Shown piece after piece: positions 1 through 64,000 of a DNA stretch of 64,000 nucleotides; positions within the stretch are counted from its first letter, which is position 1, and each line of letters starts with the position of its first letter. A program made the position numbers and the translations under genes. The DNA lies in the NCBI GenBank assembly GCA_965248395.1, contig OZ252103.1:2602882-2666881 (forward strand), in the 5' to 3' direction. This stretch comes from a bacterium. Lineage in GTDB: Bacteria > JAAXHH01. The notes under the pieces are model-generated. The model did not search any database, was not told the origin of the DNA, and worked only from the letters and a program-made list of their open reading frames with translations.

Positions 1-700
1 GCCAGCAGCATCTCCCACACCTTGTCCGGCTCGCCGTCCATGAAATGACCTTGCTCGCTCGTGAAATCGGGTCGAATCCATTTCATCACTCTATCTCCGA
101 ATTTACCGTCCGAGGACGGCGCATAGTGGTTCAAGTCATCAGAAAGGACGCGGAGCAGCGCAGGTTTCAACTTCCGTCGCGCTTCATACAGCCTCTTGCG
201 TACTGTGCCCGCGTTTAAATCCATAAAGCCTGCGATTTCAGATGGGGAATAGTCGCCAATATAACGCAGTAACGTAACTTCCCTCAACGAATCCGGCAGC
301 GCGTCAATCGCCGCACGGACCCTGGCGGCGATATCTACACGGGAAACCTGATCCAGGGGACTTTCGTCCGTTGAATGGATGTCATCCCTCAATGGCTCGA
401 AAACCTGGACTCGGCTTCGTTGGAACCGGTAACACTGCCATTGCACGATGCGACGCAGCCAGGCTGGAAACGAGTCGGGCTCACGCAGCGATTTTATGTT
501 CTGCCAGGCCGCTACAAAACCTTCCTGCGTTGCATCCTCCGCAATATGACGTTCGCCGAGGAGGCTCAGCGCGTAACCGAACGCCATGTCCTGGAAGTAC
601 ATTACCAGCTTGCCGAATGCAAGGCTACGATCCATATCCGGCACCGAAAGGTCTGATGATATCCGGATGCACTTCTTGAGTTCTTCAGTCATAAATTAAC
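1..700 (-). CDS. ECF-type RNA polymerase sigma-70 factor with a C-terminal extension; runs off the window edge, 3' end missing
   Basis: Minus-strand translation from ATG at 700 reads MTEELKKC...; region 2 (FVAAWQNIKSLREPDSFPAWLRRIV) and region 4 HTH (LREVTLLRYIGDYSPSEIAGFMDLNAGTVRKRLYEARRKL) are recognisable. The frame is open to position 1 beyond the usual ~190 aa, so there is an extra C-terminal domain, as in ECF41/56-like sigma factors. Confidence 0.75.
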
Positions 701-897
701 GTTTATATTAGTCTGCCAACATATTCGTTTGCAGTCGTTATACATTAGTACTGTTTTCAAGGTCTGCCGTTACAATTTAAATCAGATTCCAGTGCTGGAA
801 ACCGGCTCAGAGCGAAACCGGTCGACCTGCGGTTGAGTCGTGGAGAGTGATCTACCTCATGCCACACCAGGCGCTGGAGAAAAGGAAGCGTGCGATG

Positions 898-1287
898 AAT
901 GACTGCAAGGTAACCGAACTCAGGACCTTCGTCCCGTCCAGGGACTATGTTACTTCAACCAGTTTCTACGAGGATCTCGGATTCGAGGTGGTGTGGGCCG
1001 AGGACGAAGTCAAGGAATTGCGTATCGAAGGGTTCAGCTTCCTTCTGCAGAACTACAATCAGAAGGATTGGGCGGAGAACTTCATGATGCAGCTGAAAGT
1101 GACGGATCTGGACGCGTGGTGGCGTCACATCGTGGACGCCCGTCTCGTCGATCGGTATGCCGGTGTCCGGGCGAAAGAACCGCAGGAGTATCCATGGGGA
1201 TTACGTCAAATCCACCTGATCGACCCGGCTGGAGTGCTCTGGCACATCGTGCAGGACCGGGTCAGTTCTGAACATAAATTCGTCTGA
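898..1287 (+). CDS. VOC family protein (glyoxalase/bleomycin-resistance fold)
   Basis: ORF 847-1287; internal ATG at 898 is preceded by AAAGGAAG. Product of ~130 aa with a VOC-like betaalphabetabetabeta pattern (SFYEDLGFEVVW...IHLIDPAGVLWHIVQ). Confidence 0.6.
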   Translation, partial: NDCKVTELRTFVPSRDYVTSTSFYEDLGFEVVWAEDEVKELRIEGFSFLLQNYNQKDWAENFMMQLKVTDLDAWWRHIVDARLVDRYAGVRAKEPQEYPWGLRQIHLIDPAGVLWHIVQDRVSSEHKFV

Positions 1288-2202
1288 TCAAGTCCCACCG
1301 GAACCGTAATCTACCAGGAGGTACTGTACGGCCAGGTTCGTATAGTCTCCCCACCTGGCGGCGAAATCCCGAATGCGTTCCTCGGATACACGCTCACCAT
1401 CAAAGTAGTGCCGCTCAATGGAACGCTTTACCGCAAGGTCGCCCGCGGCGATGGCGTGGCCTCTTCCCAGGTAACGTGCAAGGAACCAGTCCGCCGTCCA
1501 TCGCCCTATTCCCACCAGGGCAGTCAGTTTCTCCTGAACCGAGGCGTCGTCCAGTTCGGCCAGACGATCCAGGTCTATTTCGCCGGACCGGATGGCTTGA
1601 GCCAGGTTCAGGATATATCGTTCCTTCTGCCTGGAGAACTGCAGGGGCAAAAGGTCTCCCGGCTGCAGATCCGCCAGGATCTCGGGGGTCGGGAAGGCAA
1701 AGTATTCTTCACCATCGACTTGCAGTTTCTCCCCGTACTCGGCCACTAATCGGCCGCGCACCGTGTAAGCGAATCCGAGGTTGATCTGCTGGGCCGTGAT
1801 GGATGCGACAAGCATCTCGAAGGGGTCGACCTGCAGATTTGGCCTGAGACCCTGGTGAGCCCGGATCGACGCGGATAGCACCGGGTCACCCGATGCGAAT
1901 GCGTAGAATTCCTTCAGCGGAAAGGACAGGCCCAGGATCTTCTTCGCTGCCATGAGTGCAGCGTCGATAACCGATCGGGCCGACTCACTCGCCGTATCAT
2001 TCGATTTCAAAGCCAGTTCGATCTTCTTTCCGGATCGATACAACTCAAACAGGCAGGGTGACTTCGGCATTCGAACGACTTTGCGGAACACGCCGTCCTG
2101 AAAGCTGTTGGCGAGGTCGCTGCCATACCGCTGGTAACGATCCAGGGTAGCCTCGAAGTCGATGATCGTACCTTCATCCGCAACTGTGAAAACCGCGGTC
2201 AT
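1288..2202 (-). CDS. alkA: DNA-3-methyladenine glycosylase II (AlkA-like, HhH-GPD superfamily)
   Basis: 304 aa; the HhH-GPD segment LTALVGIGRWTADWFLARYLGRGHAIAAGDLAVKR is typical of AlkA. Confidence 0.75.
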   Translation of the reverse strand: MTAVFTVADEGTIIDFEATLDRYQRYGSDLANSFQDGVFRKVVRMPKSPCLFELYRSGKKIELALKSNDTASESARSVIDAALMAAKKILGLSFPLKEFYAFASGDPVLSASIRAHQGLRPNLQVDPFEMLVASITAQQINLGFAYTVRGRLVAEYGEKLQVDGEEYFAFPTPEILADLQPGDLLPLQFSRQKERYILNLAQAIRSGEIDLDRLAELDDASVQEKLTALVGIGRWTADWFLARYLGRGHAIAAGDLAVKRSIERHYFDGERVSEERIRDFAARWGDYTNLAVQYLLVDYGSGGT

Positions 2203-2280
2203 GTAGTCTGACTATCCTTTGTCCAGCGGGTCGGCGCGCTGATAAACCAGGTGTCCGGATCCGGCGTTAAAGCTACCCTA

Positions 2281-2634
2281 TCAGGATTCCAGGGACTTCC
2301 AGAGTCCGACGCAGGTTCCCTCGTTGTCCGATATCCAGGCGAAATGTCCCATGCCCGGCACCTCGGTGGGAGGTACCACTGAAGATCCGCCCAGTTCTTC
2401 GGCCTTCGCAACGTATGCTTCGAGGTCGTCGACCAGCACATAGATCAGCGTGTAGTTGTGCGGCTCATGCCCAAGCGCTGAAATATGCCCCCCGATACCC
2501 GTTTCATCCTCTGGAATAACCATGGATGCATGCTCATGGGACTCCATTTTCCAGTCGAAAAGGCTGCTGTAGAAGTTCTGGGTTTCTGCACGATTCCTGC
2601 AGCCGATCTCGAAATGTACGACGGGATTAGCCAT
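2281..2634 (-). CDS. VOC family protein (PhnB/glyoxalase-like)
   Basis: 117 aa; VVHFEI...FYSSLFDWKM...GHFAWISDNEGTCVGLW is typical of the small VOC/PhnB family. Confidence 0.65.
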   Translation of the reverse strand: MANPVVHFEIGCRNRAETQNFYSSLFDWKMESHEHASMVIPEDETGIGGHISALGHEPHNYTLIYVLVDDLEAYVAKAEELGGSSVVPPTEVPGMGHFAWISDNEGTCVGLWKSLES

Positions 2635-2709
2635 GGTTATTCTCCCTTGTGCTGGTGCAATGGTTAAAGACTGCGATCCACTTGTGGTGCGTAGTTCAAC
2701 TGTTGCGGG

Positions 2710-3303
2710 TTATCTTCTGTACCTGTCGTTAAGCCCCTGCCCGGCGAGGATCATGGGCATGATCTTCTCCAGGCGCTTGTTTCTGGTGTCTTCTCGCCTG
2801 GCTTCGGCGATGTATTCCGCGTACTCCCTCCTTTTCCCCGGGGAGAGCGCGTCGAACTGTTCACCGGCCTTTTTGTTTGCGGCCAGCGCAGCGGCCAGTG
2901 ACTCGTGAATCTCAAGAGGCTTTTTCCGGTCGGCCTTGATCTCCCTTCCCTGTCTCTGGTTTTCGATGGCTTCTTCTACGTAGGCCCGCAACAGGTCTTT
3001 ATTGATTTCACCCTCGTTTTTAAACCGCCACTGCCGCATGGCCTTTGTCCTACCCTCCTGCGCGTTGACCAGCACGCCGTGTTCGTCGCGCAGCAGCGCA
3101 CCCTGAAAGAACCACACGCTGACAAATTCCTTGAATGCACCGAGACCCGCCACGTTCTTGCCCCCTGTTGTATAGCAAGGCTGCCCCCACTTGACCGTCT
3201 CTTCCAGATCGGTCTTATTCAGCACGGTCCGTAACCGCTCCAGCAGTGGTTTCCATTCGTCGTGGCCCGCCAGGTATTCCTGCACCGTCTCGAATCTTTG
3301 CAA
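2710..3303 (-). CDS. YdeI/OmpD-associated (DUF1801-like) family protein
   Basis: 197 aa; an N-terminal DUF1801-like segment (VQEYLAGHDEWKPLLERLRTVL...VKWGQPCY) followed by a YdeI-like basic helical tail. Confidence 0.5.
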   Translation of the reverse strand: MQRFETVQEYLAGHDEWKPLLERLRTVLNKTDLEETVKWGQPCYTTGGKNVAGLGAFKEFVSVWFFQGALLRDEHGVLVNAQEGRTKAMRQWRFKNEGEINKDLLRAYVEEAIENQRQGREIKADRKKPLEIHESLAAALAANKKAGEQFDALSPGKRREYAEYIAEARREDTRNKRLEKIMPMILAGQGLNDRYRR

Positions 3304-3325
3304 GAGTCTTCCATTCTCGAGTGAA

Positions 3326-5869
3326 CTACGTACGCGTAACTTCGGTTGAATCTACCTCTAACCGACCGGTTTTCAAGGTATTTCCGAACAGGTTGAGACG
3401 GCCCGATATGGCGGTTTCGACGTCCAGGTCGTACGCCTGGGAAACGGTCGTGACGATGGGCCGGATCTGTTTCTCAATGTAATGGGTGTAGTCGATCGGA
3501 GCTGTAAGCTGTCCTTCCGGCTGCGGTCCGTCCCGCGTGATCACGTACCGAATGACACCGGTAGGGTTTTCCATGAGGCGGGCTGCTTTCACGTGGGGCG
3601 GAACCGATCGGGTGTAGGATTCCACCGGCTTCCGGAGGTTCTTACGGTATACGAGCAGTTCGTCCTTTTGACCGGTCTGCACCTCCTGGACCCAGTTGAA
3701 GATCTCTTCTTCGATCTCCGCGCCTGACACCTCGTGAAATACCCGGTCGAGCAGTACGGCCTGCAACTGGTGGGCCAGGTCGGTCCAGTCCCGCCGGACG
3801 GCCTCCATGCCCACGATTTCAATCAGGTCGCCCTCCTCCCCTCGACGCAGCCCCGCATATCCCTTGGCCCGGCCCCGTTCGCTGTCGCCCCGCATGGATG
3901 GAAGCAGAAACCGGTGGTAGAGTTTTTCAAGTTCGAGTTCGAGGAAAGAGGACACGCCGTATCGTTCCATGACGTGATCGGCCAACCTTGCATTGATCCG
4001 ATCGCATACTTGCCGCCCGAGTTCCATGGCCCCGGTCGAGTCCGCGGGATACGCCGAATTAAGATCAACGAACAGTGAGTCGGTATCTCCATACAGAACC
4101 CTGCATCCGTCCTTTTCCAGCTCATCACGGCACCATTTCAATATGTAGTGCCCGAACTCCGTGATCGCTCCGGCCAGTTGGGGCGCGGCGAACCTGCAGG
4201 ACGCCGAGGCCAGCACGCCGTAGAAGGAATTCATGACGATCTTGTAGGTGAACGAGGCAAGGTCGTCCCCGCTTGCCTTGGCTTCCTCGCGACTTTTGAA
4301 GAACTGTTCCAGCATGGAAGGCAGTATGCCCGGCTTGCGGGAGAACCGTGCGCCGTTGGGGGCTTCGAGGGATTCTTGCGGATGCTCGCCCACTGACTCG
4401 AGACCCGGCGCACCGGGATCCCCATACGTATGTTCTTCCCGCGCCTCGATATGCGCCAGGGGATCGATGTTGAAAGTCCGGATGATGGACGGATAGAGAC
4501 TCTTGAAGTCGAATACGAATACGTTGCGGTAAAGACCCGCTTTGGAGGGAATGATCAGGCCGCCGGGCGCGCCCGCTCCGGGCGTGCGGTCGACGCCGGT
4601 CGTCGGCGCCACCATATTCCGGCGATGGAGCGCGTTGATGTAGATATTGTCGAAGGCGGCCACGCTCACCCAGGCTCTTTCAAGGGGCAAGCCCGTGAGC
4701 AGTCCCCTGCGCAGGGTCAGGTTGATTAAGCCCTCCGCCTCGAGGATATCCAGTACCAGCCGGGCATCCTCCAGGCAGTAGGCGCAGAATGTCGCTCTAT
4801 CCTCCCGATAGACTTCTGTGATCTTATCCGCCCGCGAAGTCCCGGCGTCTTCTTCAAGGAGCTTGCCCCGGCCCAGGATGGCGTTGGCTACCGTGTCCAG
4901 TCTGTAGTCGTCGAACCTCTGCAGCGTTCCGCGGAGGAGATGGAGGGCGTCCAGGATCTGGCGGCCGTGAATGACCATGGTGCTGCCGCCCCATACTTCA
5001 CCGGAACGATACCAGGATCGATCATCCGTCCGTCCGAGCTGGAACGTTACGTTCAAGTCTTTGCATCGTTTCTGCAGGACCTTGAAATCGAAGTCGACCA
5101 GGTTCCATCCCGTGAGCAGGTCGGGATCCATTTCCAGTATCCGGGCCGACACCCCGCGCAGCATCGAAGCCTCGTCGGACCAGCAGACCAGCTCCGGAGG
5201 ATCTTCGGAGGCGGGTTCGCCGACCATGTGGATCTCTTCTGCGTCGCTGGTCTCCGTGGGATCCGACAGGACCAGGCCCACGGCGTAAATCGTGGACGCA
5301 TCGGGATCCGTTTCGATATCCAGGGCTAGCACACGGAAAGCGGGTTCCCAGTACGCGGGTTCAAGGGACGGGTTGTTGTAAACACGGTCCACCCGGTCGC
5401 CGGGTGCCCAGGAACCGTTTATCCTGACACCGCCTCGAAGGCCATGACCGATGAGATATTGCCTGCCGAAGGGTATGTCACCTTCGTAAGTCCGGGTACC
5501 CTGTGAATCCAGCGCCTTCACCAGGCTGCGCTGATCGCGTACGCGATCGCACTGCACGCCGACCACCGGTTCGCCGTCCATGGTGGTATATTCCGAGGGG
5601 ATCACCCTGGCTGAAATCTCTTCTGAGCGGATTCGGCCGATGGTCGCCGCTTCTTCGGAGACCCGCACGTAGAACGTTGGCGGGACCCGGTCATCCCTGA
5701 ACTGGAATGACTGGCCACACTGAAGTTTACCGACACCGCAAATGACGTCGCGGCCGTTCACGGTACGATGAAAGACATGGAGCAGGTATCCCACGTCTGC
5801 GCCCGTGGTTTCGATCCCAGGGTCTGAGGCGGTACCGCTTGTCTTGCTATGATGCGGCGAAATGTTCAT
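3326..5869 (-). CDS. polB: DNA polymerase II (family B DNA polymerase, PolB)
   Basis: 847 aa; exonuclease motif ALDIETD, motif B KIVMNSFYGVLAS, motif C YGDTDSLFV. Architecture matches bacterial Pol II. Confidence 0.85.
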   Translation of the reverse strand: MNISPHHSKTSGTASDPGIETTGADVGYLLHVFHRTVNGRDVICGVGKLQCGQSFQFRDDRVPPTFYVRVSEEAATIGRIRSEEISARVIPSEYTTMDGEPVVGVQCDRVRDQRSLVKALDSQGTRTYEGDIPFGRQYLIGHGLRGGVRINGSWAPGDRVDRVYNNPSLEPAYWEPAFRVLALDIETDPDASTIYAVGLVLSDPTETSDAEEIHMVGEPASEDPPELVCWSDEASMLRGVSARILEMDPDLLTGWNLVDFDFKVLQKRCKDLNVTFQLGRTDDRSWYRSGEVWGGSTMVIHGRQILDALHLLRGTLQRFDDYRLDTVANAILGRGKLLEEDAGTSRADKITEVYREDRATFCAYCLEDARLVLDILEAEGLINLTLRRGLLTGLPLERAWVSVAAFDNIYINALHRRNMVAPTTGVDRTPGAGAPGGLIIPSKAGLYRNVFVFDFKSLYPSIIRTFNIDPLAHIEAREEHTYGDPGAPGLESVGEHPQESLEAPNGARFSRKPGILPSMLEQFFKSREEAKASGDDLASFTYKIVMNSFYGVLASASCRFAAPQLAGAITEFGHYILKWCRDELEKDGCRVLYGDTDSLFVDLNSAYPADSTGAMELGRQVCDRINARLADHVMERYGVSSFLELELEKLYHRFLLPSMRGDSERGRAKGYAGLRRGEEGDLIEIVGMEAVRRDWTDLAHQLQAVLLDRVFHEVSGAEIEEEIFNWVQEVQTGQKDELLVYRKNLRKPVESYTRSVPPHVKAARLMENPTGVIRYVITRDGPQPEGQLTAPIDYTHYIEKQIRPIVTTVSQAYDLDVETAISGRLNLFGNTLKTGRLEVDSTEVTRT

Positions 5870-6096
5870 GGCTCAAGTGACTTCGCAGATAGTGACCGGT
5901 GTGATTCATCGAGGTTTTTCTTGTTAGGCGTTCCTTAAACCCGCAGAAGGCTATGGGGACATCCGCGTTTATATAACGAACTACGGAGCCCGCGTCAACG
6001 CACAAAGCCCCCGGTTGTATGCATGGAAAACCCTTGATACCCGGCCGCGACAGCATTTACATGACAACTGGCTTCCTGGCCCTTCTTACGGTTTGA

Positions 6097-7713
6097 ATGA
6101 CCAGCTTCAGCGGAACACTCGGTGCGTTTCTGAAGGAAAACCTCGTGTCCTTCACCTCAATTGATCGGGACCATGCCGCAGTTCGAGCCGCCCTGGCCCA
6201 CCGGGGCCATCTCGCGACCGTCCTGAGGCCCGATCCGACCCTGATAGAACGGATCGGCGGACGATCGGTGATTGCATGCGTGATCGACGGCCTGTATGAC
6301 CGCATCGAAAACGCCCCCGATCTGCGTCCTATGTTTACCCGCACGCTGACTTCCGAACGCATGAAACAGAAGGCCTTTTCGGAAGAATGGATGGGCGGAG
6401 AGCCGGGATATACCCATCACCACGCCTGCGGCGGGATGCGAAACCGGCACGGCCATATCCACATCACCAGCGAGTCCGCGGAGCGCTGGCTGGCGCACAT
6501 GACCGCTTCTCTGCGTGAGCACGTAGGGGACGAGCACCTCGTAAACGAAGTGCTGAGCACGCTGGGTCCTCTCGCCCGCGGTCTCGTCAACGAGGAAACG
6601 CCTGTCCAGAGTCCGCGGCAATTGAGATGCCACAGGGAGAAGAGACTGAGACAACCGGCGAAAATGGCGGCCAGGGGGCAGGTGGAAGCCCTGGAACGAT
6701 CCCTGGACGAGGATCCCGCGGTACTCAATGATCCACGTCACGCAGCGACCATACTCGTTGAAGCGGCGTTACGGGGCCATACCAGGATAGCAGCCTTGCT
6801 ACTGGACAGGGGGGTGGATGTAAATCTTCCGGCGGCTCACTCGAGTGACATCATGATGACCGCCCACTGTGCCGCGCTAAGCAAGAAGAAGGACGGAACG
6901 GCCGGTTTCCTGTTGGACCGGGGGGCTGTCTACGATGTATTCAGCGCCTGTTTCCTCGGTGACATGGAAAGGGTTTCCACTTTGCTCGAGGAATTACCCG
7001 GCCTGGTCAACGCGCATGACCCCGCCTGCGATTTTCTGCCCGTGACTCCGTTGCACCACGCCGTGTACGGTGGCCATGAACACGTCGCCAGGTTCCTGTT
7101 TGAAAAGGGAGCTGAAACCGGCGTAAACAGCACGACCCTGGTCAGTTACGCCGCTGGAATTGGTATGACGAACCTGCTCCGTATGTTGCTTCGACGCGGC
7201 GCCGACGCCTCGCGAATAGGCTGCGGCCGCTGGGTCCTGCATTCGGTAATATCGGCGCTCCTGTTGGACCACGGCGCCGACGTGAACTATCCCGATGGGA
7301 ACTGGATCCGGACGGCCTGTACGGGAAACAACAGCCAGCGGGACGATCCCGGCTACGTGCAGGCTCTGTTGGACAAGGGGGCCCGGATCGATACGCAACT
7401 GCGGGGCGCCCAGGCGCTGCATTTTGCCGCCAAGGCGGGATTCACGGGGGTCATGGAGGTGTTATTGGACAACGGCGCCCCGGTGGACGGGCGAAGCGAC
7501 CAAGGCGAAACACCCCTGTTTTACGCATTGAAAGCCGGTCCCAGGGCGGACATGGTAAAGTCCGTGGAATTGCTGCTTTCCCATGGGGCAAACCCTTACT
7601 GCGAAGACCGGCTGGGTAAAACCCCGCTGGGTATCGCCCGCCGAATGAAGCGTCCCGACAAGGCATGCATCGTCTCGGTGCTGGAAACCGCTAGTCCTTC
7701 CGTACCGGCGTAA
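6097..7713 (+). CDS. Truncated hemoglobin (2/2 Hb, trHbO-like) domain fused to ankyrin repeats
   Basis: 538 aa. The N-terminal ~150 aa follow the trHb pattern (VIDGLYDRIENAPDLRPMF...KQKAFSEEWMGGEPGYT...HITSESAERWLAHM). The remaining ~350 aa are ANK repeats (LLDRGVDVN, TPLHHAVYGGHEHVARFLFEKGA, ALHFAAKAGFTGVMEVLLDNGAPVD). Confidence 0.7.
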   Translation: MTSFSGTLGAFLKENLVSFTSIDRDHAAVRAALAHRGHLATVLRPDPTLIERIGGRSVIACVIDGLYDRIENAPDLRPMFTRTLTSERMKQKAFSEEWMGGEPGYTHHHACGGMRNRHGHIHITSESAERWLAHMTASLREHVGDEHLVNEVLSTLGPLARGLVNEETPVQSPRQLRCHREKRLRQPAKMAARGQVEALERSLDEDPAVLNDPRHAATILVEAALRGHTRIAALLLDRGVDVNLPAAHSSDIMMTAHCAALSKKKDGTAGFLLDRGAVYDVFSACFLGDMERVSTLLEELPGLVNAHDPACDFLPVTPLHHAVYGGHEHVARFLFEKGAETGVNSTTLVSYAAGIGMTNLLRMLLRRGADASRIGCGRWVLHSVISALLLDHGADVNYPDGNWIRTACTGNNSQRDDPGYVQALLDKGARIDTQLRGAQALHFAAKAGFTGVMEVLLDNGAPVDGRSDQGETPLFYALKAGPRADMVKSVELLLSHGANPYCEDRLGKTPLGIARRMKRPDKACIVSVLETASPSVPA

Positions 7714-8728
7714 CACCTTTCAAGAAAGATACAAGGGCCTTTCTCGCAGGTGTCGGACCGTGAATTTCAATCCCCACTTCCGCCCATACCAGCGGCGTCG
7801 TGCCGTGTTCATAATCTGTCGCGGCCGGATCGGCGCCGGCTTCGACGAGCAACTCCGCGATCTCCCGGTTCCCGCATAGATGCAGGGGCGTCTGCCCGGA
7901 ATCCGCCCGGGCGTTCACATCCGCTCCCCAGCCCAGCAGCGCCCGGACCGTAACCTCCCGTCCATGCTGCACCGCGGCGTGCAGTGGCGTGCCCACCACG
8001 GTGTGGACGCCGATCTTCCCCGAATATCCTGTGACGCCCCCATCTCTTTTATGTACATGGTGGAGATCGTCTGTTCGCCCCAGCGCCGCAAGCTGGCACG
8101 GGTCGGCCGGCACGCCGCGAGCTATCAGGAACTCAGCGACCGCGCGGCATCGTTCCCCGCGACTGAGCGCCGCGCCCAACGGCGTGTTGCCCTCGCTGTC
8201 GAGTGTATTCAGTTGCGCTTTGTGATCGAGAAGCAACCTGGCCGTTCCGACTGACATGGCCACGTGGAGGGGTGGTACTCCGCCGAGGTCCGGCCGGACG
8301 GCCGCTTCTGGATCATCTGCAAGAATCGCACGAACGGCGGAGTCGTCATCCAGCAGACAGGCGGCGTGAATGTCGACCCTGGCGCCGCGGTCCCGCAGAA
8401 GAGCGGCGGCCTCCAGATGTCCCCAGTACGCGGCGAGGTGCAGGGCGCTCCAACCCCCGTAGGTATCGGCGCCGTGGTTCGGGTCTACTCCATTCCGCAA
8501 TAGTACTTCGATGACCTTCGTATTCCCGCGTTCGGCCGCCAATTGAATCGGCACGGGATGGCCTCCCCAGCGCGGATGGGCCACCGCCTTGTTGATGATT
8601 CCGGGCTCCCGGGACAGGACTTCTTCGACCTGCTCCGGGTCAACCTGCCATATGGCGGTTCGCAGTCGTTCCTCCGCCGTCTCGCCGTTCCGGGCCGTCT
8701 GACCGCCGGGTTCACGGGGAGTGGACAT
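7691..8728 (-). CDS. Ankyrin-repeat protein
   Basis: 345 aa; multiple ANK units (GWSALHLAAYWGHLEAAALLRDRGARVD; TPLHAAVQHGREVTVRALLGWGADVNARADSGQTPLHL). Its 3' end overlaps the upstream gene by 23 bp, convergently. Confidence 0.8.
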   Translation of the reverse strand: MSTPREPGGQTARNGETAEERLRTAIWQVDPEQVEEVLSREPGIINKAVAHPRWGGHPVPIQLAAERGNTKVIEVLLRNGVDPNHGADTYGGWSALHLAAYWGHLEAAALLRDRGARVDIHAACLLDDDSAVRAILADDPEAAVRPDLGGVPPLHVAMSVGTARLLLDHKAQLNTLDSEGNTPLGAALSRGERCRAVAEFLIARGVPADPCQLAALGRTDDLHHVHKRDGGVTGYSGKIGVHTVVGTPLHAAVQHGREVTVRALLGWGADVNARADSGQTPLHLCGNREIAELLVEAGADPAATDYEHGTTPLVWAEVGIEIHGPTPARKALVSFLKGVTPVRKD

Positions 8729-8879
8729 CGGTCTATCCCCCCTTCTCCAGGTTCTGTCATCGAACGGTAGTCTTAATTTAACCGTTTCTCAACGTGCATT
8801 TCACTCAATGGTAACAATAAAAGCCTATCTTGCCGGCATATGAGCGCAGAAGACCAGAGACAAGATAAGGAAAAGTGAA

Positions 8880-9215
8880 TCAAATGTCGATAACCACGGT
8901 TACGCCTCGAAGTGGAAAACCCGTGTCCAGAATGTGCTCCGCCTCGGGGCCTGAACCCGCGAGACAATAGTGTACTTTCTCAGGCAGCACCGGCATCACG
9001 TGCTCGACGAACCAGGCGAATCCCTTGCGCGGCACCTGTCGGCCTACGCTACAGATAAGAAAAGCGTCATCCGTCACGTGGGCGGCCCCGCAGTACTCCA
9101 CCAGGAACTCTCGCGCCGAGTACCTTAAACCCGGCTCTTCCTGGGCGGAAAACCGGTCGAGATCGATACCATTGGGAATTACCCACAGCCGGTCCCTGGA
9201 CAGGCCCCGGTTCAC
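8880..9215 (-). pseudogene. Glycosyltransferase family 4 (GT1-fold) remnant
   Basis: 111 aa covering only the middle of a GT4 C-terminal domain (VIPNGIDLDRF...LICSVGRQVPRKGF...LAGSGPE). Flanking frames carry no GT-like sequence and the local GC is lower than elsewhere. Confidence 0.5.
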
Positions 9216-9448
9216 CGTAGGAAGTCAGGCTTTCGGGGGCGAAATCGATCTCCAGATTGCCGTTGACGCGCGCGTGCAAATCCTTTTCTTTCGTCTTACT
9301 GGCAGGGGCCTTTCTTTTTCTGTCGAAAGGGGTAGCAGTTATCTGCTTGGATACCCCCTTAATACATTGATAAAAAGGTCTTACGCCAGTAAATCATCCT
9401 CGCTTCATGCGCTTTTCCCGCAGGATTTATGCACAATCAAGGTTAACC

Positions 9449-10621
9449 ATGCAACACAGTATCATTTTGAAAGAAAAGGGACGCTACAACGCGTTCCCCG
9501 TATTGACTCAACTTCCGGACGGGCGGTTGACGATCGGCTGTCTCTCTTCGCCTTTCGGGGATCACTACGGTTTGGCAGACTGGCTGACGTTTTTGTCCCG
9601 CAACAACGGACGAACCTGGACGCAGTCGGAAGATCCTTCGCTGCCACCCAACTGGCCTGGTACATCGCCGCGGGAGCGGTACGACAGGCTCTCCGGCATT
9701 TTACCCGACGGAACCTTTATGGCGGTGGGCTCGGTGGGACCAGAAATTTGGACACTGGACCGTCGGGAGGAAGCTGAGGCTCGGGGCCTGAGTTTCGTAG
9801 AGGATGAGACGTACACGTCCCTTTTTCCAGGAAAGTTGATAATAACGGGGCATCAACTGTCGATGATACGATCCCGGGATGAGGGACATTCCTGGGATCG
9901 GCGCACTTGGACCGTGCCGGGCTATAAATTCACAGTCGGTTTTCCACGCGGGATAGTACTCGAAGACGGTACGTGGTTGTTTCCTATATACACGATGCGA
10001 GCCGGGGGCGGGGGCGATTGTCTCATATTCCGGTCCAGCGACGACGGAGAGACTTGGCATCTCCATGAGGCTGTGCCGCGTATCAGCAGCGAATGGGCAC
10101 TGGTAGAGACTGAGCCGAACCGTGTCCTAGGCCATATCCGCTCGACGTGTTACTGGGCGCCGGGTGTTGTTAAGCATACCTATCATAAGGACCGGTTCTA
10201 CACCTTGGAAGTCTGGTCCGAAGACTGCGGTAAGACCTGGACCTGCCCTGTAGAGACGTCATTTGAGGGCTATCCGAACCACCTGCTCAAATTAAGTGAT
10301 GGACGTATTCTATGTACCTACGGCTATCGCCGTGCCCCGATGGGTATACGGGCCTTAATTAGTGAGGACGGCGGACGCACCTGGGACACAGACCACTTAT
10401 ACGTGCTCCGGGATGACGGCGGTGGTTTATCGAATGAGTGGCCTCCGGAAAAGCGTGCCCGGATGGGCGGCGCGGATGTGGGCTATCCGATCTCAGCGGA
10501 ATTGGGTGACGGTACCATTCTGACCGTCTATTACATCACGACGGAAGATGGCATCACCCATGTCGCTGCCACCCACTGGCATCCTGACCAAGATAGACCA
10601 CCAAGTCCTCGAGGAGGGTAA
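9449..10621 (+). CDS. BNR/Asp-box repeat protein (sialidase-like beta-propeller)
   Basis: Five Asp-box motifs (SRNNGRTWT, SRDEGHSWD, SSDDGETWH, SEDCGKTWT, SEDGGRTWD). Start chosen at the internal ATG at 9449 (AAGG upstream); the ORF is open from 9407. No signal peptide is evident. Confidence 0.7.
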   Translation: MQHSIILKEKGRYNAFPVLTQLPDGRLTIGCLSSPFGDHYGLADWLTFLSRNNGRTWTQSEDPSLPPNWPGTSPRERYDRLSGILPDGTFMAVGSVGPEIWTLDRREEAEARGLSFVEDETYTSLFPGKLIITGHQLSMIRSRDEGHSWDRRTWTVPGYKFTVGFPRGIVLEDGTWLFPIYTMRAGGGGDCLIFRSSDDGETWHLHEAVPRISSEWALVETEPNRVLGHIRSTCYWAPGVVKHTYHKDRFYTLEVWSEDCGKTWTCPVETSFEGYPNHLLKLSDGRILCTYGYRRAPMGIRALISEDGGRTWDTDHLYVLRDDGGGLSNEWPPEKRARMGGADVGYPISAELGDGTILTVYYITTEDGITHVAATHWHPDQDRPPSPRGG

Positions 10622-10707
10622 GCAATAGTCGCTATTGCGGTAGGTATTACAAGGTTAAACCCTGCTCCGTTCCGCGTTAAGTCCTTTGCCTTCCGCCATC
10701 TGTGCGC

Positions 10708-12417
10708 TCAGGAAACGGCGCCGGCTTCCCGCAGACGGTTATCGACGGACGCATGACCGTACCGTTCCGCCCAGGCGAGCGGAGTCGTCCAGGATTCTCC
10801 ATCGGGCTGCGGGTCTGCGCCGTGTTGCAGATACAGTTCGACCAGTTCCCGTCTGCCCCAGCGAGCCGCCCAGGCCAGGGGCGTGGAATGAAGTAGTGTG
10901 TCTCTTGCGTCGAGTAAAGCGCCATATTCGAGAAACATGCGAGCGAAAGCGGCGCGCTCGTCGTCCCGCAGAACCGGCTCGCCCCAGACTTTTCCTGTCG
11001 CCGCGACATGATGCAGAAGCGACGTCTCGCGCCGCCCCTTAACGTTCAGGTCCACACCGCGATCGAGAATCATCCGGACCATTTCGGGAAAGACGGAACG
11101 ATCGAATTCCCTGAACTTGCGATGCGGATTGCACGGCCAAATCCGGATGGGCTGGATAATCAGACCGTACCAGCGTGGATCGTCCGAAGCCCAGTCTATA
11201 CTGCTCAGGCACACTCCTACCACGCTGGGATCACCGCCGCAGGCGGCTCCCCACAGGATGCCTTCCACCAGTTCCGGTTTGAGCTTAAGCGCCATGACTG
11301 CCGCGGAGGTATCGCATTCCAGGGCCGCTCCCTCCGGGGTCATTGATCCCCCGTACCGGTAGAGTAGCCGTTTCATGCGATCGTCCCGGTTGTTGTAGGC
11401 GCGGCTCATGGGATCGCCGGACGCATAAACGGCGGCGTTGGGATCGGCACCGCGTTCCAGAAGCAGTTGCGCGATTTCGTACATGCCGTCCCCCGCAGCG
11501 ATCCACAAGGGTTCGCCCCAGTTGTACGTTTCCTCCTCCAGGGAACTGATGCGATAACGCTGGTCCGGGTCCATGCCGAGATCGAGCAGCAACTTCACCA
11601 TGTCGTACCGATTGTGGCGGACGGCAAACCCCAGCAGGTGTGATTCGGATTCCATATCGGGTTCGAACAGGGTGGGGTGGCTTTCCGCGATCTGGCGCAC
11701 GGCCTCGACGTCTCCCAGCATGACGTTCGTACACAGGCTCCTTGGAGCGCCTGCGGTCATGAGTATACCGGCGGCCATGAAACATCCTTCTGCCAGCCGC
11801 CGGTCCGTGGTAGCCGTGTGTTCGACGGCCAACTCGAGCGGGGTATGCCCCTCCAGGTTGGTCTTGCCGGAGTCGGCATTGAGCATTAGCAGCGCCTGAA
11901 CGAGACCGGAATGACCGTGGCGGGCCGCGTGGTGCAGGACCGTATCGCCATGCTCGTCGCAAACATCCACCAGTTCGGGGGATTTATGAATATCCCGGAT
12001 CGCGCCTTCCACGTCGCCAGCGGCTACCATCTCGGCGAGCAGCACGACATCTGGTGAAACAGTCAGGTTAGGACACAGATTCGCTTCGCGCCGACGCTCC
12101 AGTTCCCCGTTAATCACTTCGATGATATCATTGAAACCGCGATCCCTGGCCATGACCAGGGGCGTGGAAGCAGTCCTGTGAGGATATACACCCTGGTTCG
12201 GGTCGGCGCCGGCCGTCATGAGCGCCGAAACCGCTTCCGCGTGACGGTTGATCACGGCGTGATGAAGAGCACGGTGCTCGTCGTAGGACGCTGTGTCTAT
12301 ACCCACCAGGTGCGGCGCAACTGCCAGGATCGTGTTGATACGATCCACATCGCCATCAGCCGATGCCTGGCAAAGCTCGGCCACGGTAAACGCACTGCCA
12401 TTTGATGAATTGGACAT
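10708..12417 (-). CDS. Ankyrin-repeat protein (569 aa)
   Basis: Repeats such as TVLHHAARHGHSGLVQALLMLNADSG, LWIAAGDGMYEIAQLLLERGADPN, TPLAWAARWGRRELVELYLQHGADPQ. Confidence 0.8.
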   Translation of the reverse strand: MSNSSNGSAFTVAELCQASADGDVDRINTILAVAPHLVGIDTASYDEHRALHHAVINRHAEAVSALMTAGADPNQGVYPHRTASTPLVMARDRGFNDIIEVINGELERRREANLCPNLTVSPDVVLLAEMVAAGDVEGAIRDIHKSPELVDVCDEHGDTVLHHAARHGHSGLVQALLMLNADSGKTNLEGHTPLELAVEHTATTDRRLAEGCFMAAGILMTAGAPRSLCTNVMLGDVEAVRQIAESHPTLFEPDMESESHLLGFAVRHNRYDMVKLLLDLGMDPDQRYRISSLEEETYNWGEPLWIAAGDGMYEIAQLLLERGADPNAAVYASGDPMSRAYNNRDDRMKRLLYRYGGSMTPEGAALECDTSAAVMALKLKPELVEGILWGAACGGDPSVVGVCLSSIDWASDDPRWYGLIIQPIRIWPCNPHRKFREFDRSVFPEMVRMILDRGVDLNVKGRRETSLLHHVAATGKVWGEPVLRDDERAAFARMFLEYGALLDARDTLLHSTPLAWAARWGRRELVELYLQHGADPQPDGESWTTPLAWAERYGHASVDNRLREAGAVS

Positions 12418-12420
12418 AGT

Positions 12421-12915
12421 CTATTCTTCCTCTATAGATTTCCCTGAGTCATCCAGCAAATGACCGTATTGATCCCCATAGGTTTTCATGAGTTCTTCGT
12501 AACGGTCTTCCACGGTTTTTCCCGCGAGGCAAGGTCCCAGGTGATCGATGAAAGCGTGCCAGCCGGCGGCGAAACCCATCAGGATATCAGGAGTGACGTG
12601 GGAATTCGTAAATCGAAGCCGCGTGCCGCCTTCACTGGGTTCCAGCACCCACCTGACCACGGAAAGACCCCAGGTATAGGCGAACACGCGTTCCGGTTCC
12701 CATTCGCAGACCACGCCTTCCAGGTTGCCCTCTGACTTGAAATCCACGAAAATCTTTCCGCCGATCCGCCTTTCCAGCGTGGCTTCGTATTTCATCCACG
12801 CCGAGATCCCTTCTCCAGTGGATATGGCCGCCCAGACGCGATCGACCGGGAACCCGTACTCCCGTTCGATATCAATGCAAAACTCTTCATTTATCGTGGC
12901 CAACGTAGTTTTCAT
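12421..12915 (-). CDS. SRPBCC-superfamily protein (Activator of Hsp90 ATPase homolog / AHSA1-like)
   Basis: 164 aa; FPVDRVWAAISTGEGISAWM...FAYTW...GGTRLRF is typical of the AHSA1/SRPBCC ligand-binding fold. Confidence 0.55.
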   Translation of the reverse strand: MKTTLATINEEFCIDIEREYGFPVDRVWAAISTGEGISAWMKYEATLERRIGGKIFVDFKSEGNLEGVVCEWEPERVFAYTWGLSVVRWVLEPSEGGTRLRFTNSHVTPDILMGFAAGWHAFIDHLGPCLAGKTVEDRYEELMKTYGDQYGHLLDDSGKSIEEE

Positions 12916-13128
12916 CGAGCGCTCATGTAGACAAAGTGCCGAACAAACAGATTGACGTTACAGGCAATCGCGGGAAATGCCGACGGCGAACCTCCATAGG
13001 GCATGGAAAGTTATATCTTCACGGAATCAGCAAACCTAACCGGCATACCAACAGGTCTGTTCACGTTTACATTGACAGCCACACCCGGCGGTACTAACCA
13101 TGTTTCGTTGTAATTATGGGAGATCCAA

Positions 13129-13923
13129 ATGCGATTTGACAAGGAAAAACAGTGGATCGGCGCCGTATTCGCCGAGGACCTCCAACTCATGGCCGAAATG
13201 CTGGCCGAAGAGCCGTCACTCGTCGATTTCCAACACGAAGCCTTCGACGATCCCTATCGCTCGGGACGCTTCCCTGTCGCCACCCTGGCCTTTGCGGTAA
13301 GCGGACCGCCACAGCAGCAGATCGACTGGCGGCAGGTTGAGCGAAGGATCAACTTCGACATGGTAAAACTTCTGGTTGAAGCAGGGGCCGACCCGAATAT
13401 CGACAACATCCACGGCCGGCCGCTCTGCCTGTGCCGGGAAGAACCCATTGCGCGGTATCTGATCGACCACGGCGCGAACATCAACCTGTGGCATGACAAC
13501 GGCGGCGCACCGGTCTACTTCGCGGTCTGGCATATTGATCCTGAAAGGTTGAAGATGCAGATCGGCATGGGAGCGGATCCCCTTCAGATCAACCCCCATA
13601 ACGGCTCATCTGCTCTACATTCGGCCGCGGAAGTCATTCCGGGCGATGAACAATTGAAGGATCACCTGGAAACCATTCGTATACTTAAAGATTGCGGCGT
13701 GGATCCGAACTTAAAGGCGGGAATCGGCGTTCAGTCGGACTGGGGTCCGGTCTACCAGGGAGACGCGCCGCTGCACATGGCCGCTCAACGGAACGTACCG
13801 AAAGTAATCGAGGCAATGATCGCTTTCGGATGTAGTCGGACCCTTACCAATGTCAACAATGAAACACCGCGTGAAGTAGCCGTGAGAGTCGGCCGCGGTC
13901 CGGACATTACCCGGCTTCTTTAA
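13129..13923 (+). CDS. Ankyrin-repeat protein (264 aa)
   Basis: DMVKLLVEAGADPNIDNIHGRPL; SSALHSAAE; APLHMAAQRNVPKVIEAMIAFG. Confidence 0.75.
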   Translation: MRFDKEKQWIGAVFAEDLQLMAEMLAEEPSLVDFQHEAFDDPYRSGRFPVATLAFAVSGPPQQQIDWRQVERRINFDMVKLLVEAGADPNIDNIHGRPLCLCREEPIARYLIDHGANINLWHDNGGAPVYFAVWHIDPERLKMQIGMGADPLQINPHNGSSALHSAAEVIPGDEQLKDHLETIRILKDCGVDPNLKAGIGVQSDWGPVYQGDAPLHMAAQRNVPKVIEAMIAFGCSRTLTNVNNETPREVAVRVGRGPDITRLL

Positions 13924-13991
13924 ACCTGACGCAAGGACCACTTCGTTCCAACGGAATGAAAAGGGTCGTTGATCGGGCACGGAGGCTTAAT

Positions 13992-14375
13992 ATGAAAATC
14001 GAAAAACTCCACCAGGTCGCCGTACTGTCCCGTGACCTGGATGAAACCAGGACTTTTTATGAAGATACCCTCGGCGCCAGGCTATTGGCCCATTTCAAAG
14101 GTCCGCCGAGCCTGTTGTTCTTCGATTTCCTAGGTACCAGGCTGCTCTTTGAACGAGCAGCCCCCAGGTCCACCATTTACTTTTGGGTGGACGACATTAC
14201 TGCCGCACATGAAGAGTTGAAAGCAAAGGGCATCGAGTTTACCAGTGAACCCCGTGCCATTTACCGGGACGATCAGGGTACTTTCGGAGTGGCGGGTTAC
14301 GAGGAATGGATGGCCTTTTTTAAAGACCCGTCCGGCAATACCCTGGCCCTGGCCACACAGCGTCCTCCGGGATAG
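13992..14375 (+). CDS. VOC family protein (glyoxalase-like)
   Basis: ATG at 13992 preceded by ACGGAGG; KLHQVAVLSRDLDETRTFYEDTLGARLL...AFFKDPSGNTLAL. Confidence 0.65.
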   Translation: MKIEKLHQVAVLSRDLDETRTFYEDTLGARLLAHFKGPPSLLFFDFLGTRLLFERAAPRSTIYFWVDDITAAHEELKAKGIEFTSEPRAIYRDDQGTFGVAGYEEWMAFFKDPSGNTLALATQRPPG

Positions 14376-14450
14376 ACACTGTCGGCACGACGGGCCAGCC
14401 CGTTTTTAACCCGCTGGGTCTAAGCAGGCAAGCCCCTTAGGAAAAACCCT

Positions 14451-15309
14451 ATGTCCCTGTTGACCTTCAAATTGGTATCCGCCGTTGCGATCGTCGCCAT
14501 CGCCGTGATTGGCGGGATGATTCCCCTCTACGTCGCCCGATATGAATCCAGCCAACGGTTTTTCTCGCTGGGAAACGCCTTCGCGGGCGGGTTGTTTCTC
14601 GGCGTTGGATTCATTCATTTGCTACCGGAGGGTATTGAAAAGCTCCAAAGGGGTCACGGACTATCCGCTGGCCGGGCTGCTGGCCGCACTGGGCCTGGGA
14701 GCCCTACTATTGATCGATCGTGTTATCTATGGGGATCACCACGATTCCGACCATGAAGAGAATGCAGCGCAAGATTGCATTTACCCCTACGTGCTGCTCG
14801 TTCTACTGTCGATCCATTCCGTCATCGCGGGCATTTCCCTCGGCATCGAATCACACCTGTCGGGTTTGGTCATCATATTGCTTGGTATTCTCTGTCATAA
14901 GGGATCGGCCGCCTTCGCCCTGATGATAAGTGTACACAGGACCGGGATCGAGAAGATACGGCAGAAACCCATTCTGGCTGTCTTCGTATCGATGACACCG
15001 TTGGGTTTACTTGTCGGGATGGCGGTCCACATGGCCCTGGAGGAGAGCAAAACGGTCACGACCTTGATCGAAGGAAGTTTCAACGCCTTTGCTGCGGGTA
15101 CGTTTATTTACGTCGCGACTGTCAACATAATTGATGCTGAACTGTCCAGACGTAACGTGCGCGTCGCGAAATACGTGATGAGCGTACTCGCTGGAAGCGA
15201 CGACCAGCCCATGCCTACGCGGGACCATGACCGCGTGATCAAGTTCGTCCTGGTAATCCTTGGTATCTCGCTGATGGCATTGCTGGTGCAGTGGGCGCAC
15301 GCCCACTGA
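14451..15309 (+). CDS. ZIP family metal cation transporter (ZupT-like), apparent +1 frameshift near 14650
   Basis: The N-terminal ~65 aa (ORF 14451-) and the C-terminal ~220 aa (ORF to 15309) are both ZIP-like (HLLPEG...YPLAGLLAALGLGALLLIDR...HSVIAGISLG...HKGSAAFAL). The frame shifts at the run caaaggggtcacgg around 14650-14660. Confidence 0.6.
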
Positions 15310-15392
15310 CCGACGGCAGAAATACAGGCCGGATGCCAGCCACCAGTAACCTCGTTTGACGCTTTGAGAGACTGCGCACTTCACCTGCCCGT

Positions 15393-16439
15393 TCAACCTA
15401 TATACACCTTCTCACCCTTCCGGGCACTCTCGTACATGGCGTCGAGCAGCAGCATGAATCGATAGGCGTCGTCCGCGTCGACATCGGGATCGACACGACC
15501 GGATATAGCCCGTGCAAAGTGTTCTACTTCATGATAGAAGGGTAATCCATCTTTCGGAGGAACCGTGTGGGGCACGTCTGATTCGTCTTCGATCTTTCGG
15601 CCTGTGAACTTCCCATCCTTCAATTCCCACAGTTGACCATGAGAAAGAGCCCCGTCGCGACCATACACTTCCACGATCGTGGGGGTATCGCAATGCAACC
15701 AGCGGGAGCAGTCGATCTGGATGGTCTTACCACCGTCGAATCCCGCCAGGCCCGAGAAATAGTCTTCGGCCGGGCCTTCCGGTCCATCGTAGAGGGGCTC
15801 GACAACGTGCCTGGCAGCAAAAGCCCATTGGGGTTCCGGGCAGCCCATCCACCACCAGGCCAGGTCCAGCTCATGGGAAGCGTGCTGCCCGAGCGCGCCG
15901 CCCTTCTGGCCATACACGTGGGTCCATCCTTCGGGACTGCCAACCGACGCTCTGTGATTGAATTTCAAGAAGATGCGGGCGTGGTAGGGCTCGCCTATTC
16001 CGCCCCGGTTCAACGCGACGCGAATCTGCCGGTTTAAGGGACTGTGCCGCATGAAATAGCAGAACTGCAACGTCACGCCGGCGCGACCGGCCGCTTCCTT
16101 GAACTGCAGTATATGCCTGGCGCAGGTAGCGTGTGGTTTCTGAACGAGGACGTGCTTGCCGGCGTCGATAGCATCGAGGACCATGGGATAGCGGGCGGGT
16201 GGATTGACGGCCAGGAGCACTGCTTCCACCCGATCGTCGGCCAGCAGGTCCTGATAGGGCCCGTATCTATGCGAAACTCCGTCTTCCCGGCCCACTCGGT
16301 TTCGGCGCTCTTCGTCCAGGTCGCTCAGGGCTATGACGTCCAGAAGCGCACTGGCCTGGGCCGAACGCAAGCCCATGTGTCCGGCCCATCCACATCCCAC
16401 GACACCAAGCCGAATGGGTTCTCTTGAATCCATAGCCAT
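15393..16439 (-). CDS. Gfo/Idh/MocA family oxidoreductase
   Basis: N-terminal IRLGVVGCGWAGHMG Rossmann motif; KHVLVQKP consensus segment; ~348 aa. Confidence 0.8.
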   Translation of the reverse strand: MAMDSREPIRLGVVGCGWAGHMGLRSAQASALLDVIALSDLDEERRNRVGREDGVSHRYGPYQDLLADDRVEAVLLAVNPPARYPMVLDAIDAGKHVLVQKPHATCARHILQFKEAAGRAGVTLQFCYFMRHSPLNRQIRVALNRGGIGEPYHARIFLKFNHRASVGSPEGWTHVYGQKGGALGQHASHELDLAWWWMGCPEPQWAFAARHVVEPLYDGPEGPAEDYFSGLAGFDGGKTIQIDCSRWLHCDTPTIVEVYGRDGALSHGQLWELKDGKFTGRKIEDESDVPHTVPPKDGLPFYHEVEHFARAISGRVDPDVDADDAYRFMLLLDAMYESARKGEKVYIG

Positions 16440-16469
16440 TTATCTGTTATTCTCAGGATGGGTGATCGG

Positions 16470-16481
16470 TCTGTCGACAGA
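16470..16481. promoter_or_regulatory. Perfect 12-bp palindrome TCTGTCGACAGA in the 47-bp gap between the pdxH stop and the Gfo/Idh/MocA start; candidate operator
   Basis: Read directly; a second ATCTGT half-site lies at 16442-16447. About 16 perfect 12-bp palindromes are expected by chance in 64 kb, so the case rests on position only. Confidence 0.2.
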
Positions 16482-16486
16482 TAGTT

Positions 16487-17125
16487 CTACGGCGACAACC
16501 TTTCGATATGCCACGCACCGCCTGCTTCGCGCGTATATCGAATCCGGTCATGCAGGCGAAGCTCCCGGCCCTGCCAGAATTCGAACGCATCGGGAGAAAC
16601 GCGGAACCCACCCCAGTTTTCCGGGTACGGGACGTCACCCGACGCATACTCCTTTTTTAGCGCTTCGAATCGATCTTCGAGAAACTTGCGATCAGGAATG
16701 ACCTCGCTCTGGCTGGAGGCCAGGGCAGAGAGCCGGCTTTCGAAGGGTCTCGAGTGGAAGTAGCCGGAGGATTCATCAAGGGAAACCCGGTGAACCGTGC
16801 CCGAAATGCGAATCTGCCGTCCGAGCTCACGCCAGTAAAACACCAGTGCTGCCCGGGGGTTCTCCCTCAGGTCCGCGCTCTTCGCACTCCTGTAATCCGT
16901 GTAGAATACGAATCCTCTTTCGTCGACTCCCCGCAGTACGACCATTCTGGCCGAGGGCACACCGGCCCTCGAAGCCGTCGCGACGGTCATCACGTCTGCC
17001 AGTTCGATCTCCGCATCGACCGCGGTTCGGAACCACTCATCGAACTGCTTGAACGGGTCAGCGTCCAGTTCGTCTTCCTTCAGACCTTCGAATGCGTATT
17101 CCCTGCGGAGCGCTTCCAAGTCCAT
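16487..17125 (-). CDS. pdxH: Pyridoxamine 5'-phosphate oxidase
   Basis: 212 aa; MVVLRGVDERGFVFYTDYRSAKSADLRENPRAALVFYW...WGGFRVSPDAFEFWQGRELRLHDRIRY is the canonical PdxH pattern. Confidence 0.85.
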   Translation of the reverse strand: MDLEALRREYAFEGLKEDELDADPFKQFDEWFRTAVDAEIELADVMTVATASRAGVPSARMVVLRGVDERGFVFYTDYRSAKSADLRENPRAALVFYWRELGRQIRISGTVHRVSLDESSGYFHSRPFESRLSALASSQSEVIPDRKFLEDRFEALKKEYASGDVPYPENWGGFRVSPDAFEFWQGRELRLHDRIRYTREAGGAWHIERLSP

Positions 17126-17192
17126 GTGACGATATCCTGCGCGAATGGGCCCATGTGCATATATGCCCGGATTAATCTAGACAGCGTTCGAC

Positions 17193-17597
17193 CTATCGCC
17201 ATACGGCGAGAATCGCGCCCATTATTACACTGTAGAGCACACGGTACCCCGACTGAATCAACCACAGGTTCAAACCCGTATCGCCGAATGCGCTGTCTGA
17301 TGCCATCGCCGTAGCAATGAAGCCGATACCCACCAGGAGCCCGATCATCACGCCGCCGCCCAGTGTGGATATGTTCGTGGCGTTGATGAACAGGGCGAGG
17401 ACGACCGCCGTGATCAGGGCGGTGAAGAAACTGATGACAAAGGGCGTCGCCGATGGTTGGATGTCATTTGCCGTCTTACCGAGCGCGGACAGCCAGGCCT
17501 CGCCGAAGAGCGGTCCATACCAAAGGCCGCCGAGGGCAAACCCGGCTACCGTCGCTACGAGTATGGCCAGCCAGTTCAATACCGATAGATCAAGCAT
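17193..17597 (-). CDS. DUF1761-like small membrane protein
   Basis: 134 aa with four predicted TM helices; GGLWYGPLFGEAW motif. Confidence 0.45.
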   Translation of the reverse strand: MLDLSVLNWLAILVATVAGFALGGLWYGPLFGEAWLSALGKTANDIQPSATPFVISFFTALITAVVLALFINATNISTLGGGVMIGLLVGIGFIATAMASDSAFGDTGLNLWLIQSGYRVLYSVIMGAILAVWR

Positions 17598-17620
17598 AAC
17601 TCCTCCTTCTACTTACAGTG

Positions 17621-18265
17621 CTAATTCACGTCTCCTGCAGTCTCATCTGCAGATTCCTCAACCACGGGACTGATTTCATATCGCAGAATGGTAACATAGT
17701 TTTCGGAGTTACCTCTGAAGAAAATGCCCGGGCTTTTCAAGTACTCCTCCTCGTGCGGGCTCGTAGTTTCATAACCCCTTTCCGCGATAAAGGCTTTCAG
17801 CTTTTCTATGGACGGCGTCTCCCGGTCGTACGGACCCACGTGCAGCAGTTCGGCGACTTCTCCGTATTCCCAGGTCGTCAACGAGACCCTTAGATCGGCT
17901 TCCGACTCATATTCCGGAAGCTCGGTGACGGTCTCCGGTACCGGTATGCCGTAGACACCTACCCATTCTTCTCTGGGCAGATCAGGGGAAACAGGCCAGC
18001 GGGCCCGGGCCGCGGGCAGGGGCCAACGAGGCGCATCCTCGATTTGATAATATAGATCGTAGAGCAGTTCGAATACCCTTTCTCCCACGACATTGGGATC
18101 GCCCACCGCCTCGACTACGATCATCTTCTGTGGAGGCCTGGTTGAGATCGCAGGATTTTCAAGGTGCTCGTACTCGGCAAGGTCCGGTCCTTGCATGACA
18201 AAGTACGCGAGCAGAGCGGCCGCAGCCAGCAACAACACCAACACGGTCATGACGATCTTCTTCAT
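17621..18265 (-). CDS. GyrI-like small-molecule-binding domain protein with N-terminal signal/TM segment
   Basis: 214 aa; hydrophobic N-terminus MKKIVMTVLVLLLAAAALLA, then a GyrI-like/effector-binding fold pattern (MIVVEAVGDP...HVGPYDRETPSIEKLKAFIAERGYE). Confidence 0.45.
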   Translation of the reverse strand: MKKIVMTVLVLLLAAAALLAYFVMQGPDLAEYEHLENPAISTRPPQKMIVVEAVGDPNVVGERVFELLYDLYYQIEDAPRWPLPAARARWPVSPDLPREEWVGVYGIPVPETVTELPEYESEADLRVSLTTWEYGEVAELLHVGPYDRETPSIEKLKAFIAERGYETTSPHEEEYLKSPGIFFRGNSENYVTILRYEISPVVEESADETAGDVN

Positions 18266-18307
18266 TTTCTCCTCGAATTCCCCATGGTCGACCCGAAAAT
18301 GGAAAAG

Positions 18308-19477
18308 CTACCGCTTCAAAGTCGTTGCGCCGTGACGTATGGCGCGGCGCCCGTACCAGTCCCTAATGGTGTCCATCGCACGCACGAGACGATCCGACTT
18401 TTCGTCGTCTTCCTGGAAAAGGTCGGTCTGAATGGGTTCTTCGGGTCTGACCAGATTTCCGACGGCCACGCCGAGCAGCCGAATGCCTGTCCGGCCGTCC
18501 CATACCCCGTCAAACAGTTCCAGGGCCGCCTTGCCGACTACGAAGTCATTGTCTGTCGGCGCCACCGCCATCTGTCGAGTAAGCGTCTTGAAATTCCTGT
18601 AACGGACCTTGATCCGGACCGTCCGGCCCAGGCGTCCGTCCTTTCGAAGCCGTCGTCCTACCTTGTCGCTCTGGTCTGCCAGAATCCCGTGGCATGCTTC
18701 CCGGTCAACCAGGTCCGTGCCGAAGGTATTCTCGTGGCTAACCGACTTCGCCTCGTTTCCCGGCAGTACGGGCCGGTCATCCAGCCCCCTGGATATGCTG
18801 GCGAAATGAGCACCCGCGGCCTTGCCAACCAGTCGTTGCAACTCTTCCGAAGTGCGTTTCTGTAGATCCCCAATCGTCCTGAATCCTAGACGTTCCAGGC
18901 GCTCCTGCATGTCTTTACCCGCGCCCCAGAGGCACGAAACGGGCAACGGGGCCAGGAAATCCTCCACGCCCTCCGGTGGAACGACTACCAGGCCTTCAGG
19001 TTTGTCCAGGTCGGACGCGACTTTGGCCACGAACTTGCACGGCGCCACACCAACGGAAATGGTGAGCCTCGTTTCCCTGAGCACATCCGCCTTGATTGAA
19101 CGGGCGATGGTTTCGCCGTCGCCGAACAGTTGCGACGAACCCGTAACATCCAGAAACGCTTCGTCGAGCGACAGGGGTTCAACGAGGGGAGTGTACCGGC
19201 GAAACACGTCCTGTACCTGCCGTGAAACTTCGCCGTAGACCTCTCCCCGGACCGGCACGAAAGTCCCGTTGGGGCAGAGTTTCCTGGCCGTCATACCGGG
19301 CATCGCAGAATGTACGCCGTACTTGCGCGCCTCGTAGGAACAGGTCGCCACGACCGACCGCGGTCCATCTCCGCCCACGATGACCGGCTTGCCGCGCAAT
19401 TCGGGACGGTCTCGCTGCTCGATGGCCGCGAAAAAGGCGTCCATGTCCGCATGCAGGATGGTGCGGGGTTGATTCAC
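18308..19477 (-). CDS. dinB: DNA polymerase IV (Y-family)
   Basis: ILHADMDAFFAAIEQRDRPELRGKPVIVGG plus the SRQVQDVFRRYTPLVEPLSLDEAFLDVTG catalytic region. The maximal ORF runs to 19699, but the conserved N-terminus indicates a GTG start at 19477 (ATG at 19444 is an alternative). Confidence 0.8.
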   Translation of the reverse strand: MNQPRTILHADMDAFFAAIEQRDRPELRGKPVIVGGDGPRSVVATCSYEARKYGVHSAMPGMTARKLCPNGTFVPVRGEVYGEVSRQVQDVFRRYTPLVEPLSLDEAFLDVTGSSQLFGDGETIARSIKADVLRETRLTISVGVAPCKFVAKVASDLDKPEGLVVVPPEGVEDFLAPLPVSCLWGAGKDMQERLERLGFRTIGDLQKRTSEELQRLVGKAAGAHFASISRGLDDRPVLPGNEAKSVSHENTFGTDLVDREACHGILADQSDKVGRRLRKDGRLGRTVRIKVRYRNFKTLTRQMAVAPTDNDFVVGKAALELFDGVWDGRTGIRLLGVAVGNLVRPEEPIQTDLFQEDDEKSDRLVRAMDTIRDWYGRRAIRHGATTLKR

Positions 19478-19491
19478 AATAGACCGGTTGA

Positions 19492-19508
19492 TACTGTTCG
19501 ATACAGGA
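19492..19508. promoter_or_regulatory. Candidate SOS/LexA-like box upstream of dinB (TACTGTTCGATACAGGA; CTGT-N5-ACAG inverted repeat)
   Basis: Inverted CTGT/ACAG half-sites lie 15-30 nt upstream of the proposed dinB start. Spacing differs from the E. coli CTGT-N8-ACAG box; speculative. Confidence 0.2.
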
Positions 19509-19713
19509 CGAATGGCGTTGCCGGTTTGGTAGACCAGATTATACCGTATTGTCAGCGTGTTTTCAAGCGCTTTGTCGAAGAATGGCGGCCAGCAAAAGCT
19601 GCGGAATTTCCGGTGACGCGGGGAGAGTTCATTACTACATTCCAGGATGGGTCTGAGAACATATTTGAATAGGTGCTGCGACAATACTGGCCGGGACATT
19701 GAAAGGATGAACC

Positions 19714-20325
19714 ATGGTAGACCGCGACGACCTGAATCGCGTTTTGATTCGAGCCGTGGAAAACGGCGATTTCAAAGGGGTAAAGGCAGCGGTTGAAGGT
19801 GGTGCCGAAGTATCGTGCATTACGCCGGCGCACATACCACCACTGAAGGAGACCGACGAACATTACGAGATCATGCGATATCTGTTTTCCTCGGGTACCG
19901 ACGTCAACTACGCCGGATTCGACGAGGGCATCCTCATGACGTTCTCCGCCTACCGCGGACAACTGCGGTACATGCAACTCTACCTGGAAGCGGGTGCAGA
20001 TATCAACCTCGCCCAGCCCATGAACGGGGTGACGGGACTGCACGTGGCGGTCCAGCACAACCTCCCGCAAATTGTACGCTTCTTCATTGACCATGGCGCT
20101 ATCGTAAACCAGGCCTGCCACGACGACGCGCCGACCACGGACCCCGGCCACGTATACGGGGAAACGGCTCTTCATTTTGCCGCCGCGGGCGCCAGCAAGG
20201 AGATCGTACAGATGCTTCTGGATGCCGGGGCGGACCGTTCCGCGAAATCTTCAAGGGGAGAAACACCGCTGGACTACGCGGTCCGTAACGATCGCCCGGA
20301 AGATATATTGAGGCTGCTCAGGTAG
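19714..20325 (+). CDS. Ankyrin-repeat protein (203 aa)
   Basis: TGLHVAVQHNLPQIVRFFIDHGAIVN; ETALHFAAAGASKEIVQMLLDAGADRSAKSSRGETPLDYA. Confidence 0.75.
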   Translation: MVDRDDLNRVLIRAVENGDFKGVKAAVEGGAEVSCITPAHIPPLKETDEHYEIMRYLFSSGTDVNYAGFDEGILMTFSAYRGQLRYMQLYLEAGADINLAQPMNGVTGLHVAVQHNLPQIVRFFIDHGAIVNQACHDDAPTTDPGHVYGETALHFAAAGASKEIVQMLLDAGADRSAKSSRGETPLDYAVRNDRPEDILRLLR

Positions 20326-20351
20326 GTCGTTTTGTATTGATCGGCGTGGTT

Positions 20352-21407
20352 TCAACCGGGGTTTTCCAATAGGCGTCGCGGCATGCGGAAGTCGAGCAGC
20401 GCTTCTTGAAATCTGGAGGTCGGGACAGGATCATGGCTGCACTTGAAAGTCCAGCCATCGGCGTTTTCACATGGATTCCCGTAGAGATCGGACAGCACAC
20501 CGGCCATACGTGTTGAATCGTCGATCGAGGTCCGGACCGGAAACACCGTACCGGTGCATTGTCCCGCCATCTGCGACAACTCGACTGCATACCCCGTCAG
20601 CAACACGCTATAATCTTCACCGTCGCGCTCGACACGCAGCAAGTGCCCCCGGTCCACGCACTCTCCGCGAATAGTATCCCAGGGTATCGTTACTTGCGGA
20701 TTCGATATGCGGTAGCGAAGATCCCGCGTCCATTCGAGCGAAATTGCTAAGACGGGCAACTTGTCCTCCACACCGCTAAAAGCGTGGCTGAACGCGTAAT
20801 CCGTGTGATAGTCCGGTAGAAAAAGGTTTGCCGATCCATGGTGTATAAGGAAAAGTAAAGCGCCCTTTTGTCCCCTGCCGTTCATTCGAGCCAGGGATTG
20901 AAGGTGCCTGCGCCCGCGTTCCGTTACCGCGTCGGGAAACATGGCGATTCCGTTCGCCGACAGGGTGCATGATTTCACTTCCAGGATCAAGGGGCCGTCG
21001 GTGTGCTGTAGCATGAAATCGAACCGGTTGCCGTCCATGGTCACTTCGGCACCGGCAATCCTGTATTTCTTCAATGCGGACACCGCGCGGGCTTCGATCA
21101 ACGTTCTTGCCACGAGATTGTTGAGATGCGTGTGCAGGAAAACGATGCGTTCACGGTAGCGCACGGCCATCACCGTAAACCGCGTATTCCGGTGATCCTG
21201 TATGCCGTGATATGCCAGGATCAGTACCGCCCCCGGCAAGAGCAATTCCGCCATTCTGCCGGGATTCGGCATAAACACGTAGGTTTCCCGGCCGCCAATT
21301 GCGCAGTGAACGGAAAAACGGTTCGGACGGGAAAGAAAGGTCCCCTCGACAAGGGGCAGGGAAGTGATGGGAGGAAACATTTTATTGGGGTTCAACATCC
21401 TGGTCAC
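20352..21407 (-). CDS. sfsA: SfsA (sugar fermentation stimulation protein A) family protein with ~100-aa C-terminal extension
   Basis: N-terminus matches SfsA (GTFLSRPNRFSVHCAIGGRETYVFMPNPGRM...LEVKSCTL...PDAVTERGRRHL). At 351 aa it is ~115 aa longer than typical SfsA. Confidence 0.65.
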   Translation of the reverse strand: MTRMLNPNKMFPPITSLPLVEGTFLSRPNRFSVHCAIGGRETYVFMPNPGRMAELLLPGAVLILAYHGIQDHRNTRFTVMAVRYRERIVFLHTHLNNLVARTLIEARAVSALKKYRIAGAEVTMDGNRFDFMLQHTDGPLILEVKSCTLSANGIAMFPDAVTERGRRHLQSLARMNGRGQKGALLFLIHHGSANLFLPDYHTDYAFSHAFSGVEDKLPVLAISLEWTRDLRYRISNPQVTIPWDTIRGECVDRGHLLRVERDGEDYSVLLTGYAVELSQMAGQCTGTVFPVRTSIDDSTRMAGVLSDLYGNPCENADGWTFKCSHDPVPTSRFQEALLDFRMPRRLLENPG

Positions 21408-21440
21408 GCAAATATCAAAAAGACATAGTCCGTCATTCTG

Positions 21441-22523
21441 TTATGCTTTCAGCAATTCCCGCAACCTTCCGGCAACGCAGTCTACTTCCCCAGGTTCCAG
21501 CGTTCCGAGTTTCAATCGCAGTTGGCCGTTCCTGCACCAGGTTACGATGGACGGCTTTCCATCGAGCAGCAAGCGCTCAAACTCCAGGTCTGAACTACCA
21601 AGCTGCGTGAGATCGAGTTCGACGAGAACCACGTCGCCGCGCCTCCTGATCGACTTCACACATGGTGACGTAGACAGTCCCTTCCTTAATACTAGACCCG
21701 CACGGTTGATTTCCCTAAGGACCGCTTGTTCGTCCCGTTCCATGATGTACTTCACCGCCGCGTGAATGCCGGCCATCTCTTCCTTCCCTACCTTCATGAC
21801 GCGGCCGACGGCGCGGTTAGGATTGCCGTGAGCGATGCAGCCGTCGATGATGGACTTTTTGCCGATGACCAGGCCCGTGGTCTGGGGCCCACGGATAGCC
21901 TTGCCCCCGCTGACTATGACGGCATCGACCCCGAGTTCACGGGTGAAAGTCCGGAAGTTGGCCTTGGGCGGGATGTTGAATGCCGCATCCACTAGGACAG
22001 GTATGTTTCTAGCGTGGGCAGTGTGAACGATGCGGTCTATGGGCAGCATGTTACCCCAGGGGGAGAAGGTCAGGACCGCTGCCGTGCGATCGTTGATACC
22101 GGCGATGAGTTGTTCCTCCGTAGCGCCTCGCTCGTCTCCCATCTCCACGATCACCGCGCCGGGTACCTGGATGGCGATGTCTTCATAGAACCGCGCACAG
22201 CGGTGCACGATGACTTCGTTTCGCATGCCCTTGGTATCGGGAAGCCGTTCGATTTTTTCGGGATCCGTTCCAGCCATGCAGGCCGCTACCGCCAGCGCGA
22301 TCCCACCTGCGGCGCCGCAACTCACGTACGCGGCTTCGTTCCCCGTCATTTCGGCGATGGATTCACCGACCCGAGTCTGCATCTCGACGAGATTGACGTA
22401 CTGTCGGGACGCTTCGACCATGGCCTCCACCGCGCAGGGCCACATGATCGACCCGCCAAACCGCGTGTAGTTGTCCGCGGCGTTGATGAATGGCCTTACG
22501 CCGAGATCTTCGTATATTCCCAT
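21441..22523 (-). CDS. SelA/DgaE-like PLP-dependent enzyme (L-seryl-tRNA selenium transferase-related family)
   Basis: 360 aa; fold-type-I PLP pattern with SGGKAIRGPQTTGLVIGKK, and the overall SelA-like N-terminus PFINAADNYTRFGGS. Confidence 0.55.
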   Translation of the reverse strand: MGIYEDLGVRPFINAADNYTRFGGSIMWPCAVEAMVEASRQYVNLVEMQTRVGESIAEMTGNEAAYVSCGAAGGIALAVAACMAGTDPEKIERLPDTKGMRNEVIVHRCARFYEDIAIQVPGAVIVEMGDERGATEEQLIAGINDRTAAVLTFSPWGNMLPIDRIVHTAHARNIPVLVDAAFNIPPKANFRTFTRELGVDAVIVSGGKAIRGPQTTGLVIGKKSIIDGCIAHGNPNRAVGRVMKVGKEEMAGIHAAVKYIMERDEQAVLREINRAGLVLRKGLSTSPCVKSIRRRGDVVLVELDLTQLGSSDLEFERLLLDGKPSIVTWCRNGQLRLKLGTLEPGEVDCVAGRLRELLKA

Positions 22524-22825
22524 GCTGATTTCCCTTCATTCCTAGACCAGATTGCGATCGCACGCAAGTTAGAGTCGGAGGTTGCCCGATCAACGTACCC
22601 ACGGCCGGGTGGGCGGACAAGCGCAATATCCAGAAATCATGCATCGGTGCCGGGTGCCGGTTATGTCGATACGAACGAAATCAGATTTCAAGTTTTCTTT
22701 GCCTGTATAGAAACGGTACTGTAAGTTTTGATGCGCACAGGCTTTTCGACAAACAGGGCTTCACAGACGCTAACAACCGTGAAACATGGCTATACAGTAT
22801 TTACGCCAGAAGGAACCCTGCGGCG

Positions 22826-23977
22826 GTGGCTGATCACGGCGTTGGACTCGCAGGCGGATCAACGGTTCCAGGCAGGATCCTGGCCAGTCGTGAGGCCGAA
22901 TTTAAATGGACCCTCCGCATGGATCGGAATGGAGAGGAACTGGGCCGGGTCAGGTTGGTCAGGAAGCGGCTGCGCATTGGGCGTTCCAGGGTAACGACGG
23001 GAGGAATCGCGGGACTTTACACGGCTCCTGAACATCGGTCGAAGGGACATGCACACTGCCTGATGGAAGCGTCCCATGATTTCCTGAAGAAACAAGGTTG
23101 TTCCATTGTCCTGCTGAATGCCATACCCGGCTTCTATCACCGGTTCGGCTACGACGTTGTTTTTCCGGTTTACCGCCTGTCCGTAAGAACGGAAAACCTG
23201 CTGCAAGCCCGTAGTCTTTGCAATGTACGGCGGGCGTTAAAAAGAGACGAGCCGGCACTGGTAAAGCTTTATAACCGTAACAACCGGTACCGTACAGGCA
23301 CCCTGGTACGCGATGCGAACTGGAGATTCGCCAGCCTGATCAACTATGGACAACCGCCGGGAATCCTGTTGCTGTCGGAGGATCAACAGCAGCGGATCAC
23401 GGGGTACACCTTGTGTCGGGCTCGGAGTGATCGCTATTTCGTCCAGGAATTGAATGGCAGTTCGTCCGCTGATTTCGAATCACTGGCCGGCGCTGTGGGA
23501 AGACGGGCTCGCAGGAGTGGATTTGAACGGGTCCATTTCAGACTTCCGATCGATCATCCATTTGGCAGATTCTGTGGTCGTTTCGGCAGCGAATGGGAAG
23601 TTCAATATCACGTAAACGCGGAGGATATGGGTCGCGTACTGGATCTGTCTCGATTGCTTTCATCGCTGCGCCCGGAATTGGCATATCGTCTGCGATATTC
23701 ATCTTGGAACGCAAATACATGTTTGTGGTTCGAAACTGAATTGGGGTCGGCGGGGTTGAGCGTCGAGGGAAACGGGGTTCGCGTGATTCGGAATCGTGAA
23801 CCAGGCTCTTTAAAGATAGCCCTCCCTCAGACTAAGCTGCTGCAACTTGCCCTGGGCTACCGCACGGTTTCCGACGCGGCCAAAGAGAAAGAGGTTCGCA
23901 TACACCGTGCCGCGCAGCTCCTGCTGGAAACACTTTTCCCTCCTACTCCGGCCACCATGCCCATGGTCATTGAATAA
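22826..23977 (+). CDS. GNAT family N-acetyltransferase, Eis-like (GNAT plus sterol-carrier-like C-terminal domain)
   Basis: GNAT motif A (RIGRSRVTTGGIAGLYTAPEHRSKGHAHCLM...GFYHRFGY) and a long C-terminal domain typical of Eis-like proteins. GTG start at 22826. Confidence 0.6.
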   Translation: MADHGVGLAGGSTVPGRILASREAEFKWTLRMDRNGEELGRVRLVRKRLRIGRSRVTTGGIAGLYTAPEHRSKGHAHCLMEASHDFLKKQGCSIVLLNAIPGFYHRFGYDVVFPVYRLSVRTENLLQARSLCNVRRALKRDEPALVKLYNRNNRYRTGTLVRDANWRFASLINYGQPPGILLLSEDQQQRITGYTLCRARSDRYFVQELNGSSSADFESLAGAVGRRARRSGFERVHFRLPIDHPFGRFCGRFGSEWEVQYHVNAEDMGRVLDLSRLLSSLRPELAYRLRYSSWNANTCLWFETELGSAGLSVEGNGVRVIRNREPGSLKIALPQTKLLQLALGYRTVSDAAKEKEVRIHRAAQLLLETLFPPTPATMPMVIE

Positions 23978-24111
23978 ACCGACGATTCGTAGTTATTCAG
24001 CATGGTACAGGTGGTTCGCTTTGTGGTGGAAGTAGAACAGGTTAAAAACACCGTTTCCATGAATTCCACGGTATACGGCGCCGACACACAACTTTAACTG
24101 CGAGGTATAAA

Positions 24112-24522
24112 ATGGGCAGAGTCTTCAAGACCATCCTGGCACTTCTGATAGGCATGGCGATCGGAAGTGGCGTAAACATGGCGCTGATCTTGTTGAGCCC
24201 GATGGTTATCCCGCCTCCCCCGGGTGTCGACGTGACCGATATGGAGTCCCTGGGGTCGTCTATGCATCTATTCGAGACCAGGCATTTTGTTTTTCCGTTC
24301 CTGGCCCATGCACTCGGAACGCTGGTCGGCGCATACGTAGCAGTAATGATCGCGGGCGGATACCGCATGAAAGTCTCCATGGCCGTTGGCGGCCTGTTCC
24401 TCCTCGGCGGTATTACCAACGTCATCATGCTGCCCTCACCAGGCTGGTTTATCGGCGTGGACCTGATCGGCGCCTATATACCCATGGCCTGGATCGGTGG
24501 CCGACTGACGGGCAGGGAATAG
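24112..24522 (+). CDS. Small hydrophobic membrane protein (hypothetical)
   Basis: 136 aa, 3-4 predicted TM helices, Gly-rich; no recognisable family. Confidence 0.4.
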   Translation: MGRVFKTILALLIGMAIGSGVNMALILLSPMVIPPPPGVDVTDMESLGSSMHLFETRHFVFPFLAHALGTLVGAYVAVMIAGGYRMKVSMAVGGLFLLGGITNVIMLPSPGWFIGVDLIGAYIPMAWIGGRLTGRE

Positions 24523-24675
24523 TCCGCGCTGTTCCTGAAGGGTTAATCCGGTATGGTATCTAGATCAGACGAATCCTTCCTGGCGATGTGAGAGCGAGGC
24601 GATATAGATTCCGCGAAGGCCTACGTCGTAACTCATTCTCATCTGGCCCATTACAATGGTTACCAGCCTCACCCG

Positions 24676-25434
24676 TTGCTAATAGAATTCGTCAGCCGCA
24701 ATTGCGGCCATTGCTATAGACCGGCGCACCGGGCTATAGCCGATCTCATGATTCCTGAGCGGGTTCGAAACTTCCGAGATGAAGTGATGGCGGACCGGAT
24801 CGAAAACGTCCAGTCTCTGCTGGCCGAGGATTCACAACTCGTGCAGTCGGAATTCACCGGCGGCAGGGGGATTGCCCAGGCAATCCATCACTGGCGATCC
24901 ATCCCCGTCGGAAGGTTGCTCCTGGATAGCGGAGCCAATATAAATGCTCTGAATACTGTGGGTTGCGCAGGCGAAACGCCGCTCATGATGCAACTGCGAT
25001 TCGGTACCCTGGAAGGCGTGCGCTTTCTGCTGGACAGGGGCGCTAACCCCAACCTTGGCGGGCTGAAGCACACGCCGAGCGCATCGATGGCAGAGGCGGT
25101 GGAACTGATGATCCGTCATGGCTGGGACATCAACGAGCGGGTGGGCGGACGCACCCTGCTGCACCATGACGCGAATCACGGACACGGAATTCGGGTTCGC
25201 CTGCTGTTGGATCATGGCGCCGAACCCGATATCACGGACACGTCCGGCCGTACCGCGCTGCCCCTGGTTAGTGCAAGAGGTGTCGGAACGGAGACGATCC
25301 GCGCCCTAGTCGAAGCCGGCGCCAATCTGTACGCCCGTGATCATGAGGGTAGAACACCCTTGGATCATGCCGCGTTGGCAAGTCGCCAGGTTGCGGCACG
25401 CGCGCTTGAAGAGCTTGGCGCTCGAAGCAACTGA
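24676..25434 (+). CDS. Ankyrin-repeat protein (start may be at 24748)
   Basis: ETPLMMQLRFGTLEGVRFLLDRGANPN; RTLLHHDANHGHGIRVRLLLDHGAEPDITDTSGRTALP. Confidence 0.7.
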   Translation: MLIEFVSRNCGHCYRPAHRAIADLMIPERVRNFRDEVMADRIENVQSLLAEDSQLVQSEFTGGRGIAQAIHHWRSIPVGRLLLDSGANINALNTVGCAGETPLMMQLRFGTLEGVRFLLDRGANPNLGGLKHTPSASMAEAVELMIRHGWDINERVGGRTLLHHDANHGHGIRVRLLLDHGAEPDITDTSGRTALPLVSARGVGTETIRALVEAGANLYARDHEGRTPLDHAALASRQVAARALEELGARSN

Positions 25435-25483
25435 ACCAGTGGCTTTAGTTTCGAGCATTATTGTGACAAAGTATAGGAGTGAC

Positions 25484-27169
25484 ATGACGAAAATCGGTGG
25501 ACGGTATCCAGAACGCGCCGCACGCATGGCCATTCCTGGCAAGTTCGTGGGCCGTGTGCATCTCAACGCGTGCCGTACCGGTTTCATGATCTGTCCGGGT
25601 TTGGGCCCCGACCACGGCCGGCCATACTATGATGACAGGTGGGGAGGCGAAACCGACTGGATTGACGGTGAAGCCGCATGGGATCTGTTCAAAGCCAGCG
25701 CGGCAGGCGACATGGCGGCCATTGCGTCGATCCTTGATGAAGACCCAAGACTCGTAAACGCGATGCACTGGTACACCCAGCCAGTACACCTGGCTGCCCG
25801 TCATGGGCACGCCGAAGCGACGGAATTGCTTCTCGCAAGAGGCGCCGACCCAGGGCTCGTCATTTTCGATTCGACCTGGTCAAGCCTGCTTGTAGACACG
25901 CGATCCCGTGGTTTTAAGGACGTGGCGGAAATAATTGCGGGTACAATGGGAGATCGATTCGGCTTCGATCCCGCGTTCAAGGAGATTGCCTCTCTGATTG
26001 AAAACGGCAGCGCCGAAGTCGTTGAAACAGCACTGAGAGACCAGCCCGAATTGGTTGACCGGTCGGCCGCAGACGGAAACAACGGCCTGCACCTGGGTGT
26101 GATAAATGGCCGGAAAGACCTGGTCGAACTGTTTCTCGAACGCGGCTTGCCCATTGATGCACGACGAGCGGACGGTAAAACACCGCTGACGCTGTCGTTC
26201 GACACGGGATTCGGACACCATCCTCCAGACCCGAAACTCGGCATTACGGAGTTCCTACTCAAGCATGGGGCGAAATACGCCGTAACGGCGGCCAGCTACC
26301 TGGGCGATCGTGACAGGGTATTGCATGTTCTCTCGGAAGATCCCTCGTGTACAGGCCGCGATGCTGCGCTGAAAAACCCCCTGGCCTATGCGGCTCGAAA
26401 AGGCCGAGAGGAAATTGTCCGGCTGCTTCTCGACGCGGGAACCGATAGCCACACCGTGGACGAAGCGCTATTTGAAGCCGTATGGCACAAGCACGAGGGT
26501 GTTGTCTCCCTGTTACTGGCATACGGCGCAAACCCGAACGTGGAATTAGACTCCTGCGGATGCGTCGTAGGCACCAATGACCCTGCGATACGGGACCTGC
26601 TCATTCGCCATGGCGCGGTGCACACACCGTACTGGGATCTGAATGAAGCGGAACTTCGGAAACTGGTTGATTGTAAGGCGAGTAGGGTCCGGGATCCCTA
26701 CCTGATCGCGAATGTACTAGAAACTGAGGATGAAAAACTAATCGACAGGTTGCTATCTGGTGATCCCGATGCGCTCGACAGCCTGGAAGAATTGCAGTAC
26801 CTACCGAGATGGGGCGACAACGCCACGATCACGCGAAAGCTGGTCTCCGCGGGCCTAGATCCGAACCGACGCACGTTTGAGGGCCAGACCTATCTCCACA
26901 TCTGTGCTAAGCAAGGCTGGGAGGAGACTGCTCAGTCGTTAATCGAACTAGGTGCGATGGTGAACATGTTGGACGAGAAAGACGGTCAGTCTCCCCTGGC
27001 GGTCGCGGTAAAAAACAGTCAGATAGGTATGGTTCGACTGTTATTGGAACATGGCGCCGATCTCAACGTTGCCGACTGGCCATGGACTCGACCGGTTTCT
27101 ATTGCAGAGGAAGATGGGAACGAAGTAGTTATAGAACTTTTAAGGCAGTACAGAGGCGAGACTGCATAA
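25484..27169 (+). CDS. Ankyrin-repeat protein (~560 aa)
   Basis: ORF open from 25337 but overlaps the upstream gene; the ATG at 25484 (MTKIGG) fits. Repeats: QPVHLAARHGHAEATELLLARGADPG; NGLHLGVINGRKDLVELFLERGLPIDARRADGKTPL; QSPLAVAVKNSQIGMVRLLLEHGADLN. Confidence 0.75.
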   Translation: MTKIGGRYPERAARMAIPGKFVGRVHLNACRTGFMICPGLGPDHGRPYYDDRWGGETDWIDGEAAWDLFKASAAGDMAAIASILDEDPRLVNAMHWYTQPVHLAARHGHAEATELLLARGADPGLVIFDSTWSSLLVDTRSRGFKDVAEIIAGTMGDRFGFDPAFKEIASLIENGSAEVVETALRDQPELVDRSAADGNNGLHLGVINGRKDLVELFLERGLPIDARRADGKTPLTLSFDTGFGHHPPDPKLGITEFLLKHGAKYAVTAASYLGDRDRVLHVLSEDPSCTGRDAALKNPLAYAARKGREEIVRLLLDAGTDSHTVDEALFEAVWHKHEGVVSLLLAYGANPNVELDSCGCVVGTNDPAIRDLLIRHGAVHTPYWDLNEAELRKLVDCKASRVRDPYLIANVLETEDEKLIDRLLSGDPDALDSLEELQYLPRWGDNATITRKLVSAGLDPNRRTFEGQTYLHICAKQGWEETAQSLIELGAMVNMLDEKDGQSPLAVAVKNSQIGMVRLLLEHGADLNVADWPWTRPVSIAEEDGNEVVIELLRQYRGETA

Positions 27170-27177
27170 CAGCCAAT

Positions 27178-28038
27178 CTACTGATCCTGTGACTTGAATT
27201 CGTGCCAGCAGTTACGGATTGTCGCTTCCACGTGCTCCGGATACTCGAACGCATATCTCTCTGCCAGTATGCGTCCAACGCGCGAAACCTCATCTTGGTG
27301 CAGTTCAATCAACCCCAGCAATTCCTGTCGTGAACGCCCAGGTGCTCCCAGGATATCCAATGGGCTATCGTAAAATCTCATAATCGATCGGACCTGGGGG
27401 GTTAAGGAATGTATGGATGGCCGCAAAGCACCGGTATCCTGCCCTGTGGCATGAATCGTCCACAGTCGCATCAGTATCGTACGTTCGTTCTGCAATCCCA
27501 GGATAACCATAGGGTCCAGTCCGCGGTAAAGAATCTTGCGATGTTTGTTACTCCTAAGCCAGAAATCGATGATCACCTGACGTACCTGCTCGGGATCGGA
27601 CTCTGTAAATGGCGATGTGGGTGATGCGTTTTCCGATTCTGTAATGGTCTTTGCTAGCATCGCATCCCGACATCCTAGCACCCGACAGGCTTCGCGAGGG
27701 GAAACCTGTTGAACCTCCTGGATTCCAAGGTCGTACATATCGCCGGTGTCCAGCAGAAGATGAAGCAGAATACTCTCCTCGTGCTGAAATATGTGTTGGT
27801 GTGCGATACATCTTCCTTCGAAAAGTGCCGTCAAATCGGGAGTTTCCCATTCCTTGAGTCGCGCTGCGGGAACAGCCAGCCGTAGATCCACATCGCTATA
27901 CAAGTCCGCGGTCCCCTGTCCAAAGCTTCCTTCAACCCAGATCGCTCGCACCTCTTCGTTGCGCCATATGTTAGTTGCGATTCGCTTCAATATCTTAATC
28001 TGAGGTAAATCGGGGAGAGATGAGAAATCCAATTCCAT
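27178..28038 (-). CDS. Nucleotidyltransferase, ANT(6)/aminoglycoside-6-adenylyltransferase-like family
   Basis: NTase motif WVEGSFGQGTADLYSDVDLRLAV near the N-terminus plus a ~180-aa helical C-terminal domain, as in AadK/Lnu-type enzymes. Start chosen at the internal ATG (MELDFSSLPD) at 28038. Confidence 0.55.
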   Translation of the reverse strand: MELDFSSLPDLPQIKILKRIATNIWRNEEVRAIWVEGSFGQGTADLYSDVDLRLAVPAARLKEWETPDLTALFEGRCIAHQHIFQHEESILLHLLLDTGDMYDLGIQEVQQVSPREACRVLGCRDAMLAKTITESENASPTSPFTESDPEQVRQVIIDFWLRSNKHRKILYRGLDPMVILGLQNERTILMRLWTIHATGQDTGALRPSIHSLTPQVRSIMRFYDSPLDILGAPGRSRQELLGLIELHQDEVSRVGRILAERYAFEYPEHVEATIRNCWHEFKSQDQ

Positions 28039-28211
28039 GCTCGACTCCTGTATTTGGTTTCGACTCCGGATGTAAACCGCGCGGAACAAATTCGGGCATA
28101 GGGCCCAAAGCACAATATCGAGTATCTTGCCTAAAATGAATTGATTTTCGTCTCAATGGTAATCCTATTGAAGCCGGGATACAAACACGATGATATGAGC
28201 TGAGATCAAGC

Positions 28212-29435
28212 ATGACAAACGCCACCATCAAACAACTCCCCGATCAACCCGATCTGAGACAACTGGAAACCGAAGCATCCGATCTGCTGGAGAATAGCTC
28301 CTGCCCTTCACTGGCCGAAGCATTATCCAGCGTCGCAAGACGGTACGGTTTTCCCAGTTGGCCGAAGCTGAAAGTCTACGTAGAATCCATCGGATCCATG
28401 GGGAAACTCGAACAGGCGATCCAGGACGACGATGACGATCGGGTGAAGCTGTTATTGCGAGATGATCCCGGTCTGATCCACCGCGAAGGGCACTGGGTAA
28501 AACGTCGCCGGCACAATGGGTACCTGCCGCTCGCCTACGCGGCGTTTTTCGGCAAGGTCAACGTCATGACAGCCCTGATCGAGGCCGGGGCGAATGTACG
28601 CGACGGGGATGACAAGGCGTTGCGCGCCGCGGCTTGTTTCGATCAGAATCTCCCCGCGGTCGAGTTACTGATCCGCTACGGTGCCGACCCGAACGCGGCG
28701 ATTACATCACCGTCCGGAGTCCCGTACCGGGTGATCGACTATCCCTGCATGACCCTGGCTCCGGCCATGCTGGACCACCTGGTCTCCCAGGGTGGAACGC
28801 TATTGCCGATCAACGCCGGGATGGTCCTCGCGACGAACGATCGCAGTCCCCGGGCGAAGGCCGAATGCCTGCGTGTTATGCAACAAGCGAGGTTTGCGTT
28901 TCCGGATACGCCGCCAATGGCCCTTCATCTCAGGGACACAAGCGGTCTCAATGCGCATATGAAGCGGGATCCCCAAACGCTCGCAAGATTGTACAGCGAA
29001 GAAGACATCTTTCCTTCGGATTACGAGATCAAGCGTCCTGCGCCGTACGCCTATGCAACCCCCCTTACAGGTGGGGTCACCCTGCTGCACATGGCCGTTG
29101 AGTTTTGTGATGTGGAACTTGCACAATGGCTCATCGAACAAGGCGCCGACCCCAATGGCGCCGCGGGGACGGACGATGAGGGATATGGCGGGTGGACACC
29201 CCTGTTCCATGCCATGGTCACGCTGCACGTCCCACGTAACTTTCCCGAAATCGTCGATCTGCTCCTAGAAAATGGCGCTGACCCGGAAGTGCGAGCGTCC
29301 CTGCGCAAACCTACTCCAGAGGGTGGAGAGGTCACCTGGCGGGACGTCACGGCGGCCGATTATGCCCGAAGATTCATCTATCCGGATCTAGTAAATCATG
29401 ACGCACTGCAACGGGTCATGTCCACCGGTGGGTAG
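28212..29435 (+). CDS. Ankyrin-repeat protein (407 aa) with an ARxYGFxSW N-terminal motif
   Basis: LPLAYAAFFGKVNVMTALIEAGANV; VTLLHMAVEFCDVELAQWLIEQGADPNGAAGTDDEGYGGWTPLFHA. N-terminal motif ARRYGFPSWPKLK shared with the next gene. Confidence 0.75.
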   Translation: MTNATIKQLPDQPDLRQLETEASDLLENSSCPSLAEALSSVARRYGFPSWPKLKVYVESIGSMGKLEQAIQDDDDDRVKLLLRDDPGLIHREGHWVKRRRHNGYLPLAYAAFFGKVNVMTALIEAGANVRDGDDKALRAAACFDQNLPAVELLIRYGADPNAAITSPSGVPYRVIDYPCMTLAPAMLDHLVSQGGTLLPINAGMVLATNDRSPRAKAECLRVMQQARFAFPDTPPMALHLRDTSGLNAHMKRDPQTLARLYSEEDIFPSDYEIKRPAPYAYATPLTGGVTLLHMAVEFCDVELAQWLIEQGADPNGAAGTDDEGYGGWTPLFHAMVTLHVPRNFPEIVDLLLENGADPEVRASLRKPTPEGGEVTWRDVTAADYARRFIYPDLVNHDALQRVMSTGG

Positions 29436-29453
29436 TCGGGCGGGAAGCGGCGT

Positions 29454-39031: not shown

Positions 39032-39463
39032 TCACGCGCCCCTTACCCAGAGTGAAACACCTTCAACGCGTTCGATCACACATGCCTGTCCCTGCCCGAT
39101 GGGCGTATCGCCCCGGTTCACGGCATTCCAACTCGTACCCCGCACTTCCACCTTGCCCGTACCCAGAGCCGGAATGTCCTCCATGGCCGTTCCGGATTCA
39201 CCCTCCAGGGTGTGAATCTTTTCGTCAGGTTCCTCGAGATTCAGCTTATCGGAAAGCGTTCGGCGGAACACTACGAGAGAAACGATGGAAAAGATCGTAA
39301 AAAGAAGAACTTGAACCCAGGTAGTGTCAACCAGGCCCGCCCATACCAGCACACCAGTCACGAGTGCGGCGACGCCAAAAAACAGGAGGTAAAAGGCTCC
39401 CGGCGTAGCCATTTCGCCCAGGCAGAGCAGAACACCTCCGATGATCCAGATCCACCAGGCCAT
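39032..39463 (-). CDS. NfeD family membrane protein (partner of SPFH/stomatin)
   Basis: 143 aa; two N-terminal TM helices and a C-terminal OB-fold segment (GTGKVEVRGTSWNAV...GQACVIERVEGVSLWV); sits immediately upstream of the SPFH gene, the classic pairing. Confidence 0.7.
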   Translation of the reverse strand: MAWWIWIIGGVLLCLGEMATPGAFYLLFFGVAALVTGVLVWAGLVDTTWVQVLLFTIFSIVSLVVFRRTLSDKLNLEEPDEKIHTLEGESGTAMEDIPALGTGKVEVRGTSWNAVNRGDTPIGQGQACVIERVEGVSLWVRGA

Positions 39464-39592
39464 CAGACACCCCTCGGATTCAGGTTAGATTACCATCAGG
39501 CTGCGTATCGAGCAAAACTGAAAAGATACTCATCGAGCCGCCGCAAAATCGAGACGCGGCCGTAAAACTCAACATCCGTCAGTGTCAGTCAT

Positions 39593-40846
39593 TCACACTT
39601 CGAGCAACAAGGCCGCGGGAACCTCGATCAGGGACTTTACCCGTACCAGAAATTGCACGGCTTCCCTGCCGTCTATGATCCGGTGGTCGTAGCTGAGCGC
39701 CACGTACATCATGGGCCGAATCACGACCTCCCCATCGATGGCGACCGGCCGGTCGTCGATTCGATGCAAGCCCAGTATACCGACCTGGGGAGGATTCAGG
39801 ATGGGTGTACTCAACATCGAACCGAATACCCCGCCGTTTGTAATGGTGAAGGTACCTCCCCGCAGGTCCTCGAGCGACAGCTTTCCGTCGCCGGCCCTGG
39901 CGGCGTACTGTCGTATGCCGCTTTCGATCTCCGCAAAAGACATACGGTCCGCGTCCCTGAGGACGGGCACCACGAGGCCGTCTTCGGCGCCAACGGCGAT
40001 TCCGATGTCGTAGTAGTGTTTCTTGACAATCGAGTCACCACGGATTTCGGCATTGAGTTCGGGGAAGTCTTTCAGCGCCCCGATAACGGCCTTCACGAAG
40101 AAGGACATGAATCCCAACCGCACACCGTGCCGTTTCTCGAAAGCCTCCCGGTTCCTTCGGCGGATCGTCATCACCGTGCTCATGTCGATCTCGTTGAAGG
40201 TCGTCAGCATCGCCGCGGTTTGCTGCGCCTCCACGAGCCGGCTGGCGATGGTGCGCCGCCGCCGGGACATGGGGATGATCTCCTCCCGGCTTTCGCGGGT
40301 TTCCTCAGTACCGCCAACAGCCGTTCCGGCCGCGTGCGCCGATTCAGGTGTTGCGGTGGATTCGCCGCCATCCCTGGCCGATCCGTCGGATTCATCGGCT
40401 ACTGCGACAGGTACCGCCTCCCCGGCGAGCGCTTTTTCTTTTCTCGCCGCTACAGCCCGCTCCACATCTTCCCGGCATATCCGTCCCCCCATCCCCGTCC
40501 CTTCCAGGCCGGAGAGGGAAATACCCGCTTCGTCCGCCATGCGCCGCGCCACGGGAGTCACCCTATCGTCCGGAACCTCTTCCGAATGTTCCGAGGCCTT
40601 GACCTCGGCGCTGTCGTCCAGCACCCCGAGGAGGTCGCCGATTCGTACGTCCTCGCCCGCCGTCCGTTCAATGCGGACCAGGACACCGCTGTCGCTGGCG
40701 TTCACTTCCAGGCTGACTTTTTCGGTCTCCAGCTCCAGGAGCGCTTCGCCCGTCGAAACCGTTTCGCCTTCCTGCTTGAACCACTTGACGACGGTTGCTT
40801 CTACTATGGACTCACCCAGTTGCGGCACGGTGATGTCGATGGCCAT
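39593..40846 (-). CDS. sucB: Dihydrolipoyllysine-residue succinyltransferase (2-oxoglutarate dehydrogenase E2)
   Basis: Lipoyl domain ([12 protein letters not shown]), E3-binding PSBD ([31 protein letters not shown]), catalytic domain ([17 protein letters not shown]). Confidence 0.85.
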
Positions 40847-40957
40847 TTCAAACTCCCTGGGTCATCATTACGATTGCTGTCCTACCCAACGTTTCGTGAT
40901 CTTAGGTACCCTGACAACTGCTCGAATCGAACAAAATGCGCTAAGCGCGGCGATCTG

Positions 40958-43819
40958 TCAATTCATCTCGATGTTTCCCGACGCCCCCATGGTATAGGCC
41001 ATTTTAACGAGGTTCTGCTGGTTCAGGTTGTGGATGGCGGTCGAACCCTCCGATGGAACCGCGCTCGGCGGGCGGGAAACACGCAGGAGTGGACAGCGAT
41101 CGTCCATGGCGGTTTCCAGGACCTTGCGCAAGTAATCCCAGGCTCCCATGTTCTCCGGTTCTTCCTGGAGCCAGACGATTTCCTCCAGGTTGGGGTACTG
41201 ATCGATGATCTTTTCCAACTGGTCCACGGCAACGGGATAGAGTTGTTCAATGCGCACAATAGCGGCGTGGGAAGCGCTTTCCCATTGACCGTCGTTCATC
41301 AGGTCGACATACACCTTGCCGCTGCAGAAAACCAGGCGCCGGATCTTTTCGGGTGCTTTGTGCGCTCTTTCGTCCTCGATGATCGGTTTCCATTTGCCTT
41401 CCGACAGTTCACGGGCCGAAGAAGCCACGTCCGGATGGCGCAGCAGGCTCTTTGGAGTCATGATGATCAGCGGAAGGGGATCGGATTCCAGGAGCCGCGA
41501 CTGGCGCCGCAACAGGTGAAAATACTGGGCTGCCGTGGTGCAGTTGGCCACGCGTATGTTGAAATCGGCGCCAAATGAAAGGAATCGTTCCATCAGACCG
41601 CTGGAATGATCCGGTCCCTGTCCCTCGAATCCGTGAGGCAGCAGGATGGTCAGCGACGAAGTCTGGCCCCACTTGGCGCGGCCGGAAACGAGAAACTCGT
41701 CGATGATGATCTGGGCGCCGTCGATGAAATCGCCGTACTGGGCTTCCCAGAGTACAAAGCGCTCGGGCGCCTGGATGCTGTACCCGTATTCGAAACCCAG
41801 GGCGGCGTACTCGGTTAGCGGCGTGTTACGCGTCTCAAAGGAGGCGTTCGCCTGCGGAAGCCGGCGCAATGGTGTCCAGGCCAGATCGGTCTCGTAGTCG
41901 TGCAACACGTTGTGACGCTGGCTGAAGGTCCCCCGTTCCACGTCCTGGCCGGTCAGCCTGACCGGTACCCCGTCCTCGATGATCGAGGCGAACGCGAGGG
42001 TCTCCGCCATGGCCCAGTCTATTTTCCGCGCATCCACGTCGTCCAGCGCACGACGCCGGCGTTCGATCACCCGGGTAAGCCTGGGGTGCAAGGTAAAGGT
42101 ATCCGGAAATGTCCACAGTGAATCGTTCAGGTTCTTGAGACGACGCAGGGAAACGGAAGATCTTACGCGTTTCGCGGTGCCCGATCTGGGTGGGTTGTGG
42201 TAGGGCTCCACGAGCACTTCTTCCGGTTTCAGTTCATCCAGCATTTTCTGCATGCCTGTCATACGTTCGGCGACCATTTCTTCCGGTTTTGCCGCTTCGA
42301 TCAGCCCCTCCGACACGAGACGGTCGGCCCAGAGCTTTCTCACCGTCGGATGGGCTTCGATCCTCCGGTAGAGACTGGGTTGGGTGAGCGAAGGGTCGTC
42401 CCCCTCGTTGTGGCCGTGCCGGCGATACCCGATCAGGTCGATCAGGAAGTCCTTGCGGAACTTGACACGGTAGGCGTAGGCGATCCGGGCGGCTTCCACG
42501 CAGGCCGCCGGATCATCGGCGTTGACATGGATAATGGGTATTTCAAATCCCCGTGCGATATCACTGGCATACAGTGTACTGCGGGACTGCTGCGACGGCG
42601 TGGTGTAGCCAAGCTGGTTGTTGGTGATGACATGGATCGTGCCACCCGTCCGGAATCCTGGAATGCGGTACAGCGTGAATGTTTCCGCTACGACGCCCTG
42701 GCCCGAAAAGGCCGCGTCGCCATGGATCAGAATGGGCAGGTTTCGTTCGGGCAGCGGCCGGACGTCTCCCGGCAGGTTAACGATCGTCCCCGCGGCGCGG
42801 GCCATGCCCTCCAGCACGGGATTGACCGCTTCCAGGTGGCTTGGGTTCGGCGCAAGATGAATCTGCAGGTCCACCTCCTTGCCCTTGTTTTTATCCAGGT
42901 ACGTCCGCTGGGCGCCGCTATGATACTTCACGTCGCCGGTCCACCCCGTATCGTTGCCTGTCTTGTTTACCCGCTGGACCGGATCCCTGAATTCAGCCAG
43001 GATATGTTCGTAGGGTTTGTTCAGGATGTGCGCCAGTACATTCAGCCTGCCCCGGTGGGCCATACCGATCAGGATGTTGAAGGTGTTTTTCTCCGCGGCC
43101 TCGCCGATCACCCAGTCCAGGATGAGGATCATCGTATCCAGGCCTTCAATGGAAAACCGCGTCTTGCCTGGAAAGGTCCGATGCAGAAACTGCTCGAAGA
43201 CCTCCACCTGCGTGAGCCGGTCCAGCATGGCCAGTGCGCTGTGTTGGTCCTCCGAGGGTCTGAACCGCCCCGTTTCCGCCACTTCCTGCAACCATTCCCG
43301 CTCTCCCGGGACCTCGATGTGCATATAGTCGTACCCGGTGGTCGACGAATAGACGCGCTTTAGTTTTTTCAGCGCCTCGGACGCGTTGCCGCACTGCTTG
43401 CCCACAGGACCGCCGATCAGGGAAGAAGGCAGCTGACGCATCGTCTCTTCCGTCACGCCATGGGCCTGGAGTTCCAGTTCCGTCAGGGGATCGCCGAGCA
43501 AGGCGTCGTCCGCGGTCGCGAAGACGGAATAAGGGAAATACCTGGGATCGGCCAGGGGATCCAGGTGGGCCCCCAGGTGACCGTACTCCCGGACGTTCTG
43601 GGCAAGATTGGCGATGAAGACGATCTGGTCGATATCGGCTGGACAGGCGGGGAAATCACCCGCAGTTCCGCCTGCGGGTTCGCCGTTGAGGGAAGGCGCA
43701 TGACGGGAGAACAACTCACGCGTGGCCGCATCGACGGAATCGGGGTCCTCGAGGTACCGTTCGTACATCGCGATCACATAACCGGCGTTCGGACCATGAA
43801 ACTCGCGCAAGAGATCCAA
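40958..43819 (-). CDS. sucA: 2-oxoglutarate dehydrogenase E1 component
   Basis: 953 aa; characteristic OGDH E1 N-terminus (FHGPNAGYVIAMYERYLEDPDSVD) and the TPP/transketolase-like core. Confidence 0.85.
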   Translation of the reverse strand: MDLLREFHGPNAGYVIAMYERYLEDPDSVDAATRELFSRHAPSLNGEPAGGTAGDFPACPADIDQIVFIANLAQNVREYGHLGAHLDPLADPRYFPYSVFATADDALLGDPLTELELQAHGVTEETMRQLPSSLIGGPVGKQCGNASEALKKLKRVYSSTTGYDYMHIEVPGEREWLQEVAETGRFRPSEDQHSALAMLDRLTQVEVFEQFLHRTFPGKTRFSIEGLDTMILILDWVIGEAAEKNTFNILIGMAHRGRLNVLAHILNKPYEHILAEFRDPVQRVNKTGNDTGWTGDVKYHSGAQRTYLDKNKGKEVDLQIHLAPNPSHLEAVNPVLEGMARAAGTIVNLPGDVRPLPERNLPILIHGDAAFSGQGVVAETFTLYRIPGFRTGGTIHVITNNQLGYTTPSQQSRSTLYASDIARGFEIPIIHVNADDPAACVEAARIAYAYRVKFRKDFLIDLIGYRRHGHNEGDDPSLTQPSLYRRIEAHPTVRKLWADRLVSEGLIEAAKPEEMVAERMTGMQKMLDELKPEEVLVEPYHNPPRSGTAKRVRSSVSLRRLKNLNDSLWTFPDTFTLHPRLTRVIERRRRALDDVDARKIDWAMAETLAFASIIEDGVPVRLTGQDVERGTFSQRHNVLHDYETDLAWTPLRRLPQANASFETRNTPLTEYAALGFEYGYSIQAPERFVLWEAQYGDFIDGAQIIIDEFLVSGRAKWGQTSSLTILLPHGFEGQGPDHSSGLMERFLSFGADFNIRVANCTTAAQYFHLLRRQSRLLESDPLPLIIMTPKSLLRHPDVASSARELSEGKWKPIIEDERAHKAPEKIRRLVFCSGKVYVDLMNDGQWESASHAAIVRIEQLYPVAVDQLEKIIDQYPNLEEIVWLQEEPENMGAWDYLRKVLETAMDDRCPLLRVSRPPSAVPSEGSTAIHNLNQQNLVKMAYTMGASGNIEMN

Positions 43820-44106
43820 GCGAAATCCTCCTTCTGGCGTCTATACCGACGTAAAAGGATGATCTGGAAATGGTACCTGTTTACCGACGCGACACCTCCG
43901 ATTCCTCAACGTTGCAATCCGCATAGGAAGATAGTTATGGCCGGCCAGAAAGGCAAATGAATTGTAGGGTTTGAGACCGGGATTTAAAGCGCTTGATGAG
44001 GGGATGATTTCCCGATTAGTATCTTGACTTTTTGAAGACCTGTACGTTACTTCCTCATTTCGGTCTCGTTACATGTTATACGGTTATTACCCGGAGTGTC
44101 GAAATC

Positions 44107-45342
44107 ATGAATTTGAGCAGTCTGAAGGGCAGGACCGTTGGGGCGGCGGTATCGGGTGGACTGGACAGTTGCACCGTCACACGCTGGCTAACCGACCACG
44201 ACGTCGACGTAGTGTGCGTTACCGCAGATCTCGGTCAGCCGGATGAAGAACGCATGGACTATGTCGCGGAGCGGATGATGCGGTGCGGCGCAAGGGAAGC
44301 CGTGATCGTGGACGCGAAGGATCAACTGGCACAGGCCGGTATCGAGGTTGTTCAGTGCCAGGCCATGTACGAGGGAAACTACTGGAACACGACAGGCATA
44401 GCCCGGCACATCACCGTACGGACCCTGCTTCCCGAACTTAAAAAACGCGGGATCGAAATCCTGTCCCACGGCGCGACCGGCCGCGGGAACGACCAGGTCA
44501 GGTTTCAACTCGTAACCAACATGATCGACCCGTCGGTAGAGGTCTACGCCCCATGGCGCGACCAGGCCTTTTTAAACGACTTCCCCGGAAGGAAGGAAAT
44601 GATCGACTTCTGCGAAGACCGGCAGTTGCCGATCCAGGCTTCCCACGAGAAGCCCTATTCCACGGATGCCAATATTCTCGGCCTGACCCACGAGGCCGGT
44701 CGTCTCGAGTCGCTCGAAACCCCGGCCGGATTCATTACGCCCGGCATGGGCGTTCATCCCCGTGAGGCGCCCGAATCGTCCGAATTCTTTGCCGTACGAT
44801 TCGAACAGGGCATTCCCGTCCGGATAAATGAAGAACCGGTCACGCCCCTTTCAGCCATCGAAACGGCAAACCGGATCGGCGGGAGAAACGGGGTTGGAAT
44901 CGGTATCCACACGGTGGAAAACCGTTTCGTGGGTATCAAGAGCAGGGGCGTCTACGAATCACCGGCCATGACGCTTCTTGGACAGTGCTACGAGTACTTG
45001 CTGCAGCTCATACTCGACCGGCGCGCCCGCCGCACCTTCGACCAGACCTCGGCGGTGATCGCGGAACAGATCTACCAGGGCTACTGGTACGATCCGTCGA
45101 CACAGGCTCTCCGGGCTTCCGTAGACGTGTTCAACAGGCTGGCCACGGGGACGATCCGGGTCGAACTGTACAAGGGCCATGTCTCCTTTCAGTCGGCCGA
45201 AGATGTCCCGCACTCCCTCTATTCGGAAACGACGGCATCCATGGAGGGCGTGGGCGACTTCGACCACAAGGATTCCGAGGGTTTTCTCGGCGTATTGGGG
45301 GTCAGCGCGAGGGCGCTCAAATCCTCCAGCCAGACGCGATAA
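44107..45342 (+). CDS. argG: Argininosuccinate synthase (E. coli-type long form)
   Basis: GAAVSGGLDSCTVTRWL...TADLGQPDEE...GATGRGNDQVRF...YSTDANILGLTHEA aligns along E. coli ArgG. Start at ATG 44107 (MNLSSLKGRTVG) rather than the ORF-track 44032. Confidence 0.85.
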   Translation: MNLSSLKGRTVGAAVSGGLDSCTVTRWLTDHDVDVVCVTADLGQPDEERMDYVAERMMRCGAREAVIVDAKDQLAQAGIEVVQCQAMYEGNYWNTTGIARHITVRTLLPELKKRGIEILSHGATGRGNDQVRFQLVTNMIDPSVEVYAPWRDQAFLNDFPGRKEMIDFCEDRQLPIQASHEKPYSTDANILGLTHEAGRLESLETPAGFITPGMGVHPREAPESSEFFAVRFEQGIPVRINEEPVTPLSAIETANRIGGRNGVGIGIHTVENRFVGIKSRGVYESPAMTLLGQCYEYLLQLILDRRARRTFDQTSAVIAEQIYQGYWYDPSTQALRASVDVFNRLATGTIRVELYKGHVSFQSAEDVPHSLYSETTASMEGVGDFDHKDSEGFLGVLGVSARALKSSSQTR

Positions 45343-45375
45343 ACGGGAAGGAAAGACGACGGGAGGGTAACGTCC

Positions 45376-45798
45376 ATGCCAGTGGGTACGAAGAACAAAG
45401 TGATTCCAGGATGCGGTACCCATCACTTGGCCATTCAGTCGAGGGACTGGAACGCATCGCTGCAGTTGTACCGGGATGTCCTCGGGATGAACATCGTGGC
45501 GGAATTCGGACCTGAGGAACGCAGGATCATGCTCCTCGACACCGGGGACGGCAGCCACATCGAGCTGTTCCAGCCCACGGACGAAACCCCGGATCCGGGC
45601 GGGCCTGCTCCCAACGATCCGGTCACGCACCTTGCCCTGGCCACGACGGACACGCGGACCGCGACCGAACATGTCCGTTCCCATGGATACGAGGTAACCG
45701 TCGAACCGAAGGATGTCAATCTCGGGGGACTGGACGTAACCATTGCGTTCTTTAAAGGTCCTAGCGGCGAAGTGGTCGAATTCTTCCAGGTACATTGA
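45376..45798 (+). CDS. VOC family protein (glyoxalase-like)
   Basis: THHLAIQSRDWNASLQLYRDVLGMNIV...HIELFQ...HLALATTDTRTATEHVRSHGYEV. Confidence 0.65.
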   Translation: MPVGTKNKVIPGCGTHHLAIQSRDWNASLQLYRDVLGMNIVAEFGPEERRIMLLDTGDGSHIELFQPTDETPDPGGPAPNDPVTHLALATTDTRTATEHVRSHGYEVTVEPKDVNLGGLDVTIAFFKGPSGEVVEFFQVH

Positions 45799-45874
45799 CC
45801 GACTGCTGAAACCGCAGCGACCCTTCCCCGTTTTTGAAATCACATACGCTCACCCACAACCACGGTACCTTCCT

Positions 45875-47458
45875 ATGTATCGATTCATCAGTACCCTGGC
45901 CCTCTTCCTGGTGACATTGAATCCGGTTTCCGCCCAGGATTACGACGTTTCCGAACTCCAGACCCGCGCGGAACTGTCCTATTTCGACGAGACGACACGG
46001 TACGTAGAGGTCATGTCGTTTTTGCGGGCAGCCGTGCTCATCTCCGACCGGCTCCATCTGACCGAATTCGGCTACACGACCGAAGGACGGAGACTGCCCC
46101 TGCTCGTCTACGGCGACCTATGGGACGCGACCGCCGAGGAAGTCGTCCAGGCCGGCAAGACCCGGGTATTCATCCAGGCGAACATCCACGCGGGGGAGGT
46201 CTGCGGGAAGGAAGCCCTGCTCATGCTCATCCGGGAACTGGCGTCCGGGGAGCACTCGGCCTGGGCCGATTCGCTGGTGCTGCTCATGGCGCCCATATAC
46301 AACGCGGACGGCAACGAAAGGATCAGCCTGTACAACCGTCCACGCCAACACGGCCCCGTGGGCGGCATGGGACAACGGTCCAATGCCCAGGGTTTCGACC
46401 TCAACCGCGATCACATGAAACTGGACTCCCCCGAGGCGCGTTCCCTCGTCGGGCTGATGAACGTATACGATCCCCATGTGCTCATCGATCTCCACACGAC
46501 CAACGGGACCGTACACGGCTACCACCTGACCTACTCGCCGCCGCTCAATCCCAACACCGCCAACCCGATCATCGACCTGCTGCGGGGGGAATGGCTGCCC
46601 GCAGTGAGTGAAACCATTCGGGAGACCTACGGTTGGGAGTTTTACTACTATGGCAACGTTCCAAGGACCGGTTCGACCCGTGAACGGGGCTGGTACACCT
46701 TTGATCACCGACCCCGGTTCAACAACAATTACGTCGGACTCAGAAACCGTATCGCCATACTCAGTGAAGCCTATTCCTACGCGTCGTTTGAAGAACGTAT
46801 CCTGGCCACCCTGGCGTTCGTGAAGGAAAATCTGCACTACGCCCACCGGAATGCGGCTACGATCCGCCAGACCCTCGAAACCGTGGACCTGGCGACCATC
46901 GTGGGTAAAGACCTGGCCGTTCGTTCCGACTACTCCCGGTCCGCGGAACCCATCGATATCCTGCTGGGCGAAGTCGCGGAAACCCCTAATCCGTACACTG
47001 GTGAAGTCATGTATCTCAGGGAGGAAACCGTAAATCCTTCCTCGATGTACGAATACGGTCAATTCTCCGCGATAGAAACCGAACGCGCGCCCCGGACCTA
47101 TTTCGTGCCACCCTCGCTGACCGCCGTGATCGAGCGGCTCAGCGCGCACGGCGTATGGTTCGAAGAGCTTTCCAGTACAAGGGAACTGGCACTGGAGAGG
47201 TTCAGGATAGATTCGACGCTGGTGGCTTCCCAACCCTTCCAGGGCAGGCACGAACGGACCCTGTCCGGCGCGTACGAGCCGGTGGTCCAGACACTGGCAG
47301 CCGGCACGCTGGTCGTACCGGTCGATCAGCAACTGGGTAGACTGGTTTTCTATCTGCTGGAACCCCGGTCCGACGACGGCCTGGTCGCGTGGGCACTGAT
47401 GGACGACGTCCTGGAAGATGCGGAATACTATCCCATCCTGCGCGAACCGGCCGATTAG
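45875..47458 (+). CDS. M14 family zinc carboxypeptidase, secreted
   Basis: Signal peptide MYRFISTLALFLVTLNPVSAQ; zinc-binding HAGE (QANIHAGEVCG) and downstream M14 core (NADGNE...DLNRDH...DLHTTNG). Confidence 0.75.
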   Translation: MYRFISTLALFLVTLNPVSAQDYDVSELQTRAELSYFDETTRYVEVMSFLRAAVLISDRLHLTEFGYTTEGRRLPLLVYGDLWDATAEEVVQAGKTRVFIQANIHAGEVCGKEALLMLIRELASGEHSAWADSLVLLMAPIYNADGNERISLYNRPRQHGPVGGMGQRSNAQGFDLNRDHMKLDSPEARSLVGLMNVYDPHVLIDLHTTNGTVHGYHLTYSPPLNPNTANPIIDLLRGEWLPAVSETIRETYGWEFYYYGNVPRTGSTRERGWYTFDHRPRFNNNYVGLRNRIAILSEAYSYASFEERILATLAFVKENLHYAHRNAATIRQTLETVDLATIVGKDLAVRSDYSRSAEPIDILLGEVAETPNPYTGEVMYLREETVNPSSMYEYGQFSAIETERAPRTYFVPPSLTAVIERLSAHGVWFEELSSTRELALERFRIDSTLVASQPFQGRHERTLSGAYEPVVQTLAAGTLVVPVDQQLGRLVFYLLEPRSDDGLVAWALMDDVLEDAEYYPILREPAD

Positions 47459-47491
47459 CTGCTAGCGGGAATCCCACCCCACGGAGCCGCC

Positions 47492-48454
47492 ATGCCCAGA
47501 CGCGTCATCCTGGACACGGATACGGGAGTCGACGACGCGCTGGCCATCCTGCTGGCCATGCGGTCCCCCGAACTGACCGTCGAAGCCATCACGGGGGTCT
47601 GCGGTAACACACCCCTGGACCACTGCATTCGCAACATTCACATCGCGCTGAACGTACTTGATGGCGAGGTGGCGCCGGTAGTGTCCCAGGGTGAGGTCCG
47701 ACCGCTGGTACGCGAACTGGCCTTCGCGGGGGATATTCACGGGAATGACGGACTGGGCGAGGTGACCCGCCTCACGAATGTCGATGGGTCCCGTATCTAC
47801 CCTGAGCCGTCATGCTGGGTAAGTCCAGTACATGCGGTGGACCTGATACTGAAAAGCACTGAGCGGTATTCGGATGAACTGACCCTGATCGCCGTGGGCC
47901 CGCTGACCAATGTCGCAAGGGCCATCATGAAGGATCCGGACCGGATGCGCGGACTCCGGGAAATCATCATCATGGGCGGCGCTTTCGAGACGCGCGGCAA
48001 TGTCTCCCCGGTAGCGGAATTCAACATCCACGCCGACCCCCATGCCGCCCAGATCGTTTGCGACTCGGGGATCCCGCTACTGTTCGTTCCCCTCGACGTG
48101 ACCCGGCAGGCCTTGCTTGACGCGGAATTGATAAACCGTTATGCCCAAGAGGGAGGCGCCAGGGCGACCTTCGTACGCGATTGCACCGCCCGTTACGTCG
48201 CGTTTCACCGGCGCAACAGGGGGGCCAACGGATGCTTTCTGCACGATCCCCTTGCCGTGGCTGTCGCTATCCGGGTAGATCTCGTAACGCTGGTGCCGGC
48301 AAGGGTGGACGTGGAAACCGCCGGCGACCTCACCACGGGCATGACCGTCGCCGACCTCCGGTCACAGTCAGAGGGCGAACCGAACGCAAGGGTTTGCACC
48401 GCGCTGGACGTCCGTGAATTCTTATCACTGTTTGAGGAGAGGGTGCTCGCATGA
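47492..48454 (+). CDS. Nucleoside hydrolase (IU-NH family)
   Basis: N-terminal DTDTGVDDALAILLA aspartate cluster; ~320 aa. Confidence 0.8.
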   Translation: MPRRVILDTDTGVDDALAILLAMRSPELTVEAITGVCGNTPLDHCIRNIHIALNVLDGEVAPVVSQGEVRPLVRELAFAGDIHGNDGLGEVTRLTNVDGSRIYPEPSCWVSPVHAVDLILKSTERYSDELTLIAVGPLTNVARAIMKDPDRMRGLREIIIMGGAFETRGNVSPVAEFNIHADPHAAQIVCDSGIPLLFVPLDVTRQALLDAELINRYAQEGGARATFVRDCTARYVAFHRRNRGANGCFLHDPLAVAVAIRVDLVTLVPARVDVETAGDLTTGMTVADLRSQSEGEPNARVCTALDVREFLSLFEERVLA

Positions 48455-49185
48455 TCCTCAAGGACCGCACGGCAATCGTCACTGGTGGCGGGCAGGGTAT
48501 CGGCCAGGCGATATGCAGGATCTTCGCGGAAGAAGGCGCTTCCGTCGTGGTCGTGGACATCGACGAATCCCGGGCACTGCAGACGGTCTGTCAACTGAAT
48601 GGAGACGGTCTGAAGGTACGGGCGGTCCAGACCGATGTTTCAGACGGACCGGCGGTAAAGGCCCTCGTCGCCGGCGTCGTCGAGGATTCCGGCCGCGTCG
48701 ATATTCTCGTGAACAACGCGGGACTCGGATTGTTCAGGTCGGTAGAACAGTGCACGGAAGAGGAATGGGACCAGGTGATGGCCGTGAATCTCAAGGGGCC
48801 TTTCCTGTTGGCGAAAGCCGTATTACCAGCGATGCAGGCGCAAAAAAGCGGTGCGATGGTCAACATGGTATCGGTGGCGGGCAAGACCGGCGGTGTGGTG
48901 TCCGGCGCGCCTTACTCGGTATCCAAGGCCGGACTCGAGTGCCTGACCAAGTCGCTGGCACGGGAACTGGCGCCCCACGGGGTACGGGTAAACGCCATTG
49001 CGCCCGGAATCATAGAGACCCCGTTGACCGCCCATCACGATCCATCGTTCATCGAAGCGATTCCCCTCGGAGGCAAGGGGGAACCCCGGGACGTTGCCGA
49101 GGCGGCGCTGTTCCTGGCATCGGATCGATCCCGTCATATCACGGGCGAAATCCTGGATGTCAACGGCGGTTTGCTGATGGATTGA
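48451..49185 (+). CDS. SDR family oxidoreductase (FabG-like)
   Basis: TGGGQGIGQAI cofactor motif, NNAG, YSVSKAG catalytic YxxxK; start overlaps the upstream stop (ATGA). Confidence 0.85.
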   Translation: MILKDRTAIVTGGGQGIGQAICRIFAEEGASVVVVDIDESRALQTVCQLNGDGLKVRAVQTDVSDGPAVKALVAGVVEDSGRVDILVNNAGLGLFRSVEQCTEEEWDQVMAVNLKGPFLLAKAVLPAMQAQKSGAMVNMVSVAGKTGGVVSGAPYSVSKAGLECLTKSLARELAPHGVRVNAIAPGIIETPLTAHHDPSFIEAIPLGGKGEPRDVAEAALFLASDRSRHITGEILDVNGGLLMD

Positions 49186-49218
49186 CCCACTTACAGGATC
49201 GAGCGCGAGGACGGAATA

Positions 49219-49875
49219 TTGCAAACCAGGACCGCAGCAGATACCAATTTCGCGGTGGATATCGTGGACAGGGCCGCGGAGGATCCGGGTAAAGTCGCCT
49301 TGAGATGGCAAAAGGCCGGTGGCGTGGCGTCGGACGTGACGTTCCTCGACCTGAAAATCCGATCCGAGAAGGTCGCACACGTGCTGCACGGCCATGGCGT
49401 CCGCCCAGGACACCGGGTATACATCCTGTTGCCGCCGTGCATCGCCTGGTGGGAGTCGGTTCTGGGATGCATGCGGGCCGGCGCCGTGGCCGTTCTCGGC
49501 CAGGACGCGTCCACCCCGCAGACCCTCGGCGAGCAGATCGTCCATTCCCGCTCGAGCGTGGTGATCGCGACCGTTTCTCTTGCCGACATGATCGACCGTG
49601 TCATGGATCAATGTCCGGACATCACCCACCGATTCGCCGTAGGATGGGAGCGCGAAGGCTGGGTGGACTACGACCGCCGCGTCTCACTCGCGCCAGCCGG
49701 TTTCAAGGCGATGGAGACCCGGAGTACGAACCCCTGTGTCGTCGTATACGAACGGGGAATCTCGCATACCGAAACAACATGCCGTCACGGCGATGAGAAA
49801 TTCGATCTCGACCAGCTCGATGCCTGGCGTGACGGACTGGCTATCGCGGTTCACGACGCGTCCGAGCACCCATGA
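49219..49875 (+). CDS. AMP-dependent synthetase/ligase N-terminal domain-like protein (truncated, 218 aa)
   Basis: The N-terminal ~130 aa resemble an acyl-CoA synthetase N-terminus (KVALRWQKAGG...DVTFLDLKIRSEKVAHVLHGHGVRPGHRVYILLPPCIAWWESVLGCMRAGAVAV). The P-loop/A3-A10 motifs are absent or degenerate; the stop overlaps the next start by 4 bp. Confidence 0.45.
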   Translation: MQTRTAADTNFAVDIVDRAAEDPGKVALRWQKAGGVASDVTFLDLKIRSEKVAHVLHGHGVRPGHRVYILLPPCIAWWESVLGCMRAGAVAVLGQDASTPQTLGEQIVHSRSSVVIATVSLADMIDRVMDQCPDITHRFAVGWEREGWVDYDRRVSLAPAGFKAMETRSTNPCVVVYERGISHTETTCRHGDEKFDLDQLDAWRDGLAIAVHDASEHP

Positions 49876-51032
49876 TTCCCGCGCTAAACGACTACCTGGT
49901 CGTGGATCTCACCACGCAGTTGCCAGGCCCCTACTGTTCCATGCTGCTTGCCGACCTGGGCGCCCGGGTTATCAAGGTCGAACCCCCCGGCGGCGATCCA
50001 CTGCGCAAGTTTCCCCCGGCATTCGCGAGCGTAAACCGCGGCAAGCGGGATATCGTGATCGATTTGAAAACAGAACCCGGCCGGGAAGTCATCGGACGCC
50101 TTATTTCAAGGGCAGACGTGGTACTGGAGGGATTTCGACCCGGTGTCGCCGAACGCCTTGGCGTGGACTATGTATCGACCAGGAAATTCAACCCCGCCGT
50201 CGTATACTGCTCGATATCGGGCTTTGGGCAGGACGGGCCCTATCGGACCCGCGCAGGCCACGACATCAACTATCTCGCAATAGGCGGTCTGCTGGGACGC
50301 AGCGATCCACCCGCGGTCCCGCCCGTGCTGATATCGGACCTGTCGTCCGGATTGTACGCCGCGCTGGCCGTCTCCGCCGCGCTAATGCATCGGACATCCA
50401 CCGGCGAGGGCCACTATATCGATCTGTCCATGACCGATTGCATTCTGTCCTGGATGGCGCTCGATATCGCCAGCGCAGCCCATGACCCGCGGGCAGCCTG
50501 TCAACCGATCCTTGGAAACATCCCGCACTACGGTATTTTCAAGACTTCGGACAATCGATTCATCAGCATCGGTATCGTCCATGAAGACCACTTCTGGGCC
50601 CGCCTTTGCGATGTCCTGGGATTGGACGACTGGAGAGACTGGCCATCGGAAACACGCGCCGACAGGGAAACCGAAATACGGGAAAAACTCCGTGCCGTGT
50701 TCGCCACCGCGTCCTGCCAGGAATGGGACCGGCGCCTGCAGGAAGCGGACGTACCCTGTGGCGCCATTTACAACCTTGACGAACTACCGGATGACCCTTA
50801 TATACAGTATCGAAATCCGTTTTACAGTCTCGTAGCATCCGACCGCACGGAGAGTCGTCAGGTTAAGGCGCCGTATCGAACGGGGACGCCCGACGCCGAT
50901 GCGCCTCTCCCGCCGCCCGTCCAGGGCGAGCACTCGCGAAACGTGCTTTCGGAATCCGGGTACACTGATGTGGAGATTGACGATCTGATTCAACAGGGAG
51001 TTATACACGAATTCCGCGACGGGGAGAAGTAG
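49872..51032 (+). CDS. CoA-transferase family III protein (CaiB/BaiF-like)
   Basis: LNDYLVVDLTTQLPGPYCSMLLADLGARVIKVEPPGGDP...GFRPGV...GHDINYLA is the family-III CoA-transferase signature. Confidence 0.85.
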   Translation: MIPALNDYLVVDLTTQLPGPYCSMLLADLGARVIKVEPPGGDPLRKFPPAFASVNRGKRDIVIDLKTEPGREVIGRLISRADVVLEGFRPGVAERLGVDYVSTRKFNPAVVYCSISGFGQDGPYRTRAGHDINYLAIGGLLGRSDPPAVPPVLISDLSSGLYAALAVSAALMHRTSTGEGHYIDLSMTDCILSWMALDIASAAHDPRAACQPILGNIPHYGIFKTSDNRFISIGIVHEDHFWARLCDVLGLDDWRDWPSETRADRETEIREKLRAVFATASCQEWDRRLQEADVPCGAIYNLDELPDDPYIQYRNPFYSLVASDRTESRQVKAPYRTGTPDADAPLPPPVQGEHSRNVLSESGYTDVEIDDLIQQGVIHEFRDGEK

Positions 51033-51055
51033 TCCGAATCCCCAAAGGAGACATC

Positions 51056-52387
51056 ATGAATATCGTCGTGCGAAACTGGCGAGACCAGGAACCGTACGTG
51101 GGGCACATCAGCGCGGTGGTCTGGACGCTGTACCAGTCCCATGACAAGGATGAAACATCTCCGCCCGACGTAAACCGCCTGCATGGAATCAACAGCTTCG
51201 TCAAGCATGGGCTTCAGGGCCACCAGCATTCGGACCACCATCAGCATGCCGACATCGAGCAGATGTATTTCGTACTTCGGGGGCGCGGACAACTTACCAT
51301 CGGCGATGACAAGGTGGACGTTCGGGACGGCACGGCCGTTTACATGCCTGTCAACGTGCCCCACCAGGCATTCAACGACGGGGATGGATGGATGGAGCAC
51401 TTGATCGTCAGTTGCCCGCTGGACGAAATCCGGGAAGGTACGCCCGCGGTCTGTGACTGGCGTGACGTCCATCCCATCGTGCTTGAAGGAGGTACCATTT
51501 CGTGGCCCCTTCTGCAACGTGAAGAAGACGCCGACGACAGCGAGGGCGGTGTACTCCAGCGCGTGCACAGCGTGACCCGATACGCCGTCCAGGGACGGCA
51601 GGGTACAGCGTGGCAGCAGTTGGATAGGATAGAGCTCGTACACTACGTGCTCAGCGGCTACGGAACGATCGAGGATCAGGACGGCAACCGCAATATGGTC
51701 ACGGAAGGTTCTGCGGCCCATGTACTTCCGGGCGTCGATCATCGATTCGTCAACCAGGGCGAAGGATGGTTCGAATACGTCACCTTCGCGGTCGAAGTAG
51801 GCGAAATCGAAGAGCAGCGGGAATCCGATACTGATTCGGACACCGAGGACGAACAGCCCGGAGTGGAAGAAGCGGCTGCGGCTATTGTGCTTGCGGAAGT
51901 CGACTGGGATGAAGCCGATGCGGTGGAGGCAGAGGAAGAGATCGAGGAGGCTATGGCTGCCGATGCGATCGACGCGGACGATGAGGCAGAGTCCACGGAC
52001 GAGATGGAAGAAGAAACGGACACCGATGCGGCCGAAATAGAAGCCGAAGACGGCGACGATGAGGACGGGGAGGAAGCCGAAGACGGCGACGATGAGGACG
52101 GGGAGGAAGCCGAAGACGGCGACGATGAGGTAGAGGAGAGGGCCGAAGAAAGCGTCGATGAGGCTGAAGAGTCCGACGAAGAAGCCGATGTCACCGAAGA
52201 GGATAGCGGAGAAACCAACGCAGCCGACGATGAAACCGAAGATCTCGATGCGGACGATGAATCAACCGCTGCCGAGGACGAGATTGATCTGGATGACGAA
52301 GAAACGGATTGCGATATCGAAGATGAAACCACCGTTGAGGACGAAACAGGGGAGGAGGACGATTCCCTTGATCCGTACAAACGGTAA
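51056..52387 (+). CDS. Bicupin protein with ~180-aa poly-acidic (D/E-rich) repetitive C-terminal tail
   Basis: Two cupin-like units (HQHADIEQMYFVLRGRGQLTI...VYMPVNVPHQAFN, and HYVLSGYGTIE...AAHVLPGVDHRFVNQG). The final ~180 aa are almost exclusively D/E/A/T, with EAEDGDDEDGE repeats. Confidence 0.6.
   Translation: MNIVVRNWRDQEPYVGHISAVVWTLYQSHDKDETSPPDVNRLHGINSFVKHGLQGHQHSDHHQHADIEQMYFVLRGRGQLTIGDDKVDVRDGTAVYMPVNVPHQAFNDGDGWMEHLIVSCPLDEIREGTPAVCDWRDVHPIVLEGGTISWPLLQREEDADDSEGGVLQRVHSVTRYAVQGRQGTAWQQLDRIELVHYVLSGYGTIEDQDGNRNMVTEGSAAHVLPGVDHRFVNQGEGWFEYVTFAVEVGEIEEQRESDTDSDTEDEQPGVEEAAAAIVLAEVDWDEADAVEAEEEIEEAMAADAIDADDEAESTDEMEEETDTDAAEIEAEDGDDEDGEEAEDGDDEDGEEAEDGDDEVEERAEESVDEAEESDEEADVTEEDSGETNAADDETEDLDADDESTAAEDEIDLDDEETDCDIEDETTVEDETGEEDDSLDPYKR
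52040..52130 (+). repeat. 33-bp tandem repeat (gaagccgaagacggcgacgatgaggacggggag) x ~2.8, coding the EAEDGDDEDGE units of the acidic tail
   Basis: Copies at 52040-52072 and 52073-52105 are identical; a partial third copy runs 52106-52130. Confidence 0.85.
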
Positions 52388-52399
52388 ACGAAAGCGTAC

Positions 52400-53302
52400 G
52401 TGAATAACCTACCCGCCCGATCTTTCGGGCGTACCGGCATGCGTCCGGCGGCGCTGGCCATGGGAGCCGCCTTTCTGCACGGAAGCCCGGAGGCGGTCGA
52501 TGCGATTCAGACTGCCCTGGAACTGGGTATCAACTATTTCGATACCTACCCGGGCCACCACGAGGAAAAATGGGGAGAAGCGCTGTCCGGCGTTCCCCGA
52601 TCCTCCTACTACCTCCAGGCCAAGATCGGCACCCATCCCGAACGCACCAAGGACTTCTCCGGGGAAGGGGCCAGGTGGAGTCTGGACCGTAGCCTGCAAT
52701 CCCTGAAGACGGACTATCTCGACTCCGTACTGGTACACGATCCAAACGACATAGACGAATTACTGCGTGAAGGCGCGGTGTTCGACGTCCTGCGTGAACT
52801 GAAATCGCAAGGGGTGGTCAGAAACATCGGCCTCGGCGCCCGTACGCACGACTGGCACGTACGGCTGATCGATGAAGGCGTCAGCGACGTGTCCCTGACC
52901 TTCCTGGACTATACGCTGATCAACCAGTCGGCCGCCTCCACCATCTTCCCGGCGGCCAGGAGACGGCGAGCCGGAATTATCCTGGCCAGCGTGCAAGGCA
53001 TGGGACTTCTAACCGGATCGGAACCGGACGCGGAACGGGAGCGTGCCATGCATCCCGGCAGCGAGCCGCGCGCGCACCGGATCTGGACCTGGTGCCGGGA
53101 ACGTGGAGTAAACATCCGGCATCTGGCCATTCAGTTTTGCCTCGCGGCGCCGGTGGACAGCCTGGTTATGTTCGGACCGTCGAATATCCAGCAGGTGCGT
53201 GACGCGTACAAAGCCGCCACCGACACCATTCCGTCCGATCTTTGGGAGAAGTTCGACCAGGATTTCGGTATCCGTTCGGGCATGGATGCCCGGCAGTTAT
53301 GA
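52400..53302 (+). CDS. Aldo/keto reductase
   Basis: GINYFDTYPGHHEEKWGEAL, LDSVLVHDP and the overall AKR (alpha/beta)8 pattern. Confidence 0.8.
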   Translation: MNNLPARSFGRTGMRPAALAMGAAFLHGSPEAVDAIQTALELGINYFDTYPGHHEEKWGEALSGVPRSSYYLQAKIGTHPERTKDFSGEGARWSLDRSLQSLKTDYLDSVLVHDPNDIDELLREGAVFDVLRELKSQGVVRNIGLGARTHDWHVRLIDEGVSDVSLTFLDYTLINQSAASTIFPAARRRRAGIILASVQGMGLLTGSEPDAERERAMHPGSEPRAHRIWTWCRERGVNIRHLAIQFCLAAPVDSLVMFGPSNIQQVRDAYKAATDTIPSDLWEKFDQDFGIRSGMDARQL

Positions 53303-53394
53303 TTCCTGGATTGATCCGTTTTCGACACCTTTGCTTGACGAGGCAACCTCAACCCGTCAAGACCGGAATTCAGACCCCACGGAACTAATACTTC

Positions 53395-54162
53395 ATGCCC
53401 TCACTGTCCTTTACGCCCCGTGTACCCGTCATCGACGCCAACGTATGCGTGGGCAATCACCACACCGGACCGTCGCCCTGCCAGAATCCTTCCCAGTTGC
53501 TCGCCGAAATGGATACGCACGGCGTCCAGCGCGCGGTGATATACCATGCGCAGGGCGAAGAGATCAGTCCCACCGACGGCAACCTCCTATTGGAGGACTG
53601 GCTCGAGAATGAAGGAAGACTGATTCCGCAGTGGTCGGTTGCGCCTGTAGACACCTCCATGAAGCAGCTCGAGGATCTGCACAGCCAGGGACGGGTAACG
53701 TCCGTTCGCCTGCACAACACCCAGTCCGCCGGACTTCCGTTCCGTCCCTGGGGCTATGATGGTCTGCTGTCCTTTCTCACGGAAGCCGGGATCCCGTTGT
53801 GGATCCCGCTGATGGACGTGGATATGAACGACCTGGTAACGACCCTCCAGGCCTATCCGGATCTGCGCGCGGTGCTCGTCGGCGCGCACTATACCCACGC
53901 GGTAGTCGTTCGCGGTCTGCTTGAAGCGAGTACCAACGCCGTGCTGGAACTCAGCCGCTACGAGCCCATTGGCGAAGTGGAGGCGCTCGTAGACCGGTAC
54001 GGTGCGGATCGGCTGATCTACGGCTCCTGGTATCCCAGGTACGCCATGGGTCCGATCCTGTTCTACCTGCACCACACCCGCATGAGCGACGAGGATCTCG
54101 CGCGGATCTGCACCGGAAACGTCGAGCGCCTGCTCGAACCGCAGCGGGGGGATCATGATTGA
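53395..54162 (+). CDS. Amidohydrolase-2 family protein; first metal-binding HxH replaced (IDANVCVGN)
   Basis: ACMSD/LigW-like TIM-barrel pattern through to GADRLIYGSWYP, but the N-terminal HxH is N-x-V here. Confidence 0.6.
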   Translation: MPSLSFTPRVPVIDANVCVGNHHTGPSPCQNPSQLLAEMDTHGVQRAVIYHAQGEEISPTDGNLLLEDWLENEGRLIPQWSVAPVDTSMKQLEDLHSQGRVTSVRLHNTQSAGLPFRPWGYDGLLSFLTEAGIPLWIPLMDVDMNDLVTTLQAYPDLRAVLVGAHYTHAVVVRGLLEASTNAVLELSRYEPIGEVEALVDRYGADRLIYGSWYPRYAMGPILFYLHHTRMSDEDLARICTGNVERLLEPQRGDHD

Positions 54163-54904
54163 CAGCTCGAAAGTGATCGACTTCCACGGACACGTAGGCC
54201 GGTGGGAACGTTACGGCATGATTGACGACCCTGAACTATTGCTGGCTGCCATGGATGCCGTCGGTATCGACATCGCATGCCTTTTTCACATTTTTCATCC
54301 GGACGGCACCACGGGCAACGATCTGACCGCGAAATTCGTCGCCCGGAATCCAGAACGGTTCGTGGGATTCGCCTACGTCTCTCCGACCATGCCCGACCGC
54401 ATGGTGCCCGAACTGGAGCGGGCGGTCGACCAGCTGGGATTTCCGGCCATCAAACTATACCCGCCCTATACGCCCTGGCCCTTCAACGAAGAACCCTGGC
54501 ATCCGATCTATGAATTCGCCCAGGACCGGGGTCTGACCATCATCTTCCACACGGATCATTTTAAAAACAGCCGGCCCCGGTACTTCGAAGACCTTGCCCC
54601 GGCCTATCCTCGTGTAAATTTCGTTTCCGGTCATTCGGGCAACGTACCCGAAGCGCGCGCCGAAGCCATCGCGGCGGCACAGAAGTACCCGAACGTCTAC
54701 CTCGAGACCTGCTCGACATACCGGACACCCGGTGTTATCGAAGAACTGGTGGAAAAGGGTGGAGCCGACCGCGTGCTTTACGGGTCGGACATGCCCCTGA
54801 TGGATCCGCGGCCGCAGATCGGCAAGATCATCACGGCCCGTATCTCTTCCGAGGCCAAGCGGATGGCGCTGGGCGGCAATGCGGCCCGGTTGCTCGGATT
54901 GTAG
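54155..54904 (+). CDS. Amidohydrolase-2 family protein (HxH present)
   Basis: VIDFHGHVG HxH, IIFHTDH, GADRVLYGSDMP; start overlaps the upstream gene by 8 bp. Confidence 0.7.
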   Translation: MIDSSKVIDFHGHVGRWERYGMIDDPELLLAAMDAVGIDIACLFHIFHPDGTTGNDLTAKFVARNPERFVGFAYVSPTMPDRMVPELERAVDQLGFPAIKLYPPYTPWPFNEEPWHPIYEFAQDRGLTIIFHTDHFKNSRPRYFEDLAPAYPRVNFVSGHSGNVPEARAEAIAAAQKYPNVYLETCSTYRTPGVIEELVEKGGADRVLYGSDMPLMDPRPQIGKIITARISSEAKRMALGGNAARLLGL

Positions 54905-54960
54905 ATTATATGATGTACGCGCTCGATGCTGTCTGACCACCCCCGATCCTGGAGGTTTAC

Positions 54961-55953
54961 GTGATTGTCGGTAATACTGAATTGCATAACGTCCACGAAT
55001 TGCTGGATGACCCCGAAGGCATGGGCAGCATTTGCTGCCGTGTCCCCAATGACCTTCGCGTGACGCTGAATGAAGCTGCTTTGAACAATGCACTGGTGTC
55101 AACGGGATGCGAAATCCGGTTCAACCTGGAAGGACCGCACGCGGTCATAACCCTGCAGAGTCCCGAAGCACCGACGCTCGTGGAAGTATACCAGGGCGAT
55201 TTCTTCAGCGCTTTACATATTGTCGACGTAACCCCGACACGAATTGTCGCGGCACGGCCCGAGGCCGAGGCAGTCATGCGCCAGGTCACCCCGTCCAGTG
55301 CGCGGTTCGACACCGGTCTTACCCGGGTGATCCTGCCGTGGCGTCCTTCGGTTCGACTGATTTCCATCGAGGGAGAAACGTCGCTGCCGAGACCGGATCA
55401 GACTCCGAATACGCGATACCTGGCCTACGGTTCGTCGATCACCCATGGAAGCACGGCCGTACGGCCCACGGGCACGTACCCCGCCCGGGCGGCCGACCTG
55501 CTGGGCACCGATCTCTTCAACCTGGGATTCGGCGGAGGCGCACACATGGAAGCGGGCATGGCGGACTACATTGCCGGACGCAATGACTGGGACATCGCGA
55601 CGCTTGAGATGGGCATCAACGTCGTGCAGGCATTCGACGTGGACGAGTTTCACCGGCGCGTCGAGTACTTCGTGACGACCATTGCCGACTCTCATCCCGA
55701 TGACTGGATCTTCTGCATTGACATATTCCCATGCCTGTATGATTTTATGGGCGTCGAAAAAGCCGAAACCTTCCGATCCATCGTAGCGGAACGGGTGCGG
55801 CAGTTGAACCGGCCGAGGCTCGTGCACATACCGGGTGACGCCATGCTCAGGTCCAAAACAGGACTGACGGTGGACCTGGTGCATCCTGCGCCTGCCGGTT
55901 TCGAGGAAATGGCGCGGAACCTGGCGGACATCATTCGCGCCCGAAGAAAGTAA
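54961..55953 (+). CDS. SGNH/GDSL-like hydrolase with N-terminal beta-sandwich domain
   Basis: GTG start after GGAGG; catalytic-Ser block YLAYGSSITHG, Gly block NLGFGGG, and DLVHP (DxxH) near the C-terminus. Confidence 0.65.
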   Translation: MIVGNTELHNVHELLDDPEGMGSICCRVPNDLRVTLNEAALNNALVSTGCEIRFNLEGPHAVITLQSPEAPTLVEVYQGDFFSALHIVDVTPTRIVAARPEAEAVMRQVTPSSARFDTGLTRVILPWRPSVRLISIEGETSLPRPDQTPNTRYLAYGSSITHGSTAVRPTGTYPARAADLLGTDLFNLGFGGGAHMEAGMADYIAGRNDWDIATLEMGINVVQAFDVDEFHRRVEYFVTTIADSHPDDWIFCIDIFPCLYDFMGVEKAETFRSIVAERVRQLNRPRLVHIPGDAMLRSKTGLTVDLVHPAPAGFEEMARNLADIIRARRK

Positions 55954-56016
55954 GAGCGCGAAGAACGTGAAAAACCGAGATCGATTCACCAACCAGTCAC
56001 GAAAAAGGGGCAATAA

Positions 56017-57048
56017 ATGGATACCATTCGCGTAGGCGTGGTCGGTGCCGGCGGCAACACGGTAAGCATGCATATACCGAAGCTGCAGGCTATCGAAGGG
56101 GTGGAGATCGTCAGCGTGTGCAACCGAAGCCGCGCATCATCAGAGCGGGTGGCCAGGCAGTTCGGCATCCCTACCGTCTACGAAACTTGGGCGGACCTGA
56201 TCGAGGCGGACGACACGGATGCCATCGTCGTCGGTACCTGGCCCTACCTGCACTGCGCAACGACCCTTGCCGCCCTGGCTTCCGGCAAGCACATCCTGTG
56301 CGAAGCGCGCATGGCCATGAACCTTGAAGAAGCCCAGCTCATGCACGACGCCGCACAGAGCAGTCCCGACCTCGTGGCCCAGATCGTGCCTTCCCCCATG
56401 ACACTGTGGGCTGACAAGACCATTCAGCGCCTCATAGCGGAAGGATACGCGGGCGACATACTCAGCGTGGAGCTCCGCTCCTCCGGCAGCGCGTTCATTG
56501 ACAGGGACAGTCCGATGCACTGGCGTCAGGATTACGAACTGAGCGGCATGAACATCATGACCATGGGAATCTGGTACGAGGCGATGAGACGCTGGGTGGG
56601 AGATCCGCTTCGCGTGTTCGCCCAGGGCAAGACCTTCACGAAAATGCGTAGAGACGCGGAGACCGGCGTGATACGCGCCATTCGGGTTCCGGAGCACATC
56701 GACATCGTGATGGACATGATCTGCGGCGCATCGGCCTATATCAAGATTTCGACCGTCCAGGGACTGGCCAACGAAAACGAGGCCACGATCTACGGCAGCG
56801 AGGGCACGATCCGAATGGGCGACGGCAAAATACACGGCGCACGGCGCGGGGAGGAAGCCCTGGGAGAGATCGAGATCCGGCCCGAAGACCACGGAGAATG
56901 GCGGGTGGAGGAAGAATTCGTCAACGCCATCCGTGGCCTGGAGAAGGTCACCCACACACCCTTGGACATCGGAATCAAGTATATGGAATTCACCGAGGCT
57001 GTGAACCGCAGCATGGAGGAAGGGAAAGCCATCCCCCTGCCTTTGTAA
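56017..57048 (+). CDS. Gfo/Idh/MocA family oxidoreductase
   Basis: IRVGVVGAGGNTVSMHIPKL...GKHILCEARMA is the family consensus. Confidence 0.8.
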   Translation: MDTIRVGVVGAGGNTVSMHIPKLQAIEGVEIVSVCNRSRASSERVARQFGIPTVYETWADLIEADDTDAIVVGTWPYLHCATTLAALASGKHILCEARMAMNLEEAQLMHDAAQSSPDLVAQIVPSPMTLWADKTIQRLIAEGYAGDILSVELRSSGSAFIDRDSPMHWRQDYELSGMNIMTMGIWYEAMRRWVGDPLRVFAQGKTFTKMRRDAETGVIRAIRVPEHIDIVMDMICGASAYIKISTVQGLANENEATIYGSEGTIRMGDGKIHGARRGEEALGEIEIRPEDHGEWRVEEEFVNAIRGLEKVTHTPLDIGIKYMEFTEAVNRSMEEGKAIPLPL

Positions 57049-57112
57049 AAGAGCAGAATTACGTATAGAAACAGAGTTGCTGAGAGCGTCGCGGTTAAGA
57101 AGAGGAATGATA

Positions 57113-57694
57113 CTACGAAGGAATGACGCGATCCACGTAAGCCAGCAACGCGTCGATCATGTCTTGCGGGGTCGATTCGTTGACGACTGTGAAATCCGCC
57201 ATGGCAATGGGACCGCCTTTCTCGATGTTCTCGATCTCTGCGTGGTCCCGCTTCCGCGCTTCGTCCGACGTGAGAGGCCGCATTCGGTACTGGGGGTCTT
57301 TTTGAGCGTCGTGCACGCGATGTTCCAGGCGCTCATACCGGGTCTTCGGCGAAGAGGCGACGGCCACGACGTGGACGCGGTCGCCATACGCTTCCTTCAG
57401 AATCTTGTGTTCCGACCAGGAATACATTCCGTCAATCACGACGTGATCGTGTTTGAGTCCTTCCTCGATGGCGGACAGCGAGAGCAACGCAAACGCGCCC
57501 ATGCCATGGTCGCGCCTTAACTGTTCCCGCTTCGTCTTCTCGTTCTCCGGATTGATTTCTCTACCTTCTTCCTTGAGGCGGTCGATGGTCACCTGGCCGA
57601 AGCGGATATGACGCCACCCCCTGCCGACCAGGCATCCCGCTGCCGTTGACTTGCCCGAGCCGGTCATTCCTACGATGGCGACGATGATGTGCAT
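57113..57694 (-). CDS. P-loop nucleotide kinase-like protein (AAA/adenylate-kinase/dephospho-CoA-kinase-like)
   Basis: Walker A IVAIVGMTGSGKSTAA at the N-terminus; 193 aa; LID-like basic segment. Confidence 0.5.
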   Translation of the reverse strand: MHIIVAIVGMTGSGKSTAAGCLVGRGWRHIRFGQVTIDRLKEEGREINPENEKTKREQLRRDHGMGAFALLSLSAIEEGLKHDHVVIDGMYSWSEHKILKEAYGDRVHVVAVASSPKTRYERLEHRVHDAQKDPQYRMRPLTSDEARKRDHAEIENIEKGGPIAMADFTVVNESTPQDMIDALLAYVDRVIPS

Positions 57695-57901
57695 GGTGTA
57701 CCGGGTGGTTGCGGGGATGGAATCGGAATCCCTTTAAACATGGAGAATCGGCCGGAATATACAGTTCCGTCTCCCTCCTGTCAAACTGGATGTACGTAAA
57801 AGATATAGTCCTTGACGATTACCGTACGCCGGTTTTGTTTTAACATTCTTCCCGTTTTCATAGGCGCCTGATCCTGAAATTAAACACAGTGGAGGTGCGG
57901 C

Positions 57902-64000: not shown

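Follow-up and report, generated by a model that had tools for sequence, protein, structure and literature searches.

Two separately inherited gene units and a probable two-barrel amidohydrolase pair in a Gemmatimonadota genome

The amidohydrolase-2 family (Amidohydro_2) includes sugar lactonases, such as the cog3618 L-fucono-1,5-lactonase. AibH1H2 is a heteromeric PF04909 enzyme with an (alpha-beta)2 assembly (PMC10401708), and the title of the ACMSD entry 4ifk names arginines of the neighbouring subunit as essential for catalysis. The window analysed here, a 64,000-nucleotide stretch of contig OZ252103.1, belongs to a Gemmatimonadota genome of 3.7 Mb whose clade is associated with sponges/corals. 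It encodes two adjacent Amidohydro_2 proteins, termed AH2a and AH2b, within a long array of plus-strand genes. The best overall explanation, with a probability of roughly 0.6, is that the array consists of two separately inherited units lying side by side, which may well be co-transcribed in this lineage, and that AH2a and AH2b make up one two-barrel enzyme; both of these parts are well supported.

Composition of the array

The initial annotation proposed a single catabolic operon of ten co-directional genes at 47492-57048. All ten open reading frames were recovered on the plus strand with the Pfam families given for them, as were the overlaps of nucleoside hydrolase with SDR (4 bp), AMP-binding fragment with CoA-transferase (4 bp) and AH2a with AH2b (8 bp), and the remaining intergenic gaps of 12-92 bp agree with the upper limit of 100 bp. 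The proposed start at 47492 had to be moved, as argG, VOC and M14 genes precede it on the same strand, separated by 33-bp gaps. The full run from argG (44032) comprises 13 genes and is the longest within the window, where other same-strand runs reach at most six genes each. Its chance, roughly estimated from the strand-switch rate of the window, is about 0.1, so the packing by itself is weak operon evidence. A consensus scan found no plus-strand terminator-like or sigma-70-like sites inside the run, and Rfam gave no match in the window, which makes one long transcript possible as far as predicted signals go.

Unit 1 (44032-52387, plus strand) begins three genes upstream of the boundary drawn initially, with the argininosuccinate synthase gene argG (44032..45342), whose product carries both the N and C Arginosuc_synth domains and scores 368.8 bits with TIGR00032 (cut-off 268.2). 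It is followed by a VOC/glyoxalase-fold protein of 140 aa (45376..45798; Pfam Glyoxalase, E 3e-16) falling below all NCBIfam equivalog cut-offs, and by a probably secreted M14 zinc carboxypeptidase (45875..47458; Pfam Peptidase_M14), whose homologues measure 527-533 aa. The mechanical reading frame of the latter starts at 45743, and translation likely begins with the Met codon at 45875, directly before a signal-peptide-like stretch; MYRFISTLALFLVTLNPVSAQ starts at residue 45 of the long frame. The inosine-uridine-type nucleoside hydrolase (47492-48454; IU_nuc_hydro PF01156, 307.9 bits, E 1e-91) bears an N-terminal DTDTGVDD motif and does not reach the equivalog cut-offs of RihA, RihC or UriH. 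The classical SDR (48451-49185; adh_short_C2, E 7e-65) passes only broad subfamily models, namely PRK07231 'glucose 1-dehydrogenase' (239 vs 215) and PRK12826.1-2 (233 vs 222).

The next protein (49219-49875, 218 aa) consists of the N-terminal subdomain of an ANL enzyme only, matching positions 3-142 of the 384 in AMP-binding PF00501. The label 'truncated AMP-ligase-like' was apt for an AMP-binding fragment, and not in the sense of a broken gene or pseudogene, as a stable family of ~215 aa is indicated by the homologue lengths (50/50 at 134-231 aa, none of full-ligase length) and by a dN/dS of 0.24-0.31. The TSGTTGxPKG P-loop is not visible in its sequence, and without P-loop and C-terminal domain the protein cannot adenylate. 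The family III CoA-transferase-fold protein (49872-51032; CoA_transf_3 PF02515, E 3e-95) contains a GHDINYLA motif, lies below all NCBIfam equivalog cut-offs and is as similar to alpha-methylacyl-CoA racemase as to CoA-transferases, with MCR at 1.8e-49 and formyl-CoA transferase at 3.7e-49 in the PDB search.

The last gene of unit 1 encodes a bicupin (51056-52387) with two Cupin_2 stretches and a core of residues 1-252 (51056-51811), and its N-domain has a 3His-1Glu metal motif (H62, H64, E68 and H103) that is invariant in the alignment. Its AF2 model (pLDDT 89.9) matched many kinds of bicupin in Foldseek (TM 0.7-0.8, 11-16% identity), the likeness being spread alike over ureidoglycine aminohydrolase, BacB, quercetinase, oxalate decarboxylase and pirin. 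The earlier description as dioxygenase-like was therefore not sustained, since the similarity is at fold level and alike for all bicupin classes. Residues 253-443 form a polyacidic tail of 191 aa (54% D+E) with a conserved motif at its end and a 33-bp tandem repeat at 52040-52163, a feature that the initial annotation did not mention.

Unit 2 (52400-57048, plus strand) opens with an L-galactose-dehydrogenase-like (aldose 1-dehydrogenase-type) aldo/keto reductase (AKR, 52400-53302; Aldo_ket_red PF00248, E 1e-33), whose best solved relatives are L-galactose dehydrogenases (E 2e-29 to 1e-22). A His is aligned with the catalytic Tyr of L-galactose dehydrogenase, and the atypical active-site loop DTYPGHH is invariant in 22 of 24 homologous loci, with one residue changed in each of L035 and L038. 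Downstream of AH2a and AH2b follow an SGNH/GDSL esterase (54961-55953; Lipase_GDSL_3 and Lipase_GDSL_2) with an N-terminal domain of ~150 aa, GSS, GIN and DLVH motifs and the PDB relatives 4lhs and SsfX3, and a Gfo/Idh/MocA NAD(P) oxidoreductase (56017-57048; GFO_IDH_MocA PF01408, PF22725), the last gene of the run. The nearest solved relatives of the latter are the sugar dehydrogenases DgpA, levoglucosan DH, 1,5-anhydrofructose reductase and scyllo-inositol DH. The AKR and Gfo steps had been read as part of ring-cleavage or heterocycle chemistry, and these relatives point to carbohydrate chemistry instead.

Synteny of the two units

The gene order is shared by ~25 metagenome-assembled genomes (MAGs) of close relatives (75-95% amino-acid identity), which also retain sucA, argG, a permease, a TPP enzyme and a PHP (hisJ-family) gene, as well as tyrS in loci long enough to reach it. 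Since these housekeeping flanks are equally collinear, the order in close relatives is uninformative about an operon. In distant relatives (bicupin 49-59% identical) the order is broken, the bicupin being the last gene of the array there and the AKR-to-Gfo half missing. The argG-to-bicupin block, with or without DUF218, was found in L025, L115, L117 and L118 (bicupin 49-56% and argG 76-80% identical to the window); argG heads the block in the first three, and L118 begins inside the VOC gene, leaving argG outside its coverage. In this group the NH/SDR overlap is preserved, the VOC position in L115 is taken by a PALP enzyme, and the truncated ANL protein is present at 42-48% identity, as it is in L024. 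The flanks are unlike those of the window, featuring an M42 peptidase or PhyH plus a methyltransferase upstream of argG, and DHDPS/YqeC/rhomboid or PhyH/HpcH genes downstream of the bicupin. Unit 1 is hence retained down to ~50% identity although both flanks were exchanged. The array of L014, which lacks the M14 gene, likewise stops at the bicupin and is followed by LptE.

Single members drop out as well. L038 keeps the rest of the array without the AMP fragment and the bicupin, the AMP fragment is missing from L023 and the CoA-transferase from L024, so that each of these three genes can be dispensed with in unit 1. Conversely, AH2a-AH2b-GDSL-Gfo occurs without the rest of the array in L039, L040 and L042, and AH2a-AH2b-Gfo does so in L044, with unrelated upstream neighbours such as patatin-Omp85 in L039 and a 631-aa protein without Pfam family in L042. 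The GDSL gene lies downstream of AH2b in L036-L043 (L037-type fragments excepted) and partly in L046, the Gfo gene lies downstream of AH2a-AH2b(-GDSL) in L036, L038-L040 and L042-L044, and linkage of the AKR to the pair is confined to this clade and L038. As a whole, unit 2 turned up in this clade and a single marine relative only.

The split after the bicupin, the solitary occurrence of AH2a-AH2b-GDSL-Gfo and the loss of single members speak against one ten-gene catabolic operon, for which a synteny search had itself been the suggested check. Unit 1 is an old, lineage-specific block whose membership looks functionally mixed, and unit 2 is an add-on around the portable two-gene module AH2a-AH2b. 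In this clade the two units, though separable elsewhere, could still work as parts of a single, fully integrated pathway, and the conservation of unit 1 might reflect slow genome rearrangement and not selection.

The AH2a-AH2b pair

AH2b (54155-54904; Amidohydro_2, E 3e-39) is a compact protein of 249 aa, ~80 residues shorter than its homo-oligomeric relatives, with an AF2 model of pLDDT 91.8. H11, H13, H132, H160, E184 and D212 are invariant, all metal ligands being retained, and its dN/dS of 0.07-0.09 is the lowest of the region. Identities of 61-95% were found across metagenome loci, with ~70% identical homologues in bins labelled as several phyla. The closest fold matches, at 17-23% identity, were LigW, gamma-resorcylate decarboxylase, ACMSD and LigJ. 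The LigW/ACMSD branch of the subfamily assignment proposed earlier, with LigJ, was thereby borne out; no lactonase matched in the sequence searches at the thresholds used and a single LigI-like pyrone hydrolase appeared only at rank 39 of the fold search. AH2a (53395-54162; PF04909, 35.5 bits vs cut-off 26.4) had no PDB match at E<=0.1. Compared with AH2b, its ligand positions are changed in 32 family members (H11 to N, H13 to R/C/G, H132 deleted, D212 to W/Y/F), and yet AH2a is under purifying selection (dN/dS 0.15-0.23).

Among 81 AH2b-anchored metagenome loci with enough flank, covering several phyla, AH2a adjoins AH2b in 80 (directly upstream in 79 and on its downstream side in L113), and L110 has no AH2a. 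The pair was found in Chloroflexota, Poribacteria and a Nitrososphaerales-labelled bin, where the genes around it differ from case to case. The stop/start spacing of 97 complete pairs was -4 in 53, -8 in 21 and -1 in 5, these three values accounting for 79/97. Natural fusions of 509-511 aa were found in L032 and L088; their N-terminal half has no ligands, and their C-terminal half retains the five metal ligands and E184. Proteins of fusion size make up 48 of the best 150 AH2b-like cluster representatives (50% identity clusters); the AH2b-like domain is C-terminal in 46 of the 48, with all five ligands in 43/46 and N-terminal halves devoid of them. The N-terminal halves of the fusions score better with the AH2b profile than with the AH2a profile, so the fusions have the same architecture as the pair, and their N-terminal halves are not necessarily orthologous to AH2a.

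Adjacency, stop/start coupling, the selection on a ligand-less AH2a and the fusions argue that the pair is probably one two-barrel enzyme, physical association being deduced from gene order, coupling and fusions. The compact AH2b would fold into a (beta/alpha)8 barrel whose mononuclear metal site comprises H11, H13, H160 and D212, plus H132 and E184, and AH2a would be a paralogous barrel that lost every ligand. Co-produced via overlapping stop/start codons, the two would form a hetero-oligomer, with catalysis left to AH2b alone and AH2a contributing interface or substrate-binding elements that the shorter AH2b may lack. The expected reaction would be of the non-redox Amidohydro_2 type, in which a carboxylated small molecule is hydrolysed, hydrated or decarboxylated.

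Alternative readings and the substrate

A single ten-gene operon degrading an aromatic or heterocyclic, possibly host-derived compound would assign ring cleavage to the bicupin, LigW/LigI/LigJ-like decarboxylase, lactonase or hydratase activity to AH2a/AH2b, CoA activation to the transferase and redox steps to SDR, AKR and Gfo. It would account for the tight packing with three stop/start overlaps, the lack of a predicted internal terminator, the order shared by the ~25 MAGs, the 3His-1Glu motif and quercetinase-like fold of the bicupin, and the presence of LigY beside the decarboxylases and LigJ among the nearest solved relatives of AH2b, whose substrates are aromatic or unsaturated acids. Past the bicupin, however, the order is lost in all distant relatives that were compared, unit 2 occurs alone, and L038 has all but the AMP fragment and the bicupin. 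The bicupin has no specific similarity to any dioxygenase, the AMP-ligase-like protein is unable to adenylate, and AKR and Gfo resemble sugar dehydrogenases. No regulator, transporter or ring-cleaving oxygenase is encoded in the array, and the genes at the head of the run include a housekeeping one, argG, and one for a secreted peptidase. Such an operon is very unlikely. That the genes act singly, held together because a compact symbiont genome of 3.7 Mb rearranges slowly and has a replication-strand bias, would suit the collinearity reaching well past the array into housekeeping genes, the mixed contents (argG, secreted peptidase, nucleoside hydrolase) and the only mildly improbable 13-gene run; it is quite unlikely in view of the conserved 4-bp and 8-bp overlaps, the argG-to-bicupin block outlasting exchange of both flanks, and the AH2a-AH2b adjacency across phyla with its fusions.

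A non-phosphorylative sugar oxidation route across both units, fed by host nucleosides or glycans, is unlikely too. In it the glycone, ribose or another, would be freed by the nucleoside hydrolase, the aldose would be oxidised by the SDR or AKR to a lactone for AH2ab to open as lactonase, the GDSL esterase would strip O-acetyl groups and Gfo would oxidise further. The 'glucose 1-dehydrogenase' score of the SDR, the relatives of AKR and Gfo and the sugar lactonases within Amidohydro_2 speak for it; so do the surroundings of the pair in some loci, which include BNR, PIG-L deacetylase, heparinase-like and acetyl-xylan-esterase-like genes. However, AH2b matches the decarboxylase/hydratase branch and not the cog3618 lactonases, the array holds no sugar-acid dehydratase, aldolase, kinase or sugar transporter, the two halves are separately inherited, and the genes around the pair are in many cases of a peptide- or amino-acid-like kind.

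Within the preferred reading of two units and a two-barrel enzyme, a carbohydrate-type substrate of AH2ab in this genome is a tentative suggestion drawn from the L-galactose dehydrogenase-like AKR, the sugar dehydrogenase-like Gfo and the SGNH-type esterase; deacetylation would be followed by oxidation and then by processing by AH2ab. Neighbours in other loci include TauD/PhyH dioxygenases, amidases, class-III aminotransferases, S58, M24 and M19 peptidases, Opp-type transporters and DHDPS-type enzymes, and an amino-acid-derived or amino-sugar substrate fits these no worse than a plain sugar does. The most notable part of the run is this widespread, uncharacterised pair of a working and a disabled amidohydrolase.

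Composition of the gene run and its proposed division into two units

All ten genes that the initial annotation had grouped into one candidate catabolic operon were found in the ORF list on the + strand at exactly the positions proposed, and every family label was matched by Pfam. They encode a nucleoside hydrolase (NH, 47492-48454), an SDR (48451-49185), a 218-aa protein covering only positions 3-142 of 384 of the AMP-binding profile (the ANL fragment, 49219-49875), a family-III CoA-transferase (49872-51032), a two-cupin protein (bicupin, 51056-52387), an aldo/keto reductase (AKR, 52400-53302), the Amidohydro_2 paralogues AH2a (53395-54162) and AH2b (54155-54904), a GDSL/SGNH esterase (54961-55953) and a Gfo/Idh/MocA oxidoreductase (56017-57048). 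The reported overlaps of 4, 4 and 8 bp are correct, and the gaps do not exceed 92 bp. The run had been taken to start at 47492, but on the same strand the NH gene is preceded, with 33-bp gaps, by argG (TIGR00032, 368.8 bits vs a cut-off of 268.2) and the genes of a VOC protein and an M14 carboxypeptidase, and the real co-directional run consists of 13 genes headed by argG, the longest such run in the window. The mechanical ORF of the M14 carboxypeptidase (from 45743) shares 56 bp with the VOC gene; at its residue 45 begins a stretch resembling a signal peptide (MYRFISTLALFLVTLNPVSAQ), and the homologues have 527-533 aa, so the real start is probably 45875, and the enzyme is probably exported. 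On the + strand, consensus scans detected neither terminator-like nor promoter-like sites within 44032-57048, no Rfam element or riboswitch was found in the window, and the array may be co-transcribed.

The flanks are housekeeping genes, with sucA and sucB upstream and an amino-acid permease, a TPP enzyme, a hisJ-family phosphatase and tyrS downstream. Directly after the run, on the opposite strand, lies a gene for a 193-aa AAA_18/AAA_17 P-loop kinase-like protein (57113-57694, - strand). Its position is kept throughout the clade, and one segment of the NCBIfam model for an anti-phage dCTP deaminase matches it weakly, at E 2e-7 and well under the cut-off. Elsewhere in the window, a pair of neighbouring ORFs (35548-36729, 393 aa, and 36734-37927, 397 aa, both - strand) has no Pfam match at E<=0.001.

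An exact look-up of the window bicupin in the contig index gave no match, and the comparison was made with relatives; a scan of genomes by bicupin alignment yielded 27 loci. The named relatives belong to Gemmatimonadota, with some bins labelled Latescibacterota, and many of them come from sponge or coral metagenomes, going by the bin names (IRC1, APA, SB0665, Plut). In about 20 of the 27 loci, and in L036 from a metagenome scan, all genes between sucA and the PHP gene, both included, keep the order of the window with amino-acid identities of 75-95%, which is uninformative on an operon because the housekeeping flanks are kept as well. In four distant loci (L025, L115, L117 and L118; bicupin 49-56% and argG 76-80% identical), the order is argG, a VOC or PALP enzyme, M14, NH, SDR, ANL fragment, CoA-transferase and bicupin, with L118 beginning inside the VOC gene. 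An additional Gfo-like gene is sometimes present and a DUF218 gene often lies 3' of the bicupin, while the neighbours 5' of argG and 3' of the bicupin are unlike those of the window. The block ends at the bicupin in L014 as well, where LptE follows, and none of AKR, AH2a, AH2b, GDSL or the window-type Gfo was found downstream in these five loci; the array likewise splits after the bicupin in L024. Conversely, AH2a-AH2b-GDSL-Gfo occurs by itself in L039, L040 and L042, and AH2a-AH2b-Gfo by itself in L044. Single genes are also lost, with L023 lacking only the ANL fragment and L024 only the CoA-transferase. A marine 626-kb contig (L038, Ga0310344_10000002) carries argG to SDR, the CoA-transferase and AKR to Gfo, keeping the rest of the neighbourhood but neither the ANL fragment nor the bicupin. 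Individual members of the array are thus dispensable.

The synteny of the distant relatives resolves the ten genes into the 3' five of an older eight-gene block (unit 1, argG to bicupin, 44032-52387) and a five-gene add-on (unit 2, AKR to Gfo, 52400-57048). Two juxtaposed units are the best explanation of the array, with boundaries drawn from comparative data, and the proposed unity of the ten genes does not hold: beyond general collinearity they are not co-inherited as a set. Neither of the operon boundaries read from packing only was right, as the conserved block extends from argG to the bicupin. The array as such is ordinary. Neither this gene cluster nor the AH2 pair was described in the literature searched, and nor were ANL proteins limited to the N-terminal part.

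In L025 (8984-9985), L117 (6981-7982) and L118 (7000-8001), the CoA-transferase and bicupin genes are separated by an extra Gfo/Idh/MocA gene (333 aa); its stop overlaps the bicupin start by 1 bp in L118 and is separated from it by 12-18 bp in L025 and L117. It has no counterpart at this place in the window and belongs to a different family from the Gfo gene that ends the run there, for which tblastn gave no match in L025 or L117 and only a 24% identical match to a different Gfo gene in L118.

The paired amidohydrolase barrels

AH2b is the most constrained gene of the region (dN/dS 0.07-0.09), and homologues about 70% identical to it occur in bins labelled Gemmatimonadota, Zixibacteria, Chloroflexota/SAR202, Poribacteria and Nitrososphaerales. 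Scanning metagenomes with AH2b as the anchor gave 80 loci, to which six were added by exact look-ups, and 81 had enough flank to be informative. AH2a lies directly upstream of AH2b in 79 of the 81 and directly downstream in one (L113), giving adjacency in 80, and is missing only in L110. The spacing of stop and start, taken from 97 complete pairs, is -4 in 53, -8 in 21 and -1 in 5 (79/97). On a 4-kb contig labelled Nitrososphaerales (L120, GCA_050262095.1), the AH2b homologue, also about 70% identical, is overlapped by 4 bp by an upstream partner gene and followed by DeoR regulators and a creatinase/M24 gene; given the short contig, its presence in an archaeal-labelled bin could be due to horizontal transfer or mis-binning.

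The two paralogues differ in their metal ligands. AH2b (Pfam E 3e-39) has the features of PF04909, namely the HxH of strand 1, further His residues and the strand-8 Asp, with H11, H13, H132, H160, E184 and D212 invariant, and its AF2 model is a compact (beta/alpha)8 barrel (pLDDT 91.8). AH2a passes the Pfam Amidohydro_2 cut-off (35.5 vs 26.4) and has lost the ligands throughout 32 family members (H11 to N, H13 to R, C or G, H132 deleted, D212 to W, Y or F), and it is under purifying selection (dN/dS 0.15-0.23). No NCBIfam model was matched by AH2b, and no solved structure was matched by AH2a in a sequence search.

Among the cluster representatives that resemble AH2b, fused double-barrel proteins of ~500-550 aa are widespread. 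When 1.84 billion cluster representatives (50% identity) were searched by profile, 438 matched AH2b at E<=1e-30; among the best 150 of these (P0286-P0435), 48 are fusion-sized, and the AH2b-like domain is C-terminal in 46 of the 48. All five ligands are present in 43 of these 46 C-terminal domains, and the N-terminal halves lack them. In some Chloroflexota-type loci, fusions adjoin the split pair itself, as do the 509-511-aa proteins of L032 (8777-10306) and L088 (6354-7889), in which the N-terminal barrel is without ligands and the C-terminal barrel keeps them. Adjacency, spacing, fusions and the ligand-less state of AH2a together point to a hetero-oligomer of one catalytic and one non-catalytic barrel, and on these comparative data we infer that AH2a and AH2b are candidates for a single two-barrel enzyme. 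That the pair and its fused relatives form a large unnamed Amidohydro_2 class, in which the ligand-less barrel is an obligatory partner of the compact catalytic barrel, is given a probability of about 0.45, somewhat short of even odds. The identity of about 70% that the split form keeps across bins labelled as different phyla suggests a reaction under strong constraint, whose substrate would be a common metabolite of marine or host origin.

The placement of AH2b in the LigW/ACMSD/LigJ branch was borne out by both sequence and fold, LigW, gamma-resorcylate decarboxylase, ACMSD and LigJ being its best matches (E 3e-15 to 1e-9; Foldseek TMq 0.75-0.82 at 17-23% identity). They share with AH2b both the (beta/alpha)8 fold and its metal ligands (HxH, His and Asp). 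Different from the LigW/ACMSD/LigJ-type enzymes, which are homo-oligomers of 320-350 aa, AH2b has 249 aa, is ~80 residues shorter and is accompanied by or fused to a ligand-less paralogue; its neighbourhoods also lack aromatic-pathway genes. Amidohydro_2 enzymes are mostly treated as homo-oligomers, and the sole heteromer found in the literature searched was AibH1H2, the precedent for the proposed enzyme. This 2-aminoisobutyrate hydroxylase is an (alpha-beta)2 assembly of two PF04909-fold subunits encoded side by side, with the catalytic site in just one of them (PMC10401708). AibH1 retains metal binding, whereas AH2a has no ligands, and the PDB sequence searches, at their thresholds, matched no AibH chain. 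AibH1H2 belongs with the amidohydrolase-related dinuclear oxygenases (AROs), and an oxygenase function of the ARO kind was considered for AH2b as well. The hallmark of AROs is a C-terminal D-x-P-H-x-D/E together with an N-terminal D-x-H (PMC13154177), and AH2b does have the latter (D9-F-H11) along with a C-terminal D-x-P-x-x-D, but this reads DMPLMD with L215 invariant and not D-x-P-H-x-D/E, and the function was rejected. Neither ARO motif is present in AH2a, and the surroundings of the pair showed neither a Rieske nor a reductase partner.

The ANL fragment, the CoA-transferase-fold protein and the bicupin

The protein labelled a truncated AMP-ligase is indeed truncated, matching PF00501 only in its N-terminal part and having no C-terminal domain, but it is a retained conserved family and not a broken gene. 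All 50 of 50 homologues are short (134-231 aa) and none has the length of a full ligase; dN/dS is 0.24-0.31, the highest of the region in most comparisons and far below 1, and a fresh pseudogene was rejected on these two grounds. The P-loop T[SG]GTTGxPKG is absent from the fragment, the sequence past residue 184 being YERGISHTE. Lacking both the P-loop and the C-terminal domain, the ANL fragment is predicted to be unable to adenylate. It has been retained in truncated form, is translationally coupled to the gene of the CoA-transferase-fold protein, and is likely a non-catalytic partner protein. This coupling to a protein predicted to be incapable of adenylation sets the CoA-transferase-fold protein apart from known family III CoA-transferases.

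The CoA-transferase-fold protein matches PF02515 over its full length (E 3e-95) and stays below every equivalog cut-off, the best NCBIfam equivalog reaching 205 bits against 750. Alpha-methylacyl-CoA racemase (MCR) and formyl-CoA transferase score equally (~E 1e-49), and its GHDINYLA motif resembles that of racemases. A stable ANL family cut to its N-terminal subdomain and coupled to a CoA-transferase-fold protein merits biochemical follow-up, as does the two-barrel amidohydrolase.

The bicupin core of ~250 aa is two-barrelled, with a 3His-1Glu site in the N-terminal barrel (model pLDDT 89.9). Its fold is similar, without preference, to those of ureidoglycine aminohydrolase/YlbA, BacB, quercetinase, oxalate decarboxylase and pirin, with identities of 11-16%, and sequence searches of solved structures gave only generic cupins, none better than E 6e-4. 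Since all bicupin classes are matched equally, the label "dioxygenase-like" that the protein had received is not established. Compared with compact bicupins (YlbA, BacB, pirin, quercetinase), the window protein adds a polyacidic tail (residues 253-443, 51812-52387) with 54% D+E and 2% K+R, which carries a 33-bp tandem repeat at 52040-52163. The tail measures 130-366 aa among homologues, its last ~30 residues forming a conserved motif, ...DFDLEDDDADFDIEDEDETVVEDETGEDDDSPDADRR, and is absent from distant homologues of 246-254 aa. Its ETGE and acidic-hydrophobic elements look to us, speculatively, like docking motifs. The end motif (DFDIEDEDETVVEDETGE...) might be a protein-docking signal, possibly host-directed, although this is regarded as far less likely than the two-barrel class.

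Candidate pathways, substrate and significance

Several known pathways were compared with the array. A family-III CoA-transferase, a TPP enzyme (59434-61011) and an OxdC-like bicupin would be compatible with an oxalate pathway, which was rejected because no oxalyl-CoA decarboxylase model is among the best 25 NCBIfam matches of the TPP enzyme; its best models are PRK08266, 5-guanidino-2-oxopentanoate decarboxylase-like and acetolactate-synthase-like. Purine catabolism would draw on the nucleoside hydrolase and a bicupin resembling (S)-ureidoglycine aminohydrolase. The NH protein (PF01156, 307.9 bits) has a DTDTGVDD at residues 8-15 that fits the DxDxxxDD Ca-binding motif and falls below the RihA, RihC and UriH cut-offs, but the bicupin similarity is structural only (TIGR03214, 24.8 bits, far below the cut-off of 200) and allantoin-pathway genes are absent, so this route was rejected as well. 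Amidohydro_2 enzymes (LigI, LigJ, LigW, LigY) and redox steps also occur in protocatechuate 4,5-cleavage (Lig) and related ring-cleavage routes, and a ring-cleavage pathway had been suggested by analogy. No extradiol or intradiol dioxygenase was found in the array, however, where the sole candidate for such an oxygenase is the bicupin, which fits no single class, and with no recognisable ring-cleaving or hydroxylating oxygenase and no co-inheritance of the genes the analogy fails; the families, the packing and the AH2b subfamily stand from the initial interpretation, and the ten-gene unity and the ring-cleavage reading do not.

Another comparison is with the non-phosphorylative oxidation of L-galactose/L-fucose type, in which an aldose 1-dehydrogenase acts with an amidohydrolase-fold lactonase: here the AKR gene directly precedes the Amidohydro_2 genes, and the redox and esterase partners are also of sugar type. 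The best solved relatives of the AKR are L-galactose dehydrogenases, with whose catalytic tetrad (Asp-Tyr-Lys-His) D47, K75 and H113 align, the column of the catalytic Tyr being occupied by a His and Y49 lying nearby; this His is part of an unusual, near-invariant loop, DTYPGHH (residues 46-54, 52535-52560), which carries a 4-residue deletion relative to them. The best solved relatives of the Gfo protein are sugar dehydrogenases, and the GDSL protein retains the SGNH motifs. On the other hand, AH2b is not close to known lactonases, a dehydratase or aldolase is lacking, and only in this clade and L038 is the AKR linked to the AH2 genes. The relatives of AKR, Gfo and GDSL weakly favour, for unit 2 of this lineage, a substrate of carbohydrate type.

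The wider neighbourhoods of the pair are varied, including DHDPS-type proteins, PIG-L deacetylase, PhyH/TauD dioxygenases, class-III aminotransferase, amidase, S58/M24/M19 peptidases, an Opp-type ABC transporter, BNR, Gfo and a third Amidohydro_2. The peptide- and amino-acid-like ones among them argue against a firm carbohydrate assignment. Clustering of the neighbouring genes in 41 longer loci revealed no dominant partner: the commonest clusters were DHDPS-type (9), one Gfo cluster (9), one PhyH cluster (8) and SBP_bac_5 (8), with further Gfo-type and PhyH-type proteins scattered over additional clusters. The substrate is not readable from this context; both it and the chemistry are inferred, as is co-transcription.

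The candidate two-barrel amidohydrolase is widespread, highly conserved and unnamed, and is found in both split and fused forms. A second heteromeric class in this family, non-oxygenase and far larger, would help to correct many "amidohydrolase family protein" annotations, and it would point to a reaction common in marine and sponge-associated bacteria.
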